A stretch of DNA of 64,000 nucleotides from Candidatus Hydrogenedentota bacterium (lineage in GTDB: Bacteria > Hydrogenedentota > Hydrogenedentia > Hydrogenedentales > SLHB01), in the NCBI GenBank assembly GCA_963668025.2, contig CAXXTH010000019.1, positions 181,734 to 245,733 on the forward strand, written 5' to 3'. How positions within the stretch are numbered: position 1 is the stretch's first letter; every line of letters begins with the position of its first letter. Positions 1 to 64,000 of this stretch are shown piece by piece. Under the pieces are notes generated by a model. The model made no database searches and was not told the DNA's origin. It was given only the letters and a program-made list of their open reading frames with translations. The position numbers and the translations under genes were made by a program.

Positions 1-1
1 C

Positions 2-868
2 CTTTTTTCCTTAACCACATGGGCTCAGTTTTCTACAAACGATCTTGAGAATCCTAAGCCAGGTTCGTTTATTGCGAATCTAGTTGAACAAGAAGCTGGA
101 ATAGCCGCAAATGAGACTATGAGCGATAATGTCCGAAATCTATACTTTAAAGGAGAACTTTTTACTTGGTATTCACAGTTATATTTTAGTAGGAATTATG
201 CTGCTTTCTTCAATAGCATAGAAAGAGTACCACGAATTCAAAAATTGATGCAGATTATCCGTACTGGGTCTTCAGACGAAAAAGCTAAATTGAAAGCATG
301 TGTTATTGGCATGTGTAATTTTTACATAAAAGAAGCTCCTCTATTGCCTTCGTCTCAAAATACGGATCCTGCCTCGGTCGCTTTTAATAATGAACCTTCG
401 GCATTATTTCCAAAGGATGGAATTGCATATGCTTATTTGTTGAGTTATATAGATGAAAAAGGTGATATGCTTCCATTGCTAGTAAAAATGCATGAGCGAC
501 AACAAGAGGCATCGTATGAGTTAGGAAAACTCATGCTTAGTAAGAATAACTCCGATAATGTTGAATCTACACCAAAGGTGTTTACTGCAACTATACATGG
601 CGCAATTATTTCCTATGCATGCGGACATATTATGCGGGCGATTACTATAAATGAAGAAAAAAAAGACTCTCTTACAGAGATACAGAAAAGTGTATTGGAG
701 CGGTTTGTACAGCTTGAAGCAGAAAACCAAGCTGAATGGGAAAAAGATATTGCGGAAAACCTCCAAAATACAGATGAACAGCTAGAGAAAAAAAGACCTG
801 AATGGATGGATATGAATTCTCAGACTAAAATTCTTGCACTTGCAAAAGAGTACGTTTCAGCTATATGA
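2..868 (+). CDS. Hypothetical, probably secreted protein (5'-truncated by the window edge), low GC
   Basis: The frame of ORF 119..868 stays open back to position 2 (LFSLTTWAQFSTNDLENP..., resembling a signal-peptide end); AT-rich compared with the host. Confidence 0.65.
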   Translation, partial: LFSLTTWAQFSTNDLENPKPGSFIANLVEQEAGIAANETMSDNVRNLYFKGELFTWYSQLYFSRNYAAFFNSIERVPRIQKLMQIIRTGSSDEKAKLKACVIGMCNFYIKEAPLLPSSQNTDPASVAFNNEPSALFPKDGIAYAYLLSYIDEKGDMLPLLVKMHERQQEASYELGKLMLSKNNSDNVESTPKVFTATIHGAIISYACGHIMRAITINEEKKDSLTEIQKSVLERFVQLEAENQAEWEKDIAENLQNTDEQLEKKRPEWMDMNSQTKILALAKEYVSAI

Positions 869-899
869 ATAAAATCACAGCATAACTACACAAAGGGAG

Positions 900-1601
900 A
901 TGTGTGTCATGAAAAAAATGAATGTAATTATGTTTTTTTTAGTGTTGTCTGCTTTTTGTGCAACCGCAGATGAACCTAACGGAACAGTAGACGACTTTTT
1001 TTGTACTGGCTTATATGAAGGAGGAGGAATTCAGACTATTTTTTTTAAATTAGCCAGGTATGAGATTCCTGATGCCGATGATGATGAATGCTATAATGGC
1101 GCAGATTGGTGCATATCTACCTCTACAGGAAGAAAAGTTGCACATTGGCATCTCGATACTTCCTATCGCTCTGATTTAACAAGCGAAGAAAAAGCTAATA
1201 TGAATAGACTTTATGAGTATATGAATTCATGGGCAACTTCCCAGAATCGAATAGGTTATCCTTCAATTGCATATAATTGTCATGCTTATGCGTGGGGACG
1301 AAACGATATCTTAATTTTAGGAACACCATATGGTGGAGATGGGATGGAGCGTTTATTTGCTGACGATTGTGAACATATTAATAGTCAGCAATTATGTGAA
1401 ACGGGAGATCTATTTAAGCATACTCCAAATCCAGGTATAGATCATACATCGATAATAGATGCAGGAACATTAAATGGTGTCACAGTAATTGATAAGTTTC
1501 GAGGAAAAATGGGTTTTTATGGTATTTATAGATTGGATAGAGATACAGTTTTTGATGATGCATTAGGTAGTGATAATGGTGGTATTTTTCGAAAGGAATG
1601 A
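900..1601 (+). CDS. Secreted protein with a papain/NlpC-P60-like Cys-His domain (DUF7689-like)
   Basis: Signal peptide MKKMNVIMFFLVLSAFCATA; motifs YNCHAYAWG, IDHTSII and RGKMG; AT-rich. Confidence 0.55.
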   Translation: MCVMKKMNVIMFFLVLSAFCATADEPNGTVDDFFCTGLYEGGGIQTIFFKLARYEIPDADDDECYNGADWCISTSTGRKVAHWHLDTSYRSDLTSEEKANMNRLYEYMNSWATSQNRIGYPSIAYNCHAYAWGRNDILILGTPYGGDGMERLFADDCEHINSQQLCETGDLFKHTPNPGIDHTSIIDAGTLNGVTVIDKFRGKMGFYGIYRLDRDTVFDDALGSDNGGIFRKE

Positions 1602-1704
1602 ACCCTAAAATATTAATGAATATTTCTAGTAGAGGATAATGCTTCGTCTAAACCGTAAACCGCAAATACGCTTGAGAAGGAGCTTTATCCTCTATTTTTA
1701 TTCT

Positions 1705-4023
1705 TCACCGGTGCTGCGGCGTGCCGTACCATTGGCTGCCCGCGTGGTCGAGGTGGAGGGTGGGAAGGCCGCTCAGGCGGCGTTCCTGTCCGAAGCGCGC
1801 CCGCATATCGTTGCCGAATTTCCAGTCCGCACCCTCGAAGTGGTTCATCTCCTCGTAGCGCACGGCCTCGAAGCACTCCTTGCGCACGCATTGGCAAAAG
1901 CCGATGGGCACGCCTTCTGCCTCGGCCCGGCGGTATTCTCCTGGCCCTGCGAGCAATTCCTCCCAGCACTCCCATGGCTGGATTTCACCTAGAAGAATGC
2001 GGGCCGTCGTGTCCGCCGGTAGCATTTTGCGCCCGTCTGGAATGGCGAAGGCCGCTTCAGGCGGCAATGCGTCCAAGGCCGCGAAAAACGCGGGAGGGAG
2101 AATAATGTCCGCATCGAGCAAAACCACCCAATTCCCGGAGGCCATCCGCGCCGATTCGTTGATGAGGAAGCCCTTTGCCATGGCGAGGCCGTCCGCGAAA
2201 GGCGCGCGCACGATGCGCAAGGCGGGATGGGCCGCTTCGATGCTCTCGATGACATCACCCGTGGCGTCGATGCCCGGCACATACGCGATGATCACCTCGA
2301 TGCGTTCCAGCAGTATGCCGCGCTGGTGTGCAATGCCCTGCAAGGCGGCCTGCAAGCGCCGCGCATAGCGCGTGCTCACGATCAATACGGAGTACTCCGC
2401 CTTGGTTTGGGATGCGCTGGCCTCTCCGCCCCGCCAGATGCTCACGCCTTGCGTGCCGATGACGCCGTCGATGTTCCAGATGGACAGGCGCGGTTCGAGG
2501 CGGCCACCGAGGCGGCTGGGCACGCAGTGCTGGCCCGCGAATTCCATGGGCTCCACCGACGCGCCATCGCGCAACAGCACATAGCGCCCGTCCGCCTCGA
2601 CATGGAGAATCATGCGGTGGGACGCGGCGATCATCGGGCACACGAGCCGGGCATGGCGGCCCAGGCTGAATCCTACATAGTCCGCGAATCCGCCGCCGAA
2701 AGTGGCCGCGAGCGTGAAAGGCGGTTCAAGCCGCGCGAGGGGCGTGCTGGTCTTCTCCGTGTTCGTCCAGGAGAACCAGCGCACGGTGCCCGCCAATTGC
2801 CAAGTCCATTGGCCTTCGATGCGATACGCGAAGGAATCGATCTCGATGTCCGGGCGGCGCTGCGCCACGAGGGCGTTCGCGCGTGCGGCCAGTTCGACGC
2901 CCTTCGGGCCGCGCTCGCGGCGGAGTTGATCCACGGCATCGTAATAACGCCGCCGCTGGGCGGTGTAATAATGGGGATCGCACACGTTTTCGCCTTCAAT
3001 GCGCCGCACCTCGACGCCCGGCAGCCTGCGCCGCAACGCCTCGGGTGCGTGGTCGCAGATGCGCCGGAGGCTGCACGCGCCGCATTCCGGGCCAAGGGCC
3101 TCGGCGGACCCGGCTTCCCGCCGCGTGCGTTCCGCTTCATGCGCTTCCGGCGTTTCAACCAGCGCCCGGGGGGCATGCGGCAAGAATCGTGAATACCGGG
3201 AAACCTTGTGCCATGCCCACACCCGTGCGCGCGCCCACGGATGCTCGGTGAGCCACGGCAGCAGGATGGAGTCAATGGGATTCGGATACGACGTGTAGCG
3301 CGCGAGAAGCATGAAGAGCACGATCCGCGCCCGCATGGGGCCCATGGCATGCAATTCCTGGGCGAGGGCGTAGGCGTTGTTTTCGTAGTGCTGGTGGTCG
3401 TGGTGGAATTGGGCCATGGGGACGCAGAAGGAGCGGGCCGCTTCCTCGACCCAGCAAAAGGGCATGCCGGGCAAGTTCGCTTCGATGCCGTGGGCGTCGA
3501 AAGCCAGCGCCAGGCGCGCCATGAGGTCAATCGTGGTGCGGGCCGTTCCGGCGTCCAGTGGCGGCGCTGTATTGCGGGTGAAGGGATCCGAAAAAGCCAG
3601 GTTCACGGCCATCACGCCGCCCGCCGCGAGGCGCGCCGCCTCGGCGTTAGGATTTAGGCCGGGCGCGAAGGGGGGAAAGACTTGGAGCCGCAGAGGCAAT
3701 TTCGCGGCACGGCAGGCGCGGAACCAGGATTCCAAATGGTCCACATGCAGTCCGCGCACTTCGGCGAATACATCGAACAGGCCTGCCGCCGCGAAAGCGC
3801 CCAATTCGCGCGGCGGGGCGTGCTCCGTGCGGAGGGAAATCCGTGCGTCGAGTTCACGCGCGGTTTCCAGGAGCGCGGGCATATGCCGCAGCCCCTCCGG
3901 CCCGGCCAGCACGTCGATCTTCTCCGTTTTGAACGCCAGCCTGCAAATGCGCATCCACCGCTGAAGGTCGGGCGCATGGAAGAGCTTGCCGCTGGCGTTA
4001 TGCGTGATGACCAAGCCGCGCAC
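1705..4023 (-). CDS. Degenerate radical-SAM/SPASM-like region fused to a C-terminal GT2 glycosyltransferase
   Basis: GT2 motifs YSVLIVST, NESARMASGNWVVLLDADII (DxD); PGMPFC and CGACSLRRIC upstream; no CxxxCxxC. Confidence 0.7.
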   Translation of the reverse strand: MRGLVITHNASGKLFHAPDLQRWMRICRLAFKTEKIDVLAGPEGLRHMPALLETARELDARISLRTEHAPPRELGAFAAAGLFDVFAEVRGLHVDHLESWFRACRAAKLPLRLQVFPPFAPGLNPNAEAARLAAGGVMAVNLAFSDPFTRNTAPPLDAGTARTTIDLMARLALAFDAHGIEANLPGMPFCWVEEAARSFCVPMAQFHHDHQHYENNAYALAQELHAMGPMRARIVLFMLLARYTSYPNPIDSILLPWLTEHPWARARVWAWHKVSRYSRFLPHAPRALVETPEAHEAERTRREAGSAEALGPECGACSLRRICDHAPEALRRRLPGVEVRRIEGENVCDPHYYTAQRRRYYDAVDQLRRERGPKGVELAARANALVAQRRPDIEIDSFAYRIEGQWTWQLAGTVRWFSWTNTEKTSTPLARLEPPFTLAATFGGGFADYVGFSLGRHARLVCPMIAASHRMILHVEADGRYVLLRDGASVEPMEFAGQHCVPSRLGGRLEPRLSIWNIDGVIGTQGVSIWRGGEASASQTKAEYSVLIVSTRYARRLQAALQGIAHQRGILLERIEVIIAYVPGIDATGDVIESIEAAHPALRIVRAPFADGLAMAKGFLINESARMASGNWVVLLDADIILPPAFFAALDALPPEAAFAIPDGRKMLPADTTARILLGEIQPWECWEELLAGPGEYRRAEAEGVPIGFCQCVRKECFEAVRYEEMNHFEGADWKFGNDMRARFGQERRLSGLPTLHLDHAGSQWYGTPQHR

Positions 4024-4068
4024 GGGGCGTCAACGGCGTTATGGTTTCATCGGGCGGCATACAGGCAG

Positions 4069-5112
4069 CTAATCCCCCAACAGCTCATTAATCACCTCGA
4101 CCGGCAGGGCGGGGTGTTCGCGGTAGCGTTTTCCGCGCAAGGCTGCCCGGTATTCGGCCAGCCAGGCGCGCGCCTCGGCCTTGCCGCGTGCGCGTCCCAG
4201 CGCCTCCAAGATCAAGCGCGGGTCTTCCGGAGCAAGGCTGAGCGAGCGGCCGCCCCACACCCACTCCGTGGAGATGAAAATGTGCAGCAATCGCGCCGGG
4301 GATACATTGCGAAGCAGGCGGCGGCACGCAATGAGCTTGATGCGGGGGCTGGCGGTCTGGCTGGGTTTCGTCACGACGAAGTCGCCCGAGGCCACCTGCG
4401 GCATCTCCATGCATTCGCGCCGTTCCGGGTCATACGATTTCGCGATCACCTCGAGCATGCGGCCCTTGAGCAGGTCGGTCTGGGCTTTCGAGAATGACTG
4501 CGGCTGGCGCACATTCACGAAGAATTGCAGATTGCGGTCCACGCCCAATTCATGGTATGTCCCCAGCCATTGCGTCATATAGGCGTATACCGTGCGGTCC
4601 TTCTCTTTGCGATGGTAGCGGTCCGGCAGGAATACCGTGCCGCCGAGGAAAGGCCGCACGATGAAATCCTGGTCGCGGCGGTACAAGATGCGCAGGTTCA
4701 AATGCTCGGCTTCCGCGAGGGTGCTGATGCTGCCCTCTTTCTTGGCCGCCACTAATCCGAAGACGCCCATTTTCCGCTTCACGTTCGTGGCTCGCACGCG
4801 AAAGATGAGTTGATATTGCCCTTCCTGGAACAGCTCGAACACGATATTCGTCAACGGCGCTGGCCCGAGCATTTGCTGGATGCTGGGCACGATGAACCGG
4901 TCGTTGCCCAAGACCATGCCCTCGATGGAGCTGCTGAGCGTCTCGACTTGGTAATGGCGCGGGATCTCCTTGCCCCAAAAATCATACATGGTGCGCAATC
5001 CAAGCCAGCGCACGCGGAGCGGGCCTTTGCGCACCACGTTCGTGCGCACCGGGCGTTTCTTCACGGGCTTGGCGGGTGTAGCGGTCTTCGTCGTTTTCAA
5101 TGGCTGCCGCAT
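4069..5112 (-). CDS. Hypothetical protein, possible protein-kinase-like (PKL) fold
   Basis: 347-aa ORF co-oriented with its neighbours; motif order EGQYQLIFRV / VAAK / EAEHLNL / TQWLG / ASGDFVV / IKLIACR. Confidence 0.6.
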   Translation of the reverse strand: MRQPLKTTKTATPAKPVKKRPVRTNVVRKGPLRVRWLGLRTMYDFWGKEIPRHYQVETLSSSIEGMVLGNDRFIVPSIQQMLGPAPLTNIVFELFQEGQYQLIFRVRATNVKRKMGVFGLVAAKKEGSISTLAEAEHLNLRILYRRDQDFIVRPFLGGTVFLPDRYHRKEKDRTVYAYMTQWLGTYHELGVDRNLQFFVNVRQPQSFSKAQTDLLKGRMLEVIAKSYDPERRECMEMPQVASGDFVVTKPSQTASPRIKLIACRRLLRNVSPARLLHIFISTEWVWGGRSLSLAPEDPRLILEALGRARGKAEARAWLAEYRAALRGKRYREHPALPVEVINELLGD

Positions 5113-5210
5113 TCAATTCATCCCCTGGGTTGTACCGAACTGGCGTTATTATGACATCTTGCAATGGCTTGCGGGAAGCCCGAAGCGTGAGGCGCGCCCG
5201 GTATGCCGGC

Positions 5211-6131
5211 TCACCAAGGCAGCCATGCCGCCATTTGCGGCCCGTAATGAATAATCACGGTGCATGCGGCGCCCCATAAGGCGAGATTGAGTAGAAACGG
5301 GCGGTCACGCAAGATCAATTCCGCCGGGTTCCCTCCGTCATTCCGGTGATAACTCAAATACAAATACCGGAAAACGCCATACAACACGAAGGGCACGGTG
5401 GCGATAAGGCCCCGCGTGTGGAACACTTCCGCCGTGCGCGCATCCACGGTATAAAGGATGTAACACAGCAGCGTCGCCCCCGTCGAAATGGACACCATCT
5501 GGTCCAGAAAATCGTGGCTGTAGTGTTCCAGCACCTCCCGGTGCGAATGGGCGCGCCCCTCGAGATCGATGAGTTCCGCGCGGCGCTTCGTGAAGCCCAA
5601 GAAAAGCGACACCGTGAGCGTGCAGAGCAGCAGCCAATGGGAGGGCGAAACTGCCGCCGCTGCCGCGCCGATGAGCACCCGCAAGATGAAGCCCACTGCT
5701 AAAAACATGACATCCAAAATCACGAGATGTTTTAAGTATAAGGAATACAACAAGTTGCTCAATATATACGCAATAAGCACCATCGTGGCAAACAGAGGGA
5801 GCATGAGCAGGGACAGCGCCAGCGCCGCCGCGGCTAATCCCAGCGCCATCCCAATGGCCGCGGATATCGTAAGGCGGCCAGACGCCAGCGGGCGCATGCG
5901 CTTGACGGGATGCAGCCGGTCGCGGCGCAGGTCGATGAGGTCATTCATGGCGTATACGGCGCTCGACGCCAGGCAAAATGCCGCGAAAGCGGCGAATACG
6001 GCCAATGCTTTATCAGGGACGGCAATCTGGCGCGCGAATAACGGCGCAGCGAACACGAAGCCATTCTTGATCCACTGCCGGATCCGCATGGCCTCAATAA
6101 TCGTTTGAACATGAGTGCTTAGCAACACCAT
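5211..6131 (-). CDS. UbiA-family decaprenyl-phosphate phosphoribosyltransferase-like protein
   Basis: RIRQWIKNGFVF, NDLIDLRRDRLHPVKRMRPLASG, YSLYLKH, KRRAE; multiple TM helices; start uncertain (6173/6131/6089). Confidence 0.9.
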   Translation of the reverse strand: MVLLSTHVQTIIEAMRIRQWIKNGFVFAAPLFARQIAVPDKALAVFAAFAAFCLASSAVYAMNDLIDLRRDRLHPVKRMRPLASGRLTISAAIGMALGLAAAALALSLLMLPLFATMVLIAYILSNLLYSLYLKHLVILDVMFLAVGFILRVLIGAAAAAVSPSHWLLLCTLTVSLFLGFTKRRAELIDLEGRAHSHREVLEHYSHDFLDQMVSISTGATLLCYILYTVDARTAEVFHTRGLIATVPFVLYGVFRYLYLSYHRNDGGNPAELILRDRPFLLNLALWGAACTVIIHYGPQMAAWLPW

Positions 6132-6240
6132 CGCCTTATATCCCTTTTGTACGGCTGTTTCGTGCGCGATCAACGGAGAAAGAATATCATATAGGCCTCG
6201 CGGCGCGCCTCATCCGCCTCGCATGTAGATAATCACATGT

Positions 6241-6390
6241 AACGCGGAGGTGCAGAGAACGCGGAGGTCCGCAAAGAAGAAAAGACCTATTCCTACAATT
6301 TCTGCGTGCATTCGAAAATGAACAGCATCAGTAGAAATAGAGCAGAATAGATTCTCTGCAAGACCCTGCATTCTTAGCGCCTCTGCATTG
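6241..6390. repeat. Imperfect palindromic intergenic repeat (AACGCGGAGG...GCGCCTCTGCATT family)
   Basis: Arms resemble those of the copy at 20040-20122. Confidence 0.6.
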
Positions 6391-6607
6391 AAATGACTCA
6401 ACTCACCAGCAGGTGAGCCAGTGTTTCTCATGTCACACAGCAACCTTGCCTGCTTTTGTGAGCTAATGCGCCTGCTTACCAGAAAATGATTGTTCTTGCC
6501 CGCTGATTAGCCCATGGTTGTGCATGGAATATGAATCTAAGTACAATCGCACCAATGAGGCTTCTATCGTCGAGTAAAGATGGGCTTGCATACAGAGGAA
6601 TCCTTTT

Positions 6608-8218
6608 ATGATGGCCAACAAAATACCGTGCATCTGGTTTCCTGCCGCATTAATCGTGCTGTATACCTCCATTGCTTGCGCCACGCCATTGGACGATTAC
6701 GTGGCCGCGCCGGATTCGAGCTATGCCTATTCTCTCAACAGCGTCATATCTGGAACCGGCTACACGGGCTATGTCTATCACATGGCTTCGCAACGGTGGC
6801 GTGATACCCCGTCCGAGATTGACCGTAATCTGTGGGAGCATTGGCTGGTGATGGCCGTACCTGCGGTCGTCAGCCATCCCACAACCGCCTTGCTATTTAT
6901 AGATGGCGGTTCTAATAGTGGAAATGCGCCGTCGGCAATAGAGGCCATGCTGGCGCAAATCGCTACAGCAACGCAGTCGATTGTCGTGGACCTGCGGATG
7001 ATTCCCAACCAGCCGTTGGTCTTCCCGGATGAAACGGATCCCCGATATGTTACGGCTGGCCGTAAAGAAGATGAGATTACGGCATATGCGTGGGACAAGT
7101 TTCTGCACACGGGCGACGCAACGTGGGTTCCCCGCCTGCCGATGACCAAAGCGGTCGTACGTGCAATGGACGCCATCCAGGCCGAACATCCAGGCATTAC
7201 GAGCTTTGTCGTCGCGGGAGGCTCCAAGCGCGGTTGGACGGCTTGGACGACGGCCGCCGTCGATCCTCGAGTAATGGCCATCGTTCCGATGTCCATCGAC
7301 ATACTCAACATCAAAGCCTCGATGCAGCACCACTGGGACGCATATGGATTCTGGTCCAGCGCGCTCAGCGATTATGTGGACATGGGCGTCCTGGATTGGC
7401 TGAACACGCCCCAATTCGATGCGTTGATGGCCATCGAGGATCCGTATTCGTATCGAGACCGAATGACCATGCCCAAGTATATCATGAACGCCACCGGCGA
7501 CCAGTTCTTCCTGCCCGATTCCTCCCAGTTTTATTTCGAGGAGCTGCCGGGCGAAAAATACTTGAGGTATACCCCCAATACCGATCATGGGCAGAATGCG
7601 GAAGCCGTTCTGAATTTTCTGGCGTATTACACGGCGTTGTTGAATGGCGTGGCGCGTCCCGAATTCACGTGGACAAAGGAAGCGGACGGCTCGCTACGCG
7701 TGCAAACCACCACATCGCCCAGCGAGGTCAACTTGTGGCAAGCCACCAATCCCCATGCACGCGATTTCCGAGTCGAAACCATCGGCGAAGCGTGGACCCG
7801 TTCATCCCTCACTGATCAGGGAGGCGGGCTTTATATCGGGCAGGTTCCTGAGCCTAGCGAGGGCTGGACAGCGTTCATGGTGGAACTGGTGTATCCCAGC
7901 GGCAGTATTTACCCGTTGAAGTTCACGACGGAGGTCAGCGTCGTTCCCGATATTCTGCCATATAAAGATTCCGATGGCGATGAAATACTCGATGGCGAAG
8001 AGGGAACAGCCGACCCCGATGGCGACGGGACGCCTAATTACCTGGACCTCGATTCCGATGATGACGGCCTGAGCGACCATTCGGAACGGTTCACCTGGAA
8101 CACCGATCCATACGATCCGCTGCATCCCAATGCTTTTACGCTCCACGCTTGGCCCCTCCTGCTACTATTGCTTCTGGCAGCCTGGAAGATGCAGCGAAGG
8201 CAGATTTCTTTGCAATAA
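6608..8218 (+). CDS. PqaA (PhoPQ-activated pathogenicity) family alpha/beta hydrolase with Ca-binding DxDxD repeats and a C-terminal TM anchor
   Basis: SQRW, WEHWL, RLPMTKA, GGSKRGWTAW nucleophile elbow, GDQFFLPD, PNTDH; DSDGDEILD and DPDGDGTPNYLDLDSDDDG; hydrophobic plus basic tail. Confidence 0.85.
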   Translation: MMANKIPCIWFPAALIVLYTSIACATPLDDYVAAPDSSYAYSLNSVISGTGYTGYVYHMASQRWRDTPSEIDRNLWEHWLVMAVPAVVSHPTTALLFIDGGSNSGNAPSAIEAMLAQIATATQSIVVDLRMIPNQPLVFPDETDPRYVTAGRKEDEITAYAWDKFLHTGDATWVPRLPMTKAVVRAMDAIQAEHPGITSFVVAGGSKRGWTAWTTAAVDPRVMAIVPMSIDILNIKASMQHHWDAYGFWSSALSDYVDMGVLDWLNTPQFDALMAIEDPYSYRDRMTMPKYIMNATGDQFFLPDSSQFYFEELPGEKYLRYTPNTDHGQNAEAVLNFLAYYTALLNGVARPEFTWTKEADGSLRVQTTTSPSEVNLWQATNPHARDFRVETIGEAWTRSSLTDQGGGLYIGQVPEPSEGWTAFMVELVYPSGSIYPLKFTTEVSVVPDILPYKDSDGDEILDGEEGTADPDGDGTPNYLDLDSDDDGLSDHSERFTWNTDPYDPLHPNAFTLHAWPLLLLLLLAAWKMQRRQISLQ

Positions 8219-8225
8219 CATAGCC

Positions 8226-8291
8226 GTATGGTGGGGCTGGCCCCACCGTTCGAAGCTGAAAGCGTTACCGGTAGGGCAAGCCCCACACTAC
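8226..8291. repeat. REP doublet (REPIN-like, GTAG family)
   Basis: gtatggtggggctggccccacc plus the inverted copy ggtagggcaagccccacactac; same family as the copies at 27424, 34361 and 46518. Confidence 0.75.
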
Positions 8292-8398
8292 TTTTCTTGG
8301 CGCGGTTTGTTGAGCAGGAGTTTGAGGCTGCACAGCAGCATCTCCCGCCCCTTCGACGAACCATAATGTGTAGGATAGCCGTGAAGGCTATCAATCAT

Positions 8399-10423
8399 CT
8401 AGCCCATTTTCCGCAGTAAGGCCGTCTTTTTTCTGGTTTTGAGCGTCTTTTCGGCTGTAAGTCCTTTGTTGGTCTTGCGTGCTGGTAGGATTTCCGTGTA
8501 GTGGCGAAAACCCCCTTGTTACGCGGGCCAGCGCGTGAGATCATGAGTGCCAGTTGGGAGGCTCTGGCATCGTGTTTCTCAAGCCGAATCGGAAGACCTT
8601 CGATGGCGTGACCTACGAGTATTGGTCGCTCGTGGAGTCGGTGCGCACGGCGAATGGGCCGCGCCAGCGGACGGTGGCCACCATCGGGAAGCTGCCGGGC
8701 CTGGATGAGGAAGCGCGGGTGGGCTGGGAGCACATCGGGGAGATCCTCGATGGCCGGGTGCATCAGCGGGACTTGCTCGAAGTCGAGCCGGAACCGCCGG
8801 CGTGGGCGACGGTGGACACGTCTCGGGTGCGGGTGGAACGGTTACACCGTTTCGGCGAGGTCTACTTGGGGCTGGCGTTGTGGCGGCGGCTTAAGCTGGA
8901 TACGTTTTTCGACGAAGCCATGGCGCCAGGCCGCGAGGAGATCCCGTGGGGCGTAATGGCTTGTATCCTCACGTTGGCGCGGTTCTGCGCGCCGTCGTCG
9001 GAGTTGCACATCGCCGAGTCGTGGTATGGCAAGACGGCCTTGGAGGATATCCTCGACGTGGCGCCGGAGAAGGTGAATGAGGACCGTCTGTACCGGGCTC
9101 TCGACGCGCTGCTGCCCCACAAGGACGCGCTCTTCGGTCACTTCCAGAAGGTCTATGGCGAGCTGTTTGGCGCCACCTTCGACATCCTGCTCTACGACAT
9201 CACGTCGACGTACTTCGAGGGGCAGGCGGGGGACAACCCTCAAGCGAAACGAGGCTACTCCCGGGACAAGCGGCCCGATTGCGTGCAGGTCTGCATTGCG
9301 CTGGTGGCCACGCCGGAGGGACTTCCCCTGGCCTACGAGGTCTTCGACGGCAACCGCAGGGACGTGACCACGGTGGAGGAGATGGTGGAGGCCATGCGCA
9401 CGAAGTACGGCCACGAGCGCCGCACGTGGGTCATGGACCGCGGCATGGTGAGCGAGGACAACCTCGAGATGCTGCGCGAGGCCAAGGCGAGCTATCTCGT
9501 GGGCACGCCCAAAAGCATGCTCAAACAGTTCGAGCGTGACCTCTTGGAACAGGGTTGGGAGCAAGTGGAGCCCGAGGTGGAGGTGAAACTCCGCCCCTCG
9601 CCCGAGGACGAAGACGAGACCTTCGTGCTCTGTCGCTCGCGCGGCCGCATCGAAAAAGAACGGGCCATACGCGAGAAACAGCGCGTGAAGCTCGAGGCTG
9701 AACTCAACCGGCTCAAAGCGCGCATCGACGCCGGCACACGCGCCCTGCGCGACCGCGGCGCCGCTGAACGCCACGTGGGCCGGTGCTTCCAGAAGTACTC
9801 CCGCGCCGCCCGCTTCTTCCAAGTGGCCATCCGCGAACAAGACGACCCCAAACACAAAAGCGGCAAGCGCCTCGCCATCGCCATCACCCAAGACCCCGCC
9901 CATCGCGAATGGGCCGAACTTACCGACGGCTGCTACCTGCTGCGCACCAACCTCCAGAACCACGACCCAAAGCAACTCTGGAAAGCCTACATCGGCCTCA
10001 CGCAGATCGAGGACAGCTTTCGCATCAGCAAGCACGACCTCGGCCTCAGGCCCATCTTCCATCACAGAGAACGCCGGACCCAAGCACACATCCTCGTGTG
10101 CTTCCTTGCCCTCGTGATGTGGCGGACTCTCCAGCAATGGATGGACGGCGCCGGCCTCGGCGCCGCGCCCCGAAAACTCCTCGAAGAGATGGCCGAAGTC
10201 CGTTCCTTGGACGTGGTCTTGCCTACCGGCCAAGGCACAGAGTTACGCCTGCGCACCGTCAGCAAGCCCGAGCAGCGCCTCGCGCTCCTACTCCAGAAAC
10301 TCGACCTTCCCCTGCCCAATAAACCAAAGTCGATCCCAAATGTAGTGGCGAAAACCCGCCGAAATCTCCAATTTTCCTAGAAAACGCCAACCTCCTTTGC
10401 CTCAACTGCGGAAAATGGGCTAG
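8399..10423 (+). mobile_element. IS1634-family insertion sequence, apparently intact
   Basis: Perfect 19-bp IR ctagcccattttccgcagt (8399-8417) / actgcggaaaatgggctag (10405-10423); can equally be read as 15-bp TIRs plus a CTAG target duplication. Confidence 0.92.
8572..10380 (+). CDS. IS1634-family DDE transposase
   Basis: LYDITSTYFEG, GYSRDKRPD, VMDRGM, IEDSFRISK..LGLRPIFH; GTG start at 8572 after GGGAGG. Confidence 0.95.
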   Translation: MFLKPNRKTFDGVTYEYWSLVESVRTANGPRQRTVATIGKLPGLDEEARVGWEHIGEILDGRVHQRDLLEVEPEPPAWATVDTSRVRVERLHRFGEVYLGLALWRRLKLDTFFDEAMAPGREEIPWGVMACILTLARFCAPSSELHIAESWYGKTALEDILDVAPEKVNEDRLYRALDALLPHKDALFGHFQKVYGELFGATFDILLYDITSTYFEGQAGDNPQAKRGYSRDKRPDCVQVCIALVATPEGLPLAYEVFDGNRRDVTTVEEMVEAMRTKYGHERRTWVMDRGMVSEDNLEMLREAKASYLVGTPKSMLKQFERDLLEQGWEQVEPEVEVKLRPSPEDEDETFVLCRSRGRIEKERAIREKQRVKLEAELNRLKARIDAGTRALRDRGAAERHVGRCFQKYSRAARFFQVAIREQDDPKHKSGKRLAIAITQDPAHREWAELTDGCYLLRTNLQNHDPKQLWKAYIGLTQIEDSFRISKHDLGLRPIFHHRERRTQAHILVCFLALVMWRTLQQWMDGAGLGAAPRKLLEEMAEVRSLDVVLPTGQGTELRLRTVSKPEQRLALLLQKLDLPLPNKPKSIPNVVAKTRRNLQFS

Positions 10424-10482
10424 GTGACGAGGTAATGAAGATGTTTAGGGTGAGGTGAAGTAGATCCTGAAGGGGCAAAACT

Positions 10483-11433
10483 ATGTATAGTAGGTTACTT
10501 CATTCATCTGACCTTCCAGAATGTCTTTGGCAACCCGAGCAGGACTGCCTACATATTCCAGAAGTGATTTCGAAAATCTACGAACAAATGCTGGAGGAGA
10601 AGGAATTACTAGAACTTGCTCGTAACGACACTTCAACGGATGGACCTGTTGGTGGTGTAACAGAAGACGCTACAAACAAACACTTCGCAACTAGATTCTC
10701 GGCATCCGTCGCTAGAACGCAATTGACTATTCTTGATCCGAAAGAAGACTTGCGGAATGTCTCAGATTTGTTCATCCAAGCTTTTTCTGGTGGTACTATA
10801 AGCTTATTAGACATCCCATGTGGAGCAGGTGCGGCTTCAGCTTGTTTGTTAGGGACGATTGCAGCACTACGAGAAGCGCATGTTGTCCCGCGCCAGCCAC
10901 TAATAGTCAAGTTGCTCTGCGGCGATCTCTCCTGGTATGCACGAGACTACGCTGAAAACTTGATAGCAGGCATGCAGAATACTCTTAGGTGCCAAGCGAT
11001 ATTCGTTGAGGCACGCTTTACTCCGTGGAATGTGCTCGATCCCTTCAGCACAAGCGGTCTGCTCTATGATTGGATGGAATTCGCACGTGGATGCAGAGAG
11101 TATTTCATCGTAACTGCAAATTTTTCTGGATTCCTCCAGAAAGAGAATAAGCTTAATGAGGCTAAACCTCAGCTGTCAGAGGTTTTTCGATGGGCTGAGA
11201 AACGCCGGTCTACTGTGATGTGGCTTGAACCCAAAACAAACGAAGCCGTAGAAGGACTATGGCCCCGTGTTTTCAAATTGTTTAAAGGTATTCTTCCACC
11301 CCTTTTTAGATCAGACCGAAAAGACGACAAATGCCTTCTGTCTTCAGAATGTCGATACAGGCACCCAATAATTAGTAATTGTACTCCCAGGGTAAATCTG
11401 ACCCTAACACGTCTAGAAGTAAATGAAAAATGA
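10483..11433 (+). CDS. Class I SAM-dependent methyltransferase-like protein (RT-associated)
   Basis: Motif I LLDIPCGAGAAS, acidic beta2 end LLCGDLS, ANFSGF, MWLEP; stop codon overlaps the RT start (ATGA 11430-11433); low GC. Confidence 0.75.
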   Translation: MYSRLLHSSDLPECLWQPEQDCLHIPEVISKIYEQMLEEKELLELARNDTSTDGPVGGVTEDATNKHFATRFSASVARTQLTILDPKEDLRNVSDLFIQAFSGGTISLLDIPCGAGAASACLLGTIAALREAHVVPRQPLIVKLLCGDLSWYARDYAENLIAGMQNTLRCQAIFVEARFTPWNVLDPFSTSGLLYDWMEFARGCREYFIVTANFSGFLQKENKLNEAKPQLSEVFRWAEKRRSTVMWLEPKTNEAVEGLWPRVFKLFKGILPPLFRSDRKDDKCLLSSECRYRHPIISNCTPRVNLTLTRLEVNEK

Positions 11434-13148
11434 AAACTGCACCTGAAACAATAGCTGTTAAAGCAGTCAACCAATATCGTCGAAGAGACATAATCGGTTA
11501 CTTAGGATTGCGACTTTATCTAGACAATAGTTGTGCCCAACGAAACCTCTGGAGTCACAACGTAGCATGCCGTATCACTCTGCACAGCCCATCGCTCTAC
11601 CATTCGTCATCACATTTCAAAGAACAAGATGCTGATACAGGAGACATCAGGCATAGGCGAATATGCGTCCCTACTCCAAACGAGATACTTGCTGAGACTG
11701 CCTTGCTTGTAGAGCTGTCCTCCACATCTTGTCTTAAGAATACTAGTAGCTATAGTTACAAGCTTGCAGATGCGAGAGATCGTGTTGGTATTTTTGCCCC
11801 TTATTTTCTGGGATTTAGAGAACGGCACCGCGCAATAGCTCAAGCTGCGAAATCCCATAATGGCAACGTCGTTCTATATACGGATATCCACCGTTATTAT
11901 CCATCAATACGTGCTGAACTCGCACGGAAAGTATGGTCAGAAGTAGCCAAATCTGTGAACTTGTCTCAACGGTTCAGGGATCTAGGAAACAAACTTCTGG
12001 ACAACCAATCAACGGCTTGTTCAAGAGATGAAAATGGACTTCTAACAGGTCCCATGTTTTCTCATTTCATAGCCAATCGGGTACTTTTCGATGTCGACAA
12101 AAGAATGGAAGAATTGCTTCCAAACGGTTATTTTCGTTATGTGGATGATATTGCATTAGTAGGCCCTAAGAATCAGGTTCTAGACGCGGAGAAGCAACTA
12201 GAAAAACTTTTATCCGATTTGGGCCTATCTATGAACAAGGATAAGCGGCTTCTTATTTCGTCTTCTCATTGGCTTGAAGGAGAACATGATTTTTCAGGCG
12301 ATCCTAATAAGGTGTCCTGGAAGACTTTTATTGGGAAAATGAAACAGTTGCTCATCGCTCGCCCAAAATTGACAAATTCAATTACCAATCTTCTAACAGA
12401 TAATGGTTTCCGTCTAAAACCTTTAGATTACTCCGATGTCGTTAAGGAGCAACAGTATCAAAGTCGCTTGTTACTTCTGCTGAAAAATAATTGGTTTCGA
12501 GAATCTGTTCGAAATACCACTCCAGAGCTTATTTGTAAGGAGGGACTTGAATTACGCGCCCGATATCAAGAGAGTTTATTTGTGAATGCAAATGGAGCGG
12601 ACCAGCTTGAAGGATATAACCGAAAACGAAGAATCTACCAGCTTCGACGATACGCCTCTCGCCTGATTTATTTGGCTGATCCAGGAGAACTACGAAACAT
12701 CGTACAAGCTTTGGAACAGATACCAGAAATGAGGCTTTTCACAGAAATATTCCGCGCTATCGATTCACACGACGCAAGCCGTGTTGTCCAGTACGGCGCA
12801 AATGCTGCCCATGGTCTTGCTCAGGCTCTTCTTTCGTCTAAAATGAGTGTTTCCTGTTCGACACAAAACTGGACAGACGCAGCTCGACAGGCATATTCAA
12901 TCTTGGTTGCACACGGACTGTGTGTTGAAGGTAATAAGCCTGAAAATCCATCTGATATGGAATGTTTCTGCGATTGGGATAAATACTCCCATGATATTAG
13001 GGAAACGCCCGATAGCTATTTCAACGAGATATCTTGTTTACATGGTTTTGGCTCTAGGCGAAGGCATGAAGACTGTCTGCTAAGGGCATTTGATGCAAAC
13101 GAGGATATTATTAATGACATAGAGAGCGTACTAGAGCAGTCATATTAG
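11430..13148 (+). CDS. Reverse transcriptase, UG/Abi (DRT-like) type, with a long C-terminal extension
   Basis: VLYTDIHRYYPSI, GLLTGPMFSHFIAN, YFRYVDDIALV, LGLSMNKDK; no maturase/HNH, no retron NAxxH/VTG; about 290 extra C-terminal residues. Confidence 0.92.
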   Translation: MKTAPETIAVKAVNQYRRRDIIGYLGLRLYLDNSCAQRNLWSHNVACRITLHSPSLYHSSSHFKEQDADTGDIRHRRICVPTPNEILAETALLVELSSTSCLKNTSSYSYKLADARDRVGIFAPYFLGFRERHRAIAQAAKSHNGNVVLYTDIHRYYPSIRAELARKVWSEVAKSVNLSQRFRDLGNKLLDNQSTACSRDENGLLTGPMFSHFIANRVLFDVDKRMEELLPNGYFRYVDDIALVGPKNQVLDAEKQLEKLLSDLGLSMNKDKRLLISSSHWLEGEHDFSGDPNKVSWKTFIGKMKQLLIARPKLTNSITNLLTDNGFRLKPLDYSDVVKEQQYQSRLLLLLKNNWFRESVRNTTPELICKEGLELRARYQESLFVNANGADQLEGYNRKRRIYQLRRYASRLIYLADPGELRNIVQALEQIPEMRLFTEIFRAIDSHDASRVVQYGANAAHGLAQALLSSKMSVSCSTQNWTDAARQAYSILVAHGLCVEGNKPENPSDMECFCDWDKYSHDIRETPDSYFNEISCLHGFGSRRRHEDCLLRAFDANEDIINDIESVLEQSY

Positions 13149-13561
13149 ATATTTTGTACTAGAGATTCTCATACAGCCATATGCCGAATCTTAGAACCAC
13201 TTTCTCCGAGAAAAAACGGCAAACCTTGACGACAACAGCATCGGACACCATAGCGTTTGAGTTTTTCTTCAGCCGCTTAGGGTTTCTTGTAAAAATTGGA
13301 GATTGGATTCGGTTTTGACGAGAAGTGTTAATGGAGTCTCGACTATGCCCCAATCCTTCTCTCTGGCGTTGAATGGAGATGCTTAGGCAGCGTCAGTAAA
13401 TAAGCTTTTCATTAACTATTTTATAAGGCGCTTGATCACGGCGCTTCTCGATGATCATTGCTAACCTTATTTGTGTATGCCGCCTTAGTTCAAAGCCGAC
13501 AGCATTACCCGGAGCATCTGTTCGAGCTTGTCCTGGGGCGAACTATCGGCGGTTTCCATCG

Positions 13562-13924
13562 TCACAACCTTTCCATGGCCTTTGCGGCTGCCTCGGCGGA
13601 GATTTCACCACGTTCCAGTTTATTCAGAATGGCGCGCTTGGCTTCCTCGTTCTTATGGAGCTTCTGATAGGATTCGATGATATGGTCCAAACGGTTTCGG
13701 ATGGCGACGTATCCCAAGCCGGATTCTTCGGCCAGCGCCTTGATGCTGAAACCGGCCAAGAGGTAACGTTCGAGAAATTCCAGGTCTTCACTGGGCATGC
13801 GGGAAAACTGTGTCAGCCGGAACCGCCCCCGGATTTCCATCTCGCATTGGTCGCAATACATCGCCACGGTGCGCATGGAACCGCCGCAATAGGGGCACTC
13901 TAGTTTTTTTCGTGTGGGTTCCAT
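13562..13924 (-). CDS. DUF2089 family protein (Zn ribbon + HTH)
   Basis: CPYCGG...CDQC, IRGRF, SIKALAEESGLGYVAIRNRLD, ILNKLERGEISAEAA. Confidence 0.85.
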   Translation of the reverse strand: MEPTRKKLECPYCGGSMRTVAMYCDQCEMEIRGRFRLTQFSRMPSEDLEFLERYLLAGFSIKALAEESGLGYVAIRNRLDHIIESYQKLHKNEEAKRAILNKLERGEISAEAAAKAMERL

Positions 13925-13930
13925 GAAAAA

Positions 13931-13959
13931 AGTATATACCAAACCGGATATTATGTCAA
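13931..13959 (-). promoter_or_regulatory. Sigma70 promoter of the DUF2089 gene (probably leaderless mRNA)
   Basis: TTGACA (13959-13954), 17 nt, TATACT (13936-13931), 6 nt, ATG (13924). Confidence 0.7.
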
Positions 13960-14208
13960 ATATATTTTTGGTATTTTGATAATAACCAAAATTTATTTAA
14001 AAACCGAGACGGCTTTTTCATGCCACTGAACGAAAAAAACAGGCTTCCATCCCGAAAGAAAATAGGAAAGCGCCGGCACTCCACGAAAACACAATACTCT
14101 TGCTCTTCAGATGGCCAGCCTGTTGCTCCTTTTTAAAATGCAATGCAACGGGAACTGTCCATCGTGGTATTATAGAGGCACGGCGCAGGTTAGCCAGGCA
14201 CTAGGGCA

Positions 14209-17200
14209 ATGCAACCGAGTGGGGTACGCACCATGTTTTCCAGGATTCTCTCCCGCAATCGTCTTTGGTCCGTTCTATCATTGGCGGCCATTTGCTTATG
14301 CGCCGCTCTTGCTTTGCTGGAGGCGAAACGGCCTTCTTACGCCCAGGAGGCTTCCCCCGCTCCGCCTGTGGAAGCGGCTGCTCCAGCTCCAGCCCCAACG
14401 CCTCCTCAAGGCGGCCCGTACTTGAATGTAGTAGGCGCGGTGCCGTTACCGGGGGATTGGCTTACGAACAAGATCATCGTGTTTTTCGACCAACCCATCC
14501 AGGCGCCCGGCGGGCCTTCATCCGTGCTGCTCGGTCCGGGCCTGCCCGCGGAATGTCTCATCGGAAGCAATTACGTGCGGGTTCAGTCGTCCCGCATACC
14601 GTCGGATCGTGTTGTGCAACTTGATCTCAGCGGCGTGCAATCAGCGGATGGCAAGCCCATCAATCCCGAACAGAAGATACAAACGTTTGCCGCCTTTGTG
14701 TTTGCCCCGCAACAGGTATTTTTTGTCCAGCGTCAAAATGGCCAGATCGAGATGGGTATGGCTTTTCCTACGGAGGTTAGAGCAGATGAGGTGCAAGCCC
14801 ATCTCCGCGCTATGGACGCCAAGGAGCAGCCGGTTCCATTCACCGTGTCACCCGGCAAAGACGCAAAAATCGTACAAATCTCCGTGCCTGAAACCACGGC
14901 ATGGCCGCTGCAATTGATTGTCAGCGCAGGCCTCAAGGACGCCTCGGGGTTCATAGCGCTCGCGGATGAACACACTTTTTCGTATATGCCTTCCACGGAT
15001 TTGGCCGTGTCCAAAGTCGAATGGGGAACCTTCAGCCCAGAACGCCAAGATCTCCACATCTATTTTTCGTCCCCGGTCTTGCCGGACGCCTTGAAAGAGC
15101 ATTTGTCTATCACCGATGCCAATAGTGGCGAAGAAGTGGGATATGAACTCGATAACACGGAAGCATCGAGCGATCTGGTGATTGGCGTACATGTATCGGG
15201 CCAGGCGCAAGCGCAGATCACGGTAAATATCTCGCAAGGGCTCGAAAGCACGGACGGGATGGCCTTGGGTGCGGATTATACCGCGAATCTTGCAGGCCCC
15301 GAGAACCGATTAGCGATCCAGAACTATTGGTGGAATTATCCCGAGCGTGAAGGGCTGGCGTTGTATCTCCAGCTCAGCCAGCGCGTGGAGGCAAACCAGC
15401 TTAGGCAATATATAGCGGTCGAACCGGCCATCGAAAACCTGCGCGTCGAGTCCGAAGGGTACAATTCCTACATGGTGTATGGCGATTGGAAGCCGCAACA
15501 GGCCTACACCATCACCGTCAAGGCCGGGCTGCCGTATTGGGGCGGCCAAACCCTCGATTCCGACCAAAAGGCGGCTATCAAAACGGAACGCCTGCCCGCT
15601 TATATGGGTTTCGGGTATAAAGACCAATATTACTTCCCCCGGAAAGCGGGCATGCCGCTAGACATGGAAAGCAGGGGCGTTTCCAAAGTGAAGCTTACCC
15701 TCTACCGGCTGTTCCCCTCGAATCTGCCTGCTGCCGTGGAAGATATTAATAGTGGTAATGGAAGCTGGCGGTTCACTACCCAGTTTTGCGAGCAATTAGC
15801 GCAGACCGAGATGCCGGTGGCGAATGATCCCAGTTCGCTCGTAAAGACTCCCATTGATATCAGCGCGATGAATCTCAATAACACACGCGGGGTGTTCTGC
15901 CTCGAAGCAGAGGGTAAAGTCAGCCAGTCCGGTGAAGAAGATGAAGGCTCGCGTTCCGGCACGAAGATCATCGTATGGACGGATATCGGCGTGCTGGCCC
16001 ACTGGCAGAACCAGGAGTTGGCGCTTTTTGCCCATGACCTGTATTCGCTGGCGCCCATCGCCCGCGCGAAGGTGACAGTGTATTCCGCAAAGAACCAGGT
16101 ATTAGCCGAATGGACGACCGACGAGCAGGGCATGGCCTATCTTTCCGGCTTCAATCCCTCGCTGGGTGCGCCCGCCTTGGCCGTGGTCGAACACGAACAG
16201 GATTTCACTTTCCTTCCGCTACAACACAACGCCGATGACCCCGTGGCCTACGACGAAGGGCAGCCGTTCTATGATGCAAAAGGCTACGACGCTTTCATCT
16301 ATGCCGACCGAGAATTGTATCGTCCCGGCGAAACAGCCCACGTGCATTGGGTCGTACGCCAACGCTACGGCGACGCCGTGGGGGCGCTCCCCTTGCAGAT
16401 GCGCATTCTCAAGCCCAATGGCCGCAAACTCCTGGAACAGGCCGTCATGCTCTCGGACACGGGCACGGGCGGTTTCGATTTCGTCTCGCAGCGCGCCTAC
16501 CCGACAGGCAAATATACAGCGCAGCTTCTCTTGCCCGGGAAAGACAATCCCATCGGCAGCTATACGTTCAGCCTAGAAGATTTCGTGCCCAACCGCATCA
16601 AGGTGAAGCTCAACGCCTCCGAAGCGCCGCTCCGAGCCGGGCAGCCCGAGCAGGTGAGCCTCAACGCCCAGCACCTCTTCGGCGCGCCTGCGGCGGACCG
16701 CAAGTGCGAACTCAAGATCGCCTTGCAGCGCAAAGGCTTTAAGTCAAAACAGTGGGAAGCGTTCCGCTTTGACAACGATGCTGACTTTAAACCGGACATC
16801 GTGGACCTCGGCCAGCAGACCACTGATGCCGAAGGCAACGCAACCTTCGATTTCACCTACCAAGCCCCGGCGGAGGCCACCAGCCCGCTGATGGCGTCCT
16901 TAGTGGGGCGCGTGTTCGAGTTGGGCGGGCGCTCCGTAGGCGACGCCGCCCAGCGGGTGCTGTTCCCGTCGGACATCGCCCTCGGTATAAACGCAGCCGC
17001 AGCCGCACAAGGGCAAGGCGTGGATGTGCAGGTCGTGGCCATCCAGCCCGACGAATCGCCAGCGGCGCTTGACAAGGTGACGGTGCGCCTCGAAAAACAG
17101 TCGTGGAACTATTATGTCCGGCGCTATTACGGCCACCACGAGTCGAATTGGTCGGAAAGCTTCGAGACCGTAGACACGAAAGAAGCGCCGCTCACCAATG

Positions 17201-20022
17201 GCCAAGGCGCGGTGAACTTCGCGCTCAGCGATTCGTACGGGTATTACCGGATCAAGGTTGAATCGCCCGCCACCAAGCAATACAGCACGGTCTCGTTCTA
17301 TGCGTATGGCGAACACATCGAGGTCGTATCCGCACCGCGCCCCAGCCTGATCAAACTCACGTTGGATAAAGACCGCTATGAAGTGGGCGAAACGGCCCAG
17401 CTCAAAGTGGAGTCACCCTTCGACGGCAAAGGCATCGTGGTGCTGCAAGCCGGAAACATCCAACGCATGACGCCTATCGAGATCACGAATGGGATTGGCA
17501 TGCTGCCCATCGAGGTCACCCGCGAGCAATTCCCAAATGCGTGGATCGAGGTGACGGTCATACATGCCTTTGATATAGGCCACAAACAGGTCTACCCCTT
17601 CTCGAGTTTCGCCATGGCCGGGCTCACGGTGCATGATAACAACCGGGAACTGAAAGTGTCTTTACCCGAGTTGCCCGCCGAGATCCGCCCGGCGTCGCAG
17701 GCCACGTTCACCGTCGAGACGCGCAACAGCGCCGATGCGCCCACGCCCGCCGAGATCACCCTGGCCGCCGTGGATGAAGGCATCCACCTCGTGACCAACT
17801 ACGAGAATCCTAATCCATACAAATGGCTGAGCCGTACGCGCAGGCCCGACTTCCGGCGCAGCCATTACTACGATAAAATCGCGTATAATTTCGACAAGCC
17901 GGATGCGGGCGGCGACCTCGACGCCCTCCTGGGCAAACGGTCCACGTCGCCCGACGAGAACTGGATCAAACCGTTGTCGCTGTGGTCGGGCGTAGTGAAG
18001 ACAGACGCCAATGGCCGGGCTACGGTGTCTTTCGATGTGCCCGAATTTTCGGGCCAGCTCCGCCTGGTGGCAGTGGCGTCTTCTGACGCGGCCACGGGCG
18101 TTACGAGCGCCAATGTCTTTGTGCGGCGGCCCTATATGCTCCGCGCCAGCATGCCGCGCTTCCTGCTGCCGGGCGACCGCATCGATTGCAAGGTGGTGGT
18201 GTTCAACACCAGCGAAGCTCCGGTGAAGGCGGCCGTACGCTGGGCGGCTTCGGGGGCCATCGCCCAAGGCGAAGGCAGCCAAGTGCTCGATGTGCCCGCC
18301 AAGGGCGAGGCGAATGTATCGGCGGCGTTCACGGCGGCATTGGCCGTCGGGCAAGGGGCCATCCATTGGGAGGCCTCCATCACGGACGCGCAAGGCGCGG
18401 AGCTCGAGAAGCTGGTGCAAGACGCGCCCATACCGGTCCGCGCGCCCGCGGCATATCAATCGAGCCATGAACTCGCCGTGCTCAAGCCCGGCGAGACGCG
18501 CTCGTTCCGCAATGTGAAGTTTGTGGACGACGGCCGCGCGGAGATGCTCGTGGACGCCGGTGCGACGCCGTTCCTCCGGCTGACCTCCGCCTTGCGCTAC
18601 CTTATCGGCTACCCTCATGGGTGCGTCGAACAAACCACCTCGCGCCTGTTCCCGATGTTCATCCTGCGGCAGCAGATGGACGTGCTGGGCGCGGCGTTCG
18701 AGGAGAAGCCGAGGCAATATAGCGAAGTCGAAGTCAAGACCCAGGCCGATTTGGATGTGCTCATCCAAAACGGCATCTACCGCCTTTTCGCGATGCAGAC
18801 CTCGGAAGGCGGATTGAGCTTCTGGCCGGGTGATTCGGTAAATTACGAATACGGCTCCGTGTACGGTCTGCATTTCCTCACGCTCGTGAAAAACGCCCGC
18901 GTACTCGATGTGCCGGATGACAATTACGCCGCCCTCCAGCGCTACGTGCGCGGCGTCGCCACGAATTGGGGGGATTCCACGGATCAGTCCAACTATTACC
19001 TGCGCGCCTATGCGATTTACGTGTTATCGCTGGGCGGCGACCAGGAGGCCATCGGCCAGATCAGCCGCTTCGACACCATTTCGATTCCCGAATGCGGGCG
19101 GTATCTGCTGGCGGCGGCCGTGGCGCTCACGACGCAGGATAAGGCCCGGATCAGCCTGTATCTGACTTCCGCGCCTAAAGAACCTTACAACATCACGGAA
19201 CCGGACGGCACGCTCATTTCGGACATCCGAAACAAGGCTATCGAACTCATGGCCCTCCAGCAGGCTGGCGGCGAGGGCACGGACTTGGCGAAACGGGCGG
19301 ACGCCCTCTTCGCTTACCTTGAAAAGCAAGACCACGGCACCACGCAGGAAACGTCCTTCGTGGTCGCCGCGCTGGCGCAATATATCGAGGCGCTCCAAGC
19401 GAACATCAGTACCACGTCCGCCACGATCACGGGCCCGAAAGGCGAACAAGCCATCCAAGGAAATGCGATTTACAAAGACACACACGAAGGCCCCGGCGCT
19501 GCGTATACCGTGGCCAATACCGGCCAAGCGGACCTGTATGTCAACGTTACGACGCGCGGCGTGCCGATGGCCCCGAACCTTGAAGCCGTGTCGAATAATC
19601 TAGACGTCGAGCGCACGCTTTACACCAGCGCAGGCGAAGCGATTGACCTGTCCAAGCCGTACACATTCGACCAAGGGCGGAGCTACGTCGCGCAAGTGCG
19701 GTTCAACAGCGAACGGGAGCTTAAGAATCTGGTGGTAGTGGACCTCTTGCCTGCGGGCTTCGAACTCGAAAATCCGCGCTTGGATGTAGCCGCCATACCA
19801 GGAGCGGCATTTGAAAACGCCACGACACCCTCGAATCTCGATGTGCGCGATGACCGGATCATCCTGGCCTTCAACAGCATCGAGGCGGGCACGCACTACG
19901 CCTATTACGTCGTGCGCGCCATCACGCCGGGAACCTACCAGCACCCACCCGTCGAAGCGGAGTGCATGTATGATCCCACGGTAAACGCCTCGTCCGCACC
20001 TTCATCGGTGGAGGTGAAGTAA
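14209..20022 (+). CDS. yfhM: Bacterial alpha-2-macroglobulin (YfhM-like)
   Basis: DRELYRPGE, TLAAVDEGI, thioester motif YPHGCVEQTTS, DLLPAGFE, RDDR, PVEAECMYDP; lies upstream of pbpC. Confidence 0.95.
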   Translation: MQPSGVRTMFSRILSRNRLWSVLSLAAICLCAALALLEAKRPSYAQEASPAPPVEAAAPAPAPTPPQGGPYLNVVGAVPLPGDWLTNKIIVFFDQPIQAPGGPSSVLLGPGLPAECLIGSNYVRVQSSRIPSDRVVQLDLSGVQSADGKPINPEQKIQTFAAFVFAPQQVFFVQRQNGQIEMGMAFPTEVRADEVQAHLRAMDAKEQPVPFTVSPGKDAKIVQISVPETTAWPLQLIVSAGLKDASGFIALADEHTFSYMPSTDLAVSKVEWGTFSPERQDLHIYFSSPVLPDALKEHLSITDANSGEEVGYELDNTEASSDLVIGVHVSGQAQAQITVNISQGLESTDGMALGADYTANLAGPENRLAIQNYWWNYPEREGLALYLQLSQRVEANQLRQYIAVEPAIENLRVESEGYNSYMVYGDWKPQQAYTITVKAGLPYWGGQTLDSDQKAAIKTERLPAYMGFGYKDQYYFPRKAGMPLDMESRGVSKVKLTLYRLFPSNLPAAVEDINSGNGSWRFTTQFCEQLAQTEMPVANDPSSLVKTPIDISAMNLNNTRGVFCLEAEGKVSQSGEEDEGSRSGTKIIVWTDIGVLAHWQNQELALFAHDLYSLAPIARAKVTVYSAKNQVLAEWTTDEQGMAYLSGFNPSLGAPALAVVEHEQDFTFLPLQHNADDPVAYDEGQPFYDAKGYDAFIYADRELYRPGETAHVHWVVRQRYGDAVGALPLQMRILKPNGRKLLEQAVMLSDTGTGGFDFVSQRAYPTGKYTAQLLLPGKDNPIGSYTFSLEDFVPNRIKVKLNASEAPLRAGQPEQVSLNAQHLFGAPAADRKCELKIALQRKGFKSKQWEAFRFDNDADFKPDIVDLGQQTTDAEGNATFDFTYQAPAEATSPLMASLVGRVFELGGRSVGDAAQRVLFPSDIALGINAAAAAQGQGVDVQVVAIQPDESPAALDKVTVRLEKQSWNYYVRRYYGHHESNWSESFETVDTKEAPLTNGQGAVNFALSDSYGYYRIKVESPATKQYSTVSFYAYGEHIEVVSAPRPSLIKLTLDKDRYEVGETAQLKVESPFDGKGIVVLQAGNIQRMTPIEITNGIGMLPIEVTREQFPNAWIEVTVIHAFDIGHKQVYPFSSFAMAGLTVHDNNRELKVSLPELPAEIRPASQATFTVETRNSADAPTPAEITLAAVDEGIHLVTNYENPNPYKWLSRTRRPDFRRSHYYDKIAYNFDKPDAGGDLDALLGKRSTSPDENWIKPLSLWSGVVKTDANGRATVSFDVPEFSGQLRLVAVASSDAATGVTSANVFVRRPYMLRASMPRFLLPGDRIDCKVVVFNTSEAPVKAAVRWAASGAIAQGEGSQVLDVPAKGEANVSAAFTAALAVGQGAIHWEASITDAQGAELEKLVQDAPIPVRAPAAYQSSHELAVLKPGETRSFRNVKFVDDGRAEMLVDAGATPFLRLTSALRYLIGYPHGCVEQTTSRLFPMFILRQQMDVLGAAFEEKPRQYSEVEVKTQADLDVLIQNGIYRLFAMQTSEGGLSFWPGDSVNYEYGSVYGLHFLTLVKNARVLDVPDDNYAALQRYVRGVATNWGDSTDQSNYYLRAYAIYVLSLGGDQEAIGQISRFDTISIPECGRYLLAAAVALTTQDKARISLYLTSAPKEPYNITEPDGTLISDIRNKAIELMALQQAGGEGTDLAKRADALFAYLEKQDHGTTQETSFVVAALAQYIEALQANISTTSATITGPKGEQAIQGNAIYKDTHEGPGAAYTVANTGQADLYVNVTTRGVPMAPNLEAVSNNLDVERTLYTSAGEAIDLSKPYTFDQGRSYVAQVRFNSERELKNLVVVDLLPAGFELENPRLDVAAIPGAAFENATTPSNLDVRDDRIILAFNSIEAGTHYAYYVVRAITPGTYQHPPVEAECMYDPTVNASSAPSSVEVK

Positions 20023-20039
20023 GGTAAGCACGTTTGATA

Positions 20040-20122
20040 AACGCCGAGGCGCGGAGAACGCAAAGGTGCGCGGAGAATAGAAAAAACTCTGCGACACTCC
20101 ACGTTCTCAGCGCCTCTGCGTT
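20040..20122. repeat. Palindromic repeat AACGCCGAGGCGCGGAG...CTCAGCGCCTCTGCGTT
   Basis: Inverted arms visible; related to 6241-6390. Confidence 0.7.
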
Positions 20123-20141
20123 GGAATCATAACGGAAGTTT

Positions 20142-20245
20142 TTTAGACAGGATTTACAGGATTCTACAAGATTCAGATAGCCGCTTATAAAGTCAGAGAT
20201 TCCATCCGAATCTCTCCAATCTTCATCTTGTAAATCCTGTCTAAA
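20142..20245. repeat. Palindromic repeat TTTAGACAGGATTTACAGGAT...ATCTTGTAAATCCTGTCTAAA
   Basis: About 21-bp near-perfect inverted arms. Confidence 0.75.
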
Positions 20246-20278
20246 GAAGCCCGTGCTTTAACCGGATAGAGATGGGCA

Positions 20279-22621
20279 ATGGTTGCATATATCTCACAAG
20301 CATGGCGGCATGTTCGCGCCCGTTTCTACCGCTGGGCGCTGCGCGGTCTCCTCGCTGGCCTGCTCATCACCGTGTTGGGTGGGATTGCCGTGTTCGCGTG
20401 GCCTATGGACGCGGAGGCGTATTTGCACGCACCGGCGTCGGGCGAACTGATGGACCGCGCTGGGCGGCCGATGTATGCCTATCTGAACCCCGCACAGCAA
20501 TGGTGTTTCGTGCGCGAGCTGGACGCCATCAGCCCGTGGCTCGTGAAGGCGACACTGGCCGCCGAGGACCAGCGGTTCTACTCCCACCCGGGCGTGGACC
20601 CCATCGCTGTCTTGCGCGCCTTCGTGCAGAATGTGCGCGGAAGACGCATCGCTTCGGGGGCCTCGACCCTCACCATGCAGGCCGTCAAAATCGCCCAGCC
20701 TGCGCCGCGCGGATGGTGGTCGAAAGTGCGCCAGGCCATCAACGCCTTGCGCCTCGAACGGCATGCCTCGAAAAACCGCATCCTGCAAGCCTATCTGAAC
20801 GGCGCACCGTACGGTATGAACCTTGTCGGATGCGAGGCGGCGGCGCAACGGTATTTCGGGCGCCCGGCGCGCGAACTCACGTTGCCCGAGGCGGCCCTTC
20901 TCGCCGGGCTCCCGAAAGCGCCCACGAACTACATGCCTCTCGAACACCGCGAGCGCGCCATGGAACGGCGCAGCCAAGTCCTTGAACGCATGCGCGCCGA
21001 GGGCTTCATCACGGAAGCGGAATGCGCGGAAGCGCGCCAAGCGCCCCTGGGGGCGCAATGGCATGATTTCCCGGCGCTGTCGCCCCACCTGGCCATGCGC
21101 CTCGCGCCCGAGGCGGCGCGGCAAGGCGGGCCCCTCGCCACCACGCTGGACGCGGGGATTCAGGCCATGGCCGAGCGCCTCGTGTCGCGCGCCACAAAAG
21201 GATACGATGGCGAGATCACCAACGCCGCCGCCATTGTCATCGATACGGACACGGCGGACGTGCTGGCGCGGGCAGGCTCGGCCAATTTCTACAATACGCC
21301 CGGCGGCGGCCAAGTGGACGCCACCCATGCGCCACGCTCCCCCGGCTCGACACTGAAACCCTTCACCTACGCCCTCGCCATGGAGCGCAATTGCCTGTAT
21401 CCCGAGGAGTCCTTGTATGACGGCTCCCTCGATTACGGCATGTATAATCCGTTGAACTACGACGGCCAATACCGCGGCCTTATTCCGGCCTCGTTTGCCT
21501 TGCGCCGCTCGTTGAATGTGCCTGCCGTGACGGTCCTCGACCGTGTAGGCGAAAGCGAGGCATACGCCTTCCTGCAAAACATTGGCCTGACCACCTTGCA
21601 TTATTCGCCGGAGCATTACGGCCTCGGGCTCACCCTCGGCAGTTGCGAAGCCTATCTCGATGAACTGGCGGCGGCCTACGCCATGCTGGCGCGCTTGGGC
21701 GAATACCGGCCGCTACGCCAGCTCGCCAGCGATCCCGAAGGCCCGTCGAAGCGCGTCCTGTCGCGCGGCGTCTGCCTCAGCCTATACGAAATGCTCAACC
21801 AGGAACTCCCCGGCGAGCCCGCCCAGGAATTGGTGCGCGGCGGCGGCGTATTGCCGCGCGTTTGCTGGAAGACCGGCACCTCGACCGGCCACCACGACGC
21901 TTGGGCCTTCGCCTATAACCAGCAATATGTCGTGGGCGTCTGGATGGGCAACAACGATGGGAAATCTTCGAAATGGCTCGCAGGTGCGCGTTCGGCACTG
22001 CCGCTGGCCCGGCGTATTTTCCGTAGCCTGCCCCCGCGCAGCACGCCTTATTGGCCCGAAGCGGGCAATGACTGGCGCGAGATTGAAGTCTGCGCCGTGA
22101 GCGGGCTTCCCTCCACGCCCTGGTGCCGGCACACCCGCACGGCCCACATCCCCAGCAGCCAATACTCGACCCGCCGCTGCGACGTACATTACCCCGCGCC
22201 GGATGCGCCCGGCGGCGTCCTCGAACGCTGGCCTGGCAGCGCGCGAAGCTGGGATCTGGCGCGTATCGATGCGCCTGTCACCATGGACGCCCGCGATGGA
22301 GCAAACAACGCGGCGCGCGCGGAAGCACTCCGTATTCTCGAACCGTCCGACCAGTCCGAATTCGTCCTGACGGGTGAGCCGCGCGGCGACACCGTGCGGT
22401 TGCGCACCTCCCTCGACGCCCAATCAAACGTCTATTGGTACCTGGACGACACCTATCTGGGCGTCTCGACGGCGGACAAGCCCCTCATGCTGCCCTTGAG
22501 CGAGGGCGAGCACAAACTCACCTGCATGGCGGGCGCGGATTCAGCCGTCCCTTCCGGCGCCACCCACACCGTCCAATTCCGCGTCGAATCCCCCAGCGGC
22601 GCGCCCAGCTTCAGGCCGTAA
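20279..22621 (+). CDS. pbpC: Penicillin-binding protein 1C
   Basis: EDQRFYSHPGVD and SGASTLTMQ (GT51); STLK, SLN and KTGTS (transpeptidase); C-terminal BiPBP_C-like domain; adjacent to alpha-2-macroglobulin. Confidence 0.95.
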   Translation: MVAYISQAWRHVRARFYRWALRGLLAGLLITVLGGIAVFAWPMDAEAYLHAPASGELMDRAGRPMYAYLNPAQQWCFVRELDAISPWLVKATLAAEDQRFYSHPGVDPIAVLRAFVQNVRGRRIASGASTLTMQAVKIAQPAPRGWWSKVRQAINALRLERHASKNRILQAYLNGAPYGMNLVGCEAAAQRYFGRPARELTLPEAALLAGLPKAPTNYMPLEHRERAMERRSQVLERMRAEGFITEAECAEARQAPLGAQWHDFPALSPHLAMRLAPEAARQGGPLATTLDAGIQAMAERLVSRATKGYDGEITNAAAIVIDTDTADVLARAGSANFYNTPGGGQVDATHAPRSPGSTLKPFTYALAMERNCLYPEESLYDGSLDYGMYNPLNYDGQYRGLIPASFALRRSLNVPAVTVLDRVGESEAYAFLQNIGLTTLHYSPEHYGLGLTLGSCEAYLDELAAAYAMLARLGEYRPLRQLASDPEGPSKRVLSRGVCLSLYEMLNQELPGEPAQELVRGGGVLPRVCWKTGTSTGHHDAWAFAYNQQYVVGVWMGNNDGKSSKWLAGARSALPLARRIFRSLPPRSTPYWPEAGNDWREIEVCAVSGLPSTPWCRHTRTAHIPSSQYSTRRCDVHYPAPDAPGGVLERWPGSARSWDLARIDAPVTMDARDGANNAARAEALRILEPSDQSEFVLTGEPRGDTVRLRTSLDAQSNVYWYLDDTYLGVSTADKPLMLPLSEGEHKLTCMAGADSAVPSGATHTVQFRVESPSGAPSFRP

Positions 22622-22684
22622 CACGGCTACTGCAACAAGTTGTGATTCGACTGCAAAACCACATCGATATCGAATTATTTAAAA

Positions 22685-23006
22685 CGGATCTTCCAGCAGA
22701 CGCCGCAGTCAGTTATTGTTGTAAGTCATAGTCATTATTGAGTCTTTCTGTGGCCGGTCAGTTTTTTCTTCGTGGCTACCGGGATGTGTTTTCGAGGAAA
22801 CGCGGTGGGGACGCTACGTCCGCGACGGCGTATAGGGCCGCTACGGAGGAGCGGGGTTGGGGCACGGTGAAGCAGGCCGCGCGGCCGGGAAAATGGAGTT
22901 CGATGGCGCACAGGCTGGCCAATTGTATCAATCCTTCTTCCACGGTCAGATCCAGTTCAGCCCAAACGCGGGCCAGGATGCAGTGCAGCAAATAGGCGAG
23001 CATGAC
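22685..23006 (-). pseudogene. IS1634-family transposase 3' remnant
   Basis: VMLAYLL...WAELDLTVEEGL..LASLC, then a frameshifted PVATKKKL end; boundaries approximate. Confidence 0.6.
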
Positions 23007-23007
23007 A

Positions 23008-23177
23008 GAGGCCATTGATGGCTACAATCAATTCCTCAAGTTGGCCGAGGAATATGCCGACGAAATCATCCGTCGTACACGACAGGAGCAAGGCAAAAAC
23101 AAAAAACGAAAAAGAATGGCAGGACAAGCTATAAACATCTGATATAGAATCCTGCATTATTAGATGCGTCCGCCATG
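23008..23177 (+). mobile_element. Remnant end of an ISAs1-type element with the C-terminal part of its accessory ORF
   Basis: 23008-23142 encodes EAIDGYNQFLKLAEEYADEIIRRTR, homologous to the 41824 ORF; ttagatgcgtccgccatg (23160-23177) matches the ISAs1 TIR at 15/18. Confidence 0.75.
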
Positions 23178-23180
23178 AAG

Positions 23181-23213
23181 AAAAAGGAGGAACCCTCTTT
23201 CGAGGGTTCCTCC
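23181..23213 (-). terminator. Intrinsic terminator of the MCP gene
   Basis: 12-bp stem ggaggaaccctc/gagggttcctcc with GAAA loop and U-tract on the minus strand. Confidence 0.85.
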
Positions 23214-23235
23214 CAATGGCTATATCGCGATTTTT

Positions 23236-25257
23236 CTAGAAATCGCTCAGGTCGTCATCATCCAACGGAAGCACTTCTTCTGCTTTCACGACCCGTTCCC
23301 TGCCTGTAGGGGCGGCTGTTCTTTGCCCACTTTGGTGGGCAAGCATGCGGGGCGCGGGGGCTTTAGCCGCAGGCTTCTTGGGCGAATGGTCCCGCTGCGG
23401 CATCGATGGACGGTGCAACGAGGCTCCACGGCGCGAACCAGAGGACTTGGCGCTTCCGCCGACCATGGCCGAGAGCATCTCGACGACATCATTCATTTCG
23501 TTGGCCTGGGCGGATAGCTCTTCACTGGCCGAAGCCGCCTCTTCCGAATTAGCGGCGTTGGCCTGCGTCACCTGGTCCATCTGTGCTACGGCGGTATTGA
23601 CTTGGTCAATGCCTTGGGCCTGTTCACGGGCGGCGCTCGTCACTTCTTGCAGCAGTGCGCCCACTTTGCCGGCGCTGTCATTGATCTCGTTGAGCGCCTT
23701 CGCCACTTGCCCGGTCACCTCGACGCCATTGTCCGAATTGCGCTGCGACTGCTCGATGAGCTGGGCCGTGTCGCGGGCCGCCTCGGCGCTACGCTGGGCC
23801 AGATTACGCACTTCTTCGGCCACCACGGCGAAGCCTTTGCCCGCCTCGCCCGCGCGGGCCGCTTCAACGGCCGCGTTGAGGGCCAGCAGATTCGTCTGGA
23901 ACGCCACTTCGTCGATGGTCTTCACGATGCGCGCCGTTTCATCCGACGATTTCTTAATCTCGCCAATGGCCGCCGACATCTGCTGCATGGATTGGCGCGC
24001 CCGCGTGACAATGTCCGTGGTCTCTTTCATGAGCGCATTGGCCTGGGCGCTGTTGTCCGCCGTCTGCCGTGTCATGCTGGCCATTTCCTCGAGCGAAGCC
24101 GAGGTTTCCTCGAGGCTCGATGCCTGTTCGCTTGCGCCTTCCGCCATGGACTGGCTGGATTGCGCCACTTGCTGCGACGCGGATGCCACCTGATCAGAGC
24201 CGCTGGTCAGATTCGCGATCACGGCGGTGAGCTTGCGCGTAATACTCCTCGTGATCCAAACAGCCAGAATTAAGCCCAAGAGAAGAGCCACACCTAAGAC
24301 AATCCACATGATGTACGATGCTCTGTTCAGGGATGTATTGGCGGCCTCTGTCACTTTGTTGGTTTCATCTACGCCCGTTTTCGCGATTGATTGAGCCGCA
24401 TCGCGCAAATTATTTACGGCTGTGAGGCGCACGCCGGCAAGGGTGTCTAAATCTCTCCAAGCTTTAACGAAAGCGGCTATCGCATTCTGATAATCTACGG
24501 TACTGGTGCGGATGATCTCGATCTGCTTCCGATTCGCTTCCTCGCGCGTGACAGCATCAAGAGCATCTAATAGAGGATTTATATCTTTGAATATTTCCAG
24601 CGCTTTCTCAACATCACCCACCTTGTTCATTTTTTGCGCGACCCAGATATTAAGGCGGATCATATTGAAGGACTTTTCTATTGCGTTCGCATTTTTGATC
24701 TTCGTCATACGTTCTTGGAGTCGGGCGGCGTCCGCGGCTTGCGCGATTTCATCGTTTGCGATTTTATACTGGCTGTCGATGTATGCTGCGCAGTTTTCCG
24801 CAATGGCAGATGATGCGACGCCACAGTCGGCTACCCTGGCGGCTTTATCAGCAAATAACTTCTTTGTATCTTCGATCTTCGTCATATAGTCTTCAAATTT
24901 AGTTCGCGCGTCCGTGGACTTTTCTTTTAAGTTTGTAAGTTTTTTTGCTTTATCCGCCAAATCGTCGAGTTCTTTTAAAGAATTCCTCACTTCTTTCGCG
25001 TTTTCTTGTCCTGCGGTATAATATTTATCCTCTTCACTGATGCTGTATCCGCGCATTTCAAACATGACCAGAAGGACATTTCGTTCCAGAGCATTGGCAT
25101 TTGTCACTTCCGGCATGTATTCTGTAGCCAAATCACTGACTTGGGTTTTGACGCCAGACATGGTCTTAACCGCATACAATCCCAGAATTGCGGCGAGTAG
25201 AATAAGCACCGCAAACCCCCATCCAATCTGTTTTCCAAGTGTCAAATTCTTTAGCAT
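23236..25257 (-). CDS. Methyl-accepting chemotaxis protein
   Basis: Two TM helices flanking a periplasmic domain; [40 protein letters not shown]; C-terminal DDLSDF; AAGGAG before ATG 25257. Confidence 0.95.
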
Positions 25258-25685
25258 TGGCGCTCTCCTTCTCTTACCGGTCCCCACCACAAGTAGTTGG
25301 ATGCAAAAGCCCGCGTTTTGCTTCGGCTGCCTTCACAAAATACATGCCGAGTGCTTCATTATGTACATATTTTCAAGTAATATTCGTATTTTACCATATT
25401 AGCGGTGCTAAGTCTACAGATTTTATTTGATTTGGCCGGATTTTAAAACAGGTTCCCCTCGTCTGCTTGCGGGTATTTACTTGACGGCTTTTCTTCTTTC
25501 TCATGGAGCGATTTTCTCATCAATATAGGGTGCAGCTCTATCACTATTGCTCCATTCGTCTTGCTGAGGGATAGCCACAATTTATTGCGAGCCGTTTTTG
25601 AGCGCGCGAATGAACCAAAATACATGGCGGATTTGCTTCACCACCTAATAGCATTTGTTGTGAAAAAAACCGTAAACTACCTTGT

Positions 25686-25751
25686 TGTCATTCCCGCGAA
25701 AGCGGGAATCCAGTGCAAATTATCTGGATCCCCGCGTTCGCGGGGATGACA
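25686..25751. repeat. GTCATTCCCGCGAAAGCGGGAATCCAG-type palindromic doublet (dRS3/RPE-like)
   Basis: tgtcattcccgcgaaagcgggaatccag ... ctggatccccgcgttcgcggggatgaca. Confidence 0.8.
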
Positions 25752-25857
25752 GGTAGGCGGTTTTACGTTATTTCTTCAATACATACGCATGATATATTCT
25801 TCCGGGAGCGGTAATAACAGAACTGCATCCTTAATAAAGACGCCAGCATCAAGCGAT

Positions 25858-27336
25858 TTATTTCTGGTGTTTTATTGCGCCAGCCAGGAGCAGTATGCCG
25901 GCCAGGAGCCCTAGAGGCGCAGGCAGACTGGGCGGCGGCCCCTCGGGAATCAGCGCTACATTCAAAAATGGCGCGGAGCCGGTGTCCGCTACGGTGGCGT
26001 CCAATTCCATGGTGTGATAGCCTGCCGCTTCGATGGTGGCCGTATAGGTTCCTGGCAACAGCATGCGGTAGAAATCGCCGGTTTCGGGGTCCGTCGAAAC
26101 CGCTTGCGTGTTGCCTTCGATGGTGATGCGCGCGGATACCGGTTCACCCGTATACGCATCCGCCACCACGCCGCTCACGCCCCAGAAGACGGTTTCAAGG
26201 TAGCTCAGCATGGACTCGCGATTGTTTTCCCACATGGCATCCAGCGTCGAATATGTAGGCGCAAAGCTGTTCGAGATCTCGATGGTGACTTCATTGCAGC
26301 CCGCATAACGGTAATTCCAGTCTTGCATGCCGCCTGAGATGGAGTACCATTCCGCGCCGTTGGTGATGCCGTGGGTGAAGAACGCGCTGGCGTACATCGG
26401 GGCGTTATACATGGAATATTGCAGGGAAATCGCCGCGAAGAGCGCCTCATCGGGCGAGGGCGAATAGACGCTGCCCATGCCGTCATCGTCGTAAGGGTAA
26501 TTCACGACGATGCTTCCCGTATGGAAATTCGCAGACAAGACGAACCGGTGTGCGGCGGTCCATTGCATAATCGCCGCCACTTCAGGCTCGCGGCACGATA
26601 CATCCACGGCAGCGCCTTCCGCGAGCGCGCCATCGAATTCCGAGGGCCACTCGGGAAAGGAACGGTTCAAATCGTATCCGTTGCCGTTGTAGCGGCTGTT
26701 CGCATTGAGCCCGTCGGGATTCATCAGCGGCACGACCCAGATATCCGTTGCATCGACCAGCGACGTGGCGCGCTCGATGGTTCCGTAATTCTCGAGCAAA
26801 TAGGCGATGAACCGCAGGCACATCTCCATGCCGGGCGGTTCATTGCCATGCATCGAGCCGATGTATTTAAACTCCGGTTCGCATTCATCCATGTTTGGGT
26901 TGTCCGTGATGCGCAATGCCCAGAGCTCCCGGCCTTGCACGGATTCCCCGAGGCTTTCCAGGCGGCATATGGATGGATAGGCGTCCGCGAAATCGTTGAG
27001 CGCGGACGTGAGCGTGGCGTAGGTATGGTATCCCGCCACCGCGAGGGGGGCCTTAGATGGTTCGGATAGGATGGCCGCGTCCACCCCCGCGCTGCGCAAA
27101 TTCGCCAGTTCTTCGGCTGTGGCGTAGAGCGTGGCGAAGCCGGGGCGTACGCTATCGACATCATAACCGGCTTCCGCAAGCCGGTGCGCCTCTTCGGGCG
27201 TGGCGCAGTCGGCCTCCACCAGGTAGATATTTCCAGTGCGCGGCCCCGCGCCAAGTCCTGGCGGAAACCATGCGTCTCCTATTGCACCGTAACTGAACAA
27301 CCATCCCGCCATCATGGCCAAGGCTATTCGATTCAA
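25858..27336 (-). CDS. M14 (N/E-type) zinc carboxypeptidase with regulatory-like domain and C-terminal TM anchor
   Basis: MHGNE, RYNGNGYDLNRSFP, NFHTG, GGMQDWNY, EVTIEIS; likely TTG start at 27336 after AGGAG (the longer ORF runs through a repeat). Confidence 0.9.
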   Translation of the reverse strand: MNRIALAMMAGWLFSYGAIGDAWFPPGLGAGPRTGNIYLVEADCATPEEAHRLAEAGYDVDSVRPGFATLYATAEELANLRSAGVDAAILSEPSKAPLAVAGYHTYATLTSALNDFADAYPSICRLESLGESVQGRELWALRITDNPNMDECEPEFKYIGSMHGNEPPGMEMCLRFIAYLLENYGTIERATSLVDATDIWVVPLMNPDGLNANSRYNGNGYDLNRSFPEWPSEFDGALAEGAAVDVSCREPEVAAIMQWTAAHRFVLSANFHTGSIVVNYPYDDDGMGSVYSPSPDEALFAAISLQYSMYNAPMYASAFFTHGITNGAEWYSISGGMQDWNYRYAGCNEVTIEISNSFAPTYSTLDAMWENNRESMLSYLETVFWGVSGVVADAYTGEPVSARITIEGNTQAVSTDPETGDFYRMLLPGTYTATIEAAGYHTMELDATVADTGSAPFLNVALIPEGPPPSLPAPLGLLAGILLLAGAIKHQK

Positions 27337-27423
27337 TATATCCACTCCTGTACCGCTAACACCCGAAAAAATTAGTTTGCGAAGATTTACCAGGGAAACC
27401 ATTGTATAGGTGTATCCCATGAA

Positions 27424-27505
27424 CGGTGGGGTAAGCCTCACCCTACAAATTTTCGTGTATTTCGTGTATTTAGTGGTCTCGTATTCCGGCTCTTTGGCTG
27501 TGGCC
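27424..27505 (-). repeat. Composite repeat: GCCACAGCCAAAGA..CCGGA + ACCAC(T/G)AAATACAC(T/G)AAA + GTAG-REP
   Basis: Same module order as the copies at 34330 and 46468. Confidence 0.75.
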
Positions 27506-27513
27506 ATGTCATG

Positions 27514-30472
27514 TTAAGGTTCCTGATGCTCCCTGGGAGTGGCCAAATGTGCAATGGCCTTAGTGTAGCCGAACGCGACGGCCAGAAGCACGCCTCCGAG
27601 CACGGCAAACGCGCCCACTCGAGGGAAAGCGTCGAGCTGGCGCGTATCGATGAACACGACGCGCACAATGGCCAGGGCGAAGACGCCCAATCCCGCGTAG
27701 CGGTAGAAGCGCTGCCGGAACGCGAACGATACAGCGAATAAGGCCGCTGCCAGGCCCGTCCAGCATATGGTGAGGTAGTAGTCACGGAGCGCGGGTATCC
27801 GGCTGCATAAAATGGCCAGCAGCAGGGACGCCAGCGCCACGGCGCTCCCGGATGCGGCGAGGGTTTTACGGCCTGCTTTTTTCGAGAACGCCAGCAGGCG
27901 CTCGATGGCTATCCAGAACGCCGCCGCCAAACCCAGGGCGGTGATCACGGCGTGTGCATACAGTTCGGTGGGCGGAATGAGCGGCAACGCAAGCAGGAAG
28001 GCCGTCAGGGGAATGGCCGCCAGCAGCGAAAGCAGGAACGCGAACGGCGTCCGTAAAGCCGCGCCATACGCCAAATACAATAAGGGAACCGCCAAGAGAT
28101 ACGCCGGCATCCAATCCCAGTCTGGGGCGAGGTAGCCGCCATACCGGAGCGCAACACACCAGGAAGCCAGCAATACAAGCCCGCCAGGCCCATTGGCGTG
28201 GTGTTTGCTCTTGAAAAACCCAAAATACCAGCCGCCCGCCAAGCCCGCCGCCACGAAGGCCATGATCAGGCGGTTGTACCACATGCCAGCGGGCAGGAAC
28301 GCCGCAGGCAATCCCGTTGGTTCGATGCTCAAACAACAATTGGCGGCAACGGCATATAGGCCCGCCGCCGACCATGCCAGCGCGGCTGGGTGCAGCACAT
28401 GCATCAGCCCGGCCAAGGCCAATGCGGTGAGCGACATCAACACCACGTCGTCCATGGCCTCGAAATGTTCAAGCCAATAGAGCGCCGTGAGCCACGCGGC
28501 GGCCCCATACAGCAAGTAAGGCGCAAGAGGGGCTTGGTGAAACGCCAGGCCTTCCCGTTTTTTCACGTATTGCTGTTCACTCGCCAAGGCCGTGAGCGCC
28601 AGCGCCGCCAAGCCGCATGCGCCCAGCCATGCGGGTGCGGAGGATTGCCCGGCGCTTGCGCCGAGTGTGCCGCCCAGGAGCGACGCCGCCCCGCACGCCA
28701 GGGCCATCAGGCCCATGGGCTTCGACCGCAGCACCCATGCGCATGCCGTAAGCGCGAGAGCGCTCAAGGCCGCTGACGGGGGAACGGAAGGCGTATCGAT
28801 GAATCGATGTAAATACACCATCAGGAGCAACGTTCCTGCGAACGCATACCCATACGGGAACAGCAGCCCGTCAAACGGTTTTCGGCTGCGGCCTTCCGGC
28901 GCTTCGGTTACCAGGTCGAGATTCCACAACAGGGCGTTCAAGGCTATTCCAAACGGCAATGTCTGTGTGGAGCGTGTGCGCCAATCCGTGCGCTGGTAGA
29001 AAATAGACGCGATATAAAACACCGCCACGGACACCGCCCCCGCCGCGAGGGCGTGTCCGAATCCCGCATCCGCATAAGCGAGCACGCCTTCGACACAAGC
29101 CGCATACAGCCCATGGAACAACGCCACGATGGCCATAACGAAGGCCAGCACGCGGGTCGAGGCGAATCCGGATTGGCGTGAGGCGTACAGCAACGCCACC
29201 ATCTCGATGGCGAGCCAGGCCGTGAGCATATCGCCGCTGAACCATGCCGCCAGCCCAAGGGCCACGGCGGCGGCTCCCTTCGCGGCATAGACATTATGGA
29301 GGGGATCCCGTTCGCGCAGCCAGGCGTAACCGGCGGCGAATCCAATGAGCGCGGCCCCGAGCGCCAGGCGGAACACATGCTGATACGGCTCGGTGAACGG
29401 AAAATCCGCCACGAGCAGCGTGCCCAATGCGAAATAGCCCGCCGTGTTCGCAGTCACGAATAGCGAGCGGAACCATAACGGCGCGGCGCGCCGGAACGGC
29501 TGCGGGGAAAGGATTTCCGCCCCGGCGAAGAGGACATAAAACAGCGTGAGGACGCCCATGGCCGCCCAGAAATCCAGCGACGTCCCGGGCGTGGGGTTTT
29601 TCACGAGCCAGATGAAGTAGTTGAGATAATTGCCCGCGCTCCCGATAAACGCCACGGCGTACCAATGGTTGCGCCATAGGAAAAAGGCGCTTCCCACGCA
29701 TAAGACCACCAAGCCCGCCACGGCGAACCGGCTGGGCATTTCGAGTGTCAGCGTCGAGAGCAGCACCGTCAGATGGCCAAGCACGGTCACGAACATCGCC
29801 ATCAGCCGGGACTGCCGCCATTGAGCCACCCCGGCCCATGCCGCCACGACAGCGGCCAGCAACAGCAGCGTGGGGGCGGGATTCGTGAAGATGCGTGTGA
29901 AAGGGATGTAGTGGGTGGCGAAGGTGACGAAATAGGCGGAGGCGAATCCGCCGCTATACAGTACGCGCGCATACGCCGGGTAGCGCTTTTCCAGCCAGCG
30001 GCCCAGCCCCAGCAATCCCGCGCACAGGGCGTAACCCGATCCCACGCGCAGCGGCGGCGTAAAAAAAACCGCCCCAATGCTGAACGGCGAACGTGAAGAA
30101 AAACGCCAGCGCCGCCAGCAGCAACAGCATGCCGATCCGGGGCAGCCAGACCGTTCCCACGAGGATCTCCCAGCTCAATCCCGAGTCCAGTCCCGCCCAA
30201 TGGCGCAGCCGCCCCGCTGCCTGCTCGAATGCCCCAGGCCCGGCAGGCGCTTTGCGCGCCGCGATGGGGGTACGGGGCGGCATGGGAGGCAGCGGCGGGG
30301 GCGCGGGTGCGGGCGGCACATACGCATCGAAGGCGAAAGGCGTTTGCGCCGGTTCCGGCTTGGCGGCCGCATCCTGCTCCAAGCGGCATAAACGCTGGTC
30401 AATGCGCCGGGCCTGTGCGAACACTTCGGCCAGCATCGCCCGGAGTTCATGCAGTTCATCATCATGCGCCAT
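27514..30472 (-). CDS. DUF2339-like polytopic membrane protein, split by a +1 frameshift in a T8 run (30061-30068)
   Basis: SWEILVGTVWLPRIG motif; deleting one T gives GFFTPPLRVGSGY, joining ORFs 29954..30505 and 27514..30045; C-terminal KV/RV-F-D pattern (RVVFIDT..LD). Confidence 0.8.
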
Positions 30473-31084
30473 GGCCCGCCTCCTATATGCTAAGTGAACA
30501 TGCAACAGGGAAATTATACACCGGCATATAGTTCATATGCAAACAGTTTTTTGGTGAACAATATGGCTGCTGGAAAAGAATGTGTTTTTACAACAAACCA
30601 GCCCATTGGCTTATTTTCCATTCGTATGGAAAACAACTGGATCGTAACGATTGTATAAGGAAAGCCTCGATTCAATAAATGTGCTTTTTTTCTTGAGCCG
30701 ATGAAGCAAGGGCTTGCCTTTTCACCAGATGCGCGCCGCAGGAAAAGCTTATACGATATCAGTATTTAGCACAGTCATACGGATTCGGATAGGCAAAAAG
30801 GCCCACAATGGCCTCATGTTAGAAATAATACTATTGCCTACAATAATCACTATGTACTTTTTACGCACTTTGTGTTATTTTGTTATTGAGGGAAGGCGGC
30901 CCACATGTCGGCCCGGTACGTGTTTGGGCGCATCACATGGAAATGCGGATGCCATAGCGCCTCAGGCAGAAAGGGTGTCACATTGTCGAAGGAGAACAAA
31001 GCGGGATTCGTGTGTATCTGGCTTCGCGGAGGGTCAACGGCCGGGAACGGCTAAAGCATTGGTCACGAAAGGAGTGAACATCCC

Positions 31085-32141
31085 ATGAAAACTTCAAGAC
31101 AAGGCATAGTTATTTTCTGTTGTATGACACTTCTTCTCTTGGCGGGATGCCAGACTTTACAAAGGGCGGATAGGTTGAGTGTTACGCCAGTTGTGCCAAA
31201 AGAAAATGAACAAATAGTCCGGGACCAGTTGATTATTCTCGTAGATGAAACGGGCTCCATCGGTTCCACCAGTATATTCGAAAACGAAAAAATACTGGTG
31301 CAAGCATTCACGGAAGCCATGCCAGACGGCCAATACGAGTCTGGTATCGATTCGTTCGCAGGAGTGAAAAAATGCCAATGGCTCAGGCAGCCCTTAGCGC
31401 CGTTCAGCCGGGATGCAATGGTTGATGGGGCATCCAGCCTGAAGCCGCTGGGTTCGCTGACGCCATTAGCGCGGGCTATTCGCAGCCAAGAGGTGGAATT
31501 TAAGACTCGAGAGGGGCGCGCCGCGCTGCTGGTCTACTCAGATGGCCAGGTACGCGATCCGGAGGATGTCCTTCAAGCCTGCAAGGAACTCAAAGCCGCG
31601 CATAACGGAGAGCTTTGCATCTATACGGTGCAGGTGGGTGATTCCGACAGCGGCACGAAACTGCTGCAAGATATGGCTGCCGTGAATGGCTGTGGCAAGT
31701 TCTATGATGGCGCATCGCTCCATTCCGCCGCCGCGATAGACGCCATGGTCCGGGATATATTCCTCGGTCCTAAAGAGATGCCCAAATGCGTTCCCCCCCG
31801 CAGTAGCCTGGAAGCTCCATATCATTTATTTCGACAATGACAGCGCCGTGGTGCTGCCGAAATACGACGCCGAGCTGGACGAAGCAGCGGCGATCTTGAA
31901 GAATACTCCTTGCATGCGCATCCGCTTGGAAGGGCATACGGACTCCAACGCCTCCACACAATACAACCAGAAACTCTCCGAGAGGCGCGTGGAAGCCGTG
32001 AAAGCGGCCTTCGTGAAACGTGGTACGGATGCATCGCGGTTCGACGCGGGCGCTTTCAGTGAAAACAAGCCCGCCGCGCCAAATGACACCAAGGCCAATA
32101 GGCAATTGAACCGCAGGGTCGAGCTTATCGTGATTAAATAG
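31085..32141 (+). CDS. vWA + OmpA-like peptidoglycan-binding lipoprotein, split by a +1 frameshift in a C7 run (31793-31799)
   Basis: Lipobox LAGC; MIDAS-like DETGS, TPL, SDG; one C fewer gives VPPAVAWKLHIIYFDNDS joining EGHTD...LSERR...NRRVE. Confidence 0.85.
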
Positions 32142-32162
32142 CATTTCTATTTGCGAGCCGTG

Positions 32163-32189
32163 AAAGCGGGGCTTCGGCCCCGCTTTTTT
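32163..32189 (+). terminator. Intrinsic terminator after the OmpA gene
   Basis: aaagcggggc-TTCG-gccccgcttt followed by a T-tract. Confidence 0.9.
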
Positions 32190-32332
32190 GTCATATGCCG
32201 CCTTGCCTGAGCAAACAACACACCAAATACGCCGCAACAAAAATCGACGGAATGAAACTATGCTGGCCGTACAGGAATATATGCATAAGGGGTGAAATGA
32301 TTATGAGGGCCACAACCATACTGGAGTGAAAC

Positions 32333-34318
32333 ATGAGAACTGTTCCCATCATCGGATCATTATTCGTCTTCTGTGCATTGTCTGCCGCTGGCGCGGATGA
32401 GCTGGGGTATCGCGATCTGTATCCGGACACCTGGGTGGCCACGGACGCACTCGGCAGAACCATGCCGGATGATGCAGCCGCAGGGCCAGTCAAAAGTGAC
32501 CAACGCCGCGTGGTGGGCATCTTCTACATCACCTGGCATAAGCAAACGAGCAAAACGCCCTATTCCGCTGATGTCACGAAAATTCTGGCGGCAGATCCCA
32601 ATGCCCGCCTGGACGCCAAGCATCCCTTATGGACGGATAGCAATTATCATTGGGGCGAACCCGAGGCCGGGTATTTTTTAAGCACGGACGAGTATGTGAT
32701 CCGCAAAGACATGTCCATGCTCGCCGACGCGGGCGTCGATGTGCTCGTGATGGACGTGACGAATGCCGTTCTGTACTGGGATGAATGGGAGGTCACATTC
32801 ACCACCATGCTGAAGATGAAAGCCGAAGGCAATAAAGTGCCGCAATTCTGTTTCTGGGCGTTCAATGGCCCCGTGATCACCGTCGTCCAAAACCTGTTTG
32901 ACCGGATTTACAAAGAAGAGAAGTATAAAGACCTTTGGTTCTACTGGGACGGCAAGCCCCTTCTACTCTATAACAATACACCATCGGTGGATGCGAACGG
33001 CAAAGGAATGAAGCACCCCAATCCCCATTATGACCCTGCAGCCAAGATTGATGCGGGCAATCCACATTATCAAGATCCGTACTATGCGGAAGAGTTCTAT
33101 GCGGACTACACGGATGAAGTGAAGAACTTCTTCACGCTACGGAATATGTGGTGGGGATACTACAAGTGGAACGACAGCCGATTCGTCGGCACGGAAGACA
33201 ACTGGAGCTTTGGTTATGAGCTTGGTGATAAACGCGTGCGGGAAATGAATCCGAATGATTTGGTCTCGACACATAATGGCGTTCGGGAAGAAGCGGCGGT
33301 CACGCCAGCCCAGCATCCAAACAGCCTCACCGGAAAATCGTGGTCCAGAAAGACGCTCGAACCGGAACTCAACGAATACGATCTACCCGTACCCACGTAT
33401 GTGCCATGGCTCGATAAGGTCGTCGAGCATCCAGAGGGCTACGGCATCTACTTCCAGGAACGCTGGGACGAGGCCCTCGCCGCTAATCCACAGTTTGTCT
33501 ATATCAACGACTGGAACGAGTGGAGCGCCGGTAAATACCAACCCGGCGAAGGCAAGACTACGAAGTTCATGCGGCGCGAAAGCACCTATTTCTTTGTTGA
33601 TCAATACAACTCGGAATTCAACCGCTGCATCCACCCCATGAAAGATGGGTATACCGACAATTATTATATGCAAATGGCCCAGAATATTCGGAAATACAAG
33701 GGCATCCGGCCTATTCCCGAATTGAAGGGAGTCGCCAAGATTCGTATAGATGGCGAGTTCGCGGACTGGGCTGGCGTTGATGTGGAATACCGGGACACGA
33801 CAGGCGACACGGCTTGGCGCGATCATGATGGATACGGCACGGAGCATTACATCAACAAATCCGGACGTAATGACATTGTCACCTGTAAAGCCGCCCTCGA
33901 TGCGAAGAACGTGTATTTCTATGCGGAGACAGCAGCCCCGCTCACGCCCTCGACGGATCCCAATTGGATGCTGCTCCTTATTGATGCGGATAAGAATCCC
34001 GGCACGGGCTGGAATGGATATGATTACCTCGTCAACCAGAAAATCGTGGATGAAAACACCACTACGCTCATGCGGTATGACGCCAGTTCGCCGGACTCCC
34101 CTTGGGTGGAGGTGAAGAAACTGCCGTATCAGTGTGCAGGCAAAGCCGTCGAGCTGAAGATACCCCGAAAGCTCCTCGGCCTCAGCAGCGGCGCGGTGTC
34201 CTTTGATTTTCACTGGGCGGATAATCCCGCCGATCTCAAGGATCCCATCTCGTTCTGCATCAACGGCGACAGCGCCCCAAACCGGCGCTTCAATTATCGA
34301 TGTATCTGGAATAAATAG
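32333..34318 (+). CDS. Secreted GH71/99-like glycoside hydrolase candidate with C-terminal beta-sandwich
   Basis: Signal peptide; WVATDALGR, VGIFY.TWH, HWGEP..GY, L.DAGVD, WNEW; paralog at 53987. Confidence 0.6.
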   Translation: MRTVPIIGSLFVFCALSAAGADELGYRDLYPDTWVATDALGRTMPDDAAAGPVKSDQRRVVGIFYITWHKQTSKTPYSADVTKILAADPNARLDAKHPLWTDSNYHWGEPEAGYFLSTDEYVIRKDMSMLADAGVDVLVMDVTNAVLYWDEWEVTFTTMLKMKAEGNKVPQFCFWAFNGPVITVVQNLFDRIYKEEKYKDLWFYWDGKPLLLYNNTPSVDANGKGMKHPNPHYDPAAKIDAGNPHYQDPYYAEEFYADYTDEVKNFFTLRNMWWGYYKWNDSRFVGTEDNWSFGYELGDKRVREMNPNDLVSTHNGVREEAAVTPAQHPNSLTGKSWSRKTLEPELNEYDLPVPTYVPWLDKVVEHPEGYGIYFQERWDEALAANPQFVYINDWNEWSAGKYQPGEGKTTKFMRRESTYFFVDQYNSEFNRCIHPMKDGYTDNYYMQMAQNIRKYKGIRPIPELKGVAKIRIDGEFADWAGVDVEYRDTTGDTAWRDHDGYGTEHYINKSGRNDIVTCKAALDAKNVYFYAETAAPLTPSTDPNWMLLLIDADKNPGTGWNGYDYLVNQKIVDENTTTLMRYDASSPDSPWVEVKKLPYQCAGKAVELKIPRKLLGLSSGAVSFDFHWADNPADLKDPISFCINGDSAPNRRFNYRCIWNK

Positions 34319-34329
34319 CTGGATTTTTA

Positions 34330-34385
34330 GACCACTAAATACACTAAATACACTAAAATCTGTAGGGTGGGGCTTGCCCCACCGT
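34330..34385 (+). repeat. Composite ACCACTAAATACACTAAA + GTAG-REP repeat
   Basis: gaccactaaatacactaaatacactaaaatctgtagggtggggcttgccccaccgt. Confidence 0.8.
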
Positions 34386-34486
34386 GGAAAAAGACCAGCG
34401 AGGGCGCCGGTCCCACACATTGTGATAAAACATGCACGTTATTTTTAGTGAGGCCCGTTTGGGGTGGCATGATCAGGAGAAGCAGA

Positions 34487-36004
34487 ATGAAATGGAGAAT
34501 CCTTTTTCTAGCAGCATGCATCACATTTGCAGGCCTATCCGCGCATGCCGCAACCGCAAAGGGCGTCGTCTTTCATGACGCCAACGGCAACCAAGTGCGC
34601 GACGCCGGTGAAGCAGGCATCCCGGATGTCCTCGTCAGCAACGGCGAAAAAGTCGTCAAGACCAACGCGGAAGGCAAATACCGGCTGCCCGTCGGAAATG
34701 ACACGATCCTGTTCGTATGCAAGCCCGAAGGATGGATGACGCCTGTGGACGAGAATAACGTTCCACGGTTCTATTACATCCACAAGCCTAAAGGTTCGCC
34801 AGACCTGAAATACAAGGGAGTCGCTCCCACGGGTCCGCTTCCCAAGTCCGTGGATTTTCCCCTAACGCCCCATCCAGAGCCAGAGCAGTTCACGGCCTTG
34901 TTCTTTGGCGATACACAAGTGAAGAATCAGACCGAGGTGGACTACACCTCCCATGACATGCTGGAGGAACTCGTGGGCGTGAATGCGGCCTTCGGCGTCA
35001 CACTCGGAGATATCGTTGATGAAGATTTATCCGTGATGGAAGGCATGCGCGACGCCATGGGCCAGATAGGCGTGCCATGGTATTACGTGATAGGAAATCA
35101 CGATGAGAATTTCGATGTCTCGAATGACGCTCTTAGTGATGAAACCTTCGAGCGCCTGTTTGGACCGGCGAATTACGCCTTTCAATACGGAAAAGTCCAT
35201 TTCATTGCCCTAGACAATATTGTGTGGACAGGGAAGGATTATCATGGCGGTTTCAATGGGCAGCAGCTCGCGTTCGTTCAAAACTACTTGGCATATGTGC
35301 CCAAAAACGAACGCATCGTCATGATGATGCATATACCCTTATCGGACGTGCCGGATGCGCCGAAGTTGCTCGCGTTGCTCGATGGACGGCCTTCTTTTAC
35401 CGCCTCCGCCCATGCGCATCTCCAATTGCATCTGTTTCTAGGCGAAGAGCCTAACGCCCATCATCTATGGGTCGCGCCTACGGCCTGCGGCATGTGGTGG
35501 AACGGCGCGAAAGACGAGCGCGGCATCCCCCACGCGACCATATGCGATGGAAGCCCGAATGGCTATTCGTTCGTTTCCTTCAACGGCGCGGATTATGCGA
35601 TCCGATTCAAGGCATCGTCACGCCCAGCGGACTATCAGATGAACATATACGCACCGGATACGGTCGAACGCGACAAGCTAGGTGAAACGCCGCTGCTGGC
35701 CAATATATTCGCGGGTTCGAAACGCTCGAAAGTGGAATACCGTTTGGATGGCAAAGGAGATTGGACGCCCATGGAATGGGTGGAAGGTTTAGCGGATCCA
35801 GCTTACGTGCGCATGAAAGAACTCGAACAGAAGATGGATGAATCCATAGGCCATGAGTCATGGGAGCCATTCCCGAATGTGCGGCATATGTGGCGCGCCA
35901 ATCTGCCCGGGAATATCGCATCGGGTACGCACTGCATCGAGGTGCGCACCACGGATATGTTCGGGCAAGTGTTCACGGGATATCGGGTAATGGCGGTCGA
36001 ATGA
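34487..36004 (+). CDS. Secreted calcineurin-like metallophosphoesterase (copy 1)
   Basis: GDTQ, LGDIV, GNHD, MHIP, AHAH; signal peptide; AGGAG before ATG 34487. Confidence 0.9.
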   Translation: MKWRILFLAACITFAGLSAHAATAKGVVFHDANGNQVRDAGEAGIPDVLVSNGEKVVKTNAEGKYRLPVGNDTILFVCKPEGWMTPVDENNVPRFYYIHKPKGSPDLKYKGVAPTGPLPKSVDFPLTPHPEPEQFTALFFGDTQVKNQTEVDYTSHDMLEELVGVNAAFGVTLGDIVDEDLSVMEGMRDAMGQIGVPWYYVIGNHDENFDVSNDALSDETFERLFGPANYAFQYGKVHFIALDNIVWTGKDYHGGFNGQQLAFVQNYLAYVPKNERIVMMMHIPLSDVPDAPKLLALLDGRPSFTASAHAHLQLHLFLGEEPNAHHLWVAPTACGMWWNGAKDERGIPHATICDGSPNGYSFVSFNGADYAIRFKASSRPADYQMNIYAPDTVERDKLGETPLLANIFAGSKRSKVEYRLDGKGDWTPMEWVEGLADPAYVRMKELEQKMDESIGHESWEPFPNVRHMWRANLPGNIASGTHCIEVRTTDMFGQVFTGYRVMAVE

Positions 36005-36103
36005 AGTTTGACTCATGAAAAATCAACCAATCCTGATATAACAGGAACTAATGAGTCACATAACTGGATGTTTAGTTTCGATGATGCAACCGGGAGTAGC
36101 AAA

Positions 36104-37645
36104 ATGAAATGGAGAATCCTTTTTCTAGCAGCATGCATCACATTTGCAGGCCTATCCGCGCATGCCGCAACCGCAAAGGGCGTCGTCTTTCATGACGCCA
36201 ACGGCAACCAAGTGCGCGACGTCGGTGAAGCAGGCATTCCGGATGTCCTCGTCAGTAACGGCGAAAAAGTCGTCAAGACCAACGCGGAAGGCAAATACCG
36301 GCTGCCCATCGGAAATGACACGATCCTGTTCGTATGCAAGCCCGAGGGATGGATGACGCCCGTGGACGAGAATAACGTGCCCCGGTTCTATTACATCCAC
36401 AAACCGAAAGGCTCGCCGGACCTGAAATACAAGGGAGTCGCTCCTACAGGCCCGCTTCCCAAGTCCGTGGATTTTCCGTTGATGCCCCATCCCGAAGCCG
36501 CCCAGTTTAAAACCTTGTTTTTTGGCGATACCCAGACACGAAACCAGGAAGAGATAGACTATACCGCCCACGATATGGTGGAGGAGCTTGTGGGCACGGA
36601 TGCCGCCTTCGGCGTCACGCTCGGAGATACTGTGTTTAATGACTTGTCCGTAGCGGAACCGCTAATCTCCGTCATCGGTAAAATCGGCGTGCCGTGGTAT
36701 CACGTACTGGGAAACCATGATGAAAACTACGATCTCCCAGGCGACATCTACAGCGATGAAACCTTCGAGCGCTTGTATGGACCAGCCAACTATGCATTCC
36801 AATATGGAAAAGTCCACTTCATCGCGCTGGACGATGTGGTGTGGGTCGGGAAAGACAAAGTACATTACGTAGGCGGTTTCAACGAGCAGCAGCTCGCGTT
36901 TGTTAAAAACTACTTATCCCATACTCCGAAAACCGAGCGCGTGGTGCTGCTGATGCATATCCCGCTGACTGAGTTGAAAGACGCCGCTAAACTCATCGAT
37001 TTGCTCGAAGAACGGCCTGCTTTCACCGCCTCCGCTCACTTTCACCAGCAATTGCATGTGTTCATGGGAGAGGGGCCGGACGCCCACCATCTCTGGATCG
37101 CCCCCACAGCGTGCGGCATGTGGTGGAGCGGAGCGAAAGATGAACGCGGCATCCCCCATGCCACGATGGACGATGGCAGCCCGAACGGCTATTCGTTCGT
37201 ATCTTTCAATGGTGTAGATTATGCCATTACATTCAAGGCCGCGTCGCGTCCAGCGGATTATCAGATGAACATTTACGCGCCGGATACCATCGAACGCGCC
37301 AAGCTGGGTGAAACACCGCTGCTGGCCAATGTGTTTGCTGGCTCGAAACGCTCGAAGGTGGAATTCCGTTTGGACGGCAATGAGAATTGGATGCCCATGG
37401 AATGGGCCGAAAATGTCCAGGATCCAGCCTATGTGCGCATGAAAGAACTCGAACCGAAACTGGACGACGCTTTTGGCCTCAAGCTGCCGGAGCCCCTCAA
37501 TGTTTCTCACATGTGGCGCGCCAATCTGCCTGCGGATATCACACCGGGCACGCATTGCATCGAGGTGCGCACCACGGACATGTTCGGCCAAGTATTTACT
37601 GGCTATCGAGTGATAACCGTCGAAGTAGATAAGGATACAAAATAA
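36104..37645 (+). CDS. Secreted calcineurin-like metallophosphoesterase (tandem copy 2)
   Basis: Same motifs; N-terminus nearly identical to copy 1. Confidence 0.9.
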   Translation: MKWRILFLAACITFAGLSAHAATAKGVVFHDANGNQVRDVGEAGIPDVLVSNGEKVVKTNAEGKYRLPIGNDTILFVCKPEGWMTPVDENNVPRFYYIHKPKGSPDLKYKGVAPTGPLPKSVDFPLMPHPEAAQFKTLFFGDTQTRNQEEIDYTAHDMVEELVGTDAAFGVTLGDTVFNDLSVAEPLISVIGKIGVPWYHVLGNHDENYDLPGDIYSDETFERLYGPANYAFQYGKVHFIALDDVVWVGKDKVHYVGGFNEQQLAFVKNYLSHTPKTERVVLLMHIPLTELKDAAKLIDLLEERPAFTASAHFHQQLHVFMGEGPDAHHLWIAPTACGMWWSGAKDERGIPHATMDDGSPNGYSFVSFNGVDYAITFKAASRPADYQMNIYAPDTIERAKLGETPLLANVFAGSKRSKVEFRLDGNENWMPMEWAENVQDPAYVRMKELEPKLDDAFGLKLPEPLNVSHMWRANLPADITPGTHCIEVRTTDMFGQVFTGYRVITVEVDKDTK

Positions 37646-37671
37646 AGCGATAACACCCGATAACCGAAGCC

Positions 37672-37971
37672 TTATTTACTATTCTGGCGGCACTCTTCCA
37701 TTACTCCAGGCGGGATAAGGCGCAAGGCAAGGATGATCAGGGCCGGTATGATGATCACATCATCCAAGTGCCCTATAACAGGCAGAAAATCCGGGATGAG
37801 GTCAAAAGGCAAGAAAAAATAAAAAAGCGCGGCGGCAAGGAGGATTCGTGCGAGCCAAGGGGTGCCGGGGTGCCGTATCACCTTTCGATATACTTGAAGC
37901 TCGCTACGGATCCTTGCCGCTTGTTGCTTCAATACACGTGATATGCCGCGGCATGTGCGCTTGTACATCAT
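37672..37971 (-). CDS. DUF1232 (YkvA) family membrane protein
   Basis: TPWLAR...YFFLPFDLIPDFLPVIGHLDD. Confidence 0.9.
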   Translation of the reverse strand: MMYKRTCRGISRVLKQQAARIRSELQVYRKVIRHPGTPWLARILLAAALFYFFLPFDLIPDFLPVIGHLDDVIIIPALIILALRLIPPGVMEECRQNSK

Positions 37972-37998
37972 GGATGCTGTTTTTCCGCCGGCATGCTT

Positions 37999-38793
37999 TT
38001 ATTCGCCGGGCAACAGAACGGACATGTATTCCTCGTGCAACAGGCCATTACTGGCGATCAGATCACAGGTCGAAGTAAGCGGATATATGGGAGCGCCGTT
38101 CACACGGGTGACGGCGCCTCCCGCTTCTTCCACGATGATAAGCCCCGCCGCCAAATCCCACGGTTTCAACGAGCTGCAGAAATACGCATCTACATCGCCG
38201 CTGGCTATCGAGCACAGGCCGATGACCGCCGCGCAATGGCAGCGTATTTGGCCCGCCTTGTGCATCAAATCATGCGTGGCTCGGACGGTGAATGGGCGCT
38301 GGGCCGGGCCGCTAAAGTCGATCTCGACACGCGCCACATCGAGTTTCGCCACATCGGAAACATGGGTGCGGCGGCCATTGCGGAATGTGCCCTCGCCCCG
38401 CGCGGCAATAAATAAATCGTCCGTGACCGGCATCATGACGCCGCCCGCCTGAATGCGGCCTTCCGCCATGAAGGCAAGCGAAATGCCAAAGGTGGGATAC
38501 ATGCCGCGCACGAAATTCTGCGTGCCGTCGATGGGGTCCATGATCCAGCACCGGCCGGATTGGTCTTTCGGCAACACGCCCAACCCTTCTTCTTCTGCGA
38601 TGAACAGATCGCCCGGAAATGCTGCTGCAATCCGCTCCGCGCCCATGTGTTGCACGGCGAGGTCCACCTCGGTCAATTGATCGTTGGGATTCGATTTCGA
38701 GCCGACTTGCAGGCCGCTACGGTCCGCGTATTTTGACCGCACGAAAACCGCCAGCTCCCGCAAGAGCGTTTCGATGAATGCACTTTCTTTCAT
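37999..38793 (-). CDS. Inositol monophosphatase family protein (SuhB-like)
   Basis: LTEVD, AEEE, DPIDGTQNF, KPWDLAAG..IVEEAGG. Confidence 0.92.
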   Translation of the reverse strand: MKESAFIETLLRELAVFVRSKYADRSGLQVGSKSNPNDQLTEVDLAVQHMGAERIAAAFPGDLFIAEEEGLGVLPKDQSGRCWIMDPIDGTQNFVRGMYPTFGISLAFMAEGRIQAGGVMMPVTDDLFIAARGEGTFRNGRRTHVSDVAKLDVARVEIDFSGPAQRPFTVRATHDLMHKAGQIRCHCAAVIGLCSIASGDVDAYFCSSLKPWDLAAGLIIVEEAGGAVTRVNGAPIYPLTSTCDLIASNGLLHEEYMSVLLPGE

Positions 38794-38979
38794 CGGATAC
38801 CTTTCTATATAAGGTCTATAGGAATGATGCCAAAATCCCGTGGCATGGGCATTCCGCCTATGCACATGGCCGGGACGGCCATGCTACGAAAAATGCCTAT
38901 CTCTTATCTGGCGCTTCGGGTTTATTCAATATGTATTTTTATATGAAAATCTTGTCTAAAGAAGATCTCTTCCTAGCGG

Positions 38980-39639
38980 TCATTCTCCGAATCGGATCAC
39001 TCCGAAGTATTTGGGCTGGTGAAATAACAATTCTTCTCCTATCGGAGACCACGAGGCCCAATGGGGATGGCTGCTCTTCTCGGCGCATTTGTAAAAATTC
39101 GCGCGCCATTCTTTTCCCGCTGGATCGCCAACCGGCTCAGTATAACGCTCGAGCAACTCAAAAGGAACGAAATACGCCACTGTCCATTCGAGAGGCCCGG
39201 CGTGCTCTTCCTCCATCGGGCCAGGCAAGGAATGATATACGCGCATGCCCGTGGCGGCTTCACTCGGAACCGGCTTGAACTTGCGCTGCGCAAAGTCCTC
39301 GATGCAATACAATAGCAACGTGCCGATGGCGTTCATCTCGAAATTTAAGTAGTCCTTGTCCGGGCAGGGCTGGACGAAAAACTCGACGCAGGAGTCCTCG
39401 CAGACGGGGCTTTGATATTCCGTGAACGTAGCCCGCACATAGCGATCTTCGACGTAAAACTGGATATACAGCCCTTGCGCATCGTAGAGCATGCGGGCCT
39501 GCGCCCGGGGGTGATGCGCGGAGCTTTCGGGATGGAAATGGCTTATAGAGAGGGCTTCCGCATCACGCCAGCCCGGCCCATTCCAGCCCGCGTCCAGCGC
39601 GGGCGGCTCCTCCACACGTCGAACCGTATACGAAAGCAT
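38980..39639 (-). CDS. Carbohydrate-binding family 9-like protein
   Basis: VCEDSCVEFF, YLNFEMNA.G, WRANFYKC, FHQP.YFG. Confidence 0.85.
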   Translation of the reverse strand: MLSYTVRRVEEPPALDAGWNGPGWRDAEALSISHFHPESSAHHPRAQARMLYDAQGLYIQFYVEDRYVRATFTEYQSPVCEDSCVEFFVQPCPDKDYLNFEMNAIGTLLLYCIEDFAQRKFKPVPSEAATGMRVYHSLPGPMEEEHAGPLEWTVAYFVPFELLERYTEPVGDPAGKEWRANFYKCAEKSSHPHWASWSPIGEELLFHQPKYFGVIRFGE

Positions 39640-39670
39640 TCCAGCACTTCCCCCTGCCTTGCGTACATGT

Positions 39671-39713
39671 AAAAACCGGGGGCGGCTGCATTTTGCGCAG
39701 CCCGCCCCCGGTT
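39671..39713 (-). terminator. Intrinsic terminator after transketolase
   Basis: aaccgggggcgg(g)ctgc stem followed by a T-tract on the minus strand. Confidence 0.8.
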
Positions 39714-39723
39714 AAGGTTTCGA

Positions 39724-41622
39724 TTACTTTCCGGCCATCTTCTTGATTTTGGCCAGAATGCTGTCGGGATCAAGGCCTTGAAGCGGGATCTGCTCGGAGA
39801 TGCCGCCAAGGCCCGGCTTGTGTACGCCGATATGGCTATATTTCGGGGCATAGCCGCTGGACAGCAGCCATGAACCATACCGCACGCCCAGCCCGTTGAT
39901 TTCGTTCTGGTCTTCCACCACCAGCACAAACGGCGCGGAACCGGCTTTCGCCAGCATATCCTGGTCGATGACGTTCAATGTGGGCTTATTGATCAGGCCG
40001 ACATCGATGCCTTCCTTGCGCGCGCGTTCGACGGCGTCAAGGGCGCGGTACAGCATGTCGCCAAACGCCACCACATAACCGGCCTTGCCTTCGCGGATGA
40101 CCTCATCCTTGCCGGGGACGAATTTGTAGCAGTCGCCGTAGAATTTCGTGCCGTCTTCCTTGAGGATGAACGGGGTCTTCGAGCGGTTCGTGAAGACATA
40201 CCGGACGCCTTCATCCTTCCAGATGGTTTCGACGAGCGATTTCAATTGAAGCGCGTCCGCGGCGAAATACATGCGGGTCTTGTCGCCTTCTTTCAAGGCC
40301 GAATCCGCCAGGAACAGGTTGATGCCGAAGTGGCAGGTGTTATCCGCCATCTCGTCCACGCCCGCGTGGGAGAAGTGGCAAATCACGTTGGCGTCATTCA
40401 AGCGCGCCATCGTGGCTTCCGAGATGATCATCTCGAGAAATGCCGAGAACGTGCTGAAAATGCCTTGCTTGCCCTTCGCGAAACCGAAGCCCGCCGCCGC
40501 GCTGAAATTACCGCGCTCCTGGACGCCGCCATTGATGCAGACTTCCGGGTGGGCTTTCATGATATTGTTGAGGCCCGTCGAACCGGCCAGGTCGGAATCG
40601 ACCACCAGCAAGCTTGCGATACGCTCTTCCTTGCTCATGCCATCGAGAATGCCATTGACGATATTACCGAACTCGGAACGGTTGGCCGCCATCTCCGGCG
40701 TCGAGCCTTGGAAGGAGACCGAGGTCTTGTCCACCTTGACGTTGTTCAAGAACTCGACGGCTTCCGTATAGCCTTTGGCCGTCAGATAGTCGATGGCGAA
40801 TTCTTTCTTAATGACATCATGGCCCGAATTTTTACCTTCGATGCCCGGCACGCCCGGAGCCATAAGGCGGTGGTTCACCACCGCCACCGGGCCCGAAACC
40901 GTCATGGCCTTCTGCATGCGGGTGAACAACGCATCCCAATCCTCGCCCTCGCCCGCATCCACGGTGAGGCCATGGCCCGCAAGGGTCTTCGCGATGTCGT
41001 AACCGGGGAGATAATCCTTCGGATGCCCGGAGATCGTCACGTTGTTATCGTCGATAACGAGCTTGATGTTGATGTTCTGGGCGACCGCCAAACGCGCGGC
41101 TTCCGCATCATCGCCTTCCATCTGCGAGCCATCGCTGCCAAACAGGAACACGGTCATATCCGGATTGGCCTTCGCGACGCCGTTGACGAACGGCCACAAG
41201 TGGCCCAGGCGGCCCGAGCTGAACTTCACGCCCATCTTCGGGTCATATTCCGGATGGCCGAACAGGCCATGGCCATATTCCCGGTAATGGAGCAATTTCT
41301 CGAACGGCAACTCGCCATTAAAGGCCATCATGGCGTATTGAATCGCCACACGGTGCCCGGCTTCATCAAAAAACGCTGGGTACACGGACTTGCTGCCGTG
41401 CATAAACCCATCGGCGATACACACTTCCGGGACAATGCAATACGCGCCGCCCGTGTGGCCCGCCAACCCTTTGATCCCGGCGATAGCCGTAAAAAAGACG
41501 AGGGTGTCACGCACGATTTGGATATTCGTGTGCAGTTGCGCCTTATCTTCCGCCGACAATACTGCCTTTGCCGGGTCCAGCGCCAGCGTCTTGTACTTGC
41601 TCACGTCAATTGGAAAACTCAT
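39724..41622 (-). CDS. tkt: Transketolase (single-chain, divergent type)
   Basis: GHTGG, GHPE, SGRLGH, ThDP motif SDGSQMEG...DDNN, DSDLAGS, GVQERGN, STFSAF. Confidence 0.85.
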   Translation of the reverse strand: MSFPIDVSKYKTLALDPAKAVLSAEDKAQLHTNIQIVRDTLVFFTAIAGIKGLAGHTGGAYCIVPEVCIADGFMHGSKSVYPAFFDEAGHRVAIQYAMMAFNGELPFEKLLHYREYGHGLFGHPEYDPKMGVKFSSGRLGHLWPFVNGVAKANPDMTVFLFGSDGSQMEGDDAEAARLAVAQNINIKLVIDDNNVTISGHPKDYLPGYDIAKTLAGHGLTVDAGEGEDWDALFTRMQKAMTVSGPVAVVNHRLMAPGVPGIEGKNSGHDVIKKEFAIDYLTAKGYTEAVEFLNNVKVDKTSVSFQGSTPEMAANRSEFGNIVNGILDGMSKEERIASLLVVDSDLAGSTGLNNIMKAHPEVCINGGVQERGNFSAAAGFGFAKGKQGIFSTFSAFLEMIISEATMARLNDANVICHFSHAGVDEMADNTCHFGINLFLADSALKEGDKTRMYFAADALQLKSLVETIWKDEGVRYVFTNRSKTPFILKEDGTKFYGDCYKFVPGKDEVIREGKAGYVVAFGDMLYRALDAVERARKEGIDVGLINKPTLNVIDQDMLAKAGSAPFVLVVEDQNEINGLGVRYGSWLLSSGYAPKYSHIGVHKPGLGGISEQIPLQGLDPDSILAKIKKMAGK

Positions 41623-41823
41623 GGTTCAATTCCCCTTATGGCCGAATGGTTTTGGACTGGGCTTACAGGCAGCCCTGCCTGCGGTTTTGCCTTTGGACGC
41701 AAAGGCCAAGGAAGTATAACAAACTTCCTCGTAGAATTTCCTCTTGCGCGAAGAATGATGCAGGGCTTACGCATCTAATAGTGCTCAAGAGTCGATTTAT
41801 CCTGTTGTGCATGATTTTTTCTG

Positions 41824-42123
41824 TCAACGTGGCCTGGGATTTTTCGCTTGGGGGAAGGTCTTTGCGCGCTCACGGCGGGTTTGCTTGACGACTTCGTCCA
41901 CGTAGCGTTCAGCCAGCTTCATGAAAGCCTGGTAGCCATTGATGGCCTCTTTTAGGAACTCGGTTTCGCGCGCCGGCACATAGCGAACCACGTTCTTCTC
42001 GTTCTCCCAGCTCTGGTGGTTAAAGTGGGGACGCCCGCCCATTTGACAGAGCTTTCCGCGCTCCATCCGCTCAATCTGCGCCATGCGCTCCAGCAATGCT
42101 TGCATCTTTTTGGTGTGCTTCAT
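41824..42123 (-). CDS. Small basic IS-associated protein (DUF6788-like)
   Basis: MERGKL..., HQSWENEKNVVRYVP, helical C-terminus; lies inside the TIRs; homologous fragment at 23008. Confidence 0.7.
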   Translation of the reverse strand: MKHTKKMQALLERMAQIERMERGKLCQMGGRPHFNHQSWENEKNVVRYVPARETEFLKEAINGYQAFMKLAERYVDEVVKQTRRERAKTFPQAKNPRPR

Positions 42124-42130
42124 GGATTTT

Positions 42131-42160
42131 AATATATAGAATTCTATATACTAGAGTCAA
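42131..42160 (-). promoter_or_regulatory. Promoter plus palindromic operator candidate between the divergent IS genes
   Basis: TTGACT-18-TATATT-7-ATG on the minus strand; perfect 18-bp palindrome TATATAGAATTCTATATA at 42133-42150. Confidence 0.55.
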
Positions 42161-42194
42161 CAGTGCTTCGGCGCATGAATGAAAGGAGCACCCC

Positions 42195-43352
42195 ATGACC
42201 GCTGAAAAGAAATCCCTGCCCAAGCCCAAGCCTATTATCGAGTGTTTCGCGGGCCTGCCTGATCCCCGCATGGACCGGACCCGCAGGCACAACTTCATTG
42301 ACATCTTGATGATTGGGCTATGCTCAGCCCTCGTGGGCGGGGAGAGCTTTTCGGATATGGAGCGCTTCGGCTGGCTCCGGGAGGATTGGCTGAAGGGCTT
42401 CCTGGAATTGCCCGGCGGCATCCCCTCGCACGACACCTTCAACCGGGTCTTTTCCGCCCTCGACCCCCATGCCTTCCTGGAGTGCTTCGGCCAATGGGTG
42501 TAGGGCATTTGCCCCAATCTGAGCGATGAGGTCGCCGCCATTGACGGCAAAGCCCTGCGGCGCGCCTTGAATCAGGGGGAGGCCATCCCCTACATCGTCA
42601 GCGCATGGGCTTGCGAGCACGGCCTGGCGCTGGGGCAGGTCAAGGTGGACGAGAAATCCAACGAAATCACCGCCGTCCCCAAACTCCTCAACGCCTTAAA
42701 GCTCAAGGGAGCCATCGTCACCCTGGACGCCATGGGCTGCCAGAAGGATATCGCCTCCCACATTATCCAACGGCAGGCCGACTACGTGCTGGCCCTCAAA
42801 GGCAACCACGCCACCGCCCTAGAAGAAGTGAAGGCCTTTTTCAAGGACGCCGTTCCCCCTTGCGCCACCCAGTGCGCGCCAACAGCCGACGCCACACGGA
42901 TGGATTTCCACCAGACCATCGACAAGGGGCATGGCCGCATCGAAACCCGCCGATACTGGCAATCCACCGACTTGGGCTGGTTCGAGGACAAAGGACTTTG
43001 GAAGGGCCTCAAGAGTTTCGGCATGGTCGAGTCCATCCGCAAGGAAAAAGGGAAGAACACCATCGAGCGGCGCTACTACTTGAGCAGCCCGCCCCTCGAC
43101 GCACGACGATTCGCCCACGCCGTGCGTGGACACTGGGGCGTGGAAAACAATTTGCACTGGTGCCTAGACATTATCTTTCGCGAAGACGACAACCGCGCCC
43201 GAACAAGAAACGCCGCCCAGAATCTCGCCTCCTTGAGGAGAATTACACTCAACCTCCTCAAGAAAGACAAGACCAACAAAGATTTCCTCAGGGGCAAGCG
43301 CTTCGCTGCTGCACTCGACCCCGAATACCTTCTACGTTTACTGGGAATTTAG
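42195..43352 (+). pseudogene. ISAs1 transposase with an in-frame TAG (42501-42503)
   Basis: LPDPR, GIPSHDTFNRVF, AIDGKALR, KSNEITA, TLDAMGCQ, LKGN, HGRIETR, HWGVENNLHW; both ORF halves share one frame. Confidence 0.9.
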
Positions 43353-43378
43353 ATGCGTAAGCCCTGACACCTCCTACA

Positions 43379-44522
43379 CCAGGAGTTCCCCCAGAATTTA
43401 CAGAGGAAACTGCTTTCATGGGGAATCGAAAGCGAACAGGGTCATCTGGGACGATTTGGAGAGTTGTTTGGGCGTCACAGGGGCGCCTGGGCATCGGGTC
43501 AGGATCGCTCGTAATCCGTCTGCAAGGGCGTAGTACTTGAAGTCGGGAATGCCGAAGAGCCGTTTGGCGGCCTTTTCCACGAAACCAGCCATCACGCGCA
43601 GGCGGGAATCCTGGTCGAGCACGCAAGCCGCGAAATACATCGCCGCCAACACCAGCGGCATTAAGTTTTGCAGGCCTTGGTAATTCAACACCCGAACGTT
43701 CTCGATGTCATAACAGGTTTTGGCGTAGCGAATGGTTTCTTCAATACTCCAGCGTTTGAGGTAGGCGCGGACCATGCGCCACAGGCCGCGGCGGCCCACG
43801 TGGGCCGCCACCGCATCTATCCCGCGCAAAATCTCGTCATTCTCGCTGGTAAAGCCCGGCGCATCGGCGGACCATAACCGCTGATACAAGGGAATGATGC
43901 CATCGGAATCCACCCCGCACCCGGCGATGTGAAGCGTCCAATACCCCTGGGCCAAATCGTGCGCGCTGCCGTCATGCACCGTGGCCAGATACTCCATCTT
44001 TTTGGCGTACTTCTTGGAAAGGTCCGAAGGGTCAATGATGAGCAGCGTGTCCTGTCCCACCCGGCTCGCGGCCATGCGCAGTACGTTTTCCTGGATAGTT
44101 TTCTCCAGCTCGGGCCGTTGCAAATTCCTCGATAGGCGGTTGTGCGTTTTGCGCAGGGGAATATCCTCCTCCAGGGTTCGTCCTATCTCCGTGAGCAGCA
44201 CCGATTCGGAAGCCTGAATGCCGTACACCATCTGGGAAACGAAGCGTTGGGCCGCTACACAAAGGCCTTTCGAGAGATCCCCCGAAAATCGCCCTATGCG
44301 AACTCGCAAGTTTCGAGCAACTCTGGTAGCATTCATCGGCGGTCCTCCTTGATTGCGTTGGAGTTGGGGCTTTTGACACCAAGATTCTGACGCACCAAGG
44401 AGACCGTTTCAATTAAACGAAAGATCCCCCAAAATTCGACAAAGACACTTCTATAGACGGGTAACTCTATTCAATACAATTAATTGCGGTTATAAACCCC
44501 CATTTCTTGGGGGAACTCCTGG
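43379..44522 (-). mobile_element. IS4-superfamily (DDE_Tnp_1-like) element, internally deleted
   Basis: 15-bp perfect IR ccaggagttccccca (43379-43393) / tgggggaactcctgg (44508-44522). Confidence 0.8.
43416..44336 (-). pseudogene. DDE transposase with an in-frame internal deletion
   Basis: IIDPSDLSKKY and YLKRWSIEE are present, but the DRG (second Asp) region is missing: GRRGLW joins directly to RMVRAY. Confidence 0.7.
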
Positions 44523-44940
44523 AATTTCTTCCTATCGTACCACCGATTCAATGATTACTGGAAATAACGTGCAGGATAAGCCCACTGTCTTGACGTACAC
44601 CCAGATTCTGATACAAGCATCCGTAAAACTCGCACATGTTGTAGATGTGGAGTCCTCGCTGCAAATGGGATCTCTTCCTTGATCATCTGACTTTTTTAGG
44701 AGAACCTCACGTGCGCGATTAGTAACCATTGCCGCAATCACACAAAACTTACTCACAAATGCGCGCGTGATTTTGGCGCTATGTATCTAAAACTCCCGAA
44801 TTATCGAGCGATTCTCATCTGTATCTCATGCATTTGCTTACATATACAACAGTTTCTATTATCTCCCGGTGCGTGTATGTGCATCATTAGACGTAAAGCT
44901 GATCCATATCATGGATCTGCGAACAACGAAAGGAACACCC

Positions 44941-45996
44941 ATGCCGAAAGAAACGATGTCGCCCCGCGAGCGCTGGCAAGCCGTATTGAGCCGCCAAAAG
45001 CCTGATCGGGTTCCCATGGATTACTGGGCTACGGCCGAGGCGACGGATCAATTATGCAAACACATGGGGTGCGATTTTGATGAAGTGCAGCGCCGGTTGC
45101 ATATCGATAAGCCCCAGCCTTTGGGCGGAGCATATGTGGGCCCGGCGTTTCCGGAGTACACGGATTATTTCGGATTGCGAATGAAGTTAGTGGATTATGG
45201 AACCGGAAAGTATTACGAAGCCGATAACGCCCCGTTGGCGCAATTCCAATCCATTGATGAAATGGAGGCGGAATACCAATGGCCCAGCCCGGACTGGTTT
45301 GATTATTCCCACCTTCCCGAACTTGTAAAAGGCAAAGAACACCTGGTGTGGCAGGGAGGCACTTCAGAACCGCTGCTTTTTTATAAGGCATTGCGCGGGT
45401 ATGAATTGGCGTACATGGATTTACTCGAACGCCCGGAACTCGTGCATTATTGCCTCGATAAGCTCTTCGAGCTGGCGTATCAAAACGCCCAGCGTATTTT
45501 TGAAGCCGTTCCTAGCGTGGTTTTGCTTAGTTATGTCGCGGAAGACCTTGGCGGACAAGATACTCTTCTGTATGCCCCTGAGCATATTCGCGAATTCCTG
45601 CTTCCCCGCATGAAGCGGATGGTGGACTTGGCGAAGCAAAACGGCGCATTCGTGTTCACCCATTCCGATGGCGCGGTGCATGACATCATCCCGGATTTGA
45701 TCGGCATCGGAGCCCAGGCATTGAATCCCATTCAATGGCGCTGCACAGGCATGGAACGCGAACGTCTAAAAGCCGAATTCGGGAACCGGCTAGTTTTCCA
45801 TGGCGCGGTGGACAACCAATACACCTTGCCGTTTGGCACGGTGGAAGAGGTGCGGCAGGAGGTCATCGACAACCTCCGCATCCTGGGCGCGGGCGGCGGT
45901 TATATTATCGCCCCGTGCCACAACATCCAATCCGTATCACCGCCGGAAAACGTCATCGCCTTGTATGAAACCGGCTACGAAGAAGGCTGGCGCTGA
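44941..45996 (+). CDS. Uroporphyrinogen decarboxylase (UroD/MtaA) family protein
   Basis: MSPRER..., PDRVP, EDLGGQ, HSDG, LNPIQ, FHGAVDNQ, GGYIIAPCHNIQ...PPEN. Confidence 0.9.
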   Translation: MPKETMSPRERWQAVLSRQKPDRVPMDYWATAEATDQLCKHMGCDFDEVQRRLHIDKPQPLGGAYVGPAFPEYTDYFGLRMKLVDYGTGKYYEADNAPLAQFQSIDEMEAEYQWPSPDWFDYSHLPELVKGKEHLVWQGGTSEPLLFYKALRGYELAYMDLLERPELVHYCLDKLFELAYQNAQRIFEAVPSVVLLSYVAEDLGGQDTLLYAPEHIREFLLPRMKRMVDLAKQNGAFVFTHSDGAVHDIIPDLIGIGAQALNPIQWRCTGMERERLKAEFGNRLVFHGAVDNQYTLPFGTVEEVRQEVIDNLRILGAGGGYIIAPCHNIQSVSPPENVIALYETGYEEGWR

Positions 45997-46136
45997 GTGT
46001 TCAAGGAGACGGATTCTATAATCACACGGCACACGAAATATGCCGAAATCTGGATAACACTCTAACCGCATCGGGCAATTCGGATGGTTTTGGGCATATG
46101 CGCCTGTCTATACCACCGAATGCTTGCCCGGTTTTA

Positions 46137-46442
46137 TCACCATCCCGAATCTTCGGGAAAACAGGTTATAAATTTCCGGCTCGAACGCGGCTGCGCCATC
46201 ATGTCCGCGACCGTATCGCGCCATTTCGCGTAATGGGCGGTTTCCTTGTGCTGGGCAGGGGCGTCCGGTGTGCGGTACGCTTCGACCAATACGAAGCGGG
46301 TGGGCTCATCCGCCTGCTGCACGATATCGAAGCGGGCGATGCCAGGCTCTTGCACGCTGTGGCGGGCGTTCTCGAGTGTGGCGGCTTTGAACGCCTCGAT
46401 ACATTCCGGCTTGACCACTACATCCACATGCACGATCAACAT
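46137..46442 (-). CDS. ABM-family dimeric alpha-beta barrel protein (LsrG-like)
   Basis: [13 protein letters not shown]...[13 protein letters not shown]...HKETAHY; GGGAGG RBS. Confidence 0.88.
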
Positions 46443-46467
46443 GGCGAACCTCCCTTCCGTTATGGCA

Positions 46468-46541
46468 TAGCCGCAACCAAAGATACGGATTTTAGGACTA
46501 CTATATACACTAAAAATTGTAGGGTGGGGCTTGCCCCACCG
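46468..46541 (+). repeat. Composite repeat (TAGCCGCAACCAAAGA + ACTA..ATACACTAAA + GTAG-REP)
   Basis: tagccgcaaccaaagatacggatttt...tacactaaaaattgtagggtggggcttgccccaccg. Confidence 0.75.
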
Positions 46542-46558
46542 CTGGAGTTTCTCCATTA

Positions 46559-47379
46559 TCAAGCAGCCGCGGCGCTTGCCATTGTTGCTCTGGACGTTTC
46601 TATGCCGAGTGGACGGAGCAAATGGGGCTGTTCGTCCATCTCTTTTCTCAATAGAGTGATGAGAGCGAGGCACGATGGGCGTGTGGCGTGTTTTCGCCAC
46701 CGTGGCAGCGGGGCGTATGCGCTATTTCGTTCGGGGCCAAAGGTTTTTATGGCGGCCAGTAGCAATGCGCTGTAGGCGGCGACGGCAAGCGGGGGCTGCT
46801 TGGGTACGGCATTGGGGTTCCAGAGCTGAGCTTGTCCGACGCCCAAGGTGTCCTTTTCCTCGCGATGGTTGACTTCAATCTGCCAGCGGTCGAAGTAGAT
46901 CTGGAGCAGCCTCTGTGCGGCGTGAACCCTGTCGGTACAAAGAAGGTAGGCTGGTTGCCGGTAATAAAGCTTACTGCTTTTCCGCTTGCGGTAGGGGGTG
47001 GGAGCGATAGCGAAAAGGCGGAGGGGAAGACGGCGCGCGCCGCCTTGCCAGTAGAGGGTCTTTATTTCCTTGTAGCGGACCTTGCGGCGTTTGCCGCCGT
47101 AGAATAGCTTCGTAGTCTTCCAGGGGATGCTATCGTCCTGGCGTACTTGCTCGGGGGTGAATTTTTCTTGGGCATAGAAACGCCGCGAACCCTCTGGAGC
47201 GCCAAAGCATAGGACTGCGTCCTTGCGGGCACGGGCGATGAGGTGGGTGCGGTCGCGTTCAGCGCCGAAGACGGTCTGGTTGCAAAAGCTGCCGTCGAGG
47301 GCCATGACCAAGGTTTTCTCCCTGGCGCCGACGGCGTCGAGGGATGCGCGCAAGGAGCCCATCATCGCCACGCAATGGG
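46559..47379 (-). pseudogene. IS701/IS4-like DDE transposase, 5' part lost at the IS1380 boundary
   Basis: LDGSFCN, YLLCTD, YFDRWQIEVNHREEKD.LG; the sequence beyond the IS1380 does not continue the ORF. Confidence 0.75.
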
Positions 47380-47384
47380 TTGAA

Positions 47385-49075
47385 CCTAAAAACGCCAGTT
47401 GAATCTTGAGTGTCGAGCAGGAAGTAGTTCAAGATAAAGAACATGGAAACAGAATCGCAACAGCAAGATGCTCCCCCATTGGGAGAGGAGGAATGGTTGT
47501 CTTTGGAGGCGCCGATTTTCGTAGATAGCTACGGGGGCCGGGTGCATGTGGAATGGGACCGGGAGGCGGCAACGACGCCGTTTGGCCAGTTGGCGTTCTT
47601 TATCGATTTCCTCAAGACGGCGGAGCTTTTTGAAGCGTGGGTGGAGGACTGTCCGCTGGCGTACGCCAGCAATAATGCGCCGCGCAAGAGGGATGTGCTG
47701 GGCACGCTATTTTTATCAGTGCTGGCGGGCCACACCCGCTATGCGCACATTGACGCGGTCCGTTACGACGCGGTGAACCCGGGCTTGCTGGGTATGAGCA
47801 AGATCATGAGCGCCTCCTCGGCGCGGCGGGCATTTATACTGGCGGACGGGGAAGCCTGCGCGGGCTGGCTACAGAAGCACCTGCGCCGCTGTTATGAGCC
47901 GTTGCTTTATGAGCCTTGGATTTTGGACGTGGATACAAGCGTGAAGCCCCTGTTCGGCCATCAAGAAGGGGCCGTGCTGGGCTACAATCCGGCGAAACAG
48001 GGCCGTCCTTCTCATGTGCTGCATACCTATTTTATGGCGAACACGCGCTTGGTGCTGGACGTGGAAGTCCGGCCGGGCAACGAGACGGCGGCGAAATACA
48101 CCATGCCTGGATTGTGGCATTTTCTCGATGGCTTGCCGCGCGCGGCCTGGCCGGGCATGATTCGCGGCGACTGCGCCTTCGGCAACGAACGCGACATGAG
48201 CGAAGCCGAAGCGCGCGGAGTGCCCTATCTGTTCAAATTGCGGCAGACCAGCAACGTGAAACGGCTTATCCAGCAGGCCTTTTGTTCTAAGGACTGGACG
48301 CCAGCAGGCCAAGGCTGGGAAGGTTTGGAAGACCGTCTGGAGCTTATGGGATGGACGAGCAAACGCCGGGTAATCGTTCTGCGGCGCAAGCTCAAAGGGA
48401 GTATCGTTCTGGAAACGGAGCCGCTATTGCCTGACCCCTCCCCCCAACTACAGCTCATCGAGATCCAAGCGGGAGCCGTGCAGCAGTATGAATACGCGCT
48501 GCTGGCCACTTCGCTGACAGACCCCCTATCGGCCTTGGCCCAGCATTATCGCGACCGGGGCGATGCGGAAAACATCTACGATGAACAGAAAAACCAGTGG
48601 GGGTGGGGCGGGTATACCACCCACGATATGAAGCGCTGCCAAATCATGGCGCGAATCATAGCCCTGATTTACAATTGGTGGTCTTTGTACGTGCGCTTGG
48701 CGATTCCGGAGCGCCACGCCGAAGCGATCACGAGCCGCCCTCTGCTGCTCTACGGCGTGGGACAGCAGACCCGCCACGGAGGCCAAACCACGCTCACCAT
48801 CACCCCCGTGCATGCGCAAGGACATGCTATGGAACAAGTTCTGAAATCCGTAAACGCCTTTTTATTGGAGGTGAAAGCAACTGCGCGGCAGTTGAACTGG
48901 AACGAACGATGGCGGACGATCCTCAGCCGGATCTTCGCCAAAATACTCGAGGGAAGGCCGCTGGCCACCCCCAACCTGCTGCCGGCGCCAACGTAAAGAG
49001 CGGGACAGGACAGTTATTTCTTTACAAAATTGGGCTGGAAAAATCCCAAAGCAAGTTCCTACTGCCTTTTTTAGG
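47385..49075 (+). mobile_element. IS1380-family element
   Basis: TIRs cctaaaaacgccagt / actgccttttttagg (13/15 match); flanks ttgaa / ttcaa are not a perfect duplication. Confidence 0.85.
47443..48996 (+). CDS. IS1380-family transposase
   Basis: LDVDTSVKPLFGHQEGA..GYNP, IRGDCAFG, YRDRGDAENIYDEQKNQWGWGG. Confidence 0.9.
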   Translation: METESQQQDAPPLGEEEWLSLEAPIFVDSYGGRVHVEWDREAATTPFGQLAFFIDFLKTAELFEAWVEDCPLAYASNNAPRKRDVLGTLFLSVLAGHTRYAHIDAVRYDAVNPGLLGMSKIMSASSARRAFILADGEACAGWLQKHLRRCYEPLLYEPWILDVDTSVKPLFGHQEGAVLGYNPAKQGRPSHVLHTYFMANTRLVLDVEVRPGNETAAKYTMPGLWHFLDGLPRAAWPGMIRGDCAFGNERDMSEAEARGVPYLFKLRQTSNVKRLIQQAFCSKDWTPAGQGWEGLEDRLELMGWTSKRRVIVLRRKLKGSIVLETEPLLPDPSPQLQLIEIQAGAVQQYEYALLATSLTDPLSALAQHYRDRGDAENIYDEQKNQWGWGGYTTHDMKRCQIMARIIALIYNWWSLYVRLAIPERHAEAITSRPLLLYGVGQQTRHGGQTTLTITPVHAQGHAMEQVLKSVNAFLLEVKATARQLNWNERWRTILSRIFAKILEGRPLATPNLLPAPT

Positions 49076-49417
49076 TTCAAAGGCTTCCGTGAGGCATTCG
49101 TACGGGATGCTTTCGAGCCGGGACGGAATTGAGAGTATGCTGCCTTTTTGTCCCTCGGGCTCCGACAGCTTAACTACCCGAACCAGCAACGCCCGCCAAA
49201 CGGATCCAGTACGCACGGCTCCCGTTCGACCTCACTCTGCGGCAATTGGCCAGCCGGTTGTTGTTTGCCAAGACAAGGCCTGGCGCTGGGAGATAGCCCG
49301 ACAGCAGCCGCCGGAACACATCATGGACCTGATTGCCCGTATGCTTCATCTTCAAAGCAGCAGACCTGGACGGAATAGCTGGACAATCGCGCCTATCAAA
49401 TGGGAATGCGTCCGCAC

Positions 49418-50959
49418 CTAGACCGGGAGCAATTCTTGGTCCATTGAGCGATACTGCACAGCCTGCGCCACATGCATGTCCGTAATCACATCGGCCTTGT
49501 CCAAATCCGCTATGGTTCGTGCGACACGTAACACCTTATCGTAGGCCCGGGCGCTCAAACCCATTTTGTCCATCGCGTTCTGTAGTAGTTTTTCCGCCGC
49601 CGTTGTCATCGTACAATGTTCGTGTATGGATTTTGAGTCCAGATACGCGTTGCAGGCACAATGGCCTTTGTAGCGGGCGCGCTGACGATCTCGCGTCTCT
49701 TGCACCCTCTCTCTGACCTCGGCGCTTGTTGGACCGCTGGGACGCTTGTCGGAAATCTCGTCATATGTCAGAGCCGGGACATCCACATGAATGTCGATAC
49801 GGTCCAACAGTGGCCCGGAAAGCCGCGCCATATACCGTTGGATCTCGCCCATCGAGCACCGGCACTTCTTTGTAGGATGGGAGCGATAGCCGCAGGGACA
49901 CGGATTGAAGGCGACAACGAGCAAGAAACGGCTTGGAAAGGTGACACTGTACATGGCGCGGCGAATATGCACAAAGCCCTCTTCAAGCGGCTGGCGCAAT
50001 ACTTCCAAGGCGCCTCGGTTGAACTCCGGGAGTTCATCTAGAAAGAGAACGCCGTTGTGCGCCATGCTCACTTCGCCCGGAACCGGGCGTTGGCCGTGGC
50101 CGCCGCCGCTAATCGCAACCGTAGTGGCCGTATGATGAGGGGCGCGAAAAGGCCGGTGGGTGACCAGTTGTTTCCCCTCATTCAGCATACCGGCCACGCT
50201 GTACACCCGCGTGGTTTCCAGCGCCTCGTCAAAAGTCATGTCCGGCAAGATGCCGGGAAGGCGGGAGGCGAGCATCGTTTTGCCCGTACCCGGGGGGCCA
50301 ACCATGAGCAAATTATGTCCACCTGACGCCGCAATCGTTAGCGCGCGTTTGACGTGCGCCTGGCCCTTTACATCACAGAGATCCCGCGCCTGGCGCCGCC
50401 CATCATGAAACAGGCGCTCAATATCGGTCACATAGGGCGCGATATCGGTTGTGCCCGATATGAAACCTACCGCCTCCGCCAACGTATTGACGGGTATGAC
50501 CTGGACGCCTGGAACCACACCTGTTTCTTGAGCGTTTCCCTGTGGAACCAGGATCCCGCGCAATCCCTGTTCCCGTGCCGCGATGGCCATCGGCAACGCA
50601 CCCGCAACAGGACGGATTGCGCCATTAAGCGCCAGTTCGCCAATCACCGAGTACTTTGCGAACCGGTCCCCCCTAATCTGTTCGCTGGCGGCCAGCAGTC
50701 CCAGGGCAATGGGTAGATCCAGCGCACTGCCTTCCTTGCGGATATCCGCCGGGGCGAGATTGACGACCGTGACGCCGCGCGGCACCCGAAAAGCCGAGTT
50801 CTTAATCGCGGAACCAACCCGATCTTGGCTCTCCTTAACGGCAGCATCCGGCAGTCCGACGATGGTGAGCTTGTTGATACCAGGATAGTTGTCCACCTCG
50901 ACGGATAAGGGGATGCCGTCGATTCCAAAGATGGCACCTGATTGGACGCGCGCTAACAC
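49418..50959 (-). CDS. comM: ComM/YifB Mg-chelatase-like AAA+ ATPase
   Basis: IVGLPDAAVKES, NLAPAD.RKEGS..DLPIA, GPPGTGKT, RPFRAPHH, LFLDELPEF, NPCPCG, LSARAY. Confidence 0.95.
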   Translation of the reverse strand: MLARVQSGAIFGIDGIPLSVEVDNYPGINKLTIVGLPDAAVKESQDRVGSAIKNSAFRVPRGVTVVNLAPADIRKEGSALDLPIALGLLAASEQIRGDRFAKYSVIGELALNGAIRPVAGALPMAIAAREQGLRGILVPQGNAQETGVVPGVQVIPVNTLAEAVGFISGTTDIAPYVTDIERLFHDGRRQARDLCDVKGQAHVKRALTIAASGGHNLLMVGPPGTGKTMLASRLPGILPDMTFDEALETTRVYSVAGMLNEGKQLVTHRPFRAPHHTATTVAISGGGHGQRPVPGEVSMAHNGVLFLDELPEFNRGALEVLRQPLEEGFVHIRRAMYSVTFPSRFLLVVAFNPCPCGYRSHPTKKCRCSMGEIQRYMARLSGPLLDRIDIHVDVPALTYDEISDKRPSGPTSAEVRERVQETRDRQRARYKGHCACNAYLDSKSIHEHCTMTTAAEKLLQNAMDKMGLSARAYDKVLRVARTIADLDKADVITDMHVAQAVQYRSMDQELLPV

Positions 50960-51293
50960 GTATGGATCGCTTTCATTTGACTTGACACCGAATCACACCT
51001 CGTGCTGTCTTGGGCTAAGCATTTCAGATAATATAGCATATGGGATGGCCTAGAAAAGAACCTCACTGGGTGGAAAATCAGGTTATTCCGAATTGGTCAA
51101 ACATCAGCATAGTGGCACGTGGTTGACTCAGAAGAAGCCCTCTCGGGTTTCCGGAGAAACACGGCAGGCGGCACGATGTCTATGGTGGCGTGTAGTGCAA
51201 CCACGGAGAAATTGAACTCCGGTGCGGTGAGGCAGACCTAGCAGACAACGAAATGGAACTCCATGGCGTGCAGGCTGGGCAACCGTACTATGG

Positions 51294-51900
51294 TCACCGT
51301 TCAAGCAGGCGCTTACCTCTTGCTGTGAGCCGGTACTGCTGCTTGCGGCTGTTTGGCTTGTCGGGAATGGTCATTTCGATCAGCCCTTCCTTCAGAGCTG
51401 GAAGCAAGAAACGCTCTCGGAAATTGGCTTGCGCCTTGAGACCTAGCGCGCGTTGGATCTCATTCCGGCTCATGGAACCTTGTATGGCACTGAGTAGTTG
51501 TTTCACTTCATCCACGACTTCATCCACGACTTCACCTGTGACTTCACCTGTGACTTCACCTGTGACTTCACCTGTGACTTCACCTGTGACTTCACCTGTG
51601 ACTTCACCTGTGACTTCACCTGTGACTTCACCTGTGACTTCACCTGTGACTTCACCCGCGACAGGGCGCGGTTTCGGTGAGGTCAAGGATTCGTGGTTCC
51701 CTATTGTTCGCTGGACTGAGGGCAAAGCGGCGGGCAAAAAGGTCACGTAAACCGACCCCGCCTCTTCCCTCCAAGAGGGCTTGGGGTTGGCGTTCAAAGT
51801 GCACCAGTCGATGATATTGAGCGTACCGCTTCCCCAACGCTCGATGATCCCAGCGCGATAAAAAACGCTGGCAATGATAGGATTTCAAGGCCTGGATTTG
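51294..51900 (-). pseudogene. C-terminal fragment of an HATPase_c_4 (RecG-C-like)/wHTH protein
   Basis: SRP*NPIIASVFYRAGIIERWGSG (probable TGG>TGA) ... FLLPALKEGLIEMTIPDKPNSRKQQYRLT; N-terminus absent. Confidence 0.75.
51505..51660. repeat. 12-bp tandem repeat ACTTCACCTGTG (10 perfect + 3 variant units) encoding (VTGE)n
   Basis: Counted directly from the sequence. Confidence 0.95.
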
Positions 51901-51940
51901 ACAAAAGCAATTCATCATGTAAGCCCCTCGCTCTGATAGA

Positions 51941-52156
51941 ATGAGAACCCTTGTCACGAACGAAAGATATTTCATGGAAAAGACGCCGAGAACAGAAGCC
52001 GACGCGAACGAGCTCCACGAGCTCCTCGCAGAGAACGAACGTCTCAAGGCAGAGAATCGCCGTCTCAAGGCTCTTCTCGAGTCGTTCGCGTTACGTCCAG
52101 CGGCTCCGCATGGATTGCCTTCGTCTTGGCCACCACCCACACAACGGGGCTTCTAA
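51941..52156 (+). pseudogene. Coiled-coil N-terminal fragment, possibly of a primase-helicase gene
   Basis: ELLAENERLKAENRRLKALLE; may pair with the helicase fragment at 53818. Confidence 0.4.
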
Positions 52157-52305
52157 CTGGATTACTGAAATCGATTTCGGTGGCAGGAGGCACGGCAGGA
52201 AAGACGATGACTGCCACCAAACTTGTGGCGGTCGCTTTGGAAATTGCGGCAGCGATTGGAAGCGGCTGCTATCTATACGGAAACATGAATTCGAGGAGGT
52301 TGCAT

Positions 52306-53802
52306 ATGAGTAATGAGAAAAAGGTATTGGAGAATATTCACAATCTGGTCACATGGCATTACGGGCAGAACTACCTGTTCAACGCTTGCATGCAGTACCT
52401 GATGGAGTGCCTGGGTGAGAGCCAGGAATACGACTACTGGTTTTTTTCCGGCGTGACGGGAGACTCTTTCACGCAACTACACAGACAAGATCCAAATGAA
52501 TGGACAGCTTGCCTGTCGCATGACACCTTTGATTATGATTTCGCAAAGAAAGCGTTTGACGCTTGTGGTTACAATTTCACTTATGTGGATGACACCGAAC
52601 TAAAAGCAAACAAGGCCAAATATGTTCAAAAAGTCATCGAGTATATCGACAAAGGGATACCTGTCCTATCGAAAGGTTGCGAAGGCACGGGAGAGTTTTC
52701 CGTTATTTGCGGCTATGAAAATGGCGGGGAGGCCTTTCTGTATCTAAAAGGCGATGACAAGGCGCCTACTCCGTATAAAAGCGACTTTACCTGTCACCTG
52801 GGGCTCCCTACGGGGCTTGTGTTTGCCGGAGAGAAAAAACAAGCGCCGCCGCTTGCCGATGTGTATCGCAAGGCAGTCATGAGTATTCCCTCATACATCA
52901 CCATGCCGCCGGAAAACGGGCTTACCTTCGGCAAGCAGGCCTTCGATGACTGGGCGGACAGTTTCCTGGACGACAGGTTCAAGGGCAAATCCGACAAGGA
53001 ACTCGATGTCTGGAAAATCCATGGAACGTATCTCTGCATTTCTGGTACAAACGGCTGCTCGCGTGAATTCCTTCGAAAAGCCCAGACTCTATGCCCGGAT
53101 ATGGAAATCATTCCCCATTTATTGCCAATCTACGAAAAAATGCAAAATCATTGGGAAGAATTGCAGCATATGGAGGGTGGATTTGGTATCCCGGTACAGA
53201 CGCTCACGGACAAGGGTAAAATGCTCCCGGTAGCCAACAAGATCCGCGAACTCGGCAAATGCTGCGACGAGATACTTGAGGTGTTCGCATCGTATGGAGT
53301 CAGACCAAAGGCGCAGCGCATCGAGACTCCTCGTCTGATCATCAGGCGCTGGGCAGCGGAAGACTGGCCCGCCTTTCAGTCCCTCGCCATCGATTACAAC
53401 GCCACGGGTGGAAAACATGAGGGGATGTGGTCGGCGTCGGAAGCGGACTGCAGGAAGTCGGTGGAGTTTATGGCCACGGACGGCAAATTCTTCGCCGTCT
53501 GCCTGTGCGACACGGGGGAGATGATCGGCATGCTCGTCCTCAACGGCATGGACAGCAGCGGAGAGATGGACCTCGGATATATCTTCCACACGCGGTTTCA
53601 GGATGCCGGCCACGACCGGGAGGCCCTGGAGGCCATGATCGCTCACATATTTACGGCGAAAAACGCGTCTTCCATTGTGGTCAGATGGCAGCCTAGTTGG
53701 ACCCAGCAGTTTGTGGCGCCAAAGGCGCTCGGCTTCGAGTTTGTCGGTGACAATAAGGGAGAGATGAGGCTGACAAGGAACCAGTGGGAGCAGTCGGTAT
53801 AA
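52306..53802 (+). CDS. Papain/BtrH-like N-terminal domain fused to a RimJ/RimL-type GNAT domain
   Basis: AGGAGG RBS before ATG 52306; YDYWFFSGVTGD, IDKGIPV, VICGYE; C-terminal IETPRLIIRRW, DLGYIFH. Confidence 0.65.
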   Translation: MSNEKKVLENIHNLVTWHYGQNYLFNACMQYLMECLGESQEYDYWFFSGVTGDSFTQLHRQDPNEWTACLSHDTFDYDFAKKAFDACGYNFTYVDDTELKANKAKYVQKVIEYIDKGIPVLSKGCEGTGEFSVICGYENGGEAFLYLKGDDKAPTPYKSDFTCHLGLPTGLVFAGEKKQAPPLADVYRKAVMSIPSYITMPPENGLTFGKQAFDDWADSFLDDRFKGKSDKELDVWKIHGTYLCISGTNGCSREFLRKAQTLCPDMEIIPHLLPIYEKMQNHWEELQHMEGGFGIPVQTLTDKGKMLPVANKIRELGKCCDEILEVFASYGVRPKAQRIETPRLIIRRWAAEDWPAFQSLAIDYNATGGKHEGMWSASEADCRKSVEFMATDGKFFAVCLCDTGEMIGMLVLNGMDSSGEMDLGYIFHTRFQDAGHDREALEAMIAHIFTAKNASSIVVRWQPSWTQQFVAPKALGFEFVGDNKGEMRLTRNQWEQSV

Positions 53803-53817
53803 CTCTTTCCAGAAAGC

Positions 53818-53925
53818 CACCATATTCCGGCGTTTACGGTTGAACAGGCAGGCCGCCAGGCCAAATCAAAGTACGTGATGGGGCTCACAGCCACGCCAAT
53901 CCGCAAAGACGGGCGCCACCCATGA
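53818..53925 (+). pseudogene. SF2 (DExH) helicase fragment
   Basis: HHIPAFTVEQ...KYVMGLTATPIRKDGRHP* (end of motif II through motif III). Confidence 0.7.
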
Positions 53926-53986
53926 AGCGTGAGCTTATGACACTTGCTTCATGGGCGAGACGCTCCATGCTACGAGAGAATGGCGG

Positions 53987-55810
53987 CTATTTTTTCGCGG
54001 CCGTAAACCGGTAATTCCATCGCCGGTTTGGCGCGCTATCGCCGTTTACTCCCAATTCAGATACATCGCTGAATCCTTGGATATTGTCGGCCCAATGAAA
54101 ATCGAAGGCGGGCGCATCCGCGGCCTGGCCGGTTAATGCGCGTGGAACGGCCAATTCAAGGCCGTTGCCATCTTTTCGCCATTGCGCCGCGCCGATGGTT
54201 TCCCATGCGTCTTGACGCCAAGCGCTCACGGAAGTTTCTTCCGCATTTTTCACTTGGAGGTTGACTGCATAATCGTACCCGAGCCAGCCGGTCGAAGCAT
54301 TTTTGTCCGCGTCAATCAGCAGCAGCATCCAATGGGGATCGGTATAGGGAGTGATGGCCGCCTTCGTTTGCGCATAAAAGAACAGTGATTTTTCATCGTA
54401 CGCCGCCTTTAGGATGACGAAATCGTTACGGCCCGTCTCATTCGTATACAGCACATCGCCATATCCCCGGTGATTACGATGAACGGTATCGCCGATGGTG
54501 TCCCGGTATTCCGGCGCAACATCCGCCCAATCCGTGAAGGCCCCATCAATCGTGATGGCGCTGGGGCCTGTAGCTTCCGGACGCGGCCGGACGCCCTTGA
54601 AACGCCGCACCCAGCTCGCGAGTTGGTAGTAATAATTGTCGGTGTGCCCGCCTCGCATCGGTTCGCAATCGCGGCTGTATTCCTGCGTGTATTCGTCCAC
54701 AAACAAGCCGGCGGGATAGTACGAGGTGGCGTCGGTATACTTGCTCCATTCGGTGTACCGGCCCGCCGTCCATTCGTTCCACCCGGTCACGAAAATAAAC
54801 TTTGGGTTCACTTCGAGTGCTCGGGTCCATTGCTCCTCGAAGTTGAATCCATAGTTCACCGCATCTGGACGCGAGTCTTTTGCACCGTTATGCCAGCTTC
54901 TACCCATCGCGCCGCGCACATCGCTCATGGGCGCGGGGCCGGGCGTATTGGGCAGGGCGTTCTGCGCCAGGCCCACGCTCATTTGTTCCGCTTCGTCTTT
55001 CGCATTGCGGAACACATGCTGTGGGAAGACTTCGAGCCAGCTCCATTGCTCCGGCCCATTTGGACCGATCCAGTAATCAGGCATGGGTTTACGAAAGGTG
55101 AAGAAGTCAAGTATGGCAGGATCCTTGATGTGTTTCTTATCAGCGAGAAGGAGTGGTTTGCCCTCCCATCGGAACCAGAGATCGCTCCATAGTCCCGGCT
55201 GATACAAATCCTTCCAGATTTGCTCGACGATGGAAGTGGGATCACCGAATGGGGCGATGAATACAATCGCAGGCGTGCGCGCGCCCTCCGCGCGCATGGC
55301 GGTGTACTCGCGGCAGAGCGCTTCATACTCTTCGCGCCACGTGAAGGGCGGATTGGTGGTGTCGAAGAATATGGCGTCAATTCCTGCGTCGCATAACATC
55401 GAGGCATGCTTGCGGATAACAAAAGAATCCAACAAATTGTAATACCCCAACTCAGGTTCGCCCCAATGATTGGCTGTGCCATTCGCGGGCCAATCGATTT
55501 CCTTGGCGTCTCCGGCGGCGGCGATTATTTTCGTGTTGTCATTGGGTCCCTTAGGTTGGGGCGTATGCCAGGTCCAATAAAAAATGCCCACCTGCTTATC
55601 CGATTTAGGCGGGCCTGTTTGAGAGATATCCGGCTGCACACGCCCCAGCGCATCCGTAGCCACCCACATATCCGCGAATGTATCGCCGTCCGAATACGGT
55701 GCAGCGGCATATTCCGCCGGGGCCGCTATGGAGAGAACAAGGCCTATCATTACCATCATCAACACGTGCAAGCTACGGTAGTTCTGAAGCATCGCAAAAC
55801 TCCTTTTCAA
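53987..55810 (-). CDS. Secreted GH71/99-like protein, paralog of 32333..34318
   Basis: WVATDALGR, VGIFYWTWH, HWGEPELGYY, GWNEW, GDSAPNRRWNYR. Confidence 0.6.
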   Translation of the reverse strand: MKRSFAMLQNYRSLHVLMMVMIGLVLSIAAPAEYAAAPYSDGDTFADMWVATDALGRVQPDISQTGPPKSDKQVGIFYWTWHTPQPKGPNDNTKIIAAAGDAKEIDWPANGTANHWGEPELGYYNLLDSFVIRKHASMLCDAGIDAIFFDTTNPPFTWREEYEALCREYTAMRAEGARTPAIVFIAPFGDPTSIVEQIWKDLYQPGLWSDLWFRWEGKPLLLADKKHIKDPAILDFFTFRKPMPDYWIGPNGPEQWSWLEVFPQHVFRNAKDEAEQMSVGLAQNALPNTPGPAPMSDVRGAMGRSWHNGAKDSRPDAVNYGFNFEEQWTRALEVNPKFIFVTGWNEWTAGRYTEWSKYTDATSYYPAGLFVDEYTQEYSRDCEPMRGGHTDNYYYQLASWVRRFKGVRPRPEATGPSAITIDGAFTDWADVAPEYRDTIGDTVHRNHRGYGDVLYTNETGRNDFVILKAAYDEKSLFFYAQTKAAITPYTDPHWMLLLIDADKNASTGWLGYDYAVNLQVKNAEETSVSAWRQDAWETIGAAQWRKDGNGLELAVPRALTGQAADAPAFDFHWADNIQGFSDVSELGVNGDSAPNRRWNYRFTAAKK

Positions 55811-55925
55811 GTGTTTCTGTACTATTTAACTTTCAAATTCTTGTTGTTTTGCAAGGATATCCAGTGTAAACCATTGTTATCCACGTGCTAGACAGAATTT
55901 TCATCACGAAGAACTTAACATAGCG

Positions 55926-56091
55926 TAGCCGCAACTTAAGATCCGGATTTAACCACTAAATACACTAAAATCTGAAGTTTTGAGAAAGTCCTCAGCAAAA
56001 ATAATGAGATTAAACACAACAAGGAACTGAGTTGCTTTAGTGTGTTTCGTGTATTTCGTGGTTTTGAATCCGGGATCTTTGGTTGCCACCA
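55926..56091. repeat. Palindromic form of the GCCGCAAC..AAGA / ACCACTAAATACAC repeat
   Basis: tagccgcaacttaagatccggatttaaccactaaatacac ... gtgtatttcgtggtt...ccgggatctttggttgccacca. Confidence 0.7.
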
Positions 56092-56126
56092 TGCTGCGTT
56101 AAGCTATAAACGGGCATGCCCTCCCG

Positions 56127-58019
56127 TTATTCCGATTTCAGCGTATGTTTTGAGAAGGATTCTAAATCCGCGACACCGCCGCCGGAAAGGCAGCAATCAA
56201 TAATCTGCCGCCCCAGCGGCTCTAAATCAGGCGCAAGGAAATCGCGGAGCTGGGTTTGGAAGAAATCGAGAAGCAGCCGCGCGCCAGCGTCGTACGCCTC
56301 GACGCCCACTTCCGGCTGGGTCTCGACTCGCAGGAACCAATGGCCGATGACCGTGCCTTCGATATGAATCTGCTTGGGCGTATAACCGAGCAGCGGGCAG
56401 CGGGCCTCCTGGAGTTGCTCGGGCCGGAAACGCGCCGGGCCGCGCCGCGCCAGGTATTCACGGCACAGCCATTGCGGCATGAAGCCCACGCGCCACGCGC
56501 CGAGGTGCTGGTTGGGCACAAGAATGAACATCGTATCCTGCGTGGCCATGATTTGTTCGAGAAGCAGATTGGCCTGGTCCACGCGGCGGCCCGTGGCGAA
56601 AGGCCAATAACTGCCCACCCCTTCGCTCGAAAGAGCGCCGCTCTGCTCGACAATGCTCGGGTTGGCATAGCCGCGCGGGGCCGTGAGGCGCCAGAGCCAC
56701 GCAAGGGCTGGGGGCAAAATGTGGAACAGGCCGAATATGCCATACGAAGGCTTTTCGGCGGTGCAGGGAGGTGTCCGCACGCCGAAGCTGCGGATGTCCA
56801 CGGTAATAGGGCCATTGATGATGCCTGGTACGGCGCGGCGGGGGATGATCACGCGGGGATTCGGGCAGGGCTTGCCCGGTTCGTCCTCGACATGCTCCCA
56901 GATAAGGGCCCGGCTGTAGGGCACGGCGTCGATATTCAGAAAGAGCAGCGGCTCCTGCGCATCCACGGTGATGGCCTCGAGGTGCGGGTCCGTGCCGTAA
57001 TGGCGGATATGATCCACCCGTACGAACCACGCCTTTTCCGCATCGCTCACCTGGAGTTTTTCTTTGCCCGGCTCGCAATGGCACAGCGCCATATCATCGG
57101 TCACGGGCCGGTATTCGCAGCCTCGAGGCAAGGTCATATAGCGGCGCTCGCCTGACACTAAGTTTTCACCAATAATGAGCCGCCCATCCGGTTCACGGTG
57201 AATGTGCTCGAGCATTTCCGATTTACCGCCGCCGCTCGCCCCCTCGTGCATGATGGCCACATGATTGTCATATGGCGTGATGACCAGCACCGTCGAGCAA
57301 TGCGCCGTCACCCAGCCTTCCCGCTCGCCCAGATTGATCAGCATGCCATATACGCCCTTCTTGGCGCTCGGGCCGGGATACAAGTTGTAGCTGTAGACGC
57401 TATGCAACCCTTCCTGGCGCTCATGCACAACGATTTGCTTGCCGTTGAAATGGGTGTGCCGGAACGGGGGGGCCACATAAATCACCGCCGCGGGTTCAAA
57501 CGCATCCGGGATTTGATCCGCGCTCAAGACGCCTTGGAGCATTCCCAGGGCCAAGACAAAGAATCCTGCGTTGGCGGGGCACACGGCCAATGCGGGCATC
57601 CCCTTGTCTTCTTCACCGGCGAAGAACGCCACGATGGCGAGGTCTTGCTGCTTGAGCCAGTCAAATGTGGCGGTGCGCAGTTCCGCGAAATCATGGCCGA
57701 ACCGCTCTTCATACCGTGTTTTGTCCGTCGGCAGCGCATCGCCGATCACCATGCAATCCGGGTCACGCCTGCGCATATACGGGTCCGTGTAATTGGCCGC
57801 CACGCCGTTTCGGAGCGGCGACACCGTGGCCTCGACGATACGGCCCTTGCCGGGCACGTCATAAGCGACTTCATGCACGCCTTCCCGCATATCACGGGTG
57901 GATAAGGCAATCAATTCATCAACAGAGCCCGCGAATGTGACGCTGGGGGCTTGCGCGATGATATCCCGCACATCCGCGGGCAGTTTCATCCATCGCCAAG
58001 GCTGGACATTCGAGTTCAT
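56127..58019 (-). CDS. DUF4914 family protein (PEP-carboxykinase-like fold)
   Basis: YMRRRDPDCM, NLYPGPSAKKGVY, TAHCS, HEGASGGGKSEM, VTDDMA, SEGVGSYWPF. Confidence 0.8.
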   Translation of the reverse strand: MNSNVQPWRWMKLPADVRDIIAQAPSVTFAGSVDELIALSTRDMREGVHEVAYDVPGKGRIVEATVSPLRNGVAANYTDPYMRRRDPDCMVIGDALPTDKTRYEERFGHDFAELRTATFDWLKQQDLAIVAFFAGEEDKGMPALAVCPANAGFFVLALGMLQGVLSADQIPDAFEPAAVIYVAPPFRHTHFNGKQIVVHERQEGLHSVYSYNLYPGPSAKKGVYGMLINLGEREGWVTAHCSTVLVITPYDNHVAIMHEGASGGGKSEMLEHIHREPDGRLIIGENLVSGERRYMTLPRGCEYRPVTDDMALCHCEPGKEKLQVSDAEKAWFVRVDHIRHYGTDPHLEAITVDAQEPLLFLNIDAVPYSRALIWEHVEDEPGKPCPNPRVIIPRRAVPGIINGPITVDIRSFGVRTPPCTAEKPSYGIFGLFHILPPALAWLWRLTAPRGYANPSIVEQSGALSSEGVGSYWPFATGRRVDQANLLLEQIMATQDTMFILVPNQHLGAWRVGFMPQWLCREYLARRGPARFRPEQLQEARCPLLGYTPKQIHIEGTVIGHWFLRVETQPEVGVEAYDAGARLLLDFFQTQLRDFLAPDLEPLGRQIIDCCLSGGGVADLESFSKHTLKSE

Positions 58020-58119
58020 CGTGCATCTCCCTCATGACGCCTCACGGCGCTTAGGCGCACCGCGCAAGGCATGGCTATCCACCTGGAATTTATGCTGAAT
58101 ATATCTGGAACAAAAATTA

Positions 58120-58950
58120 CTATTGCGGATCTTCCCAAGGTTCTGCTGGCGCTTTCATGGCCTTATAAAAGGCTTCTGAGACGGTTTGCGCAGTGGCCCG
58201 CCTCACGACTCGAGGTTCCGCAAGGAGCTGCTCCGCTTCGCATTGGGAAGCATAAAGCGGCCCGCGATCTTCCTTGAGCTGGATAATCTCGATGACAGCC
58301 GGGCGCGGGCCTAGCACAAGAGGCGCTATATGGTCCACTTGTATGCGCGCCTCGCGGGCGGCGTGCTGAATCCGCTCACGAGCGCTGCGCAGACTGAGCG
58401 AACGGGCGCTCTGCCACCCCAGCCCTTTCTTGACTGGGGCTTGATGAATGCCGGGTATCAGGGCGGCCGCTTCGGCGCAGGCCGCTTCACCGCCGCTGAT
58501 GAACACGCATGGCACGTCGAAATCAGCGGCTCCCGCGGCCACAAGGCCGATCTCGCCCACGGACTGGCCGTTGATGCGCACATCCGTCCATGAAGAGGGC
58601 GACCAGGTATGCCGGAGGCAGGCATTGGGCGTGCCTGCTTTGGCATGGGCGCCGACATGGAACAGCACATCAAACGAGCTATCTAGATCGGCCCATGTTT
58701 TCGCGCTATATCCCATGATGTGCTCGATGCGCGGATCGAGCACATCCACCACAAGGTTATGGCCGGAATAATGGGCGTCATTCACTACGACGAGTTCCGC
58801 GCCCGCCTCGAAAGCGCCCCGGGCGGCGGCGTTCACTTCCTCCGTCATCCAGCGGCGCGCCTCTTGATAACGCGGGCCATCTCCGAGCACTTGGTCCCAT
58901 ATGGATACGCCAGCCGTGCCTTCCATATCGCAAACCATATAGACTTTCAT
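58120..58950 (-). CDS. M55 D-aminopeptidase (DppA family)
   Basis: MKVYMVCDMEG, NDAH, GAHAKAG..L.HT, VGEIG, SGGE, APVK. Confidence 0.9.
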   Translation of the reverse strand: MKVYMVCDMEGTAGVSIWDQVLGDGPRYQEARRWMTEEVNAAARGAFEAGAELVVVNDAHYSGHNLVVDVLDPRIEHIMGYSAKTWADLDSSFDVLFHVGAHAKAGTPNACLRHTWSPSSWTDVRINGQSVGEIGLVAAGAADFDVPCVFISGGEAACAEAAALIPGIHQAPVKKGLGWQSARSLSLRSARERIQHAAREARIQVDHIAPLVLGPRPAVIEIIQLKEDRGPLYASQCEAEQLLAEPRVVRRATAQTVSEAFYKAMKAPAEPWEDPQ

Positions 58951-58970
58951 CGCCCGTTCCTTTCCATGAA

Positions 58971-60674
58971 TTAACCTTTCATACCCGTCAGCGTAATCCC
59001 CTGGATGAATTGCCGTTGTGCGGCGAAAAACAATGCGATGATCGGCAGTGTCATCAGCACGGCGGCCGCCATCAGCAAACCATAATTGAGCATCTGGAAC
59101 GCTTGCAAAGCGAAAAGCCCCAGGCTCAACGGATACAATTCCTGGTCGCTTAAGTAAATCAGCGGCCCCATGAAATCATTCCAAACACCCATGAATGTGA
59201 AAATGCCGATGGTGGCCAGCGCGGGCTTAATCAGCGGCAAAATAATGCGCCAGTAAATACCCACATAGCCGCATCCGTCAATCTTCGCGCTGTCCTCCAG
59301 ATCCGCTGGGATGCTCCGCATGAATTGGCGCAGCAAGAAGATAGCAAACGCCGACCCAAAAAATGAAGGAACCCACAGCGGCAGCAACGTATTATACCAG
59401 CCCATATGCTTGAAAATCAGGAACACCGGAGCCATGGTCACTTGGGCGGGTATCATGATGGTGGCCAGCACCAGGCTGAAGCAGAAATCCCGCCCCGGCC
59501 ATTGCAAGCGCGCGAATGCAAACGCCACCAGCGAAGAGCCTAAAATCGAGCCTATGACATTCATCAGCACCAGGAAGACGCTGTTTCGTATATAGGAATA
59601 CAATGGCGCCATGCGCAGCACCTGGCGGTAGTTATAGCCAAATTTATTGAAAATGGACACCCAAAACGGCCTGTAATGGCATGTGATGCTCATCCGGACC
59701 GACCCCGGGGTATTATAATCCGATATTCCTGCATCGCGGATATCATACCATGTCTTCATACGAAGGGCGTCTTCATTCGGGTCGGGAAACTTCCACGTGA
59801 TGTCTTGCCAAAGATCCGTGCTTAGATAAACAGGCTCCGTGGATTCATACCGGCGGCCGCCCATTTCAAGCATCACCTCAAGCTCATGCCAGGAACGATC
59901 TCCATGGATGCTGGCGCAGCATTTGCGCAGTGCATTGGGCTGCATGCGCAGAGGCAGCTCCGCGCGCATCGTGAACACATCCTCCTGGTCAAAATCATAA
60001 TGCGCCTCGATGGCGGGCCGGAGCAGCCCGTCTGGGCGTGAAATGAGTTTCACGGATCCCTCGATGCCCCGCCAATCAAATGACGGCTGCCCTTCCGTGA
60101 AACGCTCGATATTGGCGGCGTCGTAACCAATAAACGTGACTCCCGCCAAGGCCATATGCCGGTATGCCGTCTCAAACACTTCACGCGCCAGGGCCGCGTC
60201 CACATGCTCCGCGAACCATGCTTGCGCTTCCGCCTCGGGCAAATGGAACACCTCATCCGGCGCCCGCTTGACGAGCCGGTTCAACATACCTTCCGCCAAA
60301 TCGGGATGCCCCAGATAGGGAGCGTAAAACGCGGGCAGTTCTTGCCGAAGCGCAACCGTGCGTTCCGAAATGGCGCGCAACACGGGAGGCTTCAACCGTT
60401 CCCAATCTTCGGCCGCTACGCTTATCGGACACTCCGCATGCTCGTTGGCGCGCAGCTCTATATACGGTGAAGAGGCGGCGGTTTTGGGTGCGGGGGGCAG
60501 CCAGCGCGGCGGATACATTTCATCGGGCATCTTGGCGCTTGTGCTTAGCAGCCAAATAAAGGGCGCGGCAAATACAAATGAACCCGATATAAGCGCTATG
60601 TGGAGCATCACGCGCCGAAAGAAGCGCGCCGTGCGGCGGATGGCGTCCGCTTTTCCATTAGCGCTCAGATTCAT
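58971..60674 (-). CDS. Carbohydrate ABC permease (MalG-type) with a large periplasmic insertion
   Basis: AFAFARL.WPG, IFLLRQF, EAA loop LEDSAKIDG, WNDFMGPL, FIQGITLTGMKG. Confidence 0.92.
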   Translation of the reverse strand: MNLSANGKADAIRRTARFFRRVMLHIALISGSFVFAAPFIWLLSTSAKMPDEMYPPRWLPPAPKTAASSPYIELRANEHAECPISVAAEDWERLKPPVLRAISERTVALRQELPAFYAPYLGHPDLAEGMLNRLVKRAPDEVFHLPEAEAQAWFAEHVDAALAREVFETAYRHMALAGVTFIGYDAANIERFTEGQPSFDWRGIEGSVKLISRPDGLLRPAIEAHYDFDQEDVFTMRAELPLRMQPNALRKCCASIHGDRSWHELEVMLEMGGRRYESTEPVYLSTDLWQDITWKFPDPNEDALRMKTWYDIRDAGISDYNTPGSVRMSITCHYRPFWVSIFNKFGYNYRQVLRMAPLYSYIRNSVFLVLMNVIGSILGSSLVAFAFARLQWPGRDFCFSLVLATIMIPAQVTMAPVFLIFKHMGWYNTLLPLWVPSFFGSAFAIFLLRQFMRSIPADLEDSAKIDGCGYVGIYWRIILPLIKPALATIGIFTFMGVWNDFMGPLIYLSDQELYPLSLGLFALQAFQMLNYGLLMAAAVLMTLPIIALFFAAQRQFIQGITLTGMKG

Positions 60675-63158
60675 AATACACCCATCGTTTCGACAAGCGG
60701 AGCTGCAAAACCGTCAATCCCAGAATGATGAAAAAAAGCACCCACGCCATGGCCGAGGCATATCCCATGCGGAGATAACGGAACGCGTTATTGAACAGCG
60801 CATAGGCATAAAACAGCGTCGAGTTCACCGGCCCGCCTTGGGTCATGATGAACGCCTGCGTGAATATCTGGAAGGTGCCGATCACGCCCATGATGAGATT
60901 GAATAGGATATAAGGGCTTAACATCGGAAGCGTGATGCTCCAGAATTTCCGCCAGCGGCCCGCGCCATCGAGTTCCGCTGCTTCATACAAATGCGTGGGA
61001 ATGCCTTTTAATCCCGCGAGCCATATGATCATGCCGCCCCCGGCCCCCCATAATCCCATCAGGATGAGCGCCGGTTTCGACCATGCAGGGTCTTGCAGCC
61101 ACAGCGGCCCGGGAATCCCCATGCCGCGCAAGAGCCCATTCAGCACGCCTTCTTGGGGATTGAATATCCACAGCCACAAGAGCGAGGCCGCCACGGCGGG
61201 CATGATCGCGGGCAGATAGAAGAACGTGCGGTACACCGCCATGCCGCGCACTTCATAATTCAAGAGCACGGCGATCCCGAGGCTCACCATCATGCCCAGC
61301 GGTATCCCGATGGACATGAACAGCGTGTTCCACAGCGAGAGGTAGAACACATCATCTTCGGTGAACATCTCGATATAGTTGGCCAGCCCCGCCCATTTCG
61401 GGGGATGCAGCACATCGTATTCGCAGAAGCTCATGATGAGGGAGAACAGCAGCGGCCCCCCGCCGAACAGGGCGAATCCAATGAACCAGGGCATCGCGAA
61501 CAAATAACCCGCATGGAATTCCTTGCGGAAATAGCCTTTCGCGGCCACGCGCCGGTTCGCCAGCACATACCCCACGGCTACGGCGAGGCCCAGCAGCCCC
61601 ACATAAAGCGCCACTATCGGCTGCCAGCGCAATTCCTTCCGAGGCGCGGGCTTGTATATCCGGTCCAGCGCGCGCTGCGTATCCGCGGCGTATTTATTCA
61701 GCACAAGCTGGGCGTTGCGTTCGATGTCCGAGGAGTCCATTCTCATGTAGATGCCCTCGTCCATGGCGTTCACTTGGGCGTTCCACAGCACTTGCCCCAC
61801 CGGCGTCACCGGGCGGTATCGGGAGGACGGCAGGCAATCCACGAACACCCGCGTGGCTTCTTTAAATTTATTTGCGATGGAAGGGTCATGGTAATAATAC
61901 TCTTCCAGGAGCCATTCCGTGTTGTCCTTCCGCCCCAGGAGGCGCGGGATCCATACGCTGCCCGCCGCACGCGCGGCCTGCCTCCCGGCTTCGGCCTTGA
62001 TCTGTTCCGCCCGCCTGCTCACCATGTATTTGATAAAGGCCCATGCTTCTTCAGGATGCTCGGAGCCTGTGGGGATCACCAGCGACCAGCCCCCGCACCA
62101 GCCCATGCGCGGTTTTCCTTCCGGCGCTGGCGGCAGCGTGACGCCAAAGCGGAGATCCCGTTTCAGATTGGCGATAGCCGTCACATATGAATCTAGGTCG
62201 ATCCGCATGGCGATCTTGCCAGACATGAACGGATCGAGGTCTGCGCCATCCTGGCTGATTTGAAATGCCGCCACCTGTTTCGCGCCGCCCATCAATTGAT
62301 ATAACCGGGAGACATACGTGAGCGCGCCAGCGATTTCGGGAGAGAAAATTCAGCAGGCACGTCTGTCCATCCTCACTTAAGTATTCCCCGCCGTTCAGCC
62401 ATCCATACAGATACAGCCACGAATTGCCATAGATGGGGATGAAGCCCGCCCGGAGCAGCTTCCCATTCGCATCCCGCTCCGTCAAAATCTTCACCGCTTT
62501 TTCGAGCTGCTCCCAGGTCCGTGGCGGACCTGGCTTGCTGGGATCATGCTCATCCACGCAGCCTACGGCGATAAGGGCTTTGGCGTGCTTATCGAATAAG
62601 TCTTTATTGTAATAGAGCGCACGGTTGTCCGTGTCCGTGGGAACCGCGTACAGTTCGCCATTGAAACACGCTTCATTCCAGCACGGCTCGAAAAACTGCT
62701 CCTGGCGCAAGGTCAGCGGATCATCAGGATGCTCGCGCTGATCGCGGTCAATGAACGGCTGCAAATTCATGAATGCCCCCGCGCGACGCCCATTCGCCCA
62801 CGGCGAACCGGTCGAACCACACCACATCCGGCGGATCACCGCCGGCAATGCCGCAGAGGAGTCTTTGGGGATCATTCGTGCGATTGACGGAAGCGGCTTG
62901 CGCCATGATGACTTTAATGGAAGGCTGGCCATTGCGGCCATCGTGCTGGTTTTCGAAATCCTGGATCAGGTCAGGCGCGATGAGATCGTTCTCATAGCCC
63001 CAGTAATAAAGAGTAACCGTCTCTTTCGCATCACCAAATGCGGGACACCCGAAGGATGCCAGCACCATAATCAAGGCCGCCGAGGTTTGTTTCACGCCAT
63101 ACACCTCCCACCGTGCCAGGGCAATTGCATAAAAACACAAGCGGCGAATGCAATTCAA
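60658..63158 (-). CDS. Fused sugar-binding protein + MalF-type permease, split by two frameshifts (~62778 and ~62345)
   Basis: IAGGDPPDV, LYYNKDLF and GGWSLVIP (SBP); YRTFFYLP and LYEAAELDGA (permease); G5>G4 and removal of an extra tttc (or 1 nt) restore a single ORF; start uncertain. Confidence 0.8.
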
Positions 63159-63242
63159 GCACCGGTGCGGCAGATAAGCGTAACTCGATAAAAATGTCCT
63201 CTGCTGAAGAGTCTATGACGAGGATGTTTCCAACAAGCTTAT

Positions 63243-63938
63243 TCAGAAACCAAACGGCAATGGTACGCCAGAAAAACTCTCGGCGGGATTTGCCTTCGAG
63301 AGAATCATGAATCCTGCCCGCGACAGCAGGCCCTCCATGATCCAGTCATAGGTGCTGTATTCCTGCGCTACATGGCGGGCCGCTTCGACGCGCATACTGG
63401 GAAAGCTGTTTGCAAAACGCTCGAAACTGGTTTCTGGCGGTTCGCCTTCCGCTAAGGCGAAAACAACATCGCGCAGAATAAATTGGCCGCCCGGTTTGAG
63501 TGTCCGCGCGATATTCCGCAGCGCCACATATTTCCAGGCATCGGGCAAATGATGCAGCGCAGCGCCTGAAACCACGGCGTCGAAATGCATTGCGGGGAAA
63601 TCCATCGTGAGGAATCCCGCATGCTGTACGGCGATATCGGGAAGGCCTTCCGTTTTGGCTACTTGGCGGACGTATTCGAGCATGCTGGCGGACACGTCGA
63701 TGGCAGTGGCGGATAACCCTGCCGCGGCGGCAGCCCTGGAGAAGCGCCCCGTTCCGCATCCAATCTCCAAGACGGACGCCCCGGGCGGCAGTTGCAGCAT
63801 GCCGAGCATTTCCCGGTTTTCGGCGTTTACATCCCGAAAGTCAGCCATGCGGTTGTCGTAGGTGGCGATTTCTTTCAAATCGGTGTAATCCGTGCCGACT
63901 TGCTGCATCTCATTCCATTGCCAATCCGGAGTTTTCAT
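63243..63938 (-). CDS. Class I SAM-dependent methyltransferase
   Basis: VLEIGCGTG, AIDVS..ML, AGFL, ALHHLPD.WK, LKPGG; possible +1 frameshift near the end (63272-63276). Confidence 0.9.
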   Translation of the reverse strand: MKTPDWQWNEMQQVGTDYTDLKEIATYDNRMADFRDVNAENREMLGMLQLPPGASVLEIGCGTGRFSRAAAAAGLSATAIDVSASMLEYVRQVAKTEGLPDIAVQHAGFLTMDFPAMHFDAVVSGAALHHLPDAWKYVALRNIARTLKPGGQFILRDVVFALAEGEPPETSFERFANSFPSMRVEAARHVAQEYSTYDWIMEGLLSRAGFMILSKANPAESFSGVPLPFGF

Positions 63939-64000
63939 CGATTGAACCTCATTTCCAATTACCATTTATACGAAAAGAATCCTAAAATATCCGTTTCATG

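What the first reader, a model, noticed from the sequence alone, without database searches (positions are those of the whole stretch)
10483..13148. Methyltransferase + UG/Abi-type reverse transcriptase operon: candidate uncharacterised DRT-like defence system
Seen: a visibly low-GC two-gene cassette in a GC-rich host, coupled by an ATGA overlap (11430-11433). The RT has intact catalytic motifs (TDIHRYYPSI, LTGPMFS..IAN, YVDD), an unusual N-terminus (AVNQYRRRD..YLGLR.YL) and about 290 extra C-terminal residues that look helical. It lacks group II intron X/HNH domains and retron NAxxH/VTG motifs, and no DGR or cas genes are nearby. The partner has a class I SAM motif (LDIPCGAG, GDLS) but motif IV reads ANFSGF, followed by MWLEP, instead of DPPY/NPPY or the 5mC PC, so it is not a canonical DNA MTase. 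Established: UG/Abi RTs with helical C-termini (AbiK, AbiP2, several DRTs) are anti-phage, and some are protein-primed and template-independent. From memory, and unverified, a methylase-associated UG group (possibly UG25) was listed bioinformatically; I know of no mechanism. Inference: the MTase modifies the RT, its cDNA product, an RNA or nucleotides, to arm or restrain the defence.
Basis: partly seen in the sequence, partly recalled or inferred. Interest (0 to 1): 0.9.

Follow-up and report, generated by a model that had tools for sequence, protein, structure and literature searches.

The report
UG36 reverse transcriptase with methyltransferase-like partner
This two-gene cassette is an intact, horizontally acquired copy of a catalogued but never tested candidate anti-phage module, a reverse transcriptase that always travels with a methyltransferase-like partner, so it is an ordinary member of a known but mechanistically unsolved family.

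Summary
Two intact ORFs, 10483-11433 and 11430-13148, overlap by ATGA and have 0.42-0.45 GC against flanks of about 0.55-0.67.

The RT is a full-length member of PADLOC family RT_UG36 (E 9.7e-161). Mestre et al. 2022 (PMC9226505, passages read) already list UG36 as associated with a separate methylase gene and predict defence. My two searches found no later paper that mentions UG36 in this sense. This scan has reached the same verdict on at least 7 other genomes.

What I tested here:
- **Partner synteny.** The partner lies directly upstream in 74 of 76 genome loci and 49 of 49 metagenome loci that have upstream DNA. None of 23 loci with other RT families has it.
- **Partner fold.** It has no Pfam hit but folds as a class I SAM-methyltransferase. 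Its nearest solved folds are Dot1/GRAS, not DNA methylases.
- **Complex.** The model supports an RT-partner complex (score 0.91, best control 0.00).
- **RT fold.** It is nearest DRT6, DRT4 and AbiK.
- **ncRNA.** I found no conserved flanking ncRNA.
- **This copy.** A 2,017-bp IS sits 63 nt before the start codon.

Verdict: a new member of a known kind. The mechanism is still open.

The parts
10483..11433 (+). Gene for the 316-aa methyltransferase-fold partner of the UG36 RT. Residues 1-100 form a helical N-terminal region and residues 101-316 a seven-stranded Rossmann core. Motifs: motif I LLDIPCGAGA (D110, G114, G116), acidic D148 after strand 2, W182-N183, N213-F214, W247-x-E249-P250.
   Evidence: ORF. 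No Pfam or NCBIfam hit. AF2 model pLDDT 89.4, pTM 0.90. Foldseek best hits are Dot1L, GRAS, DOT1A, GNMT and BCDIN3D. 424 relatives among 1.84 billion representatives. Residue conservation over 91 pairs.
11430..13148 (+). Gene for the 572-aa UG36 reverse transcriptase. Residues 1-55 form an N-terminal helical extension, about 57-290 the RT fingers and palm (D152, Y237-V238-D239-D240, K272), and 291-572 a mainly helical C-terminal domain.
   Evidence: PADLOC RT_UG36 E 9.7e-161, residues 5-571 on profile 2-555/557. Pfam RVT_1 scores 29.4 bits against a cut-off of 29.6. AF2 pLDDT 88.9. Foldseek best hits are DRT6, DRT4, AbiK, UG15 and Abi-P2. Best PDB sequence hit is DRT6, E 1.6e-13, RT core only.
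11430..11433 (+). ATGA overlap of the partner's stop codon and the RT's start codon (translational coupling).
   Evidence: The same 4-nt overlap occurs in 46 of 74 related genome loci, and 69 of 74 junctions lie within -14 to +5 nt.
10424..10482 (+). The 59 nt of native 5' leader left between the IS, with its target duplication, and the start codon.
   Evidence: Sequence; IS ends.
8403..10419 (+). A 2,017-bp insertion sequence (DDE transposase ORF 8554..10380, same direction as the cassette) inserted in the leader of the operon.
   Evidence: Pfam DDE_Tnp_1 E 1.9e-14. Four copies in the genome at 99-100% identity. Terminal inverted repeats and ends read.
8399..8402 (.). Left copy of the 4-bp target-site duplication CTAG (the right copy is 10420-10423).
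   Evidence: all four IS copies are flanked by a 4-bp direct repeat (CTAG three times, TTAG once).
13149..13561 (+). A 413-nt non-coding tail after the RT. I found no evidence that it belongs to the system.
   Evidence: RNA fold z-score -0.28, with 37 of 100 shuffles folding as well. No Rfam match. No similarity to the tails of 67 other loci.

Best explanation
The cassette is a UG36-type two-gene module of the UG/Abi family of prokaryotic reverse transcriptases, acquired horizontally.

The upstream protein has a SAM-binding methyltransferase fold and is an obligate, co-evolving subunit. In the model it docks on the RT's N-terminal helices (residues 29-53) and C-terminal domain (523-541) through the face of its Rossmann fold opposite the SAM pocket. 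That leaves its catalytic face free.

By analogy with its nearest solved relatives (DRT6, DRT4, AbiK, Abi-P2), the RT most likely makes DNA without a dedicated flanking ncRNA template. It is probably protein-primed from a conserved tyrosine (Y110 in a fingers loop or Y24), and the module probably acts as an abortive-infection type anti-phage system.

The partner either methylates something the complex makes or meets, or couples RT activity to SAM.

Shown here: family membership, obligate synteny, co-variation, folds, and a modelled interface. Inferred: defence function, untemplated and protein-primed synthesis, and any role of methylation.

In this genome the native leader is split by an IS 63 nt before the start codon, so expression may depend on read-through from the transposase gene.
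For: **Membership.** RT_UG36 E 9.7e-161 over the full length. The next best families are far weaker: UG35 5.2e-20, UG34 4.2e-17, Drt6 3.1e-16.

**Synteny.**
- Genome loci: 74 of 80 have the partner directly upstream on the same strand. Of the 6 without, 4 have no upstream DNA and 2 have a broken RT.
- Metagenome loci: 49 of 56 UG36 loci have it, and the 7 without all begin within 84 nt of the contig end.
- Control: 0 of 23 loci with other RT families have it.
- Junctions: 69 of 74 lie within -14 to +5 nt.

**Co-variation.** Pairwise identities of the partner and the RT over 91 intact pairs correlate at r 0.92; the maximum of 500 permutations is 0.14.

**Conservation over the 91 pairs.**
- Partner: G114 91/91, G116 90/91, an acidic residue at 148 in 91/91, E249-P250 91/91, W182 89/91, N213 83/91.
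- RT: D152, YVDD, K272 and Y24 91/91; Y110 90/91.

**Complex.** Score 0.91, best control 0.00. This mark was reached by 58 of 80 solved complexes and by 2 of 110 mismatched pairs. The runs agree in at least 89% of contacts and the partner's pLDDT is at least 84. My own alignments were used, so these counts hold only roughly. No solved relative of the partner was found by sequence, so a pass from memory of a like complex is unlikely.

**Fusion relative.** A metagenome ORF that is RT_UG35 (E 2e-158) aligns with the partner profile over its N-terminal residues 109-190 (hhalign probability 89%, E 2.3e-6).

**RT fold.** DRT6 (E 4.1e-8, 559 columns), DRT4, AbiK, UG15 and Abi-P2 rank above DRT2 and DRT9. 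DRT4 and DRT6 are template-independent and protein-primed (PMC12783706, passages).

**Against a flanking ncRNA.** No Rfam hit. No family-wide flank similarity. In 11 of 74 loci a homologue-supported co-directional gene ends 80 nt or less before the partner's start.

**Defence context.** 24 of 74 loci have type I, type III-like or Eco57I-like restriction-modification genes within 6 kb.

**Horizontal origin.** Low GC, and 0 of 40 relatives (24 of the same family, 16 of the same order) have a UG36 RT at E <= 1e-30.
Against: - No experiment on UG36 exists in the searched library, so defence is only predicted.
- In this window the neighbours are housekeeping genes: PhoPQ-related, alpha-2-macroglobulin with a penicillin-binding protein (transglycosylase and transpeptidase domains), and an MCP. 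This is not a defence island.
- Structural similarity to class 1 RTs is modest (TM 0.30-0.44, rmsd 14-17 A), and sequence similarity is confined to the RT core. Mestre et al. state there is no evidence of an alpha-Rep-like C-terminal domain in UG36. The class 1 analogy is therefore weak.
- Asn213 after strand 4 is replaced, mostly by Ala, in 8 of 91 partners, so catalysis may not be universal.
- Template RNAs inside coding sequence, or poorly conserved ones, would escape my tests.
- The IS may have silenced this copy.
- The complex score is a model's own confidence, not a measurement.
Confidence: 0.7

Rival explanations
1. An ncRNA-templated system like DRT2, DRT9, DRT3a or DRT10: a structured RNA from the leader or the 413-nt tail is the template and scaffold, and the methyltransferase-like protein modifies that RNA or the cDNA.
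For: Several UG/Abi systems work this way (review PMC13213688, passages). Three closely related loci (L005, L006, L008) share a leader of about 200 nt with a promoter-like box followed by an 8-10-bp hairpin. The window has 413 non-coding nt after the RT. First-stage notes e1-6372512 and e1-6372506 proposed this.
Against: - No Rfam match.
- The tail folds no better than shuffles (z -0.28).
- The leader with the IS removed in silico has z -1.56, and 25 of 300 shuffles fold as well.
- Only 9 upstream-flank and 10 downstream-flank matches passed E 1e-3, among 69 and 68 flanks, and all are between close relatives.
- In 11 of 74 loci the preceding gene ends 80 nt or less before the partner's start, and in L001 ORFs abut both ends.
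- The nearest folds are untemplated class 1 enzymes.
Confidence: 0.12
2. A functional module that is not a defence system. For example, it could be a maintenance or addiction element, or a nucleic-acid modification pathway that merely rides with restriction-modification operons.
For: Mestre et al. found some UG groups (UG4, UG27) without defence enrichment, and UG36 was called defensive only from individual loci. This copy has no defence neighbours. No relative was found in 2.9 million viral contigs, so no phage link of that kind was seen.
Against: 24 of 74 loci lie within 6 kb of restriction-modification genes, and 11 of 74 are appended co-directionally to such operons. The distribution is patchy across many phyla, with 0 of 40 relatives carrying it. 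The nearest characterised relatives are all anti-phage.
Confidence: 0.1
3. This particular copy is transcriptionally disabled by the IS insertion and is on its way to decay. The ORFs are intact only because the insertion is recent.
For: The IS lies 63 nt before the ATG, between a -10-like box at 8362-8367 and the gene. The four IS copies are 99-100% identical, which implies recent activity. No run on record as RNA holds the stretch.
Against: Both ORFs are full length with all conserved residues. The transposase gene points towards the cassette, and no terminator-like site was predicted between 10380 and 10483, so read-through is possible. This reading concerns expression only and is compatible with the best explanation.
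Confidence: 0.25

Closest known systems
UG36 group of UG/Abi reverse transcriptases with associated methylase gene (Mestre et al. 2022, PMC9226505; PADLOC model RT_UG36)
   Same: Full-length match to the family model. A separate methylase-fold gene lies directly upstream. The RT has a long C-terminal region of no known family. Predicted, but not tested, to be defensive.
   Different: Nothing at the family level. Specific to this copy: an IS in the leader, no defence neighbours, and 46% identity to the best relative among the fetched loci and 57% to the best protein found.
UG35 and UG25 (methylase domain fused to the N-terminus of the RT; Mestre et al. 2022)
   Same: UG35 is the second-best RT model (E 5.2e-20). 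The partner weakly matches the N-terminal part of the UG35 model (E 1.8e-5) and a real UG35 protein (hhalign probability 89%). This is consistent with a shared origin and with physical association.
   Different: Here there are two separate proteins. No UvrD-like helicase (UG35) or DUF1848 (UG25) partner was seen as a recurrent neighbour. Similarity covers only about 80 residues around motif I.
Class 1 UG/Abi enzymes DRT6, DRT4 (UG15), AbiK and Abi-P2: protein-primed, template-independent DNA polymerases
   Same: Best structural matches over 540-600 alignment columns, and DRT6 is the best PDB sequence hit. Helical C-terminal domain after the palm. Invariant tyrosines that could prime synthesis.
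   Different: Those are single-gene systems without a methyltransferase. TM-scores are only 0.30-0.44. The C-terminal and N-terminal regions match no other PADLOC family. Oligomeric state and priming are untested.
Dot1-type, GRAS-type and small-molecule class I methyltransferases (fold neighbours of the partner)
   Same: Seven-stranded Rossmann fold with an N-terminal helical region. Foldseek E 1e-5 to 1e-3, probability about 1.0.
   Different: 9-15% identity and TM 0.29-0.40. No sequence-level relation. A fold match gives no substrate. DNA adenine methylase ranks only 45th, with probability 0.47.

Membership tests
UG36 (UG/Abi RT group with methylase partner) | RT matches the group's profile over its whole length, including the group-specific N- and C-terminal regions | tested here: met
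   RT_UG36 E 9.7e-161, residues 5-571 on profile 2-555/557. The C-terminal 282 aa alone give E 7.3e-57 and the N-terminal 120 aa give E 2.5e-31, each matching this model only.
UG36 (UG/Abi RT group with methylase partner) | A separate methylase-domain gene is associated with the RT | tested here: met
   The upstream ORF overlaps the RT by 4 nt and has a class I methyltransferase fold. The same partner is present in 74 of 76 genome loci and 49 of 49 metagenome loci with upstream DNA. I could not check which of Mestre's clusters (169 or 2186) it belongs to, because supplements are closed.
UG36 (UG/Abi RT group with methylase partner) | Intact polymerase active site | tested here: met
   D152, Y237-V238-D239-D240 and K272 are present here and in 91 of 91 intact relatives.
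UG36 (UG/Abi RT group with methylase partner) | Anti-phage function | not testable with these tools
   Only predicted in the literature. Context support: 24 of 74 loci lie near restriction-modification genes. This copy has none nearby.
Class 1 UG/Abi RTs (AbiK, Abi-P2, DRT4, DRT6) | C-terminal alpha-Rep (HEAT-like helical repeat) domain in place of a thumb | tested here: inconclusive
   Mainly helical C-terminal domain. The best Foldseek hits are class 1 enzymes over nearly the full length, but with TM 0.30-0.44. No sequence match of the C-terminal domain to any class 1 model. Mestre et al. report no evidence for it.
Class 1 UG/Abi RTs (AbiK, Abi-P2, DRT4, DRT6) | Protein-primed, template-independent DNA synthesis | not testable with these tools
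   Candidate priming tyrosines are Y24 (91/91) and Y110 (90/91). No conserved flanking RNA was found.
Retron RT | Match to retron RT models above cut-off, and an adjacent msr/msd RNA | tested here: not met
   retron_St85_RT scores 53.3 bits against a cut-off of 235. No Rfam RNA in 9800-14300.
Group II intron RT/maturase | Match to the maturase model above cut-off, and intron RNA domains around the ORF | tested here: not met
   TIGR04416 scores 37.4 bits against a cut-off of 300. No Rfam intron match.
Diversity-generating retroelement | Template and variable repeat pair near the RT | tested here: not met
   Only one 25-nt, 72% direct repeat in 10420-16000.
DNA methyltransferase of a restriction-modification system | Match to DNA methylase families, and a (D/N/S)PP(Y/F/W) or PC catalytic motif | tested here: not met
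   No Pfam or NCBIfam hit for the protein, and no DNA-methylase family among the weak hits to its 33 aligned relatives. The residues after strand 4 read ANFSGF. Dam ranks 45th in the fold search, with probability 0.47.

The most novel reading that the evidence does not exclude
The methyltransferase-fold subunit is not an accessory but the switch of the system. It is anchored on the RT by its back face and either methylates the RT's protein-primed DNA product, which would be the first methylation-coupled DRT, or reads cellular SAM.

In the SAM-reading version, phage SAM-degrading or anti-restriction functions that disarm the SAM-dependent type I, III or IIG restriction systems would unleash DNA synthesis and abortive infection. 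UG36 is often appended to such restriction systems. This would be a guard logic similar to what I recall of PrrC with EcoprrI (recalled, not checked).
Probability: 0.12. Interest if true: 0.75.

Novelty: new member of a known kind. Interest (0 to 1): 0.32.

Why it matters
UG36 is one of the UG/Abi groups for which no experiment is in print in the searched library, while its cousins (DRT2, DRT3, DRT4, DRT7, DRT9) have each revealed an unexpected way of writing DNA.

A reverse transcriptase that never occurs without a SAM-binding partner suggests a link between methylation or SAM and DNA synthesis in immunity. That would be new chemistry for this family.

This copy adds no new kind. The family-wide results here are near-obligate synteny, a confidently modelled heterocomplex, a partner fold that does not look like a DNA methylase, and no flanking ncRNA. 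Together they sharpen which experiments to do.

Tried and rejected
**Partner family by sequence.** Pfam and NCBIfam gave no hit for the protein itself. Among its 33 relatives the best methyltransferase hits were single members at E 0.048 and 0.082. A PDB profile search gave nothing below E 0.5. The Atlas gave unnamed clusters and one lead, Methyltransf_34 on 24% of the members of one cluster, which I did not pursue.

**RT C-terminal domain in the Atlas.** Scores were 0.82-0.85, which is uninformative.

**Fused long forms of the partner.** The word-based search of proteins of 673-2000 aa found none, which the tool itself calls weak evidence. A UG35 fusion was nevertheless found by chance among the metagenome loci.

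**Phage carriage.** No relative of the partner was found in viral contigs with the two patterns used.

**Closest relatives' DNA.** The 50-57% identical relatives P0002-P0006 could not be examined for flank conservation. The best DNA in hand is 46% identical (L001).

**Island borders from relatives.** The PhoPQ-related neighbour is a multi-copy family. None of 9 fetched relatives' loci carried the window's UbiA, DUF2089 or macroglobulin neighbours within 1.5 kb, so the borders were not mapped.

**ncRNA.** Rfam, the fold of the tail, the fold of the IS-free leader and flank blastn all gave nothing.

**Expression.** No RNA holder was listed.

**Laid contigs.** They show only that the IS-cassette junction stands in two samples of the same organism label. 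Uncovered bins and loose ends at 11735 and 13413 in run X3 were not interpreted.

**Papers.**
- PMC9226505, PMC13213688 and PMC12783706: passages only.
- 10.64898/2026.10.21.760695: abstract and outline only.
- Supplements (Mestre Tables S2 and S3, which hold partner clusters, member counts and defence scores) were closed and may bear on cluster assignment.
- The claim that nothing on UG36 is in print after 2022 rests alone.
Full report
**Observation.**
- One search shows two co-directional ORFs: 10483..11433 (316 aa) and 11430..13148 (572 aa). They overlap by the four bases ATGA.
- GC is 0.42-0.45 over the cassette, against about 0.55-0.67 around it.

**Identity of the RT.**
- Against PADLOC the RT matches RT_UG36 over its whole length (E 9.7e-161, residues 5-571 on profile 2-555 of 557). 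The next families are forty orders of magnitude or more weaker: UG35 5.2e-20, UG34 4.2e-17, Drt6 3.1e-16.
- The N-terminal 120 and C-terminal 282 residues alone match only this model.
- NCBIfam scores for retron, group II intron and Drt2-4 models are all far below their cut-offs.
- Rfam finds no RNA family in 9800-14300, and there is no DGR-like repeat pair.

**What is in print.**
- Mestre et al. 2022 (PMC9226505, passages read) define UG36 as an unclassified UG/Abi group.
- They find it reminiscent of UG25 and UG35, where the methylase is fused to the RT, and they predict defence from inspection of individual loci. It was not among the systems they tested.
- Searching the library for UG36 returned only that paper in the RT sense.
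- A 2026 overview of DRT mechanisms does not mention methylation (PMC13213688, passages).
- This scan has already reached the same verdict in at least 7 other genomes.

**The partner is obligate.**
- A genome-collection scan found 193 relatives of the RT, and the best 80 were kept.
- A profile of the partner (alignment A2) hits an ORF directly upstream on the same strand in 74 of the 80. Of the other six, four have the RT at the first bases of the contig and two have a broken RT.
- In 69 of 74 the junction lies within -14 to +5 nt, and in 46 it is the same 4-nt overlap.
- Among 80 metagenome loci, 56 are UG36-type. Of these, 49 have the partner, and the 7 without all start within 84 nt of the contig end.
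- 23 loci with other RT families have none. One locus is a fused UG35 protein.
- Over 91 intact pairs the pairwise identities of the two proteins correlate at r 0.92, against a permutation maximum of 0.14. This is expected for a unit that is inherited together.
- The partner family is small and isolated: 424 representatives at E <= 0.001 among 1.84 billion. The 150 best listed are mostly about 280-340 aa.

**What the partner is.**
- It matches no Pfam or NCBIfam family and no PDB sequence.
- A confident model (pLDDT 89.4, pTM 0.90) has seven strands alternating with helices, like a class I methyltransferase, behind a helical N-terminal region.
- Foldseek's best PDB matches are Dot1L, GRAS domains, trypanosome DOT1A, glycine N-methyltransferase and BCDIN3D (E 1e-5 to 1e-3, TM 0.29-0.40). 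Dam ranks 45th.
- SAM-site residues are kept in 91 pairs: G114 91/91, G116 90/91, an acidic residue at 148 in 91/91, W182 89/91. The W-x-E-P after strand 5 is nearly universal.
- The Asn of ANFSGF is replaced, mostly by Ala, in 8 distant members.
- I conclude it binds SAM and is probably an enzyme. It is not a DNA methylase of the restriction-modification kind, and its substrate is unknown.
- I recall that Dot1 enzymes have an Asn-Phe-containing motif after the fourth strand. I could not check this.

**Do the two proteins bind?**
- The complex model gives a score of 0.91 (three runs: 0.90, 0.91, 0.91) against a best control of 0.00.
- That mark was reached by 58 of 80 solved complexes and 2 of 110 mismatched pairs. 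The runs agree in at least 89% of contacts, and the partner's pLDDT is at least 84. My own alignments were used, so the counts hold only roughly.
- The interface uses RT residues 29-53, 83-84 and 523-541. On the partner it uses residues 3-7, 10, 95-105, 130-141, 166-174, 205-206 and 242.
- These partner residues include the invariant R130 and the nearly invariant P136, P139 and L140.
- By the secondary structure they lie at the N-terminal edges of the strands, that is, the face opposite the SAM pocket. This last point is my inference.
- A real UG35 fusion protein aligns with the partner profile across motif I and this loop (probability 89%). That fits a common origin and physical association.

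**What the RT resembles.**
- The RT model (pLDDT 88.9) is nearest to hexameric DRT6, DRT4, AbiK, UG15 and Abi-P2 over 540-600 columns. These rank ahead of DRT2, DRT9, group II intron and retron RTs, but TM-scores are only 0.30-0.44.
- By sequence the best PDB hit is also DRT6, in the RT core only.
- DRT4 and DRT6 make DNA without a template, primed from a tyrosine. AbiK and Abi-P2 prime from tyrosines in a fingers loop (PMC12783706, passages).
- UG36 has Y24 in 91/91 pairs and Y110, in a loop of the fingers, in 90/91.
- This is why I favour protein-primed, untemplated synthesis, but it is analogy only.

**Search for an RNA component.**
- The 413-nt tail folds no better than shuffles (z -0.28).
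- The leader with the IS removed in silico has z -1.56, and 25 of 300 shuffles fold as well.
- Flanks of 68-69 loci share similarity only between close relatives.
- Three related loci share a promoter-like box and a hairpin.
- In 11 of 74 loci a homologue-supported gene ends 80 nt or less before the partner's start. Most of these upstream genes fall in the restriction-modification or helicase-like neighbour clusters.
- In L001 ORFs abut both ends.
- A dedicated flanking ncRNA is therefore unlikely as a family feature. An internal or poorly conserved one is not excluded.

**Context.**
- 24 of 74 genome loci have type I, type III-like or Eco57I-like restriction-modification genes within 6 kb. 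No third gene is conserved.
- In this window the neighbours are housekeeping genes.
- The cassette is single-copy in the genome. No UG36 RT was found in 40 relatives (24 of the same family, 16 of the same order) at E <= 1e-30.
- With the low GC this points to horizontal acquisition.

**The IS.**
- A 2,017-bp IS (8403-10419) lies 63 nt before the start codon. It is present in four copies at 99-100% identity, and each copy is flanked by a 4-bp duplication (CTAG here).
- Its transposase gene points towards the cassette, and no terminator-like site was predicted between them.
- Contigs from two samples carry the same junction.
- Whether this copy is expressed is unknown.

**Verdict.** This is an intact, ordinary member of the catalogued but untested UG36 methylase-RT module. 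Its claim of an undescribed system is not right, and its mechanistic guess remains open.

Noticed in passing
window 8399-10423: A 2,017-bp IS with a DDE transposase. It has terminal inverted repeats and a 4-bp target duplication, and the genome holds four copies at 99-100% identity. Here it is inserted in the leader of the cassette.
   Followed up: yes
G000 contigs outside the window (e.g. C10, C17, C20): About 17 near-identical copies of a 544-aa ORF with an RT core (E 6.5e-7 to the UG36 profile). This looks like a multi-copy retroelement such as a group II intron. A further RT lies at C12:26234-26851 (E 2.3e-13). I did not examine either.
   Followed up: no
L168:35-3061: A 1,009-aa metagenome ORF that is a full-length RT_UG35 (E 2e-158). 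Its N-terminal domain aligns with the UG36 partner profile, making it a natural methylase-RT fusion relative.
   Followed up: partly
protein P0023 (663 aa): One protein matches the partner profile over residues 2-245 and the RT over about 74% of its length. It may be a deletion that fuses the two genes, or an assembly artefact.
   Followed up: no
L005:4830-5029, L008:4830-5029, L006:182-381: Three UG36 loci from different genera share a leader of about 200 nt. It has a promoter-like TTGA..-17-..TAAT box followed by an 8-10-bp palindromic hairpin before the partner gene. A fourth relative (L012) does not share it.
   Followed up: partly
window 11735 and 13413 (run X3): Contigs from a second sample of the same organism label break off into unrelated GC-rich sequence at these two places inside and after the RT gene. 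This may be an assembly tangle or a rearranged variant.
   Followed up: no
window 1-1700: A very low-GC stretch (0.36) holds two ORFs (119..868 and 900..1601) with no Pfam match. It looks like a separate foreign islet.
   Followed up: no
window 13562-13942 (-): A small DUF2089 zinc-ribbon/HTH gene converges on the RT and has a strong promoter-like site at 13959-13931. It is not a recurrent neighbour in the 74 related loci.
   Followed up: partly
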